NCBI GenBank assembly: GCA_049519175.1
Contig: JBEKQZ010000003.1
Coordinates: forward strand, 1-46,805
DNA: 46,805 nucleotides
Source: Candidatus Levyibacteriota bacterium
GTDB taxonomy: Bacteria; Patescibacteriota; Microgenomatia; Levybacterales; UBA12049
Reading direction: 5' to 3'
Shown: piece by piece, positions 1-46,805 of the stretch
Position numbering within the stretch: the first letter of the stretch is position 1
Layout: each line of letters begins with the position of its first letter
The notes under the pieces: model-generated
What the model was told of the DNA's origin: nothing
What the model saw: the letters and a program-made list of their open reading frames with translations, nothing else
Database searches by the model: none
Translations under genes and position numbers: made by a program

Positions 1-108
1 CCTCTTTTGACAAAGAGGCCGCCTCAATTACCGGTACGGGTAATATATTGTAGTGACGCATAACGGCGTCAGTATATCGTCGGCTCAATCTCTATTCAAC
101 CGTCCCGT

Positions 109-435
109 ATGTATCCCAACCTAGACACCCCCGAGCAACAAGCAGAGGAACTAATGAAACGAGAAGGACTAGGAACAAGCACGGAGGAGGGTTTAGCTGG
201 GCTTTCGACTGAACAGAGAGAACAGATTCAGAAAGCATTCGAAGACATGTTTAAAGATGTAGATAAAGCTAGGAAACAAGACGAAGAAAGAAAAAGAGAA
301 ATGAAAAGGCTGCAAAGAGAGATGCAGAGATTAAGAGAACAAAATAAACGTCTTGCAGATCAAGTAAAAGAACTTAATGAGAAATTAGACGCAGCGGCTA
401 GTGAACACGCCCCAGAATACAAAAAGGCCGCTTAA
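109..435 (+). CDS. Hypothetical coiled-coil protein, possibly the 3' part of a longer gene
   Basis: E/K/R/Q-rich heptad pattern. The frame is also open from 1 to 60, with a single TAA at 61-63. Confidence 0.55.
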   Translation: MYPNLDTPEQQAEELMKREGLGTSTEEGLAGLSTEQREQIQKAFEDMFKDVDKARKQDEERKREMKRLQREMQRLREQNKRLADQVKELNEKLDAAASEHAPEYKKAA

Positions 436-492
436 TCTTAATTTAGCTCAATACTCCCCGCGGAGCTTATGGGATATTAGGGTTCCAGACCC

Positions 493-520
493 AGCTGTTC
501 CGCAACAGCTTTAAGTTTTT
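493..520 (+). terminator. Probable intrinsic terminator
   Basis: AGCTGTT-ccgc-AACAGCT hairpin followed by TTAAGTTTTT. Confidence 0.5.
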
Positions 521-588
521 CCTCAGTTTTTTATTAGATCATTACTTTTACTGCTGAAATTTTTTAAAACTTCTGCGATAATAGAAAA

Positions 589-1383
589 ATGGACGATATC
601 ATTAGTGCCCAAAATTTAACTAAAAACTTTGGCAATTTTACTGCCGTCAATGACGTTTCCTTCAACGTGCAAAAGGGGGAAATTTTTGCTTTCTTGGGGC
701 CAAATGGAGCCGGCAAAACCACCACCATTAAGATGCTAACAACGCTTTTAAAGCCTTCCAGCGGAATCATTAAATTGAACGGGATTGATGTAACTACTCA
801 TCCTGAAAAGGCCAGAAAAACTTTTGGCATTGTTTTTCAGGACCCGAGTTTGGATGACGAATTAACCGCCATGGAAAATATGGAATTTCACGCCGTGCTC
901 TACAAAGTTCCCCACAGGGAAATAAAGGAAAGAATTGAAAAATTTTTGAATTTAGTGGAACTTTGGGATAAAAAAAATGATTTGGTCAAAACTTTTTCCG
1001 GCGGCATGAAACGGCGTTTGGAAATTGCCCGCGGCCTTCTGCATAAGCCCGAAATCCTCTTTTTGGATGAACCAACCCAGGGACTTGACCCGCAAACCAG
1101 AAATAAAATTTGGGAATACCTTAAGAATTTAAACAAAGATACCCAGATTACGGTCTTTTTTACTACGCATTACATGGAAGAAGCAGAACAAATTGCCCAA
1201 AGAATTGCGATTATGGACCACGGAAAAATCATTGAAACCGGAACAGCTACGAAACTCATGGAACAAACCCAAACAAAATCTTTGGAAAAAGCCTTTCTCA
1301 AACTAACCGGGACAGCAATTCGAGACGAAGAAGCCAGTGGCGTCGATAAATTAAGGATACGGGCTAGAAGGTGGAATAGATAA
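589..1383 (+). CDS. ABC-2 (DrrA-like) exporter ATP-binding protein
   Basis: Walker A GPNGAGKT, signature FSGGM, Walker B LFLDEP, H-loop TTH. Confidence 0.95.
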   Translation: MDDIISAQNLTKNFGNFTAVNDVSFNVQKGEIFAFLGPNGAGKTTTIKMLTTLLKPSSGIIKLNGIDVTTHPEKARKTFGIVFQDPSLDDELTAMENMEFHAVLYKVPHREIKERIEKFLNLVELWDKKNDLVKTFSGGMKRRLEIARGLLHKPEILFLDEPTQGLDPQTRNKIWEYLKNLNKDTQITVFFTTHYMEEAEQIAQRIAIMDHGKIIETGTATKLMEQTQTKSLEKAFLKLTGTAIRDEEASGVDKLRIRARRWNR

Positions 1384-1384
1384 G

Positions 1385-2131
1385 ATGAGTGCAATTTATA
1401 TTCTTTGGAAAAGAGAATTAATCAGGTATTTCCGCTCGCGAGCCAGATTAGTCGGCTCATTAGGACAGCCATTGTTGTTTTTAGTGGCGTTGGGGTTTGG
1501 TTTGGGGCCGATTTTTCAAAAAGCCGGGCAGGGCAACTATTTTCAGTTTTTGGGACCGGGAGTAATCTGTATGGGCATTCTTTTCACCGGCGTGTTCGCC
1601 GGCATTCAGGTAATTTGGGACCGGCAATTTGGCTTTTTAAAAGAAACTTTGGTCGCACCAATCTCGCGCTTTGAGATTATGTTTGGTAAAACTTTAGGCG
1701 GAGCCACAGTTGCTTTTATTCAAGGCTGTTTCGTGCTAGTTTTAACCATGGTTGTCGGTTTCCGGGTACAAAATTTTTTAATGCTTCCCTTGGCTTTGGT
1801 CGCGATGTTTTTAATCGCGCTATTTTTTACCGCTTTGGGAATTTCGATTGCTTCTATTTTGGAAGATATGCAGGGATTCCAGTTGATTTTGAATTTTATT
1901 GTTCAACCGGTCTTTTTCCTCTCCGGTGCGCTTTTCCCTTTAACCGGCGTGGTCAGTTTCCTTTCAGTCATTGCTTATTTCAACCCTCTTGCTTATGGCG
2001 TTGATGCAGTGCGGGGAAGCTTAACCGGAGTTACCCACTTTGGACTGGCGACAGACTTTACCGTATTAATTGTAATTTGTTTAATCGTTTTAGCACTTGG
2101 CAGTTATCTTTTTTCAAAAGTGGAGGCTTAA
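1385..2131 (+). CDS. ABC-2 type permease
   Basis: About six TM segments, DRQFGFLKETLVAP and FFLSGALFP/NPLAY motifs, adjacent to the ATPase. Confidence 0.93.
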   Translation: MSAIYILWKRELIRYFRSRARLVGSLGQPLLFLVALGFGLGPIFQKAGQGNYFQFLGPGVICMGILFTGVFAGIQVIWDRQFGFLKETLVAPISRFEIMFGKTLGGATVAFIQGCFVLVLTMVVGFRVQNFLMLPLALVAMFLIALFFTALGISIASILEDMQGFQLILNFIVQPVFFLSGALFPLTGVVSFLSVIAYFNPLAYGVDAVRGSLTGVTHFGLATDFTVLIVICLIVLALGSYLFSKVEA

Positions 2132-2132
2132 A

Positions 2133-2576
2133 ATGCAGATGCAATTTTCCGCCGGCGGCGTGGTTTTTAAAAAATCATCAATCATCAATCATCAATCAGA
2201 AATCCTAGTTTTGGTTTGCCAACACTCTCAACATCACGGTTGGGTTTTCCCCAAAGGCTTAATCGGCGACCACGTTGAGGGTGAGCAAAAAGAAGACACC
2301 GCTCTACGTGAAGTTGAAGAAGAAACCGGAGCTAAGGGCAAAATTATCCAATTATTAAATCCGGTTGACTATTGGTATTTTTTTGAGGGCGAAAAAATTC
2401 ATAAAACCGTCTATTATTTTTTAATGGAATACGTTTCGGGAGATATTACCAAGCACGACACGGAAATGGAAAACGTTGCGTGGCTGCCGGAAGCGGAAGT
2501 AGAAAAAAGACTGACTTATCCAACTGATAAACAGGTCTGGCAAGAAGCAAAACAACTTCTGATTACTGACCTCTAA
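2133..2576 (+). CDS. NUDIX hydrolase (Ap4A-hydrolase-like)
   Basis: SAGGVV, WVFPKG, ALREVEEETG Nudix box. ATG at 2133 lies just after the permease stop. Confidence 0.9.
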   Translation: MQMQFSAGGVVFKKSSIINHQSEILVLVCQHSQHHGWVFPKGLIGDHVEGEQKEDTALREVEEETGAKGKIIQLLNPVDYWYFFEGEKIHKTVYYFLMEYVSGDITKHDTEMENVAWLPEAEVEKRLTYPTDKQVWQEAKQLLITDL

Positions 2577-2618
2577 CTTCTGGCATTCAGCTCCAAGTTG
2601 AATTATAATAACAAACGA

Positions 2619-2705
2619 GGAGGGGTCGCATAGTGGCCTAGTGCGTTCGCTTGGAAAGCGGATGTTGTCGTAAGATAACCGCGGGTTCAAATCCCGCCCC
2701 CTCCG
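2619..2705 (+). tRNA. tRNA-Ser(GGA), CCA not encoded
   Basis: Acceptor stem GGAGGGG/CCCCTCC, discriminator G, anticodon loop TTGGAAA, long variable arm, T-arm GCGGG-TTCAAAT-CCCGC. Confidence 0.95.
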
Positions 2706-2745
2706 CTTGACATCGTTTGCAAAATAATTCAAACTAATAATTAGC

Positions 2746-4407
2746 ATGCGATTTTCTGCTCTTACCCCGCGAAGCTTTAGCAGAGTGGGGCTATTTTTCA
2801 AAACAACGTTATTATTGTCAATAATCTTATTCGGATTTCTGATATTTAGAACACCGGTTTTTGCCCAAACTATTACCCCCCAAGTTGAAACACAAACCCA
2901 GTCGTATTTAGCGCCCAACACCAATCCCGACGTGCCCAATAATTTGCATACTTTTTCGCAAAGCTTAATGTTAGAAATTATGTCTTCTCTTGCCTGCAAT
3001 CTTTCCGGCAAAGATCCGTTAAGTAAAAACGGCCAGTGTTTGGGCTATGATCAAACAACCGGCAAAATCGGTTATGTTGCCAATAATGGCGGGGCGGTGG
3101 GAGCAATGGGTAGCATGATTGCTGTTTTATATACACCACCTCTGCATACCTCTGATTTTATTGCCTACTTGGGACAAAATTTTGGCCTGGCCAAACCCAG
3201 CTACGCTCAGGTCACCGGCATTGGCTTTGAAGGATTGACGCCTTTACTAAACGCCTGGGTGGTTTTTCGAAACGTTGTTTATCTTTTATTTGTTTTTATT
3301 TTTATCCTGATTGGCTTAGCCATTATGATGCGGGTGCGGATTGACCCGCGGACAGTGATGACGATTCAAAACCAAATTCCCAAAATTATTATTTCGCTTA
3401 TTTTGGTTACTTTCTCGTTTGCCATCGCCGGCTTTTTGATTGATTTGATGTGGGTCAGTATTTACGTCGTGATTAATTTAATGGCTCAAGCCGATCCACA
3501 TATCGTTACCGCTACTGTCAATGCCGGCGTTTACCATCCCGCTCCGCAATTCGCCAATGATTTGCTCCAAGGCGCTGCACCAAGCTTAGGTGGAATTCAT
3601 AGTATTGCCGTTAACGGCGCATCGGCAATCGCCGAAATCATCAGAGACTTTATTAGTCCGGACCACATTCCTCCTCCTGTTTCGACAACCGCGCAAAGTG
3701 GAGGAGGATGTTCATTCGGACCATTCTGCATAATAACCAACGTGATTCCAAATGTAGACATAGGAGGTTTAATAGGCAGTGTTGTTAGCTCAATCATTTC
3801 CTGGGTGGTTGGCATCCTGGCATATATAATTTTAATCATCGCGCTACTCTGGGCGCTACTGCGACTCTGGTTTGCACTGCTTAAAGCCTACATTATGATT
3901 TTGATTGACGTTATTTTTGCACCATTCTGGATTATTTCCGGTCTTATCCCCGGAACCCAAAGCGCCGGTTTTAGCGCCTGGATTAGGGATATGGCGGGGA
4001 ATCTAGCCGCTTTTCCGGCAGCGATTATGATGCTTTTACTGGCTAAGCTTTTTTCTGACAATTTTAACCTTATCGCAGGGACTGGGACATCAACGAACGG
4101 AGTTATGAGTAGTACAGCTTTTATCCCCCCACTTTTAGGTTCCAATGCCACTAATTATATTGCCAGTTTAATTGCCATTGGTGTTGTTTTGGCAACACCG
4201 GGAATTGTGGATATAACCAAAAAAGCTTTTAAGGCACCCAAGATTGACCTTGGCCCAATCGGTCAATCGATCGGTGTGGGCGTCGGCGCCCCACAGAGAT
4301 TAATTGGCGGTGGCATCGGAGCAGCTACTGATCCGTTCTTGAAAGATCAAAATAACAAGGGCTCTTTTGGTAGAACTATTGGTGCACTTGTCAGAAACTT
4401 TAAATAA
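2746..4407 (+). CDS. Polytopic membrane protein, VirB6/TrbL-like
   Basis: Signal peptide; WVVFRNVVYLLF...IPKIIISLILVTFSFAIAGFLIDL; later LLKAYIMILIDVIFAPF helix pattern; Gly-rich tail; T4SS-like genes nearby. Confidence 0.65.
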   Translation: MRFSALTPRSFSRVGLFFKTTLLLSIILFGFLIFRTPVFAQTITPQVETQTQSYLAPNTNPDVPNNLHTFSQSLMLEIMSSLACNLSGKDPLSKNGQCLGYDQTTGKIGYVANNGGAVGAMGSMIAVLYTPPLHTSDFIAYLGQNFGLAKPSYAQVTGIGFEGLTPLLNAWVVFRNVVYLLFVFIFILIGLAIMMRVRIDPRTVMTIQNQIPKIIISLILVTFSFAIAGFLIDLMWVSIYVVINLMAQADPHIVTATVNAGVYHPAPQFANDLLQGAAPSLGGIHSIAVNGASAIAEIIRDFISPDHIPPPVSTTAQSGGGCSFGPFCIITNVIPNVDIGGLIGSVVSSIISWVVGILAYIILIIALLWALLRLWFALLKAYIMILIDVIFAPFWIISGLIPGTQSAGFSAWIRDMAGNLAAFPAAIMMLLLAKLFSDNFNLIAGTGTSTNGVMSSTAFIPPLLGSNATNYIASLIAIGVVLATPGIVDITKKAFKAPKIDLGPIGQSIGVGVGAPQRLIGGGIGAATDPFLKDQNNKGSFGRTIGALVRNFK

Positions 4408-4420
4408 TTAATAAGTCTCC

Positions 4421-7108
4421 CTATTTCTTCCCTGTCAAGCCCTTGATATCTATGATAAAGTAACCTTCTGCTAATGCTGCGAGAATCAGGAAAAATGTTA
4501 AGCTGAGGCCTCTTAATTTCACCATATCCGAACCCCTTACCTTCAAGAGCTTCTCTAGTTCGTGGTAATACTTTTCCGCATTTTCGTTGGCCAGGACTTT
4601 TGCTTCCGGCGTTTCCGCTTTTTCAACCGCTGCTTGAAGAGTGGAACGGATTTCATCCAACTGGTGCCTCACTTGGTCACGACTCATTGGCTTAGCTTGC
4701 GGACCGTAAACTTTTTCTATCTCCGACATCGCTAACCTAAAGGGTAATTTACCGATTCCTAAAGCGTCCCAGAAAAAGTCTTGCTCGGATATTTCCAAGA
4801 ATGTTCCAACCGTATACCTGACGCATTCTGCCCTTGCCCTTTGCCCGTTATAGGCGCTAACCGCTTCCGCAAAACCCATTGCATTTTTTAATCTTTCCTC
4901 TGTATTTTCCGTACCGATAAACTTCACCAATTCCGAAGCGGCGGTGGCCATGTTTAGTAAATCGCCAAAGTTTCTTACCAAAGGATCCTGCGAAGGCTCC
5001 GATTGCCAAGTGCTGGAGAGCGGCGTTACACCGTTAACCGGTTTGTCGATAACGTTTAACAGCACATCATCAACCAACAACTCCCTGGTGTAGATATCTT
5101 CGAATTTATCGCCGAGTAAAGTGTTAATTGTATCGTCTTGGCCCGCCACCCGGCTTAACTCGGCATACATCGACCTCAACTGTTCTGCCGCTTGATTATT
5201 GCCAACATATTTGTTGATTTCTGCTTTTTCGTCCGGGGTAAAGCCTTCTTCGCCAATTCTTAAAGCATGAAAGTTCTCGTAATTTTTTTGCCTAATTAAT
5301 TGCGTAATTGCCCCGAATTCGGCTTTAAACTTATCGTAAACTTCAAATTCGTCCGTTGCCCCTACAGCCCTGTATTTATTAAAAGCCGGACCTTTCAAAA
5401 ACTCCTTTAACTTACCCCTTAAGGCTGGACTTTCCACTGCCCTTTCCCTAAACAGCCTTAACATCTCTTCCGGCCTAATCTCTGCAATTTTCCCCCAAGC
5501 ATCTTTGAGCTTAGTATTGTTTTCTTGCTTTTTCCGTATTTGCTCTGTCGTATCACCTTTTTCTCCACGTTGAAATCGTCCTACTTTTTTAAGCCTTAAG
5601 AAAAGAGCAAAATCCTTATCGCCACTGATTTCTCTTAACTTCCCTCCTCCCTCTACGTATCTTTCCGGATACTTGCTGGCATCCGCCCGGGCATGTGCTA
5701 AATAATCTTGGATTTTGTCCTGGAACTGTTCAATTCTCCAATCGGAGCTAAAAAAGTCCGGTGCGCCAAAAAAGACCCTAAACATCCTTGTGCCATAATC
5801 CAGTAATTCTTCTTCGCTCATCCCCTTACTAGCATCGCTCAGTTTTGATCTGGCTATTTCCAGTTTTAGATGGTCCAAAAAATCATTTGCCGACTTATTA
5901 AACATGCCAAACTTTTTCGTCAATAAGTCTTCCAAGTTAAACATGTTAAAGAAAACGGCCGGATCGGACCGATAAGCCTCTAGTCCCTCCAAACTATGCC
6001 CTCTGGAAACAATAATGGCTTGCCTTTGCGAAACCACGAATACGTCGTACGCTGTCCTGACCGCACGTCTGATCTGCTTTACAATCTCTCCCTTGGCGTA
6101 TTTTGCCGCTTCTTCGGACATCCGTTCGCTTTCGGGCTTCTGCAAAGATGTAGCGTCAGCAACCAATTTATTGAACTCTTCAACATAAGGTCCGGCTCCG
6201 CTTTCAAAAATCCGCGTTTGCTCGTCGATTAAAGCATCCTGCAGGTTATGCATCATTTCCGGAGTAACATGCAGTTTTTGCGCCTGGTCCATCAACTTTT
6301 CCTTTTCCGCCTTATCTGTTTCGTTCTTCCATTTATCCATTAATAACGTTTGCGCCAACCTTTGGTCTTCCAACAATTCTCCCAAACGGTTAAACATTAC
6401 GTTCACCTTGCCGTCTTCCATCGTCAAAGCAGTTAATAACCCATGTGATTGGAGCCTTTCCATTGCCGGCTTAATGTTGTCTGTATTTTTGTGTTCAATC
6501 AGCGACCGGGCGAAAATTAAAGACAAGCGGGTATTAAATACCTCCGTAAACTGCTGCACCTGCTCGGTCGTAAAACCATAATGGCTTGCATAAGTACTAA
6601 TATGATTTGCCGCTACGGTAATCATCGTTTGCATTTGATTTAATAAGGGGGAATCCAACTCGCGGCCTTGCTGAACAATTTCATAAATCATGTCAAATTT
6701 GGAGTCAAGCCAACTGATGGGATCTTTACTTAGCATTTCCAAATCTGCTTGTTCTAGATATAATCTGGCCGAGCTGCCTATTTCGACCCCTTCTCGTGCC
6801 CCACGGTTACTGTGGGCACGCAATCCCTGACCCGTAGATTCTGCCTTTAGTTGATCGAATAGCCCTAGGACGTCAGCGGATGCTCCTCCTTGAATAAGAC
6901 GTTCTCTTTCTTGATCCCAGTTTCTTCCCCCTGGTGTTGCTGGCTGCGTTGGTTGCTGTGGTTCGGGTGGTATTGGCGCACCATGTTGTTCCGGGCCGCC
7001 GTTTCCATTTCCTTCTGCCATAAAAACATCTCCTTCTCTTTCCAGCTTAGGAGAATTAGCCTGGTTTGTCAATCTGTCTGCTCCCTGATTTGGTCCTTGT
7101 TCTTTCAT
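4421..7108 (-). CDS. Large alpha-helical hypothetical protein with a C-terminal TM anchor
   Basis: 895-aa ORF, P/Q-rich N-terminus, hydrophobic LSLTFFLILAALAEGYFII near the C-terminus. Confidence 0.85.
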   Translation of the reverse strand: MKEQGPNQGADRLTNQANSPKLEREGDVFMAEGNGNGGPEQHGAPIPPEPQQPTQPATPGGRNWDQERERLIQGGASADVLGLFDQLKAESTGQGLRAHSNRGAREGVEIGSSARLYLEQADLEMLSKDPISWLDSKFDMIYEIVQQGRELDSPLLNQMQTMITVAANHISTYASHYGFTTEQVQQFTEVFNTRLSLIFARSLIEHKNTDNIKPAMERLQSHGLLTALTMEDGKVNVMFNRLGELLEDQRLAQTLLMDKWKNETDKAEKEKLMDQAQKLHVTPEMMHNLQDALIDEQTRIFESGAGPYVEEFNKLVADATSLQKPESERMSEEAAKYAKGEIVKQIRRAVRTAYDVFVVSQRQAIIVSRGHSLEGLEAYRSDPAVFFNMFNLEDLLTKKFGMFNKSANDFLDHLKLEIARSKLSDASKGMSEEELLDYGTRMFRVFFGAPDFFSSDWRIEQFQDKIQDYLAHARADASKYPERYVEGGGKLREISGDKDFALFLRLKKVGRFQRGEKGDTTEQIRKKQENNTKLKDAWGKIAEIRPEEMLRLFRERAVESPALRGKLKEFLKGPAFNKYRAVGATDEFEVYDKFKAEFGAITQLIRQKNYENFHALRIGEEGFTPDEKAEINKYVGNNQAAEQLRSMYAELSRVAGQDDTINTLLGDKFEDIYTRELLVDDVLLNVIDKPVNGVTPLSSTWQSEPSQDPLVRNFGDLLNMATAASELVKFIGTENTEERLKNAMGFAEAVSAYNGQRARAECVRYTVGTFLEISEQDFFWDALGIGKLPFRLAMSEIEKVYGPQAKPMSRDQVRHQLDEIRSTLQAAVEKAETPEAKVLANENAEKYYHELEKLLKVRGSDMVKLRGLSLTFFLILAALAEGYFIIDIKGLTGKK

Positions 7109-7177
7109 ACCATCAGTTTATTCTTAGCGAGCCTAAACTGCTTGATATAAACTTTATAAAAAGCTTACAATTAGGTT

Positions 7178-8497
7178 ATGGAATTAGAACATTTTGAATC
7201 GCTTTATCCCGATACCACCCGCTTTGCGGAGATCGAAAAAATTTTGACTTTTATTAAAGAAGGTAATTCCTGCCAAGTCGTTTCCGTTCCCGGCGCCGGC
7301 CGCTCCAATTTGCTCGGTTTTTTGGCTTATAACCGCAATTTACGGATTAAGCATCTTGGCGAGAATCAAGCTAAATTCCATTTTGTTTATCTAAATTTTT
7401 CGGAAATCAGAAAAAAACCCTTAATCGAGGCGGTAAAATTTATATTTTTGGGGTTAGTTGACTCACTGCGCGACCGGCAAATGGATCAAGATTATACAGT
7501 GACAAATCAGATTTTTAAGGACAGCTTGGAATTAAAAGACGAAATGGTGCTGTTTCAGGGTCTAAAAAAAGCGGTTGATTATTTAGCGCTGGAGAAAAAT
7601 TTGACGATTGTTTTTTTGTTTGACCGTTTTGAAGATTACATTTCGGTAGTTGGCAGCGAATTTTTTGCCAATCTTCGGGTTTTACGCAACCGTGCCAAGT
7701 ATCAGTTTTCGGTGGTATTTTCTTTAAACCGTCCGCTCGAAGACGCGCTTGAAGCAACGCTGATGTCGGATTTTTACGAATTTATTGCCGGAAAAGTCGT
7801 TTATTTGCCGATTTACGACCAGCCCGGAGTTGATTTCCGGATTTCATACTTGGAAAAAATTACCGGCCAGAAAATTGACCAGAAACTTTTACGCGAAGTG
7901 TTGGAATTAACCGGCGGGCATAGCAATTTAATGCGTCTCTGCGTCGAATCACTTTTGTCCACCGAGCAAAAATTTGCTAATAAATTAGTGCTACGAAAGT
8001 TCTTACTGGAACAGAAACCGGTTAGAAGCGCCTTATTTGGAATTTGGAATTCACTGATGCCATCCGAGCAAAATTTCCTGTCCGGCGCTGGGAAAAGCGA
8101 AGAGGAATACTTGGAAAATGTCGGGTTAATCAAAAACGGGTTTTTAACTATTTCTCTTCTCTATGATTATCTCAAGGAAAAATCCACTACCCAAAAACAA
8201 GCCGGTTTTACACTTAATGATAGTGGAGAAATTTTGCAGGGAGACGTTGTCTTGTCGGATAAATTAACCTCGCTGGAATACAAATTGTTGAAATTTTTGC
8301 TTGATAACCAAGGGAAAATTATCAACAAAGAGGACGTCATTAGCGCCGTCTGGCAAGAGGGGAAAACCACTTTGGGAGTCACCGACCAAGCGCTGGACCA
8401 ATTAATTTTTAGATTGAGAAAAAAAATCGAGGAAAACCCCAATGCTCCAACGCATATTCAAACCGTAAAGGGCCGCGGGTTCAAGTTTTCGAATTAG
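7178..8497 (+). CDS. STAND/AAA-like P-loop domain fused to an OmpR/PhoB-type winged-helix DNA-binding domain
   Basis: VPGAGRS P-loop, FLFDRFE Walker-B-like, LTGGH motif; C-terminal LTSLEYKLLKFL...RLRKKIE...IQTVKGRGFKF. Confidence 0.8.
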   Translation: MELEHFESLYPDTTRFAEIEKILTFIKEGNSCQVVSVPGAGRSNLLGFLAYNRNLRIKHLGENQAKFHFVYLNFSEIRKKPLIEAVKFIFLGLVDSLRDRQMDQDYTVTNQIFKDSLELKDEMVLFQGLKKAVDYLALEKNLTIVFLFDRFEDYISVVGSEFFANLRVLRNRAKYQFSVVFSLNRPLEDALEATLMSDFYEFIAGKVVYLPIYDQPGVDFRISYLEKITGQKIDQKLLREVLELTGGHSNLMRLCVESLLSTEQKFANKLVLRKFLLEQKPVRSALFGIWNSLMPSEQNFLSGAGKSEEEYLENVGLIKNGFLTISLLYDYLKEKSTTQKQAGFTLNDSGEILQGDVVLSDKLTSLEYKLLKFLLDNQGKIINKEDVISAVWQEGKTTLGVTDQALDQLIFRLRKKIEENPNAPTHIQTVKGRGFKFSN

Positions 8498-8536
8498 AAC
8501 TTGCAATCAACCCAGGTTTTGCTCTACGATAAAATT

Positions 8537-9394
8537 GTGAGAAAGATTTTCTATTTATTATTTCCGATTATTTTCTGTTTAATATCTTTTTCTTTCTTTT
8601 CCCAAAAAATTTTTGCAGAAAGTTGTAGCAGCCTTGGCGGAAGCTGTGGGTCACCGACTAGTTCTAGTTGCGAAGCGGGAACAATAGCGATTTCCGGAGC
8701 TACTGATTGCCTTGGAGGAGTTTGCTGCGGAACAGCAAGCAGCAATTCATCTTCAAATGCCGTTCCAATCGGACAATATGGTTGCTCTTTTAACACCAGC
8801 ACCAATGCTCCCATTATTAACTGTGCCACCGGAGGAAAATGTATCAGCGAACCACCTTACTCGACTTTCAATTCTAGTACTAACACGACCGAAAATGGTT
8901 ATTGTCGGGACATGCAAAATAAATGTTACATCTGTGATACAGGCGCGGGGTATGAATATGATTACTACACTGGCAACTGTGATAGTCCAACCAGCGGACA
9001 AAGCCCACAAGATGCCACCGAAACCACTTGCCAAGCTGGACAAAGTTGCTCTTACGGTTATGGCTGCGGAGCAGGACAACCGCCGGCGCCACAACCGTTA
9101 TCAATCTGTCAAAGTGGCTATTGTAAAACTGCCATCGGCAACCTTCCCACCACTATTTCCGGACTTTTGACCACGGTTTTTAGTATCGCCTTATCCATCG
9201 CCGGTGTAGTCGCTTTGGGCTTAATTATTTTTTCGGGTTACCGGCTGATGATCTCGCAGGGCAATCCCGAACAAGTTAAAAATGCCCGCGAGCAGTTAAC
9301 TGCCGCCATCATCGGACTCCTGTTTATTATTTTCTCGCTGGTAATTCTGCAGATAATCGGCTTTAACATCTTAAAAATTCCGGGCTTTGGCTAA
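8537..9394 (+). CDS. Cys-rich secreted domain fused to a VirB2/TrbC-like pilin domain
   Basis: Probable GTG start at 8537 (MRKIFYLLF signal peptide), many cysteines, C-terminal GYRLMISQGNPEQVKNAREQLTAAIIGL. Confidence 0.8.
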   Translation: MRKIFYLLFPIIFCLISFSFFSQKIFAESCSSLGGSCGSPTSSSCEAGTIAISGATDCLGGVCCGTASSNSSSNAVPIGQYGCSFNTSTNAPIINCATGGKCISEPPYSTFNSSTNTTENGYCRDMQNKCYICDTGAGYEYDYYTGNCDSPTSGQSPQDATETTCQAGQSCSYGYGCGAGQPPAPQPLSICQSGYCKTAIGNLPTTISGLLTTVFSIALSIAGVVALGLIIFSGYRLMISQGNPEQVKNAREQLTAAIIGLLFIIFSLVILQIIGFNILKIPGFG

Positions 9395-9746
9395 ATTGAT
9401 TATGCAATATCTTGCGCTACAAATTCCAGGGAATGATGGGAGCATCAAAATCACCCCGCCCGTAGGGATCCAACCAGGCGGCCCGGGCGAACTAGCTAGT
9501 ATTATAAATGTCGGTATTGATTTGGCAGTAGTGGCGGCGATTTTCGTTTGTCTTTTTATGCTTATCTTAAGTGGATTTGAGTGGATTTTTTCCCAAGGGG
9601 ACAAGCAAAAAATTGCCCAAGTCAGACAAAGGCTGGCTATGTCAATCCTTGGTTTAATCTTGATTTTTCTGTCTTTTCTAATCATCAATGTTATTTACGC
9701 TTTTTTCTTCGGCAGTAAAGTAATTAATTTTTTGGGAAGCCAATAA
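9387..9746 (+). CDS. VirB2/TrbC-like pilin
   Basis: TM-GFEWIFSQGDKQKIAQVRQRL-TM motif. The start may be the ATG five codons in. Confidence 0.8.
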   Translation: MAKLIMQYLALQIPGNDGSIKITPPVGIQPGGPGELASIINVGIDLAVVAAIFVCLFMLILSGFEWIFSQGDKQKIAQVRQRLAMSILGLILIFLSFLIINVIYAFFFGSKVINFLGSQ

Positions 9747-9761
9747 GTTTTTAAAAGGGAC

Positions 9762-9790
9762 TTGACAATTGTTGGAAAACGCTTTAGCAT
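9762..9790 (+). promoter_or_regulatory. Sigma70 promoter, leaderless geometry
   Basis: TTGACA-17 nt-TAGCAT, 8 nt upstream of ATG 9799. Confidence 0.65.
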
Positions 9791-9798
9791 AAAGTTAG

Positions 9799-10203
9799 AT
9801 GAAGAAATATCTTATTTTATTATCGCCAATTGCTTATCTATCGCTTGCCACTTCTGCTTTTGCACAAACACCTATTGGTAATCCCTGTGGCAGCGGCGAA
9901 TTTAGTGCCCTTTGCATGTTGCAAGCAAAAGATTTAGGAGGCATAGTTGGCTCCTTACTACAATTTATCTTTGTCATTGCGGTGATAGTTGCTCTTTTCT
10001 ACCTTATCTATGGCGGTTTCAGGTGGCTCGTTTCCTCCGGAGACAAAACGCAAGTCGCGGCCGCCAGAGAGCACATCGTTGCTGCCATCATCGGACTAGT
10101 CATTATTTTCTTATCCTATTTCCTCTTGAGCCTGCTACTTGGCTTCTTTGGCATTGACTTAAGCCACTTAACTATTCCAAAAATTCCAGGCGCTGGCACT
10201 TAA
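9799..10203 (+). CDS. VirB2/TrbC-like pilin with signal peptide (candidate major pilin)
   Basis: Signal peptide ending in AFA; GGFRWLVSSGDKTQVAAAREHIVAAIIGL. Confidence 0.85.
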   Translation: MKKYLILLSPIAYLSLATSAFAQTPIGNPCGSGEFSALCMLQAKDLGGIVGSLLQFIFVIAVIVALFYLIYGGFRWLVSSGDKTQVAAAREHIVAAIIGLVIIFLSYFLLSLLLGFFGIDLSHLTIPKIPGAGT

Positions 10204-10279
10204 TTCTCTTTTCCCCTCTCTCAACTTGGGCTCAGGAAGATAGCTTGCTTTTTAATTTAATTGTTGCTAGTCTTTAGGT

Positions 10280-10612
10280 ATGTATAGTGGTTGTCAATAT
10301 GGCTCTGGCGGCGCCACCGTCTTGACCTTAGGCTGCATTTTTCCTTTGATTACTAACGTTATTCTTTGGGCCATCGGGCTGGCCGGCACAGTGGCGCTGT
10401 TCATGATTATTTTTGCCGGCTATCAGCTGCTATTCTCCGGCGGAGACGCCAAAGCAGTCGACGGCGCCCGGAAAACTCTAACTTTTGCTATTCTCGGACT
10501 GGTTTTGATATTTCTCTCGTTTTTTATCTTAAACCTTATCGCTACGGTTACTGGTGTCGGTTGTCTTAACTTTAGCCAGGGAATTCCAACCAGTTTTACC
10601 GCTTGCCACTAG
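10280..10612 (+). CDS. VirB2/TrbC-like pilin
   Basis: AGYQLLFSGGDAKAVDGARKTLTFAILGL. Confidence 0.85.
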   Translation: MYSGCQYGSGGATVLTLGCIFPLITNVILWAIGLAGTVALFMIIFAGYQLLFSGGDAKAVDGARKTLTFAILGLVLIFLSFFILNLIATVTGVGCLNFSQGIPTSFTACH

Positions 10613-10702
10613 ACTTTTCACGGGAAACCGACACATTTAAAACGGCATTTGACCCACTTTGATTATCTTGCATACATATTTTTCACATTATAACCTGGAT
10701 AT

Positions 10703-11917
10703 ATGGACAATCATCCAATTCCGCAGGATATTACGGGGTTTGAGTTTAAGTTAATCGGCAACATGACGCTAAAACAGTTCGCCTACATTGCCGGCGGCGC
10801 AATTATCGGTCTTTGTTTCTACGCTTTACCTGTTTTTGTGTTTATCAAAATCCCCCTGGCTTTAATTTTTGCCGGATTAGGTGTTATTTTCGCCTTTGTC
10901 CCCTTTGAGGGTCGGCCTCTGGACGTCATGATCAAAAACTTTTTGAAAGCGGCGCTATCTCCTACCCAATATGCTTACCAGAAAACTGCTGACCAAATTC
11001 CAGTTGAGAATCCACTCATTGCCATCTCCGCAACAAAAAAACAGTCATTGAGTGATGCCTCGGACAAACAACTGAAAGATTTTTTAAATGCCTTGCCGGT
11101 AGGGAAAAATAAGCTGGATAAAAAAGAGACGGTTTTTTTTGAATCTTTAAATCAGTACGGGGCAAATCAACCCCTCCAACAAAATCCGGGCTTCGTGGCT
11201 TCGCATACTTTTGCCGCTACCCCTGCGCAGCAAAATCCCGTACAGGCCGCTTCCCAACCAACCACGAAACCGGCTCCTAAGGCGCCAAATGAAGAACTGC
11301 AAAAAACTGCCGCGCTTTTGGAGAAAGAATTGCAGGAGGCCAAAGCCAAAGAAACGGCGGAAAGTCAAGTCGACCACGGCGAATATTTAAAAGCGCACCA
11401 AAAAGTACTGGAGCTGCAAAAGAATCTGAACGACTTGGCTTTTCAAAAACAAGAACTGGAATCTAAATTAATTTCCCTGCAGCAAAAGATGGAGATGCAA
11501 GGGAAACCCATTTATGCGCCTTCGGTGGCTCAACCCGAGCAGCTAAAAGAAACCAAGTTTGTCAGAAGCATCCCGCAAAATATGCAAAAAAACGCCGGCC
11601 TTCCGATTGCGCCCGAATTTCCGAACGTTATCATCGGCATTATCAAAGACCCCAGAGGAAATCCTTTGGGCAATATTTTAGTGGAGGTAAAAGACGCGCA
11701 AGGAAACGCGGTCAGAGCTTTTAAAACCAACGCGCTCGGACAATTTGCTTCAGCCACGCCGCTTAATAACGGCGAATATTCGGTTGGCTTTGAAGATCCG
11801 AGAGGTGAAAATAAATTCGATACCGTCGCTTTTAAAGCCACCGGCGAAATAATTTTACCGATTGAAATTATTTCTGTTGATACCAGAGAAGAGCTAAGGA
11901 GGTCTCTGTTTAATTAA
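10703..11917 (+). CDS. PrgI-family (VirB3-like) protein with a coiled coil and a C-terminal beta-sandwich domain
   Basis: HPIPQDITGFEFKLIGNMTLKQF plus two TM segments; C-terminal GIIKDPRGNPL...KTNALGQF. Confidence 0.85.
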   Translation: MDNHPIPQDITGFEFKLIGNMTLKQFAYIAGGAIIGLCFYALPVFVFIKIPLALIFAGLGVIFAFVPFEGRPLDVMIKNFLKAALSPTQYAYQKTADQIPVENPLIAISATKKQSLSDASDKQLKDFLNALPVGKNKLDKKETVFFESLNQYGANQPLQQNPGFVASHTFAATPAQQNPVQAASQPTTKPAPKAPNEELQKTAALLEKELQEAKAKETAESQVDHGEYLKAHQKVLELQKNLNDLAFQKQELESKLISLQQKMEMQGKPIYAPSVAQPEQLKETKFVRSIPQNMQKNAGLPIAPEFPNVIIGIIKDPRGNPLGNILVEVKDAQGNAVRAFKTNALGQFASATPLNNGEYSVGFEDPRGENKFDTVAFKATGEIILPIEIISVDTREELRRSLFN

Positions 11918-11918
11918 T

Positions 11919-12578
11919 ATGGCAACACCTGCCCGAAACCTACCGTCAACCCAAAAATTTATTGAGATCGAGAATATTGTTGACGATGTTGTTATCTCAC
12001 CCGGCGGTAATGCCTGCCTGGTAATTGAGGTCAGCGCGACTAATTTTGCCCTGCTTTCTCCGGAAGAACAAGACGCCAAAATTTACGCCTACGCCTCACT
12101 TTTAAACTCGCTTTCTTTTCCCATCCAAATTGTGATTAGAAGTAAAAAACTGGACATTACTAACTACTTAAAACTTTTGGATGTTGAAAAAGATAAAACG
12201 CCAAATGCGGCCTTAGCCAAGCAAATCGGGCTCTACCGGGATTTTGTCAAAGAACTGGTCAAGGTTAATACGGTTTTGGACAAAAAGTTCTACATCGTTA
12301 TTCCTTATTCCGCGCTGGAAAAAGGCGCTTCGGGAGCCAGAGCAACTTTTCAAACGGGTTCCGGAAAAGACAATTTCGTGGTTGGCGCTAGCGCCGCTTT
12401 ACATTCAAAAGCCGAGTCTATTCACACGCAACTTAGAAGACTTAACTTAAAAGCCCGCACACTGGATGAGGAACAACTGACTAAACTTTATTACGAAATT
12501 TTTAATGATAACGCCATTGACCATGCGAGCACGACTCAAACAATAAATCCAATCGCTTTAGGAAAGGAGACAAAATAA
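11919..12578 (+). CDS. VirB4/TraC N-terminal-like protein
   Basis: IEVSATNFALLSPEEQ...LLNSLSFPIQIVI...KKFYIVIP, located between PrgI and VirB4. Confidence 0.75.
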   Translation: MATPARNLPSTQKFIEIENIVDDVVISPGGNACLVIEVSATNFALLSPEEQDAKIYAYASLLNSLSFPIQIVIRSKKLDITNYLKLLDVEKDKTPNAALAKQIGLYRDFVKELVKVNTVLDKKFYIVIPYSALEKGASGARATFQTGSGKDNFVVGASAALHSKAESIHTQLRRLNLKARTLDEEQLTKLYYEIFNDNAIDHASTTQTINPIALGKETK

Positions 12579-14399
12579 ATGTTTGGTAAAAAAGACACCG
12601 CCGCCCTACCGCAGCCGGCACCAAGAGGGATATCGTCAATTCCCGACATCATTGCTCCTTCTTCGGTAGAAATTGACTTTAACAGTATTAAAATCGGCGA
12701 AAAATATTACAAAACGCTGTTTGTGGTAGGCTACCCCCGCTATGTTTCGCCCGACTGGCTCGAGCCGTTGATTGAATTTGACCACTCGATGAATATCTCG
12801 ATGTTTATCTATCCCGCTTCTTCCCCCGATGTTTTGTCCGATTTAAGAAGAAAAGTAGCGGAAATGGAAGCCACTTTAAGTTCGCAAGTTGAGGAAGGCT
12901 TGGAGGAAGATCCAAAAATTAAAGCCTCGCTGGAAGATGCGCTGTCGGTTCAGGAAGAGTTAGCCAAAGGCATGGAAAGATTTTTCCAGTTTAGTCTGTA
13001 TGTCACTTTATCTTCCGATAGTTTGAGCGAACTAAACGAAGCAGCCAAAAAATTAACCACCACGCTTAATTCAATTTTAATTTTGCCAAGAATTGCCACT
13101 TTGCAAATGGAAGAAGGTTTTAAATCTACCACTCCGCTTGGCCAAGACAAGTTATATATTGCCAGGAATATGGACACGACTTCACTGGCTTCCACTTTTC
13201 CGTTTAGCTCTGCCATGCTGACTCAAGATAAAGGCGTGATGTATGGCATTAACCAACAGAACGGTTCACTGATTATTTTTGACCGTTTTTCGCTGGAAAA
13301 TGCCAACGAAGTGGTTTTTGGCAAGTCCGGCGCCGGGAAATCCTACCTCATTAAGCTTGAAGCGATGCGCCAATTTATGTTTGGCACCGAAGTAATTATT
13401 ATTGACCCGGAAGGAGAGTATGGCACGCTGACTAAGGTTTTGGGTGGCGAAGAATTAATGTTTACGCCCTCCTCGGCCATTAAAATTAATCCGTTTGATT
13501 TATCCGGTCTTTATGAAGAAGGAGAAAATGAGCTGGGACTAAAAATATTATCGCTACACGGCTTGTTTAAAATTGTCCTGGGACAACTAGACGCTTCCCA
13601 AGAGGCAATTCTTGACCGGGCGCTCATCGAAACTTACCGCACTAAAGGCATTACCGCCGATCCGGCGACGCAAAAAAGTCAACCGCCCATCGCCGAGGAT
13701 TTATATAACGTTTTATTAAAAACTAATGACGACATCTCTAAAGAATTGGCCCTGCGGCTGGAAAAGTTTATCAAAGGCAGCATGAGCGGCATTTTTAACC
13801 AACAATCAAATTTTGACATCAAAAATCCGTTTACTATTTTTAACGTCAAAGCTTTGGAAGAAGAATTAAGACCCATCGCCATGCACATTATTCTCGATTT
13901 TATCTGGACTAGAGTGCGAAAGTCGCTGAAAAAAAGAGTTTTGATTCTGGATGAAGCCTGGTACATGATGCGTTATGAAGATTCCGCTTCGTTTGTGTAT
14001 AGCATTGCCAAAAGAGCCCGCAAATATTACTTGGGGTTAACCACTGCTACTCAAGACGTACAGGATTTTTTATCCACCGATTATGGCAAAGCCGTATTAT
14101 CGAATTCATCCATCCAAATTCTTTTGAAACAAAGTCCGGCGGAAATCGATTTGGTCACCAAGCTTTTTTACCTAACAGAGGGTGAAAAACAATTATTACT
14201 TTCTTCCAGTATCGGCGAAGGTTTATTCTTTGCCGGACAAAGTCACGTCGCGCTACGCTCAATTGCTGCGCCTTACGAACACACGATGATTACCTCAAGC
14301 CCTGAAGAAATATTAAAAGCGCAGGCTGTGGCAAAAACAGAAAATTCAACTCAAACTGCTCCAACTGTAAATACTGAAATTATTGCCAACGATAAGTAA
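12579..14399 (+). CDS. virB4: VirB4-like T4SS ATPase
   Basis: Walker A GKSGAGKS, IIIDPEGEY, INPFD, Walker B LILDEAW, KRARKY, ATQ. Confidence 0.9.
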   Translation: MFGKKDTAALPQPAPRGISSIPDIIAPSSVEIDFNSIKIGEKYYKTLFVVGYPRYVSPDWLEPLIEFDHSMNISMFIYPASSPDVLSDLRRKVAEMEATLSSQVEEGLEEDPKIKASLEDALSVQEELAKGMERFFQFSLYVTLSSDSLSELNEAAKKLTTTLNSILILPRIATLQMEEGFKSTTPLGQDKLYIARNMDTTSLASTFPFSSAMLTQDKGVMYGINQQNGSLIIFDRFSLENANEVVFGKSGAGKSYLIKLEAMRQFMFGTEVIIIDPEGEYGTLTKVLGGEELMFTPSSAIKINPFDLSGLYEEGENELGLKILSLHGLFKIVLGQLDASQEAILDRALIETYRTKGITADPATQKSQPPIAEDLYNVLLKTNDDISKELALRLEKFIKGSMSGIFNQQSNFDIKNPFTIFNVKALEEELRPIAMHIILDFIWTRVRKSLKKRVLILDEAWYMMRYEDSASFVYSIAKRARKYYLGLTTATQDVQDFLSTDYGKAVLSNSSIQILLKQSPAEIDLVTKLFYLTEGEKQLLLSSSIGEGLFFAGQSHVALRSIAAPYEHTMITSSPEEILKAQAVAKTENSTQTAPTVNTEIIANDK

Positions 14400-14416
14400 T
14401 TTGTTATTATAAAACT

Positions 14417-15292
14417 ATGGATTCAGATCAAGAAGCTAAAGAAAATACTCCGAGCAGAGATTATGCCAACAAAAGCATTCAAGCTGCACAAAACGCCCGC
14501 ACGGCAAAAAGAGCCATCTCAACGGTTAAAAACGCCGAAAAAGTGGCGCAGGCTGCCCAAAAAGTTCAAGCAGTGGGAACATTTATTGCTGCCACCTGGG
14601 AATTCTGGTTAATAGTCTTAGTCATCATCGTTATCGTCGCCCTATTCTTAGTAATTATTACTACTATTATGGGTAGCTCTAATGGAGCCCTTCCCTCACC
14701 ACAACCGGCCCCCCCGCCAGCCCAAACCCCAAGTGAAGTAGTATATTGCCAGGGAAGAGAAAAATGGAGCAGCCAAGCCTACAACGACGGCAATATTGCT
14801 AAAACCGGCTGTGTCCCAACCAGTATGGCAATGGTTTTAAGTAGTTATGGGGGAACGATATATGACCCGGGGCAAATCGCAACAATGTTTCACAATAATG
14901 GCTGGGATTATGGTCCGGGGAGTGGCCAGAAAGGAACAAATCCTTGGAGAATTACCAGCGCATGGTTAAATAGTATGGGATTTCAAAGAGCGCAAGCAGA
15001 CGTTGTAAATAGTTCTAAATCCCCCGTATATCTTGACACTAAACAACTCCAATTAATTAAAAACTATACTGATGCTGGATGGCTTTTATTAGCAGCTGTT
15101 GATGGACACAATCTACCTACGCACGTGAATGGCCCACATGAAGTCGTTATTGAAGACTTTGACCCGCAAACAAACATCATCACCGTCCGGGACCCAAATT
15201 CCCCCAATTGCCGATCTGGAAAACCCGTAAGCTTTAATGTTTCCAATATTAGATGGTATTTAATCATACCTGTTAAAATTAAATCAATATGA
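14417..15292 (+). CDS. Membrane-anchored C39-like (papain-fold) peptidase
   Basis: TM segment, Pro linker, Q..W...TGCVPTSMAMV, then HEVV and RDP (Cys-His-Asp). Confidence 0.75.
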   Translation: MDSDQEAKENTPSRDYANKSIQAAQNARTAKRAISTVKNAEKVAQAAQKVQAVGTFIAATWEFWLIVLVIIVIVALFLVIITTIMGSSNGALPSPQPAPPPAQTPSEVVYCQGREKWSSQAYNDGNIAKTGCVPTSMAMVLSSYGGTIYDPGQIATMFHNNGWDYGPGSGQKGTNPWRITSAWLNSMGFQRAQADVVNSSKSPVYLDTKQLQLIKNYTDAGWLLLAAVDGHNLPTHVNGPHEVVIEDFDPQTNIITVRDPNSPNCRSGKPVSFNVSNIRWYLIIPVKIKSI

Positions 15293-15708
15293 AAAAAACA
15301 TATCTACTTATTATCTTTCTTTTTATACTGGCACTTCTCTTTATTATTATCTCTCTCGTTATCTCCTCCGGCAAAAAAGAAACGATACTTGAAGCACCCT
15401 CTCCCACGCCATTTATAAACAACACTATTCTTCCAACAAATACTAATACCGCTGTTCCAAACAGTATCCCTACAGTAATTCCCAGCGATTACCCTCCAAA
15501 TACCGCCACGATTTCGGCTTTAATCGAGAACTTGCCACATCAAGGAACTTATTTTTCCCTATCTTACAATTTTACCGACGACAGTTTTTTTCTTTCTCTA
15601 AACGCCGCTAATCAAGCTCAGGGTGAAATGGAATTTGAAAATTTTCTCAAACAGAATGGGGTTTTGGATAAAGATTGGTTACAGAATTTAACCACAAACT
15701 ACCAATAA
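15289..15708 (+). CDS. Hypothetical membrane-anchored protein
   Basis: N-terminal TM, P/T-rich linker, ATGA overlap with the upstream gene. Confidence 0.75.
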   Translation: MKKTYLLIIFLFILALLFIIISLVISSGKKETILEAPSPTPFINNTILPTNTNTAVPNSIPTVIPSDYPPNTATISALIENLPHQGTYFSLSYNFTDDSFFLSLNAANQAQGEMEFENFLKQNGVLDKDWLQNLTTNYQ

Positions 15709-15709
15709 T

Positions 15710-16816
15710 TTAACCCTGCACCCGAATCGGCATGATTAAATGGAGGAATGTTTCGTCGTCTTTGATTTTAAACACTCCGGGATTTAAGGGTCCAGTCATT
15801 TCAAAAACCAAATCTTCTTTATTCACTGCGGTTAAAATATCTAAAAGATATTTAGCGTTAAAAGCAATTTCGTTTTCTTCACCATTAGTTTTGGCTTCTA
15901 CTTCAACATTGTCCTCGCCAACCGCCGGTGAGTTAGCCGAAACAATCACTTTTTCTTTTTTGATGGTAAATTTAATAATATTGGCGGTTTCTCTGGCAAA
16001 AACCGAGCAGATTTTAATCGCATTTAAAAGCTCGTCCCGGTTAAAGTTGGTTTTTGTGTCAAATCTCTGTGGGATTATTTTTTGATAGTCCGGATACTCC
16101 GCCCCAATTAATCTTCCCACCAATGTTGTTTCTCCTTGAGCAAAAAGAATTTGGTTGTTTTCTTCCGAGATAAACACCTTCACAGCGTCTTCGTCTTCTT
16201 TAATTGTTAATAGTTCACGAATTATCCGCGCCGGAACTACGATTGGCTTTTTAAGCCCCTCCTTAGTCTTAAAAACGTTTCTTTGCAAGGATAGCCTAAC
16301 TCCATCCGTTGCTACAACGGTAATTGTTTTTTTGTCTTCGTCTAGTAATATCCCTGACAGAGCTGGACGATTGCTGTCTAAAGCAGCGGCAAAAACCACT
16401 CTTTGCATATTTTCTTCAATTTCGGTTTTTTTAAGTGTGACTAATTCTTCTCCTTTTTCTTCGTAAAGTTTTGGGAAATCATCGGCTGGTATAGTTTGGA
16501 AAGAGGCGTTAATTTTTTCTCCTTTTAAGATTAAAGTTTCACCATCTAATGTTAGGGTTATTTTTTGACTACCAAGGTTAGTTAAAAGGTCGGAAAAGTT
16601 TTTCGCCGGAATTGTTATTCGGCCTTCTTTTTCAATATTTACAGCGATACTAGAGGAAATACCAATTTCTAAATCGGTTGCACTAATAATTAGCTTTCCA
16701 TTCTTAGCTTCTAAAAGAAAATTGGAGAGTATGGGTAATTGTCCTCTCAAGGAAACCGCATGATTTAGAAATGCAATCTTCCGTTGTAAATTATCGGAAA
16801 GAAAAGTTACTTTCAT
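15710..16816 (-). CDS. dnaN: DNA polymerase III beta clamp
   Basis: ATDLE, VATDGVRL, YPDY, IAFNAKYL, C-terminal LIMPIR. Confidence 0.98.
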   Translation of the reverse strand: MKVTFLSDNLQRKIAFLNHAVSLRGQLPILSNFLLEAKNGKLIISATDLEIGISSSIAVNIEKEGRITIPAKNFSDLLTNLGSQKITLTLDGETLILKGEKINASFQTIPADDFPKLYEEKGEELVTLKKTEIEENMQRVVFAAALDSNRPALSGILLDEDKKTITVVATDGVRLSLQRNVFKTKEGLKKPIVVPARIIRELLTIKEDEDAVKVFISEENNQILFAQGETTLVGRLIGAEYPDYQKIIPQRFDTKTNFNRDELLNAIKICSVFARETANIIKFTIKKEKVIVSANSPAVGEDNVEVEAKTNGEENEIAFNAKYLLDILTAVNKEDLVFEMTGPLNPGVFKIKDDETFLHLIMPIRVQG

Positions 16817-16967
16817 AAATTAATCTATTTGTAGTTGTTGTAGTTTATATGGAAAAGTGGAAAAAAGCAAGCACCCACGCCCAGAAAAAGGTGGATAAAA
16901 TGTTGATAAAAAAGTGGATAATTAGTTGAAAACAAAAATAAGTTAGTATTCCACATTATTATCGACA
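16817..16967. promoter_or_regulatory. oriC: oriC: DnaA-box array plus trio-like unwinding element
   Basis: DnaA-box-like 9-mers at 16848, 16856, 16890, 16901, 16913, 16924 (minus sense) and 16947, 16959 (plus sense); T(A/T)G x5 at 16829-16843; dnaA-dnaN intergenic position. Confidence 0.85.
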
Positions 16968-18304
16968 TTTAATTTTGCAATTCGCATGATATCCTCAGAA
17001 ATTAAAGACTTTTTCAACATATTTTCCACTTTAGCCACCCCATGCATAATAGTAGTATGATCCCGGCCGCCGAGCAAATTTCCAATCTCAACAAATGTTA
17101 AACCCAACTCTCTTTTTAAAAGATACATTGCTACTTGTCGAGGCCTGACTAAAAAAGCATCTCTTTTGGGGCTTCTTAATTGTGTTGACTTTACTTTATA
17201 AAAATAACAAACATTACGGATAATCTCATCAGGGTGAAAGCTATTTAATTTTTCCCCTTTATTTAAAGACAAAACCGAAGCGACTAATTCTTCGGTAATT
17301 TCTCCATCTCCAGCCTGCGCTTGGGTGATTACCCGTAGCAGTAGTCCTTCCAACCCTCTGGCATCTTGGGTTTTCTGGGCAATCATTTTGGCGATATCCA
17401 TCGTTAAAGAAACACCATACTTCTTCGCTTTAATTAAAAGGATAGCAGTTCGCAGTTCAAAATCCGGCGAGCCGATATCGACCGTTAATCCTCCAGAAAA
17501 GCGGGACAACAGCCTTTTTTCAACCTGTTTCATTTCCGCCGGCGGGCGGTCGGAAGATAAAACGATTTGAGCCGCTTTATCAACTAAAATATTAAAAGTG
17601 TGAAAAAGCTCTTCCTGGATTTTTTCTTTGCCGGCGACAAACTGGATGTCATCAATAATCAAAAGATCGAGCTCTCTAAACTTCCTTTTCATACTGGAAG
17701 TATTGTTGGTCCGGATAGCTTCAACTACCTCATTTGTAAACTCTTCACTAGTGGTATAAAGAATTTTTTTACTGGGATTTTTGGCGTAAACTTCATTGGC
17801 GACTGCCTGCATTAAATGGGTTTTACCAACTCCGGTTGGTCCGTAAATAAACAAGGGATTATAGGCAACGCCTGGTTTTTTGGCCACAGTGGTGGCGCTA
17901 ACATATGCTAGTTGATTGGTTGAGGAAACCGCCATATTGTCAAAAGTGTAGTCCGGTCTAACTCTAGGTAAATGACCGATCCCCACCGTGGTAGCTTTCT
18001 CATCATTTTCGAACAATGGTCCGTTTTTTTCTTCCTTTTTATTAACGACATCAATAATTGTCCTGGGAACAAAAATTATCTTGGTGTCTTTTTTAAGGTG
18101 TTTGTCGGCGGCTTTTTTAATCACGTCATAGAAACGCCGCTGCAATAAGTCAATAATCATAATCGAAGGAGCGGCAATGGTGACGGCATTCTCTTCTACC
18201 GACAAAAGTTGCGTTCTTTTAAATAAAGTTAAAAAGTTGGCCCGCGAGACTTCGAGTTCAACCTCGGCTAAGATTTTGGGCCATAAATCTTGATATTGCT
18301 GCAT
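16943..18304 (-). CDS. dnaA: Chromosomal replication initiator DnaA
   Basis: YNPLFIYGPTGVGKTHL, LIIDDIQF, QEELFHTFN, GGRDHTTIMH. Confidence 0.99.
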   Translation of the reverse strand: MQQYQDLWPKILAEVELEVSRANFLTLFKRTQLLSVEENAVTIAAPSIMIIDLLQRRFYDVIKKAADKHLKKDTKIIFVPRTIIDVVNKKEEKNGPLFENDEKATTVGIGHLPRVRPDYTFDNMAVSSTNQLAYVSATTVAKKPGVAYNPLFIYGPTGVGKTHLMQAVANEVYAKNPSKKILYTTSEEFTNEVVEAIRTNNTSSMKRKFRELDLLIIDDIQFVAGKEKIQEELFHTFNILVDKAAQIVLSSDRPPAEMKQVEKRLLSRFSGGLTVDIGSPDFELRTAILLIKAKKYGVSLTMDIAKMIAQKTQDARGLEGLLLRVITQAQAGDGEITEELVASVLSLNKGEKLNSFHPDEIIRNVCYFYKVKSTQLRSPKRDAFLVRPRQVAMYLLKRELGLTFVEIGNLLGGRDHTTIMHGVAKVENMLKKSLISEDIMRIAKLNVDNNVEY

Positions 18305-18318
18305 AAGTGGTAATGAGC

Positions 18319-18348
18319 AGTTTAATAATGTGGATAACTTCTTGTCAA
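18319..18348 (-). promoter_or_regulatory. dnaA promoter containing a perfect DnaA box
   Basis: TTGACA-18 nt-TAAACT on the minus strand, with TTATCCACA (18329-18337) in the spacer. Confidence 0.7.
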
Positions 18349-18435
18349 GAGAGGTAAACTAAGTAAAACTATGTCAATTTTAAAATCCACGCATGGTCTT
18401 TTAAAACAAAGTCTGTTCTGGTATACTTACAAGCA

Positions 18436-18570
18436 ATGGAAAAATCAATCAAACTTAAAAAAATCAAAAGACAAAGAAAGCATGGTTTCCGTGAAAGGTC
18501 AAAAACTCACGGTGGGCAGAAAGTCTTGGCAAAAAGAAGAGCTGCCGGCAGAAAAAATCTAACAATTTAG
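18436..18570 (+). CDS. rpmH: 50S ribosomal protein L34 (missing from the ORF track)
   Basis: MEKSIKLKKIKRQRKHGFRERSKTHGGQKVLAKRRAAGRKNLTI; canonical position between dnaA and rnpA. Confidence 0.95.
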   Translation: MEKSIKLKKIKRQRKHGFRERSKTHGGQKVLAKRRAAGRKNLTI

Positions 18571-18573
18571 CTA

Positions 18574-18885
18574 ATGTTAAAAAGAGAAAACCGCCTCGCA
18601 AAAATTATCAGGATGGCAGGCGAAAAGAAATATTTTTCTCCTTTGTTTACAATCAGAATCGCTGAAAACAAAGACAATCAGGTAAGATTTGGATTTGTTG
18701 TTTCCAAAAGAGTTGATAAAAAGGCGGTTGTTAGAAATAGAACTAAAAGAGTTTTAAGAGACGTGGCAGCGGGGTTTATAAGAAATTTAACCGGTAAAGA
18801 CATTGTAATCGTTGCCAAAAAGAGTCTTAATTTTAGCGAAAAGGAAATGGTTGCAAAAGAGCTCAAAAGTATTTTTAAGCAATGA
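18574..18885 (+). CDS. rnpA: Ribonuclease P protein component
   Basis: RFGFVVSKRV, AVVRNRTKR (RNR motif). Confidence 0.95.
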   Translation: MLKRENRLAKIIRMAGEKKYFSPLFTIRIAENKDNQVRFGFVVSKRVDKKAVVRNRTKRVLRDVAAGFIRNLTGKDIVIVAKKSLNFSEKEMVAKELKSIFKQ

Positions 18886-19094
18886 AAAAAATTATAATTT
18901 CAATCATCGGGTTTTATCAAGTTGTTTTATCTAATCTTCTTCTCCAACTCACCGGCACTCAAAATGCTTGCCGTTTCTCTCCAACTTGTTCAGAATATGC
19001 AAAAATATCCATTTCCGAAAAAGGACTATTCAAAGGGGGTTATTTATCAATAGTCAGGCTTTTAAAATGCCAGCCGTTTTATAACGGCAACTAA
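18882..19094 (+). CDS. yidD: Membrane protein insertion efficiency factor
   Basis: CRFSPTCSEYA...RLLKCQPF. Confidence 0.95.
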   Translation: MKKIIISIIGFYQVVLSNLLLQLTGTQNACRFSPTCSEYAKISISEKGLFKGGYLSIVRLLKCQPFYNGN

Positions 19095-19096
19095 AT

Positions 19097-19927
19097 ATGC
19101 ATTCACCAATCTCAAACTTTATCTTTTTAGCTTATCCATTAATCAACATCATTGTTGCGATTTACCAAGGGCTTAATTTTTTACGCTTGCCGTTTGCTTT
19201 AGGCTTTTCGATTATTGTCCTAACAATTCTCATCCGGCTTGTCCTCTACCCTCTTACCGCGTATCAACTAAAAGCGACGAAAAAAATGCAGGATTTAACA
19301 CCGCATTTAAATAAGCTAAAAGAAAAACATAAGAACGATGCCAAAATGTTGCAAGCAGAAACAATGAAACTTTATAAGGAATTTGGAGTAAATCCTTTGG
19401 CCGGCTGTTTGCCGCTTCTAATTCAATTACCTTTGATTTATGCGCTTTATCAGGTTTTACAAGACGTCGTTAAATATAACATCTCACAAATAAATCAAGT
19501 GCTCTACTCTTCTGTTCCGAAGTTGACAAAATCATGGGACTTAACTTTTTTCGGTCTGCCGTTAGCGCAAAATCCTTCGCATCTCTTAACTACTGTTGGT
19601 CCAATTATTCTTCTTGTCCCAATTGCCACCGGAGTTTTCCAGTTTATCCAAACCAAAATGATGCTACCTCTTCCGGCGCAAAATACTGGCGATAAAAATG
19701 GTAACAAAAAAGACGAAAAGAAAAAAGATGATTTTGCCACCGCTTTCCAGTCGCAATCCCTATATATCTTCCCAATTATGATTGCTTTCTTTTCTTACAA
19801 CTTTCCGATTGGCCTGTCTTTATACTGGAATACGTTTACAATTTTTGGTATCATACAGCAATACAAAGTTTCAGGCTTGGGTGGTTTGAAAGAGTGGACG
19901 GATAAAATGTATGGCAAAAGTAAATAA
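19097..19927 (+). CDS. yidC: YidC/Oxa1 membrane insertase (short form)
   Basis: GFSIIVLTILIR, GVNPLAGCLPLLIQLP, GLSLYW. Confidence 0.95.
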   Translation: MHSPISNFIFLAYPLINIIVAIYQGLNFLRLPFALGFSIIVLTILIRLVLYPLTAYQLKATKKMQDLTPHLNKLKEKHKNDAKMLQAETMKLYKEFGVNPLAGCLPLLIQLPLIYALYQVLQDVVKYNISQINQVLYSSVPKLTKSWDLTFFGLPLAQNPSHLLTTVGPIILLVPIATGVFQFIQTKMMLPLPAQNTGDKNGNKKDEKKKDDFATAFQSQSLYIFPIMIAFFSYNFPIGLSLYWNTFTIFGIIQQYKVSGLGGLKEWTDKMYGKSK

Positions 19928-20360
19928 AAAGCAGGAAAAAGCAATTAAAAACTTTTTTGTTTCTTTGGGCGTTGACACAAAAATGGAAATTGCCGAAGAT
20001 GAGGAAACAATTGCGGTAACTTTGGAAACCGAAGATACCGGGATGTTGATCGGGTATCATGGCGAAACCCTAGAGGCGTTGCAATTAATCTTATCTTTGC
20101 TTTTGGCAAAACAAAACGGCGAATTTAAGCGAGTTTCGATTGAAGTCGGAGATTATAAGAAAAACCGCACCGAGTGGCTGGAAAGACTGGCGCTGGACGC
20201 TAAAGAAAGAGCGCTTGCGCAAGGGAAAGAAGTTTATTTGTCCGACTTAAAATCTTGGGAGCGAAGAGTTGTGCATTTACTTTTGCAAGATGATAAAGAA
20301 GTTGTTTCCGAGTCAAGCGGGGAAGGTAAAGATAGGGTTTTGGTTATTAAACCCAAGTAA
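19911..20360 (+). CDS. jag: Jag/KhpB (EloR) RNA-binding protein, KH plus R3H, no Jag_N domain
   Basis: LIGYHGETLEALQ; ERRVVH; SESSGEGKDR. Confidence 0.9.
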   Translation: MAKVNKKQEKAIKNFFVSLGVDTKMEIAEDEETIAVTLETEDTGMLIGYHGETLEALQLILSLLLAKQNGEFKRVSIEVGDYKKNRTEWLERLALDAKERALAQGKEVYLSDLKSWERRVVHLLLQDDKEVVSESSGEGKDRVLVIKPK

Positions 20361-21630
20361 AATCTCCAGGCTCTTTTTTTATCTTCTTATTTTATTTTTG
20401 CCAACACAGCTGGGAAAACATTTTTGGCCAGATTTCTCTTTTGTTTACGGTTTAAGACTTGATTACCTCTCCCCTACCCTTTATTTTACTGACATTTTTA
20501 TTCTTCTTATTTTCATTTTTTTTCTACCCGAATTCTTCGCTAGTCTTAAAAAAATTCCTCAAAAATATCTCATTGTTTTTGGCTTATTTTTACTTTCTCT
20601 TTTGGTTGGTCTTATTGGGGCTAAAAATTTTTGGGCCGGAATTTACGGAATAATTAAGTTTTTAGAATTTTCATTTTTAGCTTATTTTGTCAGTCAAAAT
20701 TATAAAAGTTTCAGTCAAAAAATTTTATTTTCCTGCGTTTTATTATCAATTATTTTTGAATCTTTACTTGCTTTTTTGCAGTATTTTAATCAAGGTTCAA
20801 TTGGTGGAATATTTTATTTATTTGGCGAAAGAACTTTTACCGCGGAAACGCCGGGCATTGCCAATGCCTCAATTAACGGTCAATTATTTTTAAGGTCTTA
20901 CGCCACTTTTTCGCATCCGAATGTTCTGGCCGGATTTTTAGTTTTGGCAATGCTATTTCTTTTGCTAGTTGCTTTCAAAAATAAGCAACTAAGAGTCTTC
21001 GTTTGGTTGGGAATTATTTTGGGGACCTCGGCTTTACTAATAACGCTTGGTCGGTCCGCAATTTTTCTTTGGTTTATTTATTTAATTTTTCTATTTGGAC
21101 TTTGGTTGTTTGAAAAATATAAGAAACACAAACTGAATCCGTTACAAGTTTCCCTTTCAATTTTAATTTTTGTTGGGATAGTAATGATTTTAATTTTACA
21201 AAACAATTTTATTTTACAAAGATTTTTAACGACTAATTTGTCAGACGAGTCGTTAGTGCAAAGGCAAGAGTTAATAACACAATCTTTAAATATGTTTTGG
21301 AAGAGTCCAGTGTTGGGTGTTGGCATTAATAATTATTTTAATAATCTTAATTTTATTGCGTCAAAAGAAAATACTTTTCTAATTCAGCCGGTGCATAATG
21401 TCTTCTTATTAGCTTTGTCGGAGACAGGACTAGTTGGTTTTTGTTTACTCATTTTCATTTTTATTAAAAGTTTTATCTCAGTTTTTAATAAAAAACAAAT
21501 TCGGAAATATTTACTGCTGGCAATTTTCGCCATAATTTTCTTAGGACTATTCGATCATTATTTTTTCACTCTGCAACAAGGACAGTTGTTGCTCTCGCTT
21601 GTTTTAGGGATAAGTTTTGCAAAATCCTAA
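20269..21630 (+). CDS. O-antigen ligase (WaaL/Wzy_C)-family membrane protein; true start probably downstream of 20269
   Basis: RSYATFSHPNVLAG, GVGINNY, PVHNVFLLALSETG; multiple TM segments. Confidence 0.85.
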   Translation: MCIYFCKMIKKLFPSQAGKVKIGFWLLNPSKISRLFFYLLILFLPTQLGKHFWPDFSFVYGLRLDYLSPTLYFTDIFILLIFIFFLPEFFASLKKIPQKYLIVFGLFLLSLLVGLIGAKNFWAGIYGIIKFLEFSFLAYFVSQNYKSFSQKILFSCVLLSIIFESLLAFLQYFNQGSIGGIFYLFGERTFTAETPGIANASINGQLFLRSYATFSHPNVLAGFLVLAMLFLLLVAFKNKQLRVFVWLGIILGTSALLITLGRSAIFLWFIYLIFLFGLWLFEKYKKHKLNPLQVSLSILIFVGIVMILILQNNFILQRFLTTNLSDESLVQRQELITQSLNMFWKSPVLGVGINNYFNNLNFIASKENTFLIQPVHNVFLLALSETGLVGFCLLIFIFIKSFISVFNKKQIRKYLLLAIFAIIFLGLFDHYFFTLQQGQLLLSLVLGISFAKS

Positions 21631-21654
21631 AAACGCTTGTGTTAGAATGTCAAT

Positions 21655-22899
21655 ATGCAGCATAAATTAATTGTCAAAAACACCTCTTATCAAATCTTCG
21701 CCCGCGGTGTAACTGCTTTTTTCGGGTTTTTAATTACTTTGATTATTGCCAGAAAGTTTGGCGTTTTTGGTTACGGAGATTTTACCAAAATTACCTCTTA
21801 CGTCGCGCTTTTTTATCTGGTGATTGACTTTGGTCTAAATGCTTTTTTCCTGCAATACGAAAACGCGAAGTTTAAGCATTTATTTTACCTGCGTATGCTT
21901 ATCTCGCTTGGAATATTTTTGCTGCTTAACGGGTTGGCATTCTTCCTTCCTTACAATGCGGTTTTAGGCACCGGCTTTTCCACGGCAGAAAGATTTGGAA
22001 TCTTTGTTTTTTCCTTCGGTATTTTTGCCCAAAGCATCATTCTTTCGGCCTCGGCAGTTTTCCAAAAAACCGTCAATTATTATTTTTACATGATCGGAAC
22101 AATTATTGGTTCGGCCGTTAACTTAATTGTCGTTTTATTTTTTGTATATTTAAATTTGCCGCTCATTTACATCTTATTCGGCTTTGCATTTAGTAGTTTT
22201 GCCGGCGCTTTGACACTGCTTTATTTTGTCAAAGAAAAAGTCTGGCCGTTTTCCCTAGATAAAGCCTTTACATTAAGAATTATGAAGGCTTCCTGGCCAT
22301 TAGGCCTGATGCTTATTTTTAATTTGGTTTATTTTCGGGCCGATATGGTTTTGTTGTCGATTTTGAAAACTACCCAAGACGTTGGAATTTACGGTTTGGC
22401 TTATAAATTCTTTGATTTCCTGATTGCGCTGCCTCTTTTCCTTTCCAACGCAGTTTATCCATTTTTAATCAAAGCAAAATCAAATCGCCAATTATTTTTT
22501 GGCGCAACCGGTAAATATTTTTTGGTTTTCTTACTCTTTTCAGTTGTAGTGATGATTCCTTTTTGGTTTATTTCGCCACTGTTCACTTTAGTCAAGGCCG
22601 ATTTTGCCGCTTCAATTTTCCCGTTTCGGATTCTCTTACTTTCTCTACCGTTTTTCTTTACGACCAGTTTATTACAATGGGCGCTGATTACTTTGGGGGA
22701 ACAAAAATATTTAATGCTGGTTTATTTTTTCTGCACGCTGATAAATATTATCTTAAACATTATTTTTATTCCGCAGTTTTCTTACATTGCCTCGGCGACC
22801 ATCACTTTAATTTCGGAAGGAATTGTTTTTGTCTTTTTGCTGGTGCCGCTTCTAAAATATAGAATTATATCAGAACAGAAAGGACAAACCAGTGCCTAA
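21655..22899 (+). CDS. Wzx-like polysaccharide flippase
   Basis: KNTSYQ, IDFGL, YFRADMVLLS...VGIYGLAYK; 12 or more TM segments. Confidence 0.85.
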   Translation: MQHKLIVKNTSYQIFARGVTAFFGFLITLIIARKFGVFGYGDFTKITSYVALFYLVIDFGLNAFFLQYENAKFKHLFYLRMLISLGIFLLLNGLAFFLPYNAVLGTGFSTAERFGIFVFSFGIFAQSIILSASAVFQKTVNYYFYMIGTIIGSAVNLIVVLFFVYLNLPLIYILFGFAFSSFAGALTLLYFVKEKVWPFSLDKAFTLRIMKASWPLGLMLIFNLVYFRADMVLLSILKTTQDVGIYGLAYKFFDFLIALPLFLSNAVYPFLIKAKSNRQLFFGATGKYFLVFLLFSVVVMIPFWFISPLFTLVKADFAASIFPFRILLLSLPFFFTTSLLQWALITLGEQKYLMLVYFFCTLINIILNIIFIPQFSYIASATITLISEGIVFVFLLVPLLKYRIISEQKGQTSA

Positions 22900-23320
22900 T
22901 GTTATAGTGTTTACAGATGGGGGAGCCAGAGGTAATCCCGGACCGGCGGCCTTGGGAGTTTTTATTCAAGACGCGAATGGTAAAGAGTTGGCAAGAATCG
23001 GCAAGACGCTTGGCAAAACCACCAATAACGTCGCCGAATATTCGGCGATTGTCGAAGCTTTAAATTGGCTTCTGGAAAATAAACAGCGTTTAAATATCGA
23101 AAGCGTCAATTTCAAAATGGATTCACAACTGGCTTGTTCTCAGCTCAATGGAATTTATAAAGTGAAAAATCCGAAGATTAGAGAACTTATTTTTCAAATT
23201 AGACAAAAGGAAGCCGAGCTTAACGTCCCGATTGCTTATGCCCATGTCCGCCGTGAGCAAAATACCAAAGCGGACTTTATGGTTAATCAAGCTCTGGACA
23301 ACCAGTTAAAGAGCTACTAA
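22892..23320 (+). CDS. rnhA: Ribonuclease HI
   Basis: FTDGGARGNPG, TNNVAEY, MDSQL, HVRREQN..AD. Confidence 0.93.
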   Translation: MPNVIVFTDGGARGNPGPAALGVFIQDANGKELARIGKTLGKTTNNVAEYSAIVEALNWLLENKQRLNIESVNFKMDSQLACSQLNGIYKVKNPKIRELIFQIRQKEAELNVPIAYAHVRREQNTKADFMVNQALDNQLKSY

Positions 23321-23330
23321 AATAAAGCAA

Positions 23331-26012
23331 ATGAACCACACTGCCTTTGTGACAAACGAAAACAATCCAGACCGCCCAATTTTAGTGGTGGATAGAAAAG
23401 GCGAAATTGGGCAGGCTTTAATAAATGAACTTAAAGAGCAGGCTGTAGTGGTTTACGTTAGCAGAATGGCTCCGGAAGCTACAACTAACGTTATTTTCGT
23501 GCCTTTTGATAAGCAATTTCCGACCATTCCCGACAATAGTTATTCCCACATTTTTTTAATTGACGAAGAATTTGAGATTAGCAAAAACGTCATCAAGCCA
23601 TTTCTTAAAAAAGCCGAAGCCGATAAAGCTTATCTGGTTTTAGCAGTCAACGCAGCTTTTGTGGAAGACGCTTTCCCGTTGGATTTTATTTCGTCATATG
23701 ACAAGGCCAAAATTGTTATCCTTGGCGATATTTTTAAAAAGGACGCGCTTTACGATTCCAGCTCGGAAATAAATCAATATCTGGTGCAAATAAAAACCAG
23801 CGGTAGAATAAACGTCCCCAGTGACGGGACGCGGTTGGTGGCGCCGGTGTTGTTTGACGATATCATTTTCGGCATTTTGGAAACGGTTTTTGGCACGGAA
23901 GAAAATAAAATCTTTTATCTTTTTCCAAAACACCGTATCACGCTTTTATCACTCGCACACATTTTCCAAAAACTGGACCCGGATTTAAAAATAGATTTTG
24001 CCCGTGACGATAAAAGGTTAAAACACGAATTTAGTCCTCCAACAGAGGGAAAGTATTTATTGGGGGAGTCGTATGATTTGGAGGGTAAAATAAAAAAAAT
24101 TAAATTTGCCGACATTAAAGTCACCAATGTTTATGAGCAAAAAATTTCTGTTCAACCGGAAAAGCAAAAAAAGAAATTCCGATTCAAAGCGTTGATTTTA
24201 TGCGTGCTTTTACTATTAATATTACCGTTTCTAACCACGCTTATTTTCGCAGTGGTGGGAGCGGGAGCATTATTGGTAACAAAAAATGAAATCGAAAAAG
24301 GGGAGCTCTTGGTAGCCAAAGCACCGGTACTTTTGGCGGTGAATAGCTTTAGCGTTGCCTCGCTTTCCCTGCAGGTTTTAACCGATGAAACGACGCCAAT
24401 TGGTTTAGAGAACGCGCTGGGAGGGGTTACAAAAAACATTAATCTGGGAGAGAATATCTCTACTGCGCTGGTATCGGCCATCGACGCCTCGGATAAAATG
24501 AAAGCTGTCTTAACCGGCACTTCAGCAACTCCGGCAGCGGATTTTTCCAACGCAACACTGGAAATAAAAAGTGTGCTTTATGTTTATGATAGCGAAAAAC
24601 AAGCTAAAATAATTCCAGCAGACTTAACCAAACAACTCGATAGCTTAACCCAGATAATTTCTTCAACGATTGATTTTTGGCCGGATGCGCTGGGCTTTCA
24701 AGGGACTAGAAATTATCTAATACTTTTTGAAAACAACATGGAGCTTCGGCCGGGTGGGGGATTCATCGGCTCATATGGATTATTAACGCTTGAAAAAGGT
24801 AAGATTGTCGGTTTTAAAATTTATGATGTTTATGATGCTGACGGACAGCTCAAAGGACATATTGAACCGCCATATCCCATCAGAAGGTACCTGCCGTCAA
24901 TCAATTGGTATTTACGCGACAGCAATTTTGATGTCGATTTTTCTAAAGGCGCGGTCGCTTCGGCGGTTTTTCTCAATACGGAAATGCAGCAAGCGGTGGA
25001 CGGAGTTATTGGCGTTGACTTATCATTCATCAAAAACTTATTAGGGGTAGTTGGACCGGTCACGGTTTCTGATTACAACCAAACAGTTAATGCGGATAAT
25101 TTCTATCAAGTTACCCAGGCTCACGTCGAAGATAATTTTTTCCCCGGCTCAACGCAAAAAAAAGATTTTCTCACTTCTTTTTACAATGCTTTACAAACTA
25201 AAATCGCCTCACAAAAAAACCTATCATATCTAAGCTTTGCGCAGGCGCTCATTAGTTCTATCAATGAAAAACACTTATTGTTTGCTTTTAATAACGTCAA
25301 CGAGCAAACGGCGTTTGCGGTCAATGGTTGGTCCTCATCGCTGATTGAAGATAGCTCGTCCAGTAATTCATTGATTGATGATTTTGTGGGAATTAACGAA
25401 GCAAATTTAGGCGGCAATAAAGTCAATTATTATATTTCCAGAAACGTTTCGCAAGCAGTCAGTATTAGAAGCGACAAAAGTATTAATGAAATATTGACGG
25501 TGTCTTTCAAAAATTCGGCTCCTATTAATTCAGGCGCCCAAGGAACGTATAAAAATTATCTGCGTTTTATCTTACCGCTTAATGCCACAATTTCCGGTAT
25601 TCAAATTGATAATCAGGAGCAAAAAATTATTCCGGCCATTACCGATCCGACAATTTATGAAGCGAAAGGTTTTGTCTCCCCGGTTGGACTTGAAGTGCAG
25701 AAAGATACAGAGGAAGGTAAAACCATTTATGGATTTTTGGTAAATATTGATCCGCAAACCACAAAAACGATCAAGTTGGAATATGCGCTGGCGCAAACTA
25801 TCGATACCACGCAGTCGCAGATTTCCTATCAGCTTAAAATCTTCAAGCAACCTGGCGTTGATGTTTTGCCCTATGCTTTCTCTTTGAATTTCCCCAATAA
25901 CTTAAAAGTTGTCAGCGCCGACAAAAACATTCAGTCAAGCGGTCAAAATGCCACTTTGACAACGCAAGTCGAGGAAGATAGAGAAGTGTCAATTAACCTA
26001 GCCTCCAGATAA
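23331..26012 (+). CDS. DUF4012-family membrane protein with an N-terminal degenerate epimerase/Rossmann-like region
   Basis: YLILFENNMELRPGGGFIGSYG, LRDSNFDVDF, VDGVIGVD, NLGGNKVN. Confidence 0.8.
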   Translation: MNHTAFVTNENNPDRPILVVDRKGEIGQALINELKEQAVVVYVSRMAPEATTNVIFVPFDKQFPTIPDNSYSHIFLIDEEFEISKNVIKPFLKKAEADKAYLVLAVNAAFVEDAFPLDFISSYDKAKIVILGDIFKKDALYDSSSEINQYLVQIKTSGRINVPSDGTRLVAPVLFDDIIFGILETVFGTEENKIFYLFPKHRITLLSLAHIFQKLDPDLKIDFARDDKRLKHEFSPPTEGKYLLGESYDLEGKIKKIKFADIKVTNVYEQKISVQPEKQKKKFRFKALILCVLLLLILPFLTTLIFAVVGAGALLVTKNEIEKGELLVAKAPVLLAVNSFSVASLSLQVLTDETTPIGLENALGGVTKNINLGENISTALVSAIDASDKMKAVLTGTSATPAADFSNATLEIKSVLYVYDSEKQAKIIPADLTKQLDSLTQIISSTIDFWPDALGFQGTRNYLILFENNMELRPGGGFIGSYGLLTLEKGKIVGFKIYDVYDADGQLKGHIEPPYPIRRYLPSINWYLRDSNFDVDFSKGAVASAVFLNTEMQQAVDGVIGVDLSFIKNLLGVVGPVTVSDYNQTVNADNFYQVTQAHVEDNFFPGSTQKKDFLTSFYNALQTKIASQKNLSYLSFAQALISSINEKHLLFAFNNVNEQTAFAVNGWSSSLIEDSSSSNSLIDDFVGINEANLGGNKVNYYISRNVSQAVSIRSDKSINEILTVSFKNSAPINSGAQGTYKNYLRFILPLNATISGIQIDNQEQKIIPAITDPTIYEAKGFVSPVGLEVQKDTEEGKTIYGFLVNIDPQTTKTIKLEYALAQTIDTTQSQISYQLKIFKQPGVDVLPYAFSLNFPNNLKVVSADKNIQSSGQNATLTTQVEEDREVSINLASR

Positions 26013-26056
26013 TTTCTATTCTCCCTTGGTTGTTATATAATAAAGTCATCTAAAGA

Positions 26057-28531
26057 ATGGACAAAATTTATAACAACAAAGAGGTTGAAGAAAAAATCTA
26101 CAAAGATTGGGAAGCAAAAGGCTATTTTAAACCTCAGGGAAGATTTGGCAACCAGCAAAAATACTCAATTATCTTGCCCTTGCCAAACGCTAACGCGCCG
26201 TTGCATTTTGGCCACGCTATGTTTGTCATTGAAGACATTTTAACCAGGTATCACAGAATGCAAGGCGCAAAGACTGAGTGGTTGCCGGGCGCCGACCACG
26301 CCGGTTTTGAAACGCAATTTGTGTTTGAAAAAAAACTCCAAACCGAAGGCAAATTCAGATTTGATTTCGACCGCGAAACTCTTTACCAAATGATTTGGGA
26401 TTTTGTCCAGAGCAACCGTCCGATAATGGAAAGTCAATTACGAAGACTTGGTTTTTCGCTGGATTGGGAAAAAAGTAAATTTCCGCTGGAAAAAGATATT
26501 GTAAAAATTGTTTGCGAAACTTTTAAGAACCTTTTTGATGACGGATTAGTTTACCGAGCGAAAAGATTAGTTAATTATTGCACTTTTGACGGCACTTCCT
26601 TTTCCGATTTGGAAGTAATTTATGCAGAAAAGCCAGCCAAATTATGGTTTATCAGATATCCGCTGGCTGACGGCGGTTCAATCACAGTTGCTACCACCAG
26701 ACCGGAGACAATGCTCGGCGATACGGCAGTGGTGGTTAACCCTAAAGACAAACGGTATCAAGGCTTGGTGGGGAAAAGCATAAAACTGCCGTTGACTGGC
26801 CGAGAAATTAAAATTATTGCGGATGAATCGGTCGATTTAGAATTTGGCACAGGAGCGGTCAAAGTTACTCCGGCTCACGACCCCAACGATTATGAACTAG
26901 GGCAAAAACATCAGCTGGAGCAAATCAGCGTGATTGGTTTTGACGGTAAAATGACCAAAGAAACGGGGGAGTTTGCAGGTCTTTATGGAAAACAGGCGAG
27001 AATAAAAGTGGTAGAAAAGCTGTCCGAATTAGGGCTGTTGGAAAAAGAAGAAAATATCACACATCAGGTACCGGTTTGTTATAAATGTAAAAATCCGATT
27101 GAACCGCTTTTAATGGATCAATGGTTTGTCAAAATGCAGCCGTTGGCAGAGCCGGCCATCGAAGCTGTCAAAAAGAAAGCCATTAGAATATATCCGCAGA
27201 GTTTTGAAAAACTATACCTGCAATTTTTGGAAAATATCCGCGATTGGAATATTTCCCGCCAGATTGTTTGGGGAATTCAAATTCCAGCGTGGTTTAGGAG
27301 TTGGAAGCCCGACAAAAATATTCAAGAAGTTGGTTTTCATGAGAGAACAGTGGAGCAAGTTCTTAATAACAAAACGAGAACCTATCGATTAAGGGATTAC
27401 GGATTAAAAGAAGGAGATAAAATCGCTTTGGTTAATAGTCAGGCAGAAAAAGTTTTTGGCTACGGAACAATTCAGAAAATTGCAATAAAGAAAGTAAAAG
27501 AAATTGATTTAAAAGATGCCAAACATGGCGCAAAATATGAAAAAGTTGAAGAGTTAATTGAAGCTTTCAAATTTCATCATCCACAGCAAGAAGTGTCGGA
27601 AGAGACAGAGGTTTGGATTTATGATTATTCTTTCGGGGTTTTGAAAGAGGGAATTGTTGATGAGGTATTCGCCGGAGAAGGAAAGCCAAAAGGTGAGGGT
27701 TGGAAACAGGATCGGGATGTATTCGATACGTGGTTTTCGTCCGGACAATGGCCATATGCGACTTTAAAAACAACGGACTCCTTAGAGTTCTATCCGACCA
27801 CTGTTATGGAAACCGGCTATGATATTTTGCGCTGGTGGGTAGCCAGAATGGTAATGTTGGGAATTTACATCCAAAAGAAAAACGGAGTAGAGGAGTTAGC
27901 CAAACAAATTCCTTTCCAAAATATTGTTTTGCATGGTTTAGTCAATGATCCTTTAGGAAAGAAGATGAGTAAAAGCAAAGGAAACGTTGTTAATCCGATG
28001 GAAATCGTTGACCAGTATGGAGCTGACGCTATCCGTTTTGCCTTAGTTTACGGAACAGCGCTTGGTAACGACCAAGCTCTTTCTTATCCAAAGCTGGAAG
28101 CCATGAGAAAGTTTTCCAACAAGCTTTGGAACATGGCCAGGTTTATAGAAATGCAGAATGAAAAGTTTTCGCCAGAGGAATTAAAAGATATTTATCTCGG
28201 TCACATAAAACTTACTGATATACATGTAGATGACCAAAAATTTCTTAAGAATAAAATTGATTTTGAGAAAAAAATCACAAAATACCTCGATAACTATGAA
28301 TTTAATTATGCGGCTCAAGACCTTTATGAATATACATGGCATAGGTTTGCAGATGAATATATTGAAAGTGTAAAACTAAGAGTTGATGTTAATTCTTTAA
28401 AATCAATTAGAGAAGGTTTCAAATCAATTCTGAAACTTTTGCATCCGTTTATGCCGTTTATCACGGAAGAAATTTATACCAGGCTGTATGGTGGGACAGG
28501 AAACTTAATCATTAGTCAGTGGCCTAAGTAA
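26057..28531 (+). CDS. valS: Valine-tRNA ligase with an inserted domain and no C-terminal coiled-coil arm
   Basis: HIGH-like HFGH, ATTRPET, GTGAVKVTPAHD, DWNISRQ, DTWFSS, KMSKS. Confidence 0.97.
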   Translation: MDKIYNNKEVEEKIYKDWEAKGYFKPQGRFGNQQKYSIILPLPNANAPLHFGHAMFVIEDILTRYHRMQGAKTEWLPGADHAGFETQFVFEKKLQTEGKFRFDFDRETLYQMIWDFVQSNRPIMESQLRRLGFSLDWEKSKFPLEKDIVKIVCETFKNLFDDGLVYRAKRLVNYCTFDGTSFSDLEVIYAEKPAKLWFIRYPLADGGSITVATTRPETMLGDTAVVVNPKDKRYQGLVGKSIKLPLTGREIKIIADESVDLEFGTGAVKVTPAHDPNDYELGQKHQLEQISVIGFDGKMTKETGEFAGLYGKQARIKVVEKLSELGLLEKEENITHQVPVCYKCKNPIEPLLMDQWFVKMQPLAEPAIEAVKKKAIRIYPQSFEKLYLQFLENIRDWNISRQIVWGIQIPAWFRSWKPDKNIQEVGFHERTVEQVLNNKTRTYRLRDYGLKEGDKIALVNSQAEKVFGYGTIQKIAIKKVKEIDLKDAKHGAKYEKVEELIEAFKFHHPQQEVSEETEVWIYDYSFGVLKEGIVDEVFAGEGKPKGEGWKQDRDVFDTWFSSGQWPYATLKTTDSLEFYPTTVMETGYDILRWWVARMVMLGIYIQKKNGVEELAKQIPFQNIVLHGLVNDPLGKKMSKSKGNVVNPMEIVDQYGADAIRFALVYGTALGNDQALSYPKLEAMRKFSNKLWNMARFIEMQNEKFSPEELKDIYLGHIKLTDIHVDDQKFLKNKIDFEKKITKYLDNYEFNYAAQDLYEYTWHRFADEYIESVKLRVDVNSLKSIREGFKSILKLLHPFMPFITEEIYTRLYGGTGNLIISQWPK

Positions 28532-28532
28532 A

Positions 28533-29030
28533 ATGAAGTTTAAAAACATCAAACAAGTAAAACGCAAGAAAGCTCCGCCTATTCATAAACCACAGAAAAA
28601 GAAAGTAGGGGAGTCGGGAAAAAAGTTACAATTCCCGAACATTTACCGATTTATTACCGAAAAACTATCGTTTAGATTACCTTGGCAGCCTAAATTATCA
28701 AAAATGGCATTTTTGGTGTTAGCTTCAATTTCGATTCTAATTTCCTTGGTTTTAGTCGTCGGAATTGCTATTTTCGTAGTGATTACTTACCAAAACTTTA
28801 GTCAAGTAAACCAAATTAATAACCAAAGGCAGGTTTTGCAAGGAAAAGTTAATTTTTGGCAGTCAATTAGCGACAAATATGACGGTTATAAAGACGCGTA
28901 TTTTCAAAAAGCAGTGTTGGAATATAATTTGGGGCAAATTGATAAAGCCAGGCAGGATAATTTGAAAGCTTTACTTTTAGACCCGAATTTTACGGACGCC
29001 AAAAAACTGGAAGCCGTTCTGGACAAATAG
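28533..29030 (+). CDS. Membrane protein with a C-terminal TPR-like repeat
   Basis: Basic N-terminus, one TM segment, YKDAYFQKAVLEYNLG...ALLLDPN. Confidence 0.75.
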   Translation: MKFKNIKQVKRKKAPPIHKPQKKKVGESGKKLQFPNIYRFITEKLSFRLPWQPKLSKMAFLVLASISILISLVLVVGIAIFVVITYQNFSQVNQINNQRQVLQGKVNFWQSISDKYDGYKDAYFQKAVLEYNLGQIDKARQDNLKALLLDPNFTDAKKLEAVLDK

Positions 29031-29765
29031 TTACTCCTTAGCAGGCTCTTGAGGTTTTTCTTCTTTGGCTTCGGCCGGTTTTTCTCCGCCTTCGGCGGCA
29101 GGCACTTCTCCCTCAACCGGGACTTCGCCTTCAGCCACAGCTTCAGGTGCGGCTTCCGCGGCAGCTTCGGCTGCGGCAGCAGCTTCTTCGGCGGCTTGAG
29201 CCTGTGCTTCTTTAGAAACGAGTTCCGCAATCTTGGCGACTACTTGTTCGGCTTCGGTCAAAACCGTCACGCCTTCCGGAACCTTGAGGTTGGCCACAGT
29301 AATTTGGTCATTAATACTGGCTAAATGTTCAACGTTAACTTCGATTTTTTCCGGAAGCTCGGTCGGCAAGGCTTCGACTTCGACTTCGGAAATAATATTC
29401 ATTAAAATTCCGACTTTGTCCACAACCGCTTTAGGCTCGCCGGTAACTTCCAAAGGTACCATCGTCTTCACTTTTTCTTTAAGGTTAACCTGGAAGAAAT
29501 CCGCGTGAAGAATTTGTCCGTGGAAATTCTTTTGCATATTATGGATTAAAACCGGAGTAACTTTACCGTCAAGCTCGACATCGACCAAACCTGTTTCGCC
29601 GGCTTCCTTATAAACCGCCAAAAAGTCTTTTTCCGGAACCTGGACGGCGGTGGATTTTAAATCTTTGCCGTAAATATTGCAGGGTAAAATGCCTTCACGT
29701 CTTAATTTTTTAACTTGTTTGCCTAAAACCGTACGTTTTTCGACTTTTAAATTGTATCGCTTCAC
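29031..29765 (-). CDS. rplY: 50S ribosomal protein L25/CTC
   Basis: KKLRREGILPCNIYG, ILHADF, LPEKIEV, acidic Ala/Glu tail. Confidence 0.95.
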   Translation of the reverse strand: MKRYNLKVEKRTVLGKQVKKLRREGILPCNIYGKDLKSTAVQVPEKDFLAVYKEAGETGLVDVELDGKVTPVLIHNMQKNFHGQILHADFFQVNLKEKVKTMVPLEVTGEPKAVVDKVGILMNIISEVEVEALPTELPEKIEVNVEHLASINDQITVANLKVPEGVTVLTEAEQVVAKIAELVSKEAQAQAAEEAAAAAEAAAEAAPEAVAEGEVPVEGEVPAAEGGEKPAEAKEEKPQEPAKE

Positions 29766-29802
29766 AAGAACCTATTTTACAGGAAAGAGAGTTTCAATAC
29801 AA

Positions 29803-29830
29803 GGCCTGCACATTTAAAAATGTGCAGGCC
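29803..29830. repeat. 13-bp perfect inverted repeat
   Basis: GGCCTGCACATTT-AA-AAATGTGCAGGCC. Confidence 0.85.
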
Positions 29831-29859
29831 AAGACGTTGTGGTATCATAGTTTTGCAAG

Positions 29860-30342
29860 ATGAGAATTTTAGGAATTGATCCGGGAATTGGCCGGTGCGG
29901 GTGGGGTGTACTGGAATATAGAAACTCGAAACTGGAAGTTAGAGGGTTTGGTTGTATTGAGACTTCGCCAAAGAAAAATGTTCAAGACCGTTTGAAGCAG
30001 ATTCATGAGGAGATTTCAAACATCATTAAACAATACAAACCTGAAGTTCTGTCAATCGAAGAGTTGTTTTTTAACACCAACGCCAAAACTGCTTTTGTGG
30101 TCGGGCAAGCCAGAGGTGTAATTTTACTGGCCGCAGCCCAGAATAATCTCGAAATCGCCATTTACACTCCGCTACAAGTAAAACTGGCTCTCACCGGTTA
30201 CGGCCGCGCGGAAAAACCGCAAGTCGGGCAAATGGTCAAAACTTTATTAAGTCTCAAAGAAGTGCCAAAGCCCGACGATACCGCCGACGGTTTAGCCATT
30301 GCCATCGCTCACGCTTTTTCGGCCAAGAACGCTAAATATTAA
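29860..30342 (+). CDS. ruvC: Holliday junction resolvase
   Basis: ILGIDPG, SIEELFF, GQARGV, DDTADG. Confidence 0.97.
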   Translation: MRILGIDPGIGRCGWGVLEYRNSKLEVRGFGCIETSPKKNVQDRLKQIHEEISNIIKQYKPEVLSIEELFFNTNAKTAFVVGQARGVILLAAAQNNLEIAIYTPLQVKLALTGYGRAEKPQVGQMVKTLLSLKEVPKPDDTADGLAIAIAHAFSAKNAKY

Positions 30343-30346
30343 AACT

Positions 30347-30473
30347 GGGGTCCTGTCAGGAATTTTCCTGTGCCCTTGTCAAGCAAGCGAGCTCCTTTCA
30401 GTCCGCTTGCCAGTGCTCGCTCAGGATTCACTGGCTTGCGCGCTGTCAGGAGCCTTTCCATTCCTGCCACCCC
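30347..30473. ncRNA. Structured intergenic element (ncRNA or REP-like), family unknown
   Basis: Terminal pairing GGGGT/ACCCC and CAGGAAT/ATTCCTG, with internal stems GCAAGCG/CGCTTGC and GCCAGTG/CACTGGC. Confidence 0.45.
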
Positions 30474-30541
30474 TTTGTATTTGTAACGAAAATTTTGTAA
30501 TCTCCCGGCGCAAAGAAGGCTGTGCTATAATCAACTAAATT

Positions 30542-31117
30542 ATGATTGGATTCCTCAAGGGTAAAGTTGAACTGCTCAAGCGCCCGTTTGTGATCATCGA
30601 CGTTAACGATGTTGGCTACAAAGTGCTAGTCCCCGAAACAATTTATGCTAAATTATCATTAGGAGATGTTGTCAAAATTTTTACTTATACCTATGTCCGT
30701 GAAGACGCGCTGGATTTATTCGGCTTTTTGGAGGCAGAAGATTTAGGCTTATTCGAAAGTTTATTAACGGTTTCGGGCATCGGACCAAAAACCGCCTTAA
30801 ATATTTTTTCTTTTGGCGAAAGAAAAGACATCATCGAGGCCATTATTAAAGGTGATGTGACTTTTTTCACTTCAGTTCCCAGGCTTGGTACCAAAAACGC
30901 CCAAAAAATTATTATTGAACTTAAAAGTAAGATGGGTTCAAGCGCGGATTTAGACTTGTCGGGCAAAGATTTATTGGCAAACGCTGAAGTGGTGCAAGCT
31001 TTAAAGAATTTTGGTTTTTCGGCCCAAGAAGCGCAAAAAGCGGTGCGGGAAATTAAGCAAGTTGGACTAACAACCGAAGAAAAAATTAGACTAGCACTCA
31101 AAAACTTAGGTAAATAG
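30542..31117 (+). CDS. ruvA: Holliday junction branch migration protein
   Basis: [25 protein letters not shown] HhH motif. Confidence 0.97.
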
Positions 31118-31118
31118 C

Positions 31119-32147
31119 ATGGCAAAAGATAAAGTTAAAACAGAAATACAGGAAACGCCGGAAGAAGAGGTTTTATTCACTTCTTTAAGAGCGGCGTCGT
31201 GGGAAGAATTCTCCGGCCAGAAGAAAATTAAAGAATCTTTGCGGATTGGCATTACCGCCGCCAAAAAACGCAAGGAAGCCATCGAGCACATTCTTTTATA
31301 CGGTCCGCCGGGTTTAGGCAAAACCACGCTGGCGCACATTATCGCCAAAGAAATGGGCGTTAATATCCGCGTTACCTCTGGTCCGGCGATTGAAAGAGCC
31401 GGCGATTTAGCTTCAATTTTGACTAATTTGGAAAAAGGCGACGTTTTATTCATTGACGAAATTCACCGCTTAAATAAAGTGGTTGAGGAAACGCTGTATC
31501 CGGCAATGGAAGACTACGCTTTGGATATTATTATTGGCAAAGGTCCATCGGCCAGAACCGTGCGGTTGGATTTACCGCCGTTTACGATTATTGGCGCCAC
31601 CACCCGGATCGGTTTAATGTCGGCGCCGCTTCGGGACAGATTTGGCGTCATTCACCGTCTGTCTTTTTACGACCCCAAAGACTTAGAGCAGATTATTCAG
31701 AAAGCGGCAGTGAAATTAAAAGTGCCGGTGGATAGAGATTCAATTTTGGAAATTGCCAAAAGAGCCAGAGGGACTCCGAGAATTGCCTTGAAATTGCTAA
31801 AACGGGCTAGGGATTTTGTGCAGGTTAAAGGCAACGGAAAATTAACCAAAGATTTAATCAAAGGCGCTTTGGACATGATGGAAGTTGACGAAGTCGGACT
31901 TGACTCATCCGATGTCCGTTATTTAAAGTCCATTATCCAAAAACACGGCGGTGGACCGGTGGGAATCGAAACGATTGCCTCAACGATTAGTGAAGACATC
32001 GGGACAATTGAAGAAGTCATCGAACCGTATCTTTTGCAAGTAGGGTTTATTAAAAAAACCGCCCGCGGCCGCGTTGCCACGTCGGCCGCTTACGCACACT
32101 TAAAAATTGCACTGCCGCGACAAACCAAACAAAGTAAATTCCTCTAA
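31119..32147 (+). CDS. ruvB: Holliday junction branch migration helicase
   Basis: [35 protein letters not shown]. Confidence 0.98.
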
Positions 32148-32187
32148 AATTGACTACGGGTCGGGATATTGTTATACTTCTCAAACT

Positions 32188-32607
32188 ATGCCGGCAGCAT
32201 TAGAAAGGGAAAACCCATATTTAGCAGAAGAGTTTATAGACGGCAAAATACGCGTCCATGATAAATGGGACGAAACCGTTGATATTTTTGACAGTAATCT
32301 TGATGGACAAAAAAAACTTGCGAGACGAGAAGACGCAGCTTATAAAGCAATTTCATTGTCAGAGCTGTTTGGAAAAGCAACAATTCCTTTGGCAGCTTCA
32401 GCAGCGGCAGTAGGTTTACTCAAGAGAAAGTCACTTGTCGTCCTTGGAGCAGCAATAGTAGAGCCTTTAGTGTTATTTGAGTTACGAGGAATACGTGCAT
32501 TATCCAGATTTTTCATAAAAAACATAAGAATGGAGACGGATAGCGTAAGTGTTGCTCAAAAGAATTTTAAGCAACTTCCTCAAGAACTAAAACCTCGGAA
32601 GTTGTAA
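32188..32607 (+). CDS. Hypothetical membrane-associated protein
   Basis: ATG 32188 preceded by TTGACT-17-TATACT; two hydrophobic segments. Confidence 0.65.
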   Translation: MPAALERENPYLAEEFIDGKIRVHDKWDETVDIFDSNLDGQKKLARREDAAYKAISLSELFGKATIPLAASAAAVGLLKRKSLVVLGAAIVEPLVLFELRGIRALSRFFIKNIRMETDSVSVAQKNFKQLPQELKPRKL

Positions 32608-33280
32608 CTAACCTTCTGAATTTTTCTTCCAGTTCCTGATAATTTTGGTTCATTCGGCGGTAATGTATCGGAATAGTTATTTTGGCGGCAATGGCGTTGG
32701 CGGCACGTGCCGCTTCTTCAACATCCATCGTATAATGTCCGCCGATTGGCAGCATCGCCACATCCAAATGCAAAGCCTGCAAATTTTTCATTTCGTCAAT
32801 AAAATCCGTGTCGCCGGCATGATAAATCTTTTGCCCGTTCAACGCAAAAATATAACCGACCCAATGTTTATCCTGAGGATGAAAATTTAATTTATCCGGA
32901 TGGTTGTTGTAGGCAGGGACAGTTTGAAACTTAAACCCCCCGCCCGCATCGCCTTGCGAAGCATGGCGGGCAGATTTCACTTCATAACTTTTATTCGGCT
33001 CAACCGCCAGTTTTAGCTCCGCGTCTCTGTCGATTTGCGCCAAGATATCGGGCGGAGCAATAATCACCGTGTCTTCTTTTACAATTTTGGCTAAATCATT
33101 GGGCGAAAAATGGTCGGGGTGGGCGTGGGTAATAAAAACCAAGTCCGCTTTTGCGAATTCAGTTAGTTTTAGATCGAACGGATCGACATAATAAATCCGG
33201 TTGCCGCCTCGATCAATAAAAGAAAAGCTGGCATGTCCAAACCAAGTCAAACTTGGCTCTAGCCACTTAATGTTTTCCAT
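32567..33280 (-). CDS. Metallo-beta-lactamase-fold hydrolase
   Basis: WFGHASF, YVDPF, ITHAHPDH, YHAGDT, MLPIGG, IPIHY. Confidence 0.92.
   Translation of the reverse strand: MENIKWLEPSLTWFGHASFSFIDRGGNRIYYVDPFDLKLTEFAKADLVFITHAHPDHFSPNDLAKIVKEDTVIIAPPDILAQIDRDAELKLAVEPNKSYEVKSARHASQGDAGGGFKFQTVPAYNNHPDKLNFHPQDKHWVGYIFALNGQKIYHAGDTDFIDEMKNLQALHLDVAMLPIGGHYTMDVEEAARAANAIAAKITIPIHYRRMNQNYQELEEKFRRLVTTSEVLVLEEVA
32939..32974 (-). repeat. 36-bp palindromic element inserted in frame
   Basis: TCTGCCCGCCATGCTTCGCAAGGCGATGCGGGCGGG, encoding SARHASQGDAGG; GC-rich hairpin in an AT-rich gene. Confidence 0.75.
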
Positions 33281-33342
33281 GCATTTATTATAGCAGCTAA
33301 ATCAATAGTTGTTTTCGATTTTCGGGCAGCTTTCATAATTTC

Positions 33343-33371
33343 TTGACAAAAACAGTTAGAAACTCCATAAT
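33343..33371 (+). promoter_or_regulatory. Sigma70 promoter, leaderless geometry
   Basis: TTGACA-17 nt-CATAAT, 5 nt upstream of ATG 33377. Confidence 0.65.
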
Positions 33372-33376
33372 AAAAT

Positions 33377-34522
33377 ATGGAGCCTAAAAAGAATACATTC
33401 CCCATAAGCTTATCGTTTGACGATGTCCTACTTTTCCCGGATTACGCTGATTTTTCGCGTTCCGACATTGATCTTTCCACTCAAATCACGAAAAAAATTA
33501 AACTTTCCCTTCCTTTTGTTTCCGCGCCTATGGACACTGTTACCGAAAGCAAATTAGCAATTGCGCTAGCTAATTTAGGGGGAATTGGGATAATTCACCG
33601 CAATTTAACAGTTCAAAATCAAGCCAACGAAGTCAAAGCAGTCAAAAATAAAAAATTATTGGTTGGGGCAGCGATTGGCGCAAGTCGTGGTTTTGAAGAA
33701 AGAGTGGAAGCTTTAGTAAAAGCCGGAGTGGATGTAGTGGTGGTTGATTCGGCACACGGATATGCAAAAGGAGTAATTGAAACCACGAAGTATATTAAAA
33801 AGAAATTTCCTAAAATGGAAGTAATTGCCGGAAATGTGGCAACTTATGATGGCGCAAAAGCTTTAATTTTGGCTGGAGCAGATGGAATAAGGGTTGGTAT
33901 GGGACCGGGGGCAATTTGCACCACCCGAATTATTTCCGGCATGGGAGTGCCACAAATTACGGCAATTTTAAAAACTGTCAGAGCAGCGAAAAAAGCAGGG
34001 ATTCCGATTATTGCCGACGGAGGAATAAAATACTCAGGAGACATGGTTAAGGCTTTGGCAGCCGGAGCATCGGCGATTATGATGGGCAGTTTCTTTGCCT
34101 CGGCAGTTGAAGCGCCGGGGAAAATTGTTAATCTTCGCCCCGATCAAGTTCCCAACCGTTTTAAAAGCAGCTTAAATAAAAAGCTAAAGACATATAAGTT
34201 TAAGCAATATGATGCGATGGGTTCAATCGCGGCAATGGCAAGAGGCGCAAGCATAAAATCCGAAGATGAGTTTCATGGTAAGAGTTACAAAGACCGCGTC
34301 ATGATTGCCGAAGGAGTAGAATCTTTAGTTCCGCTTAAAGGTTCGGTTGAAGATATTATTGATCAGGCAGTTGGAGGAATAAGATCGGGAATGTATTATG
34401 TGGGAGCAAAAAATATCAAAGAGCTTTGGCAAAAAGCGAAGTTTATGCAAATCACGCAGGCTTCTTTAACCGAAAGTCATCCTCATGACGTTTTAATCAC
34501 CAATCCCGGGAAAAATTATTAA
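33377..34522 (+). CDS. IMP dehydrogenase/GMP reductase family enzyme without CBS domains
   Basis: [47 protein letters not shown]. Confidence 0.9.
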
Positions 34523-34528
34523 CTAAGG

Positions 34529-35803
34529 TTAAATAGTGATGATTTCGTAGCGGCTTTGGCCGGTGGAAATATATCTGACCTTAACGCCGATTTCCTTTTC
34601 TAATTCTTTAACGTAAGCTTTGGCCTCTTTGGGTAACTCGGCATACTTCTTAACGCCTTTGGTGCTTTTTTGCCAACCCGGCATTGTTTTGTAAACCGGT
34701 TTAACTTTAGCTAACCATTCTGCCGTTCCATCATTATACTTAACTTTCTTGCCGTTTAAGGTATAGTGAGTACAAATTTTCAGCGTTTTAAATTCGTCCA
34801 AAACGTCAAGCTTGGTAATGGCAATTTCGGTAAAACCGTTGATTTTGGCGGCAAAACTAATTAACTCTGCGTCAAACCAACCGCATCTTCGACGTCTTCC
34901 GGTGGTGGTTCCATATTCATTACCCCTTTCGGTCAGCATATCGCCGTCTTTATCAAATAATTCGGTTGGGAATGGCCCGGCGCCAACCCGGGTGGTGTAA
35001 GCTTTAACTACACCGACGACTCTTTTAATTGCCTGCGGGGGAATGCCGGCGCCGGCGGTAGCGCCTCCCGATAAAACAGTCGAAGCGGTCACAAACGGAT
35101 AAGTGCCCCAGTCGTTATCTAAAAAGACGCCATGTGCTCCCTCCAGTAAAACCTCTTTTTTCTCCAGAGCTTCATTCACAAAAGCAAAAGTTTCTTTAAT
35201 GTAGGGTTTAATTCTCCTTAAATATTTGTAGAAGTTTTTCTCAATCTCTTTTTGCTCCAGCGGTTTTTCGCCCAAAGCCTGCAATACTTTATTTTTCACT
35301 AATAACTGAACTTCCAGTTTTTGAGCGAACACTTTTTTATCCATTAAATCGGCTAAGCGAATTCCGTTATAGCTGACTTTGTCGGCGTAAGTCGGACCAA
35401 TACCGCGGCCGGTAGTGCCGGTTTTATATTTTCCTTTGGCTTCTTCATACAGCCGGTCGAGTAATTTGTGGTAGGGCATAATTAAATGACAGCGGGGGGA
35501 AATATATAACTTATTTTTTAAGGGAACGCCGGCTTTTTTTAGATTTTCAATTTCGGCGACTAGCACTTCCAAGTCAAGAATAGTGCCATTGGCAATTACC
35601 GCTTTAGCTCTTTGGCTAAAAATTCCAGAAGGGACCAGATGCATGGGGAATTTTCCAAATTTGTTGATGACGGTGTGGCCAGCGTTATTGCCGCCGTGGA
35701 ATCTGACAACTATGTCGGACTTTTCGGCAAGATAATCAATTATTTTGCCTTTTCCTTCGTCTCCCCACTGTGAGCCGATAATAATGGTCGCGGCCATAGC
35801 CAA
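34529..35803 (-). CDS. purA: Adenylosuccinate synthetase (start 35803 or 35797)
   Basis: QWGDEGKGK, GGNNAGHT, GTTGRGIGP, EYGTTTGRRRRCGWFD, TKLDVL. Confidence 0.97.
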   Translation of the reverse strand: MAMAATIIIGSQWGDEGKGKIIDYLAEKSDIVVRFHGGNNAGHTVINKFGKFPMHLVPSGIFSQRAKAVIANGTILDLEVLVAEIENLKKAGVPLKNKLYISPRCHLIMPYHKLLDRLYEEAKGKYKTGTTGRGIGPTYADKVSYNGIRLADLMDKKVFAQKLEVQLLVKNKVLQALGEKPLEQKEIEKNFYKYLRRIKPYIKETFAFVNEALEKKEVLLEGAHGVFLDNDWGTYPFVTASTVLSGGATAGAGIPPQAIKRVVGVVKAYTTRVGAGPFPTELFDKDGDMLTERGNEYGTTTGRRRRCGWFDAELISFAAKINGFTEIAITKLDVLDEFKTLKICTHYTLNGKKVKYNDGTAEWLAKVKPVYKTMPGWQKSTKGVKKYAELPKEAKAYVKELEKEIGVKVRYISTGQSRYEIITI

Positions 35804-35808
35804 AAGGT

Positions 35809-35837
35809 ATTCTAAAGAAGTTGGGCTTCTTTGTCAA
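35809..35837 (-). promoter_or_regulatory. purA sigma70 promoter
   Basis: TTGACA-17 nt-TAGAAT on the minus strand. Confidence 0.65.
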
Positions 35838-35884
35838 TCGCCAATGTGCAGGACAAGTTTTTCGTGCTACAATAGCCCCAGATT

Positions 35885-37645
35885 ATGGATCAAGTTACGG
35901 AAATTAGAGAAAAAATCGATATCGTTTCGTTTATCGGAGACTTTCTGCCGCTGAAAAAAGCCGGCCGCAATTTTAAAACCACTTGCCCGTTTCATAACGA
36001 AAAAACTCCTTCCCTCATTATTTCCCCGGAAAGACAAATTTGGCATTGTTTTGGCTGCGGCAAAGGCGGTGACGTTTACACCTTTTTAATGGAATATGAA
36101 AACATGGAGTTTCCGGAAGCCTTACGCAGTCTGGCCAAACGTGCCGGAGTAACGCTAAAAGAAAGCAGTTTTAAACAAAGTGAATATTCGGAAAAAGAAA
36201 ACATTTTTGCGGTCAACAACCACGCTTTAAAATTCTACCATTATGTGTTAACCGAGCTTCCCGCCGGCAAAGAAGCGCTATCTTATCTTTTGCGAAAGCG
36301 TAAAATCAACCAGGGGATTATTGATACTTTTCAGTTAGGTTTTGCGCCAAGTGCCGGTACAGCACTGTCAAATTATCTCTTAAAAAAGAAAGGCTATAAA
36401 AACCGCGATTTGCTAACCGCCGGCGTAGCGTTTGAAAGAGGCAGCCAGTGTTACGATTTCTTCCACGGGCGGATTATTTTCCCGCTGTTTGATCACCGCG
36501 GCAACGTCACCGGTTTTTCCGGCAGAGCATTAAACGATAACGACCAACCCAAGTATCTCAATACCAAAGAAACCGCGGTTTATCACAAAGGCAGCATGTT
36601 TTTCGGTTTGAATATTGCCAAAGACGAAATCAAACAAAAGCAGGACGCGATTATTGTTGAAGGCGAATTTGACGCCATCGCTTTATATATGGAAGGCGTT
36701 AAAAACGCGGTGGCAATTAAAGGCACGGCCTTAACCGAAAATCAGGTGGCGCTTCTTAGCCGTTTTACACCCAAAGTCACTTTATGTTTGGATCAGGATA
36801 ACGCCGGATTCGAAGCCACCAGACGCAGTCTTGAAGTCTTGGAGAAAAAGGGGATAAGCACTTCCATTATCGTGATTAAAGACGGCAAAGATCCCGACGA
36901 AGCGTTAAAAAATAATCCGGCCGAGTTTAAAAAAGCGCTGCGGGAAAACTTAGGCGTTTATGATTATTTGGTCGATAAATTTGTGGCGGAAAATAATAAA
37001 GACAGCGCCGAAGGCAAAAAAGCGATTGCCGATAATCTCCTGCCGCTTTTTGCCAACATCAGTAACGAAATTATTAAAGAGCATTATTTAAAAAAGTTAA
37101 GTGCCATTTTTGAAATCTCACTCGAAAGTTTATTAAAAGAAGTCGAAAAACTTAAGAAAAAAGATTTGGAAGATAAAATTGCAATTCCGCAAAAAGATAA
37201 AAGAACACGCCGGGAAATTCTGGAAGAATATCTAATCGCTTTAATTGTGCAAAGTAACAGCCCGCAAAAGTTACTTGAAGATAATCAGGAAACTCTCGCG
37301 TTGTATAAATTTGCGACGCCGTCGCTTTGGAAAATTTTGGAGACCCTCAAAACCTTTTTCAAAACCAACGCAGAGTTAAACCAGGAGAAATTCGCCAAAC
37401 TTCTTTCCAAAGAATTGGTTCAGTCTTTTGACACTTGCTATTTATTTCCTTTGCCAAAACTCGAGGAGGATAAATATGCAGAGGAAATCCAGAAAGTGCT
37501 CAAAGAATTATTAACGCTATTCATTAAAGAACGAGTGAATATTATCACCGCGGAAATAAAAACCAAAGAAAAAAATAAAGAGCAGAATACGGGAGAATTA
37601 AAAGAAGAATTAGCCAAATTAATCGCGCGTTTGCCCAAAGATTAA
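35885..37645 (+). CDS. dnaG: DNA primase
   Basis: [10 protein letters not shown]...CFGC zinc finger, PKYLN, Toprim EGEFD and LDQD. Confidence 0.98.
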
Positions 37646-37689
37646 TTTTTCACTTCCAATCGATGGTCAATCGTGGTAAAATAGAGCCT

Positions 37690-38766
37690 ATGAAGCAACC
37701 CAATATCCTCACAGAGATTGTTAGTGGTGCAAAAAAGCGCGGCTATATTACACAGGACGAGATTTTAGGCATTTTTCCTCACCCCGAAGAACACATCGCG
37801 GAGCTGGATTTACTTTACAATAAATTAATCCGTGCCGACATTGACGTGTTTGAGTCGGTGGCCGCCGAAACGGAAGACGAAAAACCGATTGAAGATTTAG
37901 AAAAAGAATTGGAAGCTTTAACGGTCTTAACCGAAGGAACGGTTTCCGATCCGGTTAGGATGTATCTTAAGGAAATCGGCCGGATTCCGCTTCTGAAGTT
38001 TGACCAGGAAATTGAACTGGCCAAAAAAGTCGAAAAAGGCGACAAAAAGGCCAAGCAAATGCTGATTAATTCCAATTTGCGTTTGGTGGTTTCGATTGCC
38101 AAAAAATATGTCGGCCGGGGGTTAACGCTGTTGGATTTAATTCAGGAGGGAAATCAAGGTTTAATCCGGGCGGTGGAAAAATATGACTGGAGACGCGGTT
38201 TTAAATTTTCCACTTATGCCACTTGGTGGATCAGGCAGTCAATTACAAGAGCCATTGCCGACCAAGCCAGAACGATCCGCATTCCCGTGCACATGGTGGA
38301 AAATATCAACCGCTTTTTAAGAGCTTCGCGCAAATTAATGCAGGAATTAGGCCGCGAGCCAACGCCCGAAGAAGTGGCGAAAGCTTTAGGCATTGAACCG
38401 GATAAGGCTTTGGAAATTATCAAAATTTCCCAGGAACCGGCCAGTTTGGAATCGCCGGTGGGCGACGAAGAAGATTCGCGACTGGGCGATTTTATTCACG
38501 ACGCTTCGGCCCCGACGCTTTTTGATACGGCTTCAAGAGAACTGCTAAAAGAGCAAATCGACCAGGTGCTTTCAACTTTATCGGACAGGGAAAAGCGGGT
38601 GCTGGAAGAAAGATTCGGCTTAAAAGACGGCCGGCCCAAGACTTTAGAAGAGGTCGGGAAAATGTTTGCCGTCACCAGGGAAAGAATTAGACAAATCGAA
38701 GCCAAAGCTTTGCGGAAACTTCGCCATCCGTCCCGTGGCAACAAACTTAAAGACTACTTAGGATAA
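37690..38766 (+). CDS. rpoD: Primary sigma factor (SigA-type, no non-conserved region)
   Basis: [44 protein letters not shown]. Start moved to 37690 because TAAAAT lies 7 nt upstream of it. Confidence 0.97.
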
Positions 38767-38828
38767 TAATCCTCTTCGTTACATAGGCTTTTGACTGTCT
38801 TTTAATATGATATACTATTGAAAAATAC

Positions 38829-41351
38829 ATGAAAAAATTGCTACTGCCTTTAGTAATTATCTTATTTCTTAGCCTCTTCATTTTCCTGTCACATAAAGCT
38901 ATCTATGCCGACACCAACAGTAGCCTCACGATTTCAGACGCTATCTATGCCGATCTGGCAGTTAGAAATTACTTAGACGATGTCAGCCTTTATTATTCAG
39001 ACAACAAAAAAAATACGGTTGTCAAACTGAACGAAACAAAACATTGGATACCCGCCAGCACAATCAAAACCTTCGCCGCAATGTACGCTTTTAAATTGAT
39101 TAGCGAAAAAAAATTAAGTCTTCAGGACAGCGTAGTCATTGATGCCAAGAATGATGTTCCGACGGAGCTAGTTACAGACGAAATGCCGACGCTTTTGGAA
39201 GGGGAAAGTGTCACGATTGACCGGCTTATCCGGCAAATGATCACCCAAAGCGATAATACGGCTTTTAACCAGTTGCTCGATGTTTTGGGTAGAGATAATA
39301 TTACCCATTATATCCAATCGTTGGGACTGACACATAGTAATGTCGGCTCAAAACTAAACTTAGATACTTCGCAAACGCAGTATGAATATGATGTTCCGGG
39401 CTACGGTATTAACACTACTACAGCCGCGGATTACGCCTTAGCCTTCCAACTCATCTACAGAAATAAAATTCCCGGGGCCAAACAGCTGTTTGCGATTTTG
39501 AAACAGCAAAAAATTAACAACATGATTCCTTTATATTTACCAAAAACCGTTATTTGTGCGCATAAAACAGGAGATTTAGATCCTTTATTCCACGATGGGG
39601 GAATTTGTCAGGATAGCAAACAGTCTTATGTTTTAACTATTTTTACCAACGCCGGCGACCCAAACTTAGTAGCGCATCTTTCGGAGCTAGTTTATACACG
39701 GAATTATAATTTGGTCGGAGCAGCTTTGACTAACCCGCAGGTAGGACAAAAGCCGGTGCCACAGCCGCTTGATCCCTTAGTAATGAATCATCCAAAATCC
39801 GCCGTACTTGGAGCCAGCACCGCTAATTTATTTCCGGTGCCGGAAATTACCGCCGCAGATTTAGGCGTGACGGCACAGGATTTATCGTTGGTAATTCAAA
39901 ATAATCAACTGCCAAAAGTAATTATTCCCGCCGATTCACCCCTGCATTTTATTTCGGACGCAATCCAAATTTCCGAAAGATCAATATCCCTCGGGGGCAG
40001 CGGGCAATTAAATACCGATTTACAAACCGCACAACTGCGTATTGCCGAAGCTAAAGATTTAGCCGACAAAGGACAAACGCCACAGGCAATAGATTTATTG
40101 CAAAGGGTGCAACAGGGACTAACGGTAATTGCGAAAAATCCGGAGCTGGCTCAGGATCCGACAGCACAAAATACCGTTCAGGCTATCTCGGAAACAAGTT
40201 TTTCTGTTTTGTCGGATGAATTGGCGAAAAGTAAAGGAGCGCAAAGAATAGCCATTATAAAAACTATTGCCGATCAGGCAAGGTCTACAACACAAAATGT
40301 TCAACCGAATATTCCCGATGCCAGTAATTCTACCAATCTTTCGCAAAAACCACTGGTGGGAGAAGTGGTTAAAACGACACCGACAGACGTCCAGGTTTTA
40401 ACTGCCGGCGGGCAGCAACTGACTATTCCTATTCAAAATAATAATGTTACGGTGAAAGAAAAACAAATTTCTGAAGTAACTCCTTTGACTGAATTAGCGA
40501 ATCAAGCTACGCAAGAAGCTGTCTTGTCGCCAACTCCAGCACCTTCTCTTACTTCCTTAAAGGTTGGAACAACGGTGGCTCTTTTTGGTTCCAGCGTTAA
40601 CAACACTTTTGCCCCTTCACTGGTTTTAACTAATGTTCCTCAAGAACTTGGAGCTCCTCAACCGGTCACTGTGGTTAAAGTAAATACACAAAATAACACA
40701 TTGGTGGTTAACGAGAACGGAGTTTATACGCAAGTTGATGTTAGTAATAACACAAAAATTCAAGGCGCCGATACAAATATTCCGCTTAACGTTATTAAAT
40801 CAGGCGACATCGTCGTCGTGCACGGGGAACCACTTGTGCAGACTCCGGCGGCCACAATAGAACCAACTTCGTCGCCAACGGTAAATCCAAATTCACCAAC
40901 TCCGACAGCTGCAAACGGAGCTGCAAACGGAGCTGCAAACAATGTTCTTACTACGCCCACGTCAACGGTTAAATTAACGATTACGCCAAGTCCGAGCAGT
41001 ATGCCAAGTCCGAGCATGAAACCAAATTTGTCTCCTACTCCAACGCCCGCCAAAAACGTTACTCCTACACTAACTTCAAAGTCTCCTACTCCAACCACAA
41101 AGCCAGTTGCAACTCCAACGCCCGCCAAAAGCGTAGTCCCAACGCCAACGCCGGTTCCAACAACCACTAAAATTGTCGCTCCGACCACGACTCCACAAGC
41201 TATCCAAAGCACCTCAATTCAGGTTGTTGAGAAAAGCTCCGATGTCTCATTGCCACCGCCTGTTGTCAAACAAACCACACCAGCCGCGCCCGCCGCGCCA
41301 GCGGCGCCAAAGAGCAATCCACCCACGCCGACGCCGGCAAATAAAAAATGA
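38829..41351 (+). CDS. Secreted class-A beta-lactamase-like serine hydrolase with DUF5667/DUF5666-like domains and a Pro/Thr tail
   Basis: SxxK (ASTIK), SDN (QSDN), KTG (HKTG); IPADSPLHF...RIAEA; PT-rich C-terminus. Confidence 0.85.
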   Translation: MKKLLLPLVIILFLSLFIFLSHKAIYADTNSSLTISDAIYADLAVRNYLDDVSLYYSDNKKNTVVKLNETKHWIPASTIKTFAAMYAFKLISEKKLSLQDSVVIDAKNDVPTELVTDEMPTLLEGESVTIDRLIRQMITQSDNTAFNQLLDVLGRDNITHYIQSLGLTHSNVGSKLNLDTSQTQYEYDVPGYGINTTTAADYALAFQLIYRNKIPGAKQLFAILKQQKINNMIPLYLPKTVICAHKTGDLDPLFHDGGICQDSKQSYVLTIFTNAGDPNLVAHLSELVYTRNYNLVGAALTNPQVGQKPVPQPLDPLVMNHPKSAVLGASTANLFPVPEITAADLGVTAQDLSLVIQNNQLPKVIIPADSPLHFISDAIQISERSISLGGSGQLNTDLQTAQLRIAEAKDLADKGQTPQAIDLLQRVQQGLTVIAKNPELAQDPTAQNTVQAISETSFSVLSDELAKSKGAQRIAIIKTIADQARSTTQNVQPNIPDASNSTNLSQKPLVGEVVKTTPTDVQVLTAGGQQLTIPIQNNNVTVKEKQISEVTPLTELANQATQEAVLSPTPAPSLTSLKVGTTVALFGSSVNNTFAPSLVLTNVPQELGAPQPVTVVKVNTQNNTLVVNENGVYTQVDVSNNTKIQGADTNIPLNVIKSGDIVVVHGEPLVQTPAATIEPTSSPTVNPNSPTPTAANGAANGAANNVLTTPTSTVKLTITPSPSSMPSPSMKPNLSPTPTPAKNVTPTLTSKSPTPTTKPVATPTPAKSVVPTPTPVPTTTKIVAPTTTPQAIQSTSIQVVEKSSDVSLPPPVVKQTTPAAPAAPAAPKSNPPTPTPANKK
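40908..40940 (+). repeat. 12-bp coding tandem repeat (AANG x2.75)
   Basis: GCTGCAAACGGA GCTGCAAACGGA GCTGCAAAC. Confidence 0.8.
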
Positions 41352-41382
41352 TTCTTCTAAACAGAGTTGGTATAATCATTAA

Positions 41383-42564
41383 ATGACGGTAAAATCTAAG
41401 CCAAAAACTAAACATAAGAAAATAAGAAAACGGTCTCTCCGTAAGCCTTTTTTCAAATTGACCTCCATCGCTACGTGCATTGCCATTTTTTTAATAGTGA
41501 TAATTGGCGGATTTTATCTTTTACTGCGGGTTAATCAAACTTTCGCGGCTAATTTTGCCGACAACGTGTTAAGACCGCGGATCGGAAACCAAGCAACCAT
41601 TTATATTGAATCGGTTTTTTTTGGCATCGAAGATAATGTTAATCGGGTAAAATATTCTTTCGTAAAAGCAAACCCATCAGAGCTGTCGCAAAATTACACG
41701 GTAACGAATGCTTCGGTTGAGCGTTCGGTAGGCTTTAATCTGGCAAAAATAACCAGCTTAGCTTATTTTCCTTTTTTCCCGGGTGAAGGTGAATGGAATC
41801 AGATCTACAGCGGAACAATGGGAGCGTTAATGGCCAAGACCTTTGTCAGGCCTGACTCTAAGCGTTCTTACGCGATTGTCTATTTGGTAGAAATGAATAT
41901 GAACAATCTTGTTTTGTCCGCGGTCGCAGGAACTAAAGAGCCGGGAGGAGCAAATAGCCCCGGGCCCGGTAAAATCCCGCTAGCTGTCCAGCAAAGCAAT
42001 CTATTAGTGGCGGCTTTTAACGGAGGATTCCAGGAAAAGGACGGATACTACGGAATGGTTGTTAACGGAAAAACCTATCTTCCCTTGCAAAAAAATCTGG
42101 CTACACTGATTATCTACAATAACACCAAACCAAAAATTATTGATTACACCGGCCAGGATTTGGGCAAAAATGTCGTGGCGGTAAGACAAAACGGACCGCT
42201 GCTTCTGAAAAATTCCAAAGATGTTACTTCTTCAAGCGCCTGGGATATGCAGACTTGGGGGTTGACGACGACGAACTCAATGTATACCTGGCGTTCGGGA
42301 ATCGGCATCACCAGTAATGGGAATTTAATTTACGCCGCCGGACCATCACTAGTTCCGCAGACTCTGGCGGCGGCGCTAAAAGCAGCGGGAGCGGCTAATG
42401 CCATGCAATTAGACATTAATCCCGTTTGGGTGCGCTTTATGATATTCAACTCTTTGGGCAACGGAAAGTATAAATATTATTCTTTAAGTAGCGACATGAC
42501 TAACGGAGGATATCAGGATCTAACCGGATATCAAAAAGATTTTTTCTATCTCCTCGAAAAATAA
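41383..42564 (+). CDS. Phosphodiester glycosidase (NAGPA-like) family membrane-anchored protein
   Basis: AAFNGGF, TWRSGIG, AMQLDIN; N-terminal TM segment. Confidence 0.8.
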   Translation: MTVKSKPKTKHKKIRKRSLRKPFFKLTSIATCIAIFLIVIIGGFYLLLRVNQTFAANFADNVLRPRIGNQATIYIESVFFGIEDNVNRVKYSFVKANPSELSQNYTVTNASVERSVGFNLAKITSLAYFPFFPGEGEWNQIYSGTMGALMAKTFVRPDSKRSYAIVYLVEMNMNNLVLSAVAGTKEPGGANSPGPGKIPLAVQQSNLLVAAFNGGFQEKDGYYGMVVNGKTYLPLQKNLATLIIYNNTKPKIIDYTGQDLGKNVVAVRQNGPLLLKNSKDVTSSSAWDMQTWGLTTTNSMYTWRSGIGITSNGNLIYAAGPSLVPQTLAAALKAAGAANAMQLDINPVWVRFMIFNSLGNGKYKYYSLSSDMTNGGYQDLTGYQKDFFYLLEK

Positions 42565-42907
42565 AATACTTTTTAAGCATTTTCTCAGGAAGTAAGATTA
42601 ATGTAAGAATATTCGGGTTTAGCTCTGGAGAGTATAATACAGACTATGCAGTTAATAAAAAGTAAAGTCATTATTTTTATTCTTGCGCTTTTATTTTCCT
42701 CTTTCTTCTTTGCTTTACCAGTCTTTGCCAATAATAATGCCAACACTAATAATTCGCTTTTTTCAGTTAACAACAGTTCGGTTCCGGCCGATGGCTCATC
42801 CACCGCCACGATTTCCATTACGGTTAGAGACGATTCGAATAATGCGGTATCTGGAGATACGGTAACTTTAACCAGCTCCGGTGATTCGGGATTAGTGATT
42901 AACGGCG

Positions 42908-42985
42908 GAAGCACTGGTCGCCATAACTTCCGTCGTAGTCGCAGTATATTCCGTTCCAGTAAGCTAGAAAGCTATCAACTGTCAT
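42908..42985 (-). pseudogene. Truncated N-terminus of a CHAP-domain endolysin
   Basis: MTVDSFLAYWNGIYCDYDGSYGDQCF matches the DxDGxYGxQC motif, then runs into host sequence and stops. Confidence 0.75.
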
Positions 42986-43001
42986 AAGTTAATTATACTC
43001 T

Positions 43002-43295
43002 TTAATGCAAATGCTGTATATAGTTTAAAAATAAAAACATGAAAGTTCCACTTAAAACTGTCGCTGCTGTTGGAATAGCCACTTTCCACAATAGACTAGC
43101 TTTTTCAAGAGCTTGAAATCTCTCCTCGGTCTGACGGGCTACGACTGCCAGTTCTTCTTTGGAAGCAAACACCCCATTAATCTCTTTTAGAGAGGCCTTA
43201 ATTTCTGCTATGTCGCCTTGGATATTGTTTAGATTAGTATTCAAAATTGCTACATCTACTATGTTTTTTACGTCTATTTTAGTTGTTTTTACCAT
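43002..43295 (-). CDS. Coiled-coil plus C-terminal TM protein, XhlA/holin-like
   Basis: Architecture, and position immediately upstream of the endolysin start. Confidence 0.65.
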   Translation of the reverse strand: MVKTTKIDVKNIVDVAILNTNLNNIQGDIAEIKASLKEINGVFASKEELAVVARQTEERFQALEKASLLWKVAIPTAATVLSGTFMFLFLNYIQHLH

Positions 43296-43323
43296 ATTTG
43301 ACTCTTAGTGCTATAATGTATAC

Positions 43324-43494
43324 ATGATACTTTTTATTATTGAACTATTCTTCGCATATATAGCTTTTTGCATATTGCTCTACTTCGGTCAATTCTTATT
43401 AGCTCTATCAAAATTTCTAGTTCTTTATGTTTATTGTTTATATAAATCATTGACTACTAACTTGTCCTCCGGCTTGAAACACTCTAGGCAATAA
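43324..43494 (+). CDS. Small hydrophobic protein (56 aa; missing from the ORF track)
   Basis: MILFIIELFFAYIAFCILLYFGQFLLALSKFLVLYVYCLY...; TGcTATAAT 6 nt upstream of the ATG. Confidence 0.5.
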   Translation: MILFIIELFFAYIAFCILLYFGQFLLALSKFLVLYVYCLYKSLTTNLSSGLKHSRQ

Positions 43495-44411
43495 TTGATT
43501 CAAATATCCTCCTTCTTGTGGAATTACTTTTTGAGCAGCTTGAAAAGGAAGTTTACCAACGGCTGATAATGCTACCGCGACCACCGATTCAAACGGCAAT
43601 GTTAGCTTTACTGTTAGTTCCAATAATCCAAACCCCGGCACCGATACTTTTACCACTTCGGATACCAGTGATAATCCGGCTATCCCCTTAGGTTCTAATA
43701 GTAGTGTCACGGTCACTTTTACGACTCCTAACTCTTGTAATTATGGAACGCCGGCGACGCCGCAACTTACTTCGGCAGTTGCCGATAGTGATAATCAAAT
43801 TACGCTCACTTGGGCAGATGCGACCGACCCGGTCAGCTATTATTTGGTTTCTTATGGACTTACTTCGGGTCAATATATTTATGGCAATCCCAATGTTGGT
43901 GGGCAGGGCACGACTTCATACATAGTTGGCAATTTAGCAGCCGGCACCACTTATTATTTTGTGGTAAAAGCGGTAAATGGTTGCACGCCGGGGAGCGCTT
44001 CAAACGAAGTTTCCGCCACAACAACCGGCGGGGTTGTCGCAGCTACCCCCACGCCCGCTTCAGCGGATACGACTTCCGACACCGGTAGTCAAGACGAGGT
44101 TACGCCGACCGACACTCCAACACCAACTATTGCGCCAACCGCTACTCCCACACCGGCGCCAACTTTAGTGGCCGGGACTTCGAAAACACAGCTGTTGGTT
44201 TACATTATCATCTTCATTCTGTTCGTCGGAGGGATTGGTTGGTTTATCTACTGGAGACGCCAAAAAAATAAAAATATCTTGACCCCCAATAAGCCCAGCG
44301 AACAAACGCCCACCGATTTTATCAATCGATAATTTCCCCTCGCCTAATAAAAAATACACAACTTCACCATAAGCAAAGTTATGTATTAAAAGTTTTGTTA
44401 AGAAATGACTG

Positions 44412-44558
44412 CTACTTTTCTTCTAACTTTTCTTTTACCCACTTAAGCTTTTCTTCCAGCATCTTCTTTTTTGTTTCAAGATGCTCTTTTGACATTTTAT
44501 GTTCTTGGCAACACTCCGGCATTTCATGTCCGCCGCAATTGCATTTTTTATCCATCAT
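44412..44558 (-). CDS. Small Cys/His-rich coiled-coil protein (48 aa; missing from the ORF track)
   Basis: MMDKKCNCGGHEMPECCQEHKMSKEHLETKKKMLEEKLKWVKEKLEEK; strong RBS AAGGGGGGTGAA and upstream TATAAT. Confidence 0.75.
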   Translation of the reverse strand: MMDKKCNCGGHEMPECCQEHKMSKEHLETKKKMLEEKLKWVKEKLEEK

Positions 44559-44641
44559 ATCTTTCACCCCCCTTCAACACTCTTATTATAGACTAATCTT
44601 CGTTTTCGAAGATAACAATTATTTTTAGCTTAAGTAAGGAT

Positions 44642-44866
44642 TTATTTCTTTCTGATTTGTTTCCAAAGCCAAACTCCAACCAGGATTAAGTCGATTAAAA
44701 CAACTAAGGATATAATTAAGGAAATAATTAGAAATCCATGACCCCAGACTAACATTCCCGGGTGCATGCCGCGATACATCATTGGATTTGCATGCGCCAT
44801 TAAGTTTGCATGCGCTGCCGGGCTAGGATGTGCCATTGGACTAGGAAAATTTGCGTGTCCGTTCAT
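44642..44866 (-). CDS. Small Met/His-rich single-TM protein
   Basis: RBS AAGGGGGTGAA; AHANxM repeats followed by a TM segment. Confidence 0.75.
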   Translation of the reverse strand: MNGHANFPSPMAHPSPAAHANLMAHANPMMYRGMHPGMLVWGHGFLIISLIISLVVLIDLILVGVWLWKQIRKK

Positions 44867-44993
44867 AATTCACCCCCTTCCGCTATCTATTATTCAGATT
44901 AATGATTGTTTCTGAAAAGACGCTGAGTAGAATAGAAAAGAAATATATTGAGGGTCATTTGACTTATAACATAATTTCACTACACTAATACCT

Positions 44994-45746
44994 ATGCCAA
45001 AGTTTAATGTTCAATATCTGGCCAGAAAAGTTCCGGGGATAACGGTTTTCTTCTGGATTATAAAATTGTTATCTACTGCGATGGGAGAATCGACTTCGGA
45101 CTATCTGGTATTTCACATCAATCCGTATGTCGCTGTTTTATTAGGAAGCGTAGGGTTAGTAGTAGCATTAATACTTCAGCTTTTAGTCCGTCGGTATGTT
45201 GCCTGGATATATTGGCTGGCAGTGGTAATGGTTGCTATTTTTGGTACGATGGCCGCCGATGTTTTACACGTTGCTTTAGGCATCCCTTATCTAGTAACGA
45301 CGGTATTTTTTTCTGTCTCGCTTGCGGTTGTCTTCGTCGTTTGGTATATAAGCGAAAAAACTTTATCTATCCATGGCATTAATACCCGTCGGCGCGAGCT
45401 ATTTTATTGGGCAACGGTTATGGCAACTTTCGCACTTGGCACCGCTTTGGGCGACATGACGGCGGCAACTTTAAACTTGGGATATTTTTGGTCGGGGATA
45501 TTATTCACAATAATATTTTTAATTCCGGCAGTCGGCTTTTGGAAATTCCGTTGGAATAAAATTTTTGCTTTTTGGTTTGCCTATGTTATCACCCGGCCGC
45601 TGGGAGCTTCATTTGCCGATTGGTTGGGAAAGTCGTATTTAGGCGGTTTGGGGTTAGGCGACACAACAGTCAGCTTGGTTTTAACAATTTTAATAATCGT
45701 CTTCGTGATTTATCTGACAGTTACCCGTAAAGATATTAAGGGTTAA
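44994..45746 (+). CDS. COG4705/DUF347-type membrane protein
   Basis: KVPGITVFFWIIK..ST.MGE..SD, ELFYWAT..ATFALGTA.GD, FWFAYVITRPLGASFAD. Confidence 0.88.
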   Translation: MPKFNVQYLARKVPGITVFFWIIKLLSTAMGESTSDYLVFHINPYVAVLLGSVGLVVALILQLLVRRYVAWIYWLAVVMVAIFGTMAADVLHVALGIPYLVTTVFFSVSLAVVFVVWYISEKTLSIHGINTRRRELFYWATVMATFALGTALGDMTAATLNLGYFWSGILFTIIFLIPAVGFWKFRWNKIFAFWFAYVITRPLGASFADWLGKSYLGGLGLGDTTVSLVLTILIIVFVIYLTVTRKDIKG

Positions 45747-45749
45747 ATT

Positions 45750-45766
45750 TGGCTCCGAGGGATAGA
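45750..45766 (-). other. Possible tRNA 3'-end remnant (att-like site)
   Basis: Reverse complement TCTATCCCTCGGAGCCA resembles the 3' T-stem, acceptor strand and CCA of a tRNA-Gln. Confidence 0.35.
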
Positions 45767-45864
45767 CGACGTTAGAACCTGTTTCTGAGATTTAACACAT
45801 AACTCTCTGATTATTTCCTGATATTTTGCTTTTTATACGACTTTGTGATTTACTAGATGTATAT

Positions 45865-46805
45865 ATGAATACATCGAGTATTCAACCATTACTCCGCAAG
45901 GCCGCTAAGAAATCATTTCTTATCCGCGCACTAGCATTTACTCTAGTTATAGTTTTTGCTGTTCTTATCGGGTATATAGCCGGCAGGATTTCTCCGAGAG
46001 AGTGTTCCAAATCCGTTCTCGGATCTCAGTGGCCGACTTTTCCATCACCCACTCCAACTCCCACTAGTCATTGGCCGACTTTTCCATCACCCACTCCAAC
46101 TCCCACTAGTCATTGGCCGACTTTTCCATCACCCACTCCAACTCCCACTAGTCATTGGCCGACTTTTCCATCACCCACTCCAACTCCCACTAGTCATTGG
46201 CCAACGCCAACGCCCACTAATACGCCACTCACGCCGAACAAGATAAAACAGATCGTCAGCGATGTTGGAATAACTCTGAGCACAGGAATTACTATGAATA
46301 CAGGTACGCATAGTTATACCGTCAAAGGTAACATGCAGGATAGAATACTCGGATTAATCCAGATATCGGATCCGGTTACTTTAAGCGTAAATGGAAATGG
46401 CGGAATAAGGGCATCCATAGCCAAACCCTGGTGGCAAAAAATATTTACCAATCCGTTTATCAACGTAATAAAATGCTCTTCGATCACCACTGGAGAAACG
46501 GAGTGTCTTAAAGATGGGTGTAGCTACTGGAGTGACTGCGGTAAATGCGAAGACCCAACTACTCCGTATGATCTGGCATGTTCATGCGATACCATTAAAA
46601 GTAAAAGTACATGTAACGCATCTGCTTCTTGTAATTGGCATTCCGAGTGTGCCGGAGGAGGAGCTTGCGCAGTAGCTGGAACAAGCTCTCAAGTAGCCTG
46701 TGGGGGATGTCAAAATATCATTGGAGACAATGCCTGTGACGATACTCCCGGGTGCACTATTGATCCTCGTTGTGGTAGATGTGAAACCGTAGGTGTTTCC
46801 GACCC
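45865..46805 (+). CDS. Membrane-anchored surface protein with PT repeats and Cys-rich repeats; runs off the window
   Basis: Open frame from ATG 45865 to the end: TM segment, WPTFPSPTPTPTSH x4, then C-x8/9-C-x4/5-C-x-W repeats. Confidence 0.85.
   Translation, partial: MNTSSIQPLLRKAAKKSFLIRALAFTLVIVFAVLIGYIAGRISPRECSKSVLGSQWPTFPSPTPTPTSHWPTFPSPTPTPTSHWPTFPSPTPTPTSHWPTFPSPTPTPTSHWPTPTPTNTPLTPNKIKQIVSDVGITLSTGITMNTGTHSYTVKGNMQDRILGLIQISDPVTLSVNGNGGIRASIAKPWWQKIFTNPFINVIKCSSITTGETECLKDGCSYWSDCGKCEDPTTPYDLACSCDTIKSKSTCNASASCNWHSECAGGGACAVAGTSSQVACGGCQNIIGDNACDDTPGCTIDPRCGRCETVGVSD
46030..46202 (+). repeat. Perfect 42-bp tandem repeat, 4 copies plus a partial copy
   Basis: TGGCCGACTTTTCCATCACCCACTCCAACTCCCACTAGTCAT at 46030, 46072, 46114 and 46156. 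Confidence 0.97.

Follow-up and report, generated by a model that had tools for sequence, protein, structure and literature searches.

In the lysis cassette of the Bacillus prophage PBSX (XhlA-XhlB-XlyA), a small coiled-coil/transmembrane (TM) protein lies beside an endolysin. In homology-facilitated illegitimate recombination, the anchor consists of genuine homology extending over roughly a hundred bases or more. In Sinorhizobium meliloti, nonhomologous end joining (NHEJ) by Ku and LigD captures heterologous DNA fragments in chromosomal double-strand breaks, according to the available part of the report (PMC6379672). Here, a 46,805-nt stretch of a Candidatus Levyibacteriota genome (the whole stretch that was analyzed, called the window below) was found to carry a surface-protein gene interrupted by 643 nt of foreign, phage-like DNA. 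We consider it probable that phage DNA was captured in this small-genome, CPR-type bacterium by microhomology-assisted illegitimate recombination, without mobile-element machinery.

The interrupted gene

An earlier reading of the DNA, made without database searches (the sequence-only reading), had taken two open reading frames as halves of one gene. Pfam matches and uninterrupted orthologues (G003, 353 aa; G002, 348 aa) bear this out: one gene on the + strand is divided into an ORF at 42646 and a frame closing at 44332. The 5' part (42646-42918) encodes a signal-peptide-like N-terminus and the first half of an Ig-like domain, with matches to Big_1 (1.2e-8, profile positions 3-45 of 93) and Invasin_D3 (3.9e-9, positions 2-50 of 98). 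The 3' part (43562-44332, + strand) encodes the remaining Ig-like domain, an fn3 domain (PF00041, 4.1e-11), a Pro/Thr-rich linker and a C-terminal membrane anchor, and is 79% identical to the G003 orthologue over residues 4-251. Because Big_1 spans residues 38-128 of the G003 protein and the split gene is broken after residue 91, the break lies inside this domain. The reading frame of the 5' part now closes after 113 aa, and the 3' part lacks a start codon at the break; the insertion should therefore abolish the secreted, membrane-anchored Ig/FN3 protein. A surface protein marked in this way as dispensable in nature would be a candidate phage receptor.

Insert boundaries and the empty allele

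An uninterrupted form of the site was present on a contig of run X5 (record 22), which matches the window up to 42918 and continues with 18 letters corresponding to 43562-43579. One letter of these 18, at 43564, differs from the window, and two further differing letters lie within about 30 letters of an end of the aligned piece (in 42007-42036 or in 42889-42918). The G003 orthologue likewise has the length at this site that removal of 643 nt predicts. Together, the X5 allele and the G003 length define the insert as 42919-43561 (643 nt) without target duplication, and relative to the empty allele the host sequence shows neither loss nor duplication of a base. The search for an empty allele and the alignment of an intact orthologue had both been proposed by the sequence-only reading, and their outcome moves the limits away from the 640-nt interval between two GGAAG copies that it favored and removes the 5-bp target duplication that it considered. 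Its alternative of 643 nt does leave an open frame, of 347 aa, as stated; excision of 640 nt leaves one of 348 aa. Restoration of an open frame has little weight as evidence, since it also follows from 564 of the 2250 combinations of end points around the site.

The second GGAAG copy (43547-43551; the first is at 42907-42911) is part of the donor DNA and repeats the first by chance, as a 5-mer shared between the junction neighborhoods occurred in 77% of shuffles, with a mean of 1.9 per shuffle. The shuffles, the X5 allele and the donor-gene alignment together ruled out GGAAG as a junction or target duplication; TTTACCAAC, assigned to the host under the 640-nt model, encodes VGK of the donor gene and aligns with VGS or VGN of its relatives. 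Two other repeats were set aside as junction features: the 6-mer AACGGC (42901 and 43558), which is consistent with chance, and a 14-nt inverted pair, I6, which is compatible with chance and whose right arm belongs to the host and also occurs in the empty allele.

Both junctions were bridged with 0 differences by Logan contigs from two other samples and studies (X2, records 1 and 3; X3, records 9 and 10), the shorter of the two sides measuring at least 46 letters in each; alleles were compared across runs on assembled contigs. In run X4, both flanks and the middle of the insert were found on contigs, none of which bridged them. Public metagenomes from peat and wetland contain both the filled and the empty allele. 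Among JGI metagenome contigs, where records of the genome itself may be excluded, a 25-nt string from the left flank had no exact match. A separate joint, from 43655 to 44106, appeared in all four runs; its shorter side spans 21 letters, 123 others lie between, and it was read as another gene or organism.

Genes on the insert

The insert has a GC content of 34.2%, compared with 46.6% for the split gene, and is present in a single copy in the 848,754-nt genome, in keeping with the foreign origin first proposed. Its minus-strand content is also as first described, with the 3' end of one gene, an intact 97-aa ORF and a CHAP-like start running from 42985 downward. Both ends fall mid-gene and leave truncated donor genes. 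The ORF list held no integrase or transposase in or beside the insert, and the repeat search gave no terminal repeats belonging to it; the sequence-only reading had likewise noted the lack of an integrase, a transposase and terminal inverted repeats. From this content, the insert would be an internal stretch of a late-gene or lysis module that runs from the end of an unnamed gene through a gene for a small membrane protein into the beginning of a CHAP endolysin gene.

The endolysin fragment (42908-42985, minus strand) has 26 codons, of which 22 and one further base are donor-only, and its start codon lies 16 nt 3' of the stop codon of the 97-aa ORF. By BLASTP, it is identical at 18 of 26 positions to the N-terminal end of a CHAP protein from IMG/VR (L022) and at 13 of 23 to a GenBank phage endolysin (P0008, MW202692), which substantiates its earlier recognition as the start of a CHAP endolysin. 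A tblastn search returned 38 phage records, and 24 of the 25 matches listed fell under endolysin, CHAP or "minor tail" genes. PF05257 was matched by the L022 protein, P0008 and three further partners, with three of these five above the cut-off. The catalytic-Cys motif (G-x-Q-C) can be aligned to CHAP proteins, and Q-C is invariant in this alignment (A3). The 28-aa ORF itself gave no Pfam hit and did not reach the PF05257 cut-off, as expected of a fragment that covers just the first few profile positions; PF05257 had no match anywhere in the genome, and a PDB sequence search with the 28 aa gave nothing meaningful. The frame stops two codons after F26, so that the remainder of the domain, with the catalytic His, is absent and 42908-42985 is a gene fragment and no enzyme. 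Close CHAP relatives lie on contigs of 17-55 kb, and one relative, P0112, on a contig of 459,017 nt. On four IMG/VR contigs with the CHAP N-terminal motif, a small coiled-coil/TM ORF was adjacent in three, and directly upstream on the same strand in two.

The intact 97-aa ORF (43002-43295, minus strand) has a coiled-coil-like N-terminal part and a C-terminal hydrophobic segment at about residues 70-91, with a hydropathy peak of 1.44 over residues 73-91. It shares with XhlA its small size, N-terminal coiled coil, single C-terminal membrane segment and position beside an endolysin, and these traits make it probable that it is an accessory lysis protein of the holin or XhlA type. The likeness to holin/XhlA proteins suggested earlier is thus upheld in architecture and not in homology: the ORF had no Pfam family at cut-off, and neither it nor six relatives matched XhlA (PF10779) at E values up to 1. 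A PHROG "hemolysin" match had an E value of 0.18, tblastn against phages gave four records, all with E of at least 5, and hhalign showed no homology between the 97-aa family and small ORFs beside related CHAP genes (L019, L022). Over the genome, the XhlA profile gave one weak match, elsewhere (C1:430811, E 0.068). Among 30 ESM Atlas look-alike clusters, 24 were viral hypothetical clusters and 6 were XhlA clusters (score 0.93), and the clusters were 95-100% viral.

The identical 97-aa ORF was recorded on four contigs, the longest of 579,907 nt, and relatives with 77-87% identity were confined to short ENA/Logan contigs. The protein was found in none of 40 related genomes and none of 400 further genomes of the class. 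Peptide patterns gave one hit among GTDB species representatives, a YadA-like adhesin coiled coil on a Ruminococcus contig, which was judged spurious. IMG/VR, scanned with the protein and with an alignment, held no relative of the family, nor did JGI metagenome contigs, a collection from which the records of this genome may be left out.

An AT-rich spacer of the donor module (43296-43446) separates this ORF from the third gene, and promoter-like sites in it were no commoner than in shuffles. The last 37 codons and the stop of this third gene occupy 43447-43560 (minus strand), as placed by HMMER, tblastn and an alignment (A4). An HMMER search of 1.84 billion representatives found P0013 and P0014 (361 aa), the latter matching the 37-codon end at 63% identity through its residues 325-359, and tblastn with P0016 gave 64% identity. 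Members of this unnamed family are about 360-410 aa at full length and were seen on metagenome contigs only; P0014 and P0013 had no Pfam family and weak PHROG hits, and an IMG/VR scan with P0014 gave no relative.

For the insert as a whole, blastn against 50,697 INPHARED phage records gave no match, and the donor phage itself did not turn up in INPHARED, IMG/VR or JGI metagenome contigs. A search against viral contigs had been proposed in the sequence-only reading; the CHAP N-terminus matched viral endolysins. We infer that the donor was a phage of the present host that entered by infection.

The left junction

The 11 host bases at 42908-42918, read on the minus strand, complete the CHAP fragment with codons 23-26 (D, Q, C and F), so that the catalytic Cys itself is supplied by the host. 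The six relatives that come closest in the 22 donor-only residues all continue with DQCF and then DLAN, and Q-C occurs at the same spacing in 114 of 115 CHAP relatives. The relatives had been collected with an alignment row containing DQCF, which biases the collection toward that word, and were ranked by the 22 donor-only residues only. The codon after DQCF is R in the window and D in the relatives. Since the closest full-length relatives read exactly DQCF at this point, the left junction would lie in a microhomology of 8-11 nt (8-11 of 11 nt shared). The microhomology can be deduced because the junction falls inside a conserved catalytic motif, and the deduction draws on proteins rather than on donor DNA. 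At the right junction, at most 2 bases could be shared. Matches of this length would have been available, as a 40-kb phage and the genome are expected to share about 4000 exact 12-mers. Capture by microhomology, as proposed in the sequence-only reading, is retained as probable for the left junction, where DQCF recurs in the relatives, and dropped for the GGAAG repeat.

Mechanism and alternative explanations

A linear piece of phage DNA would have been joined into the chromosome by illegitimate recombination, with donor D-Q-C-F codons at the left junction nearly or fully identical to the antisense of host S-T-G codons. The joining itself may have taken place at a broken chromosome, by end joining, or during replication, by a template switch that the microhomology primed. 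Truncated donor genes at the ends, an empty site that is exactly restored and no recombinase are the marks of illegitimate insertion found here. Microhomology-dependent end joining usually deletes host bases; none are missing at this site, which counts against it. Ku (PF02735) had no match in the genome, which is scored 100% complete, and the control matched in Bacillus subtilis; the single ligase detected in the genome is ATP-dependent. Profiles of ComEC and DprA likewise had no match in the genome. Known classes of illegitimate recombination and end joining suffice for the structure and no new mechanism is indicated, so the undescribed DNA-capture route that had been entertained at first is not needed. 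Overall, we conclude that the insertion is a clean but mechanistically ordinary scar of illegitimate joining.

Other histories were weighed against this one. A donor outside the phage world, in which the chromosome or plasmid of another cell carried a CHAP hydrolase beside a small membrane protein and was taken up as free DNA, draws some support from the frequency of CHAP domains in bacterial cell-wall hydrolases, from the nameless donor families and from the very long contig that carries P0112. It is nonetheless distinctly unlikely, given a genome with no ComEC or DprA match, best N-terminal matches to endolysins on viral contigs, viral Atlas look-alikes and a 97-aa family absent from 440 related genomes and, by peptide patterns, from GTDB species representatives. 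Phage genes in chromosomes are most often the remains of prophages, and a whole phage might have integrated in the gene and later been deleted down to 643 nt. We regard such a remnant as very unlikely: excision restores the host exactly, there is no integrase, no att-type repeat and no flanking repeat beyond chance, and the insert is one contiguous internal piece with a gene order typical of lysis modules rather than two prophage ends. Moreover, apart from the ends of the aligned pieces, X5 has no listed difference from the window, which would leave little time for integration and decay, and tblastn with the donor-family proteins and the CHAP endolysin P0008 found nothing outside the insert in a genome that has no Pfam CHAP match.

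Blunt, homology-independent joining, with antisense DQCF arising in host bases by pure chance, would fit the observation that no shared letter directly flanks either junction when compared with the X5 allele. The chance of in-frame Q and C is about (2/64)^2, roughly 1 in 1000, and the host bases give all four residues of the closest relatives, which makes this account highly improbable. The compact insert with its intact small gene, seen in several samples, might also recall a nonautonomous mobile element, either MITE-like or a homing cassette. Such an element is scarcely credible for a single-copy insert that has neither a target duplication nor terminal inverted repeats of its own (the right arm of I6 being host DNA) and whose two ends lie within truncated genes; a search with the 97-aa protein found no further copies in the same genome or in 440 related ones. 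Finally, the genome is a metagenome assembly of five contigs, and the site might be a gap-filling error or an assembly chimera, the latter named in the sequence-only reading among the outcomes that would overturn it. Such an artifact is next to negligible, because the per-run X2 and X3 contigs reproduce both junctions exactly.

Capture of phage DNA by microhomology-assisted illegitimate recombination is thus the account carried forward. The analysis demonstrates the insertion polymorphism with its exact site, the kinship of the donor genes and the agreement of the host-encoded DQCF with the donor's relatives. A fuller history, in which the host survived an infection because a fragment of the attacking phage disabled the Ig/FN3 protein used for its adsorption, resistance then spread the allele and joining was independent of Ku, is unlikely. 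If it were true and recurrent in CPR genomes, such insertions would give uncultured lineages a second archive of host-virus pairs, independent of CRISPR. The two alleles make a natural before-and-after pair, giving a base-by-base view of 643 nt of what is probably phage DNA entering a bacterium with no Ku match. Through the insert, a phage group that is otherwise unplaced would also be linked to a CPR host of the Levybacteria type, for which virus links are scarce; this group would be known solely from short ENA/Logan contigs, being absent from INPHARED and IMG/VR as searched.

Comparison with known systems

One related process is NHEJ in S. meliloti. In both cases, a linear, nonhomologous fragment with arbitrary ends enters at one chromosomal point without a recombinase or any trait of a mobile element. 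As far as the available part of that report goes (PMC6379672), Ku and LigD are required there and the breaks are induced by I-SceI, whereas the present insertion is natural, occurs in a genome with no Ku match and an ATP-dependent ligase only, and has one junction with an inferred microhomology of 8-11 nt. SPDIR, as outlined in the accessible portion of its description, also brings ectopic DNA, possibly of extragenomic origin, into a genome by annealing at microhomologies or at extended ones with mismatches. Its patches, of 3 to about 100 bp, take the place of host bases, whereas here 643 nt were added and none lost, in a genome where the natural-transformation genes ComEC and DprA were not found.

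Compared with a PBSX-type cassette, the insert has no Pfam XhlA match and an endolysin reduced to 22-26 codons; it shares with that cassette a small protein with a C-terminal TM segment directly upstream of the endolysin, an arrangement also seen on IMG/VR contigs L019 and L020. With homology-facilitated illegitimate recombination, in the portion of its description at hand (PMC3240628), the insertion shares a pairing of one identity-anchored end with one illegitimately joined end, although the anchor here is at most 11-12 nt.

An insertion polymorphism in a surface-protein gene

The genome carrying the insertion comprises 848,754 nt in five contigs with a completeness score of 100%, and the window is its entire contig C3. 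Within it, a single surface-protein gene (42646-44332, plus strand) is now in two pieces. The 5' piece (from 42646) has a signal-peptide-like start and matches the Big_1 and Invasin_D3 profiles over their first half only, and the 3' piece (plus strand, frame 43553-44329) encodes an fn3 domain (4.1e-11), a Pro/Thr-rich linker, and a C-terminal hydrophobic anchor. Orthologues in the same-genus genomes G003 (353 amino acids) and G002 (348 amino acids) are unbroken; their identity to the 3' piece is 79% and 64%, respectively. In the G003 orthologue, Big_1 spans residues 38-128 and fn3 residues 158-243; the break falls after residue 91 and thus inside the Ig-like domain. With the 5' part now stopping at 113 amino acids and the 3' part lacking a start at the break, loss of the Ig/FN3 surface protein is expected. 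That it served as a phage receptor and was lost under selection is speculation.

Contigs of four public metagenome runs were aligned to positions 42000-44600, so that allele evidence consists of assembled contigs rather than raw reads. Contigs from run X2 (42000-43000 and 43344-43832) and run X3 (42815-43356 and 43363-43607) matched the window with 0 differences and bridged the junctions, with at least 46 letters on the shorter side in all four contigs. Both runs differ in sample and study codes from X1, the likely source run, and an assembly artefact is therefore ruled out. An identical copy of the 97-amino-acid open reading frame (ORF) inside the insert is also on record from four contigs (NCBI, JGI/IMG, Logan, and ENA), the longest of which, at 579,907 nt, exceeds every contig of the assembly studied here. 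By run date, the filled allele was recorded in 2018 and 2020 and the empty allele in 2025. The insertion polymorphism is real and well documented.

The sequence-only reading had placed a 640-nt insert between two GGAAG copies (42907-42911 and 43547-43551), possibly with a 5-bp target duplication, and had called for a search for the empty allele and a comparison with an intact orthologue; both comparisons were successful and corrected the boundaries. A 2,170-nt contig of run X5 follows the window over 42007-42918 and continues directly with 18 letters that correspond to 43562-43579 except at 43564, while another X5 contig is identical to the window over 43572-44504; these contigs are the empty allele. 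Frame restoration alone has little decisive power, since removal of either 640 or 643 nt reopens the frame, as do 564 of 2,250 end-point combinations near the site. The G003 orthologue has the same length at the insertion point as the gene after removal of 643 nt, reading GGSVGADNATA where the latter reads GGSTGADNATA. Furthermore, TTTACCAAC, assigned to the host in the 640-nt model, encodes VGK on the minus strand, which aligns with VGS and VGN at the equivalent position in full-length relatives of the truncated donor gene. Together, the empty allele, the orthologue length, and the donor codons place the insert at 42919-43561 (643 nt), with host bases neither duplicated nor lost. The GGAAG pair is a chance repeat: the junction neighborhoods (45-50 nt each) have three 5-mers in common, and at least one common 5-mer appears in 77% of shuffles.

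Away from the ends of the aligned pieces, no difference is listed between X5 and the window. The only difference of known place, 43564, lies three bases from the right junction, and two more in the left contig, without an assigned place, are about 30 letters or less from 42007 or 42918, a hint that the filled allele may include a few donor-derived bases close to its junctions. Upstream of 42007, the 30 letters shown of the empty-allele contig are unlike the window, and no difference is listed downstream of that position. This boundary (about 41977-42007) falls inside a neighboring NAGPA-like gene (41383-42564), and the X5 strain looks mosaic, with a recombination boundary in that gene. In all four runs, one contig had 21-letter matches at 43655 and 44106 with 123 other letters between them; its probable source is a paralogue, or an fn3/linker gene of a different organism, with short common motifs.

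Two further ORFs were noted near the split gene. A 51-amino-acid ORF downstream of it (44412-44567, minus strand), Cys/His-rich and Lys/Glu-rich and without a Pfam match, is kept beside the G003 orthologue (locus L003, about 855-1199); its conservation is visible as similarity between long antisense ORFs of the two loci. An ORF at 45826-46803 (plus strand), which runs past the contig end, encodes a membrane anchor, four tandem 14-residue units (HWPTFPSPTPTPTS), and a Cys-rich region, likewise without a Pfam match.

Gene content of the insert

The insert is present in a single copy in its genome, and its genes lie on the minus strand. The last 37 codons of a donor gene occupy 43560-43450. At E ≤ 0.001, a HMMER search with this fragment against 1.84 billion representatives returned 5 proteins: the antisense-extended ORF of the window itself, a 2,399-amino-acid protein without a scored stretch, and database proteins P0012, P0013, and P0014. 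P0012 (216 amino acids, repeats of a 12-residue unit with variable stretches between) was rejected as a spurious match and looks like a translated CRISPR-type repeat array. P0013 has 114 amino acids; P0014 has 361 and is 63% identical to the fragment over its residues 325-359, with three relatives of 362-413 amino acids, all on Logan contigs of at most 16.9 kb. The P0014/P0013 family had no Pfam match and only weak PHROG matches in its Gly-rich part (best 1.9e-4, annotated as unknown function).

The intact 97-amino-acid ORF (43295-43002) resembles a coiled coil in its N-terminal part and has a hydrophobic segment toward the C terminus (mean hydropathy of 1.44 at residues 73-91). Its relatives number only six proteins in four further clusters (77-87% identity), on ENA and Logan contigs of at most 5.6 kb. 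No Pfam family reached its cut-off for the ORF or these relatives, and XhlA was absent altogether. In the ESM Atlas, 30 look-alike clusters (scores of 0.93-0.94) comprised 24 hypothetical clusters (95-100% viral) and 6 annotated XhlA, a viral or XhlA likeness that may serve as a lead only. Searches of 40 relatives and of 400 further genomes of the class recovered no member of the family.

The third ORF, starting at 42985 and running downward, had been read as a truncated CHAP endolysin, and this similarity held. The fragment is identical at 13 of 23 positions (pairwise) to the N terminus of the endolysin of phage record MW202692 and at 18 of 26 to a 132-amino-acid protein of an IMG/VR contig, the latter partly by construction, as that contig was found by motif pattern; both partners match PF05257. 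A tblastn search against phage records gave 38 records, 34 of them Arthrobacter phages, with E-values that are weak singly (0.09 to >1). Of the 25 matches listed, 24 fell within genes whose annotation is endolysin, CHAP protein, or "minor tail protein"; the exception, in OP209177, lies on an unannotated ORF with a CHAP domain.

In two of the four IMG/VR contigs with the CHAP motif (L019 and L020), the CHAP gene is immediately preceded on its own strand by a small coiled-coil/transmembrane ORF; in L022, two ORFs of this type lie next to it on the opposite strand, and L021 has none. Comparison of these small ORFs with the 97-amino-acid family by hhalign found no homology, and these neighborhoods resemble the insert in layout alone. 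A search with P0096 for the CHAP subfamily detected members in 2 of 400 other genomes from the phylum (36-44% identity). At one of these two loci (L024; G705:C9:44093-47548), the CHAP gene adjoins a tail-fiber-like gene; the 372-amino-acid CHAP protein itself carries a coiled coil and a membrane segment at its C terminus, and the locus also holds two small membrane ORFs. This locus is a prophage-like lysis module in another small genome.

Probable microhomology at the left junction

Relative to the empty allele, the last donor-only base at the left junction is the first base of CHAP codon 23, and the CHAP frame continues through host bases 42918-42908 as D-Q-C-F, the motif of the catalytic Cys. 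A search with a CHAP alignment that included the fragment (5.8-billion-protein collection) yielded 1,012 proteins at E ≤ 0.001 from 3,004 candidates, and the best 120 of these were ranked by similarity to the 22 donor-only residues alone. The top six all read DQCF followed by DLAN, within a candidate collection biased toward DQCF proteins, as the query row itself contained that word. Q-C occurred at this spacing in 114 of the 115 proteins among the best 120 whose alignment reached residue 22, with the four-residue words AQCV (53), DQCF (18), AQCF (18), AQCW (13), and others (13). On this comparison, the donor almost certainly read D-Q-C-F-D at the junction. The host S-T-G codons, read backwards, give the same D-Q-C-F residues, followed by R in the window and D in the relatives. 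Judged from the proteins, DNA identity over 42908-42918 would comprise 8 fixed and up to 3 wobble bases.

By our own arithmetic, Q-C would arise in frame from arbitrary host DNA about once in 1,000. A 40-kb phage and this genome are expected to share about 4,000 exact 12-mers, so such sites would be plentiful for a rare joining event. The right junction allows a 2-nt overlap (GC) at most. Just outside it, the antisense of host bases 43562-43581 (minus strand) reads VAVALSA, a 4/7 match to VANALGK at the equivalent place in the donor-family protein P0016; this may reflect either a remnant of extended similarity at the second junction or coincidence, the sequence being rich in Ala, Val, and Leu.

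Mechanism and comparison with known systems

The insert and its surroundings contain nothing that resembles an integrase, a transposase, terminal inverted repeats, or att sites. Profile searches detected RecA and one ATP-dependent DNA ligase (C2:151012-151599) in the genome and did not find Ku, ComEC/Rec2, DprA, or an NAD-dependent ligase (PF01653). On this evidence, we interpret the event as the illegitimate joining of a piece of phage DNA, for which infection is a likelier route of entry than the uptake of free DNA. The joining could have been end joining without Ku at a break in the chromosome, the left end having annealed at the microhomology, or a template switch during replication, into the phage DNA and out again. 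A template switch would fit somewhat better with host bases having been preserved exactly, although the two mechanisms are inseparable from sequence alone.

Keyword searches of the literature, which could miss such a case, listed no earlier capture of part of a phage lysis module by a CPR genome. The locus is of value as a before-and-after allele pair, for a microhomology that can be deduced, and because it links an unplaced phage group to a host. In homology-facilitated illegitimate recombination, the anchor is much longer. The 643-nt insertion works like that process (PMC3240628); like the experimental capture of heterologous fragments in chromosomal breaks by Ku/LigD nonhomologous end joining in Sinorhizobium meliloti (PMC6379672), except that Ku, which that route requires, was not found here; and like SPDIR in Acinetobacter baylyi, in which ectopic DNA is integrated at (extended) microhomologies, except that the insertion is outside its size range of patches of 3 to about 100 bp (10.1101/2023.11.22.568220). 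The suggestion of an undescribed DNA-capture route is thus not supported, as the event works like known classes of illegitimate joining; the insertion is a fresh example of an already known kind of event.
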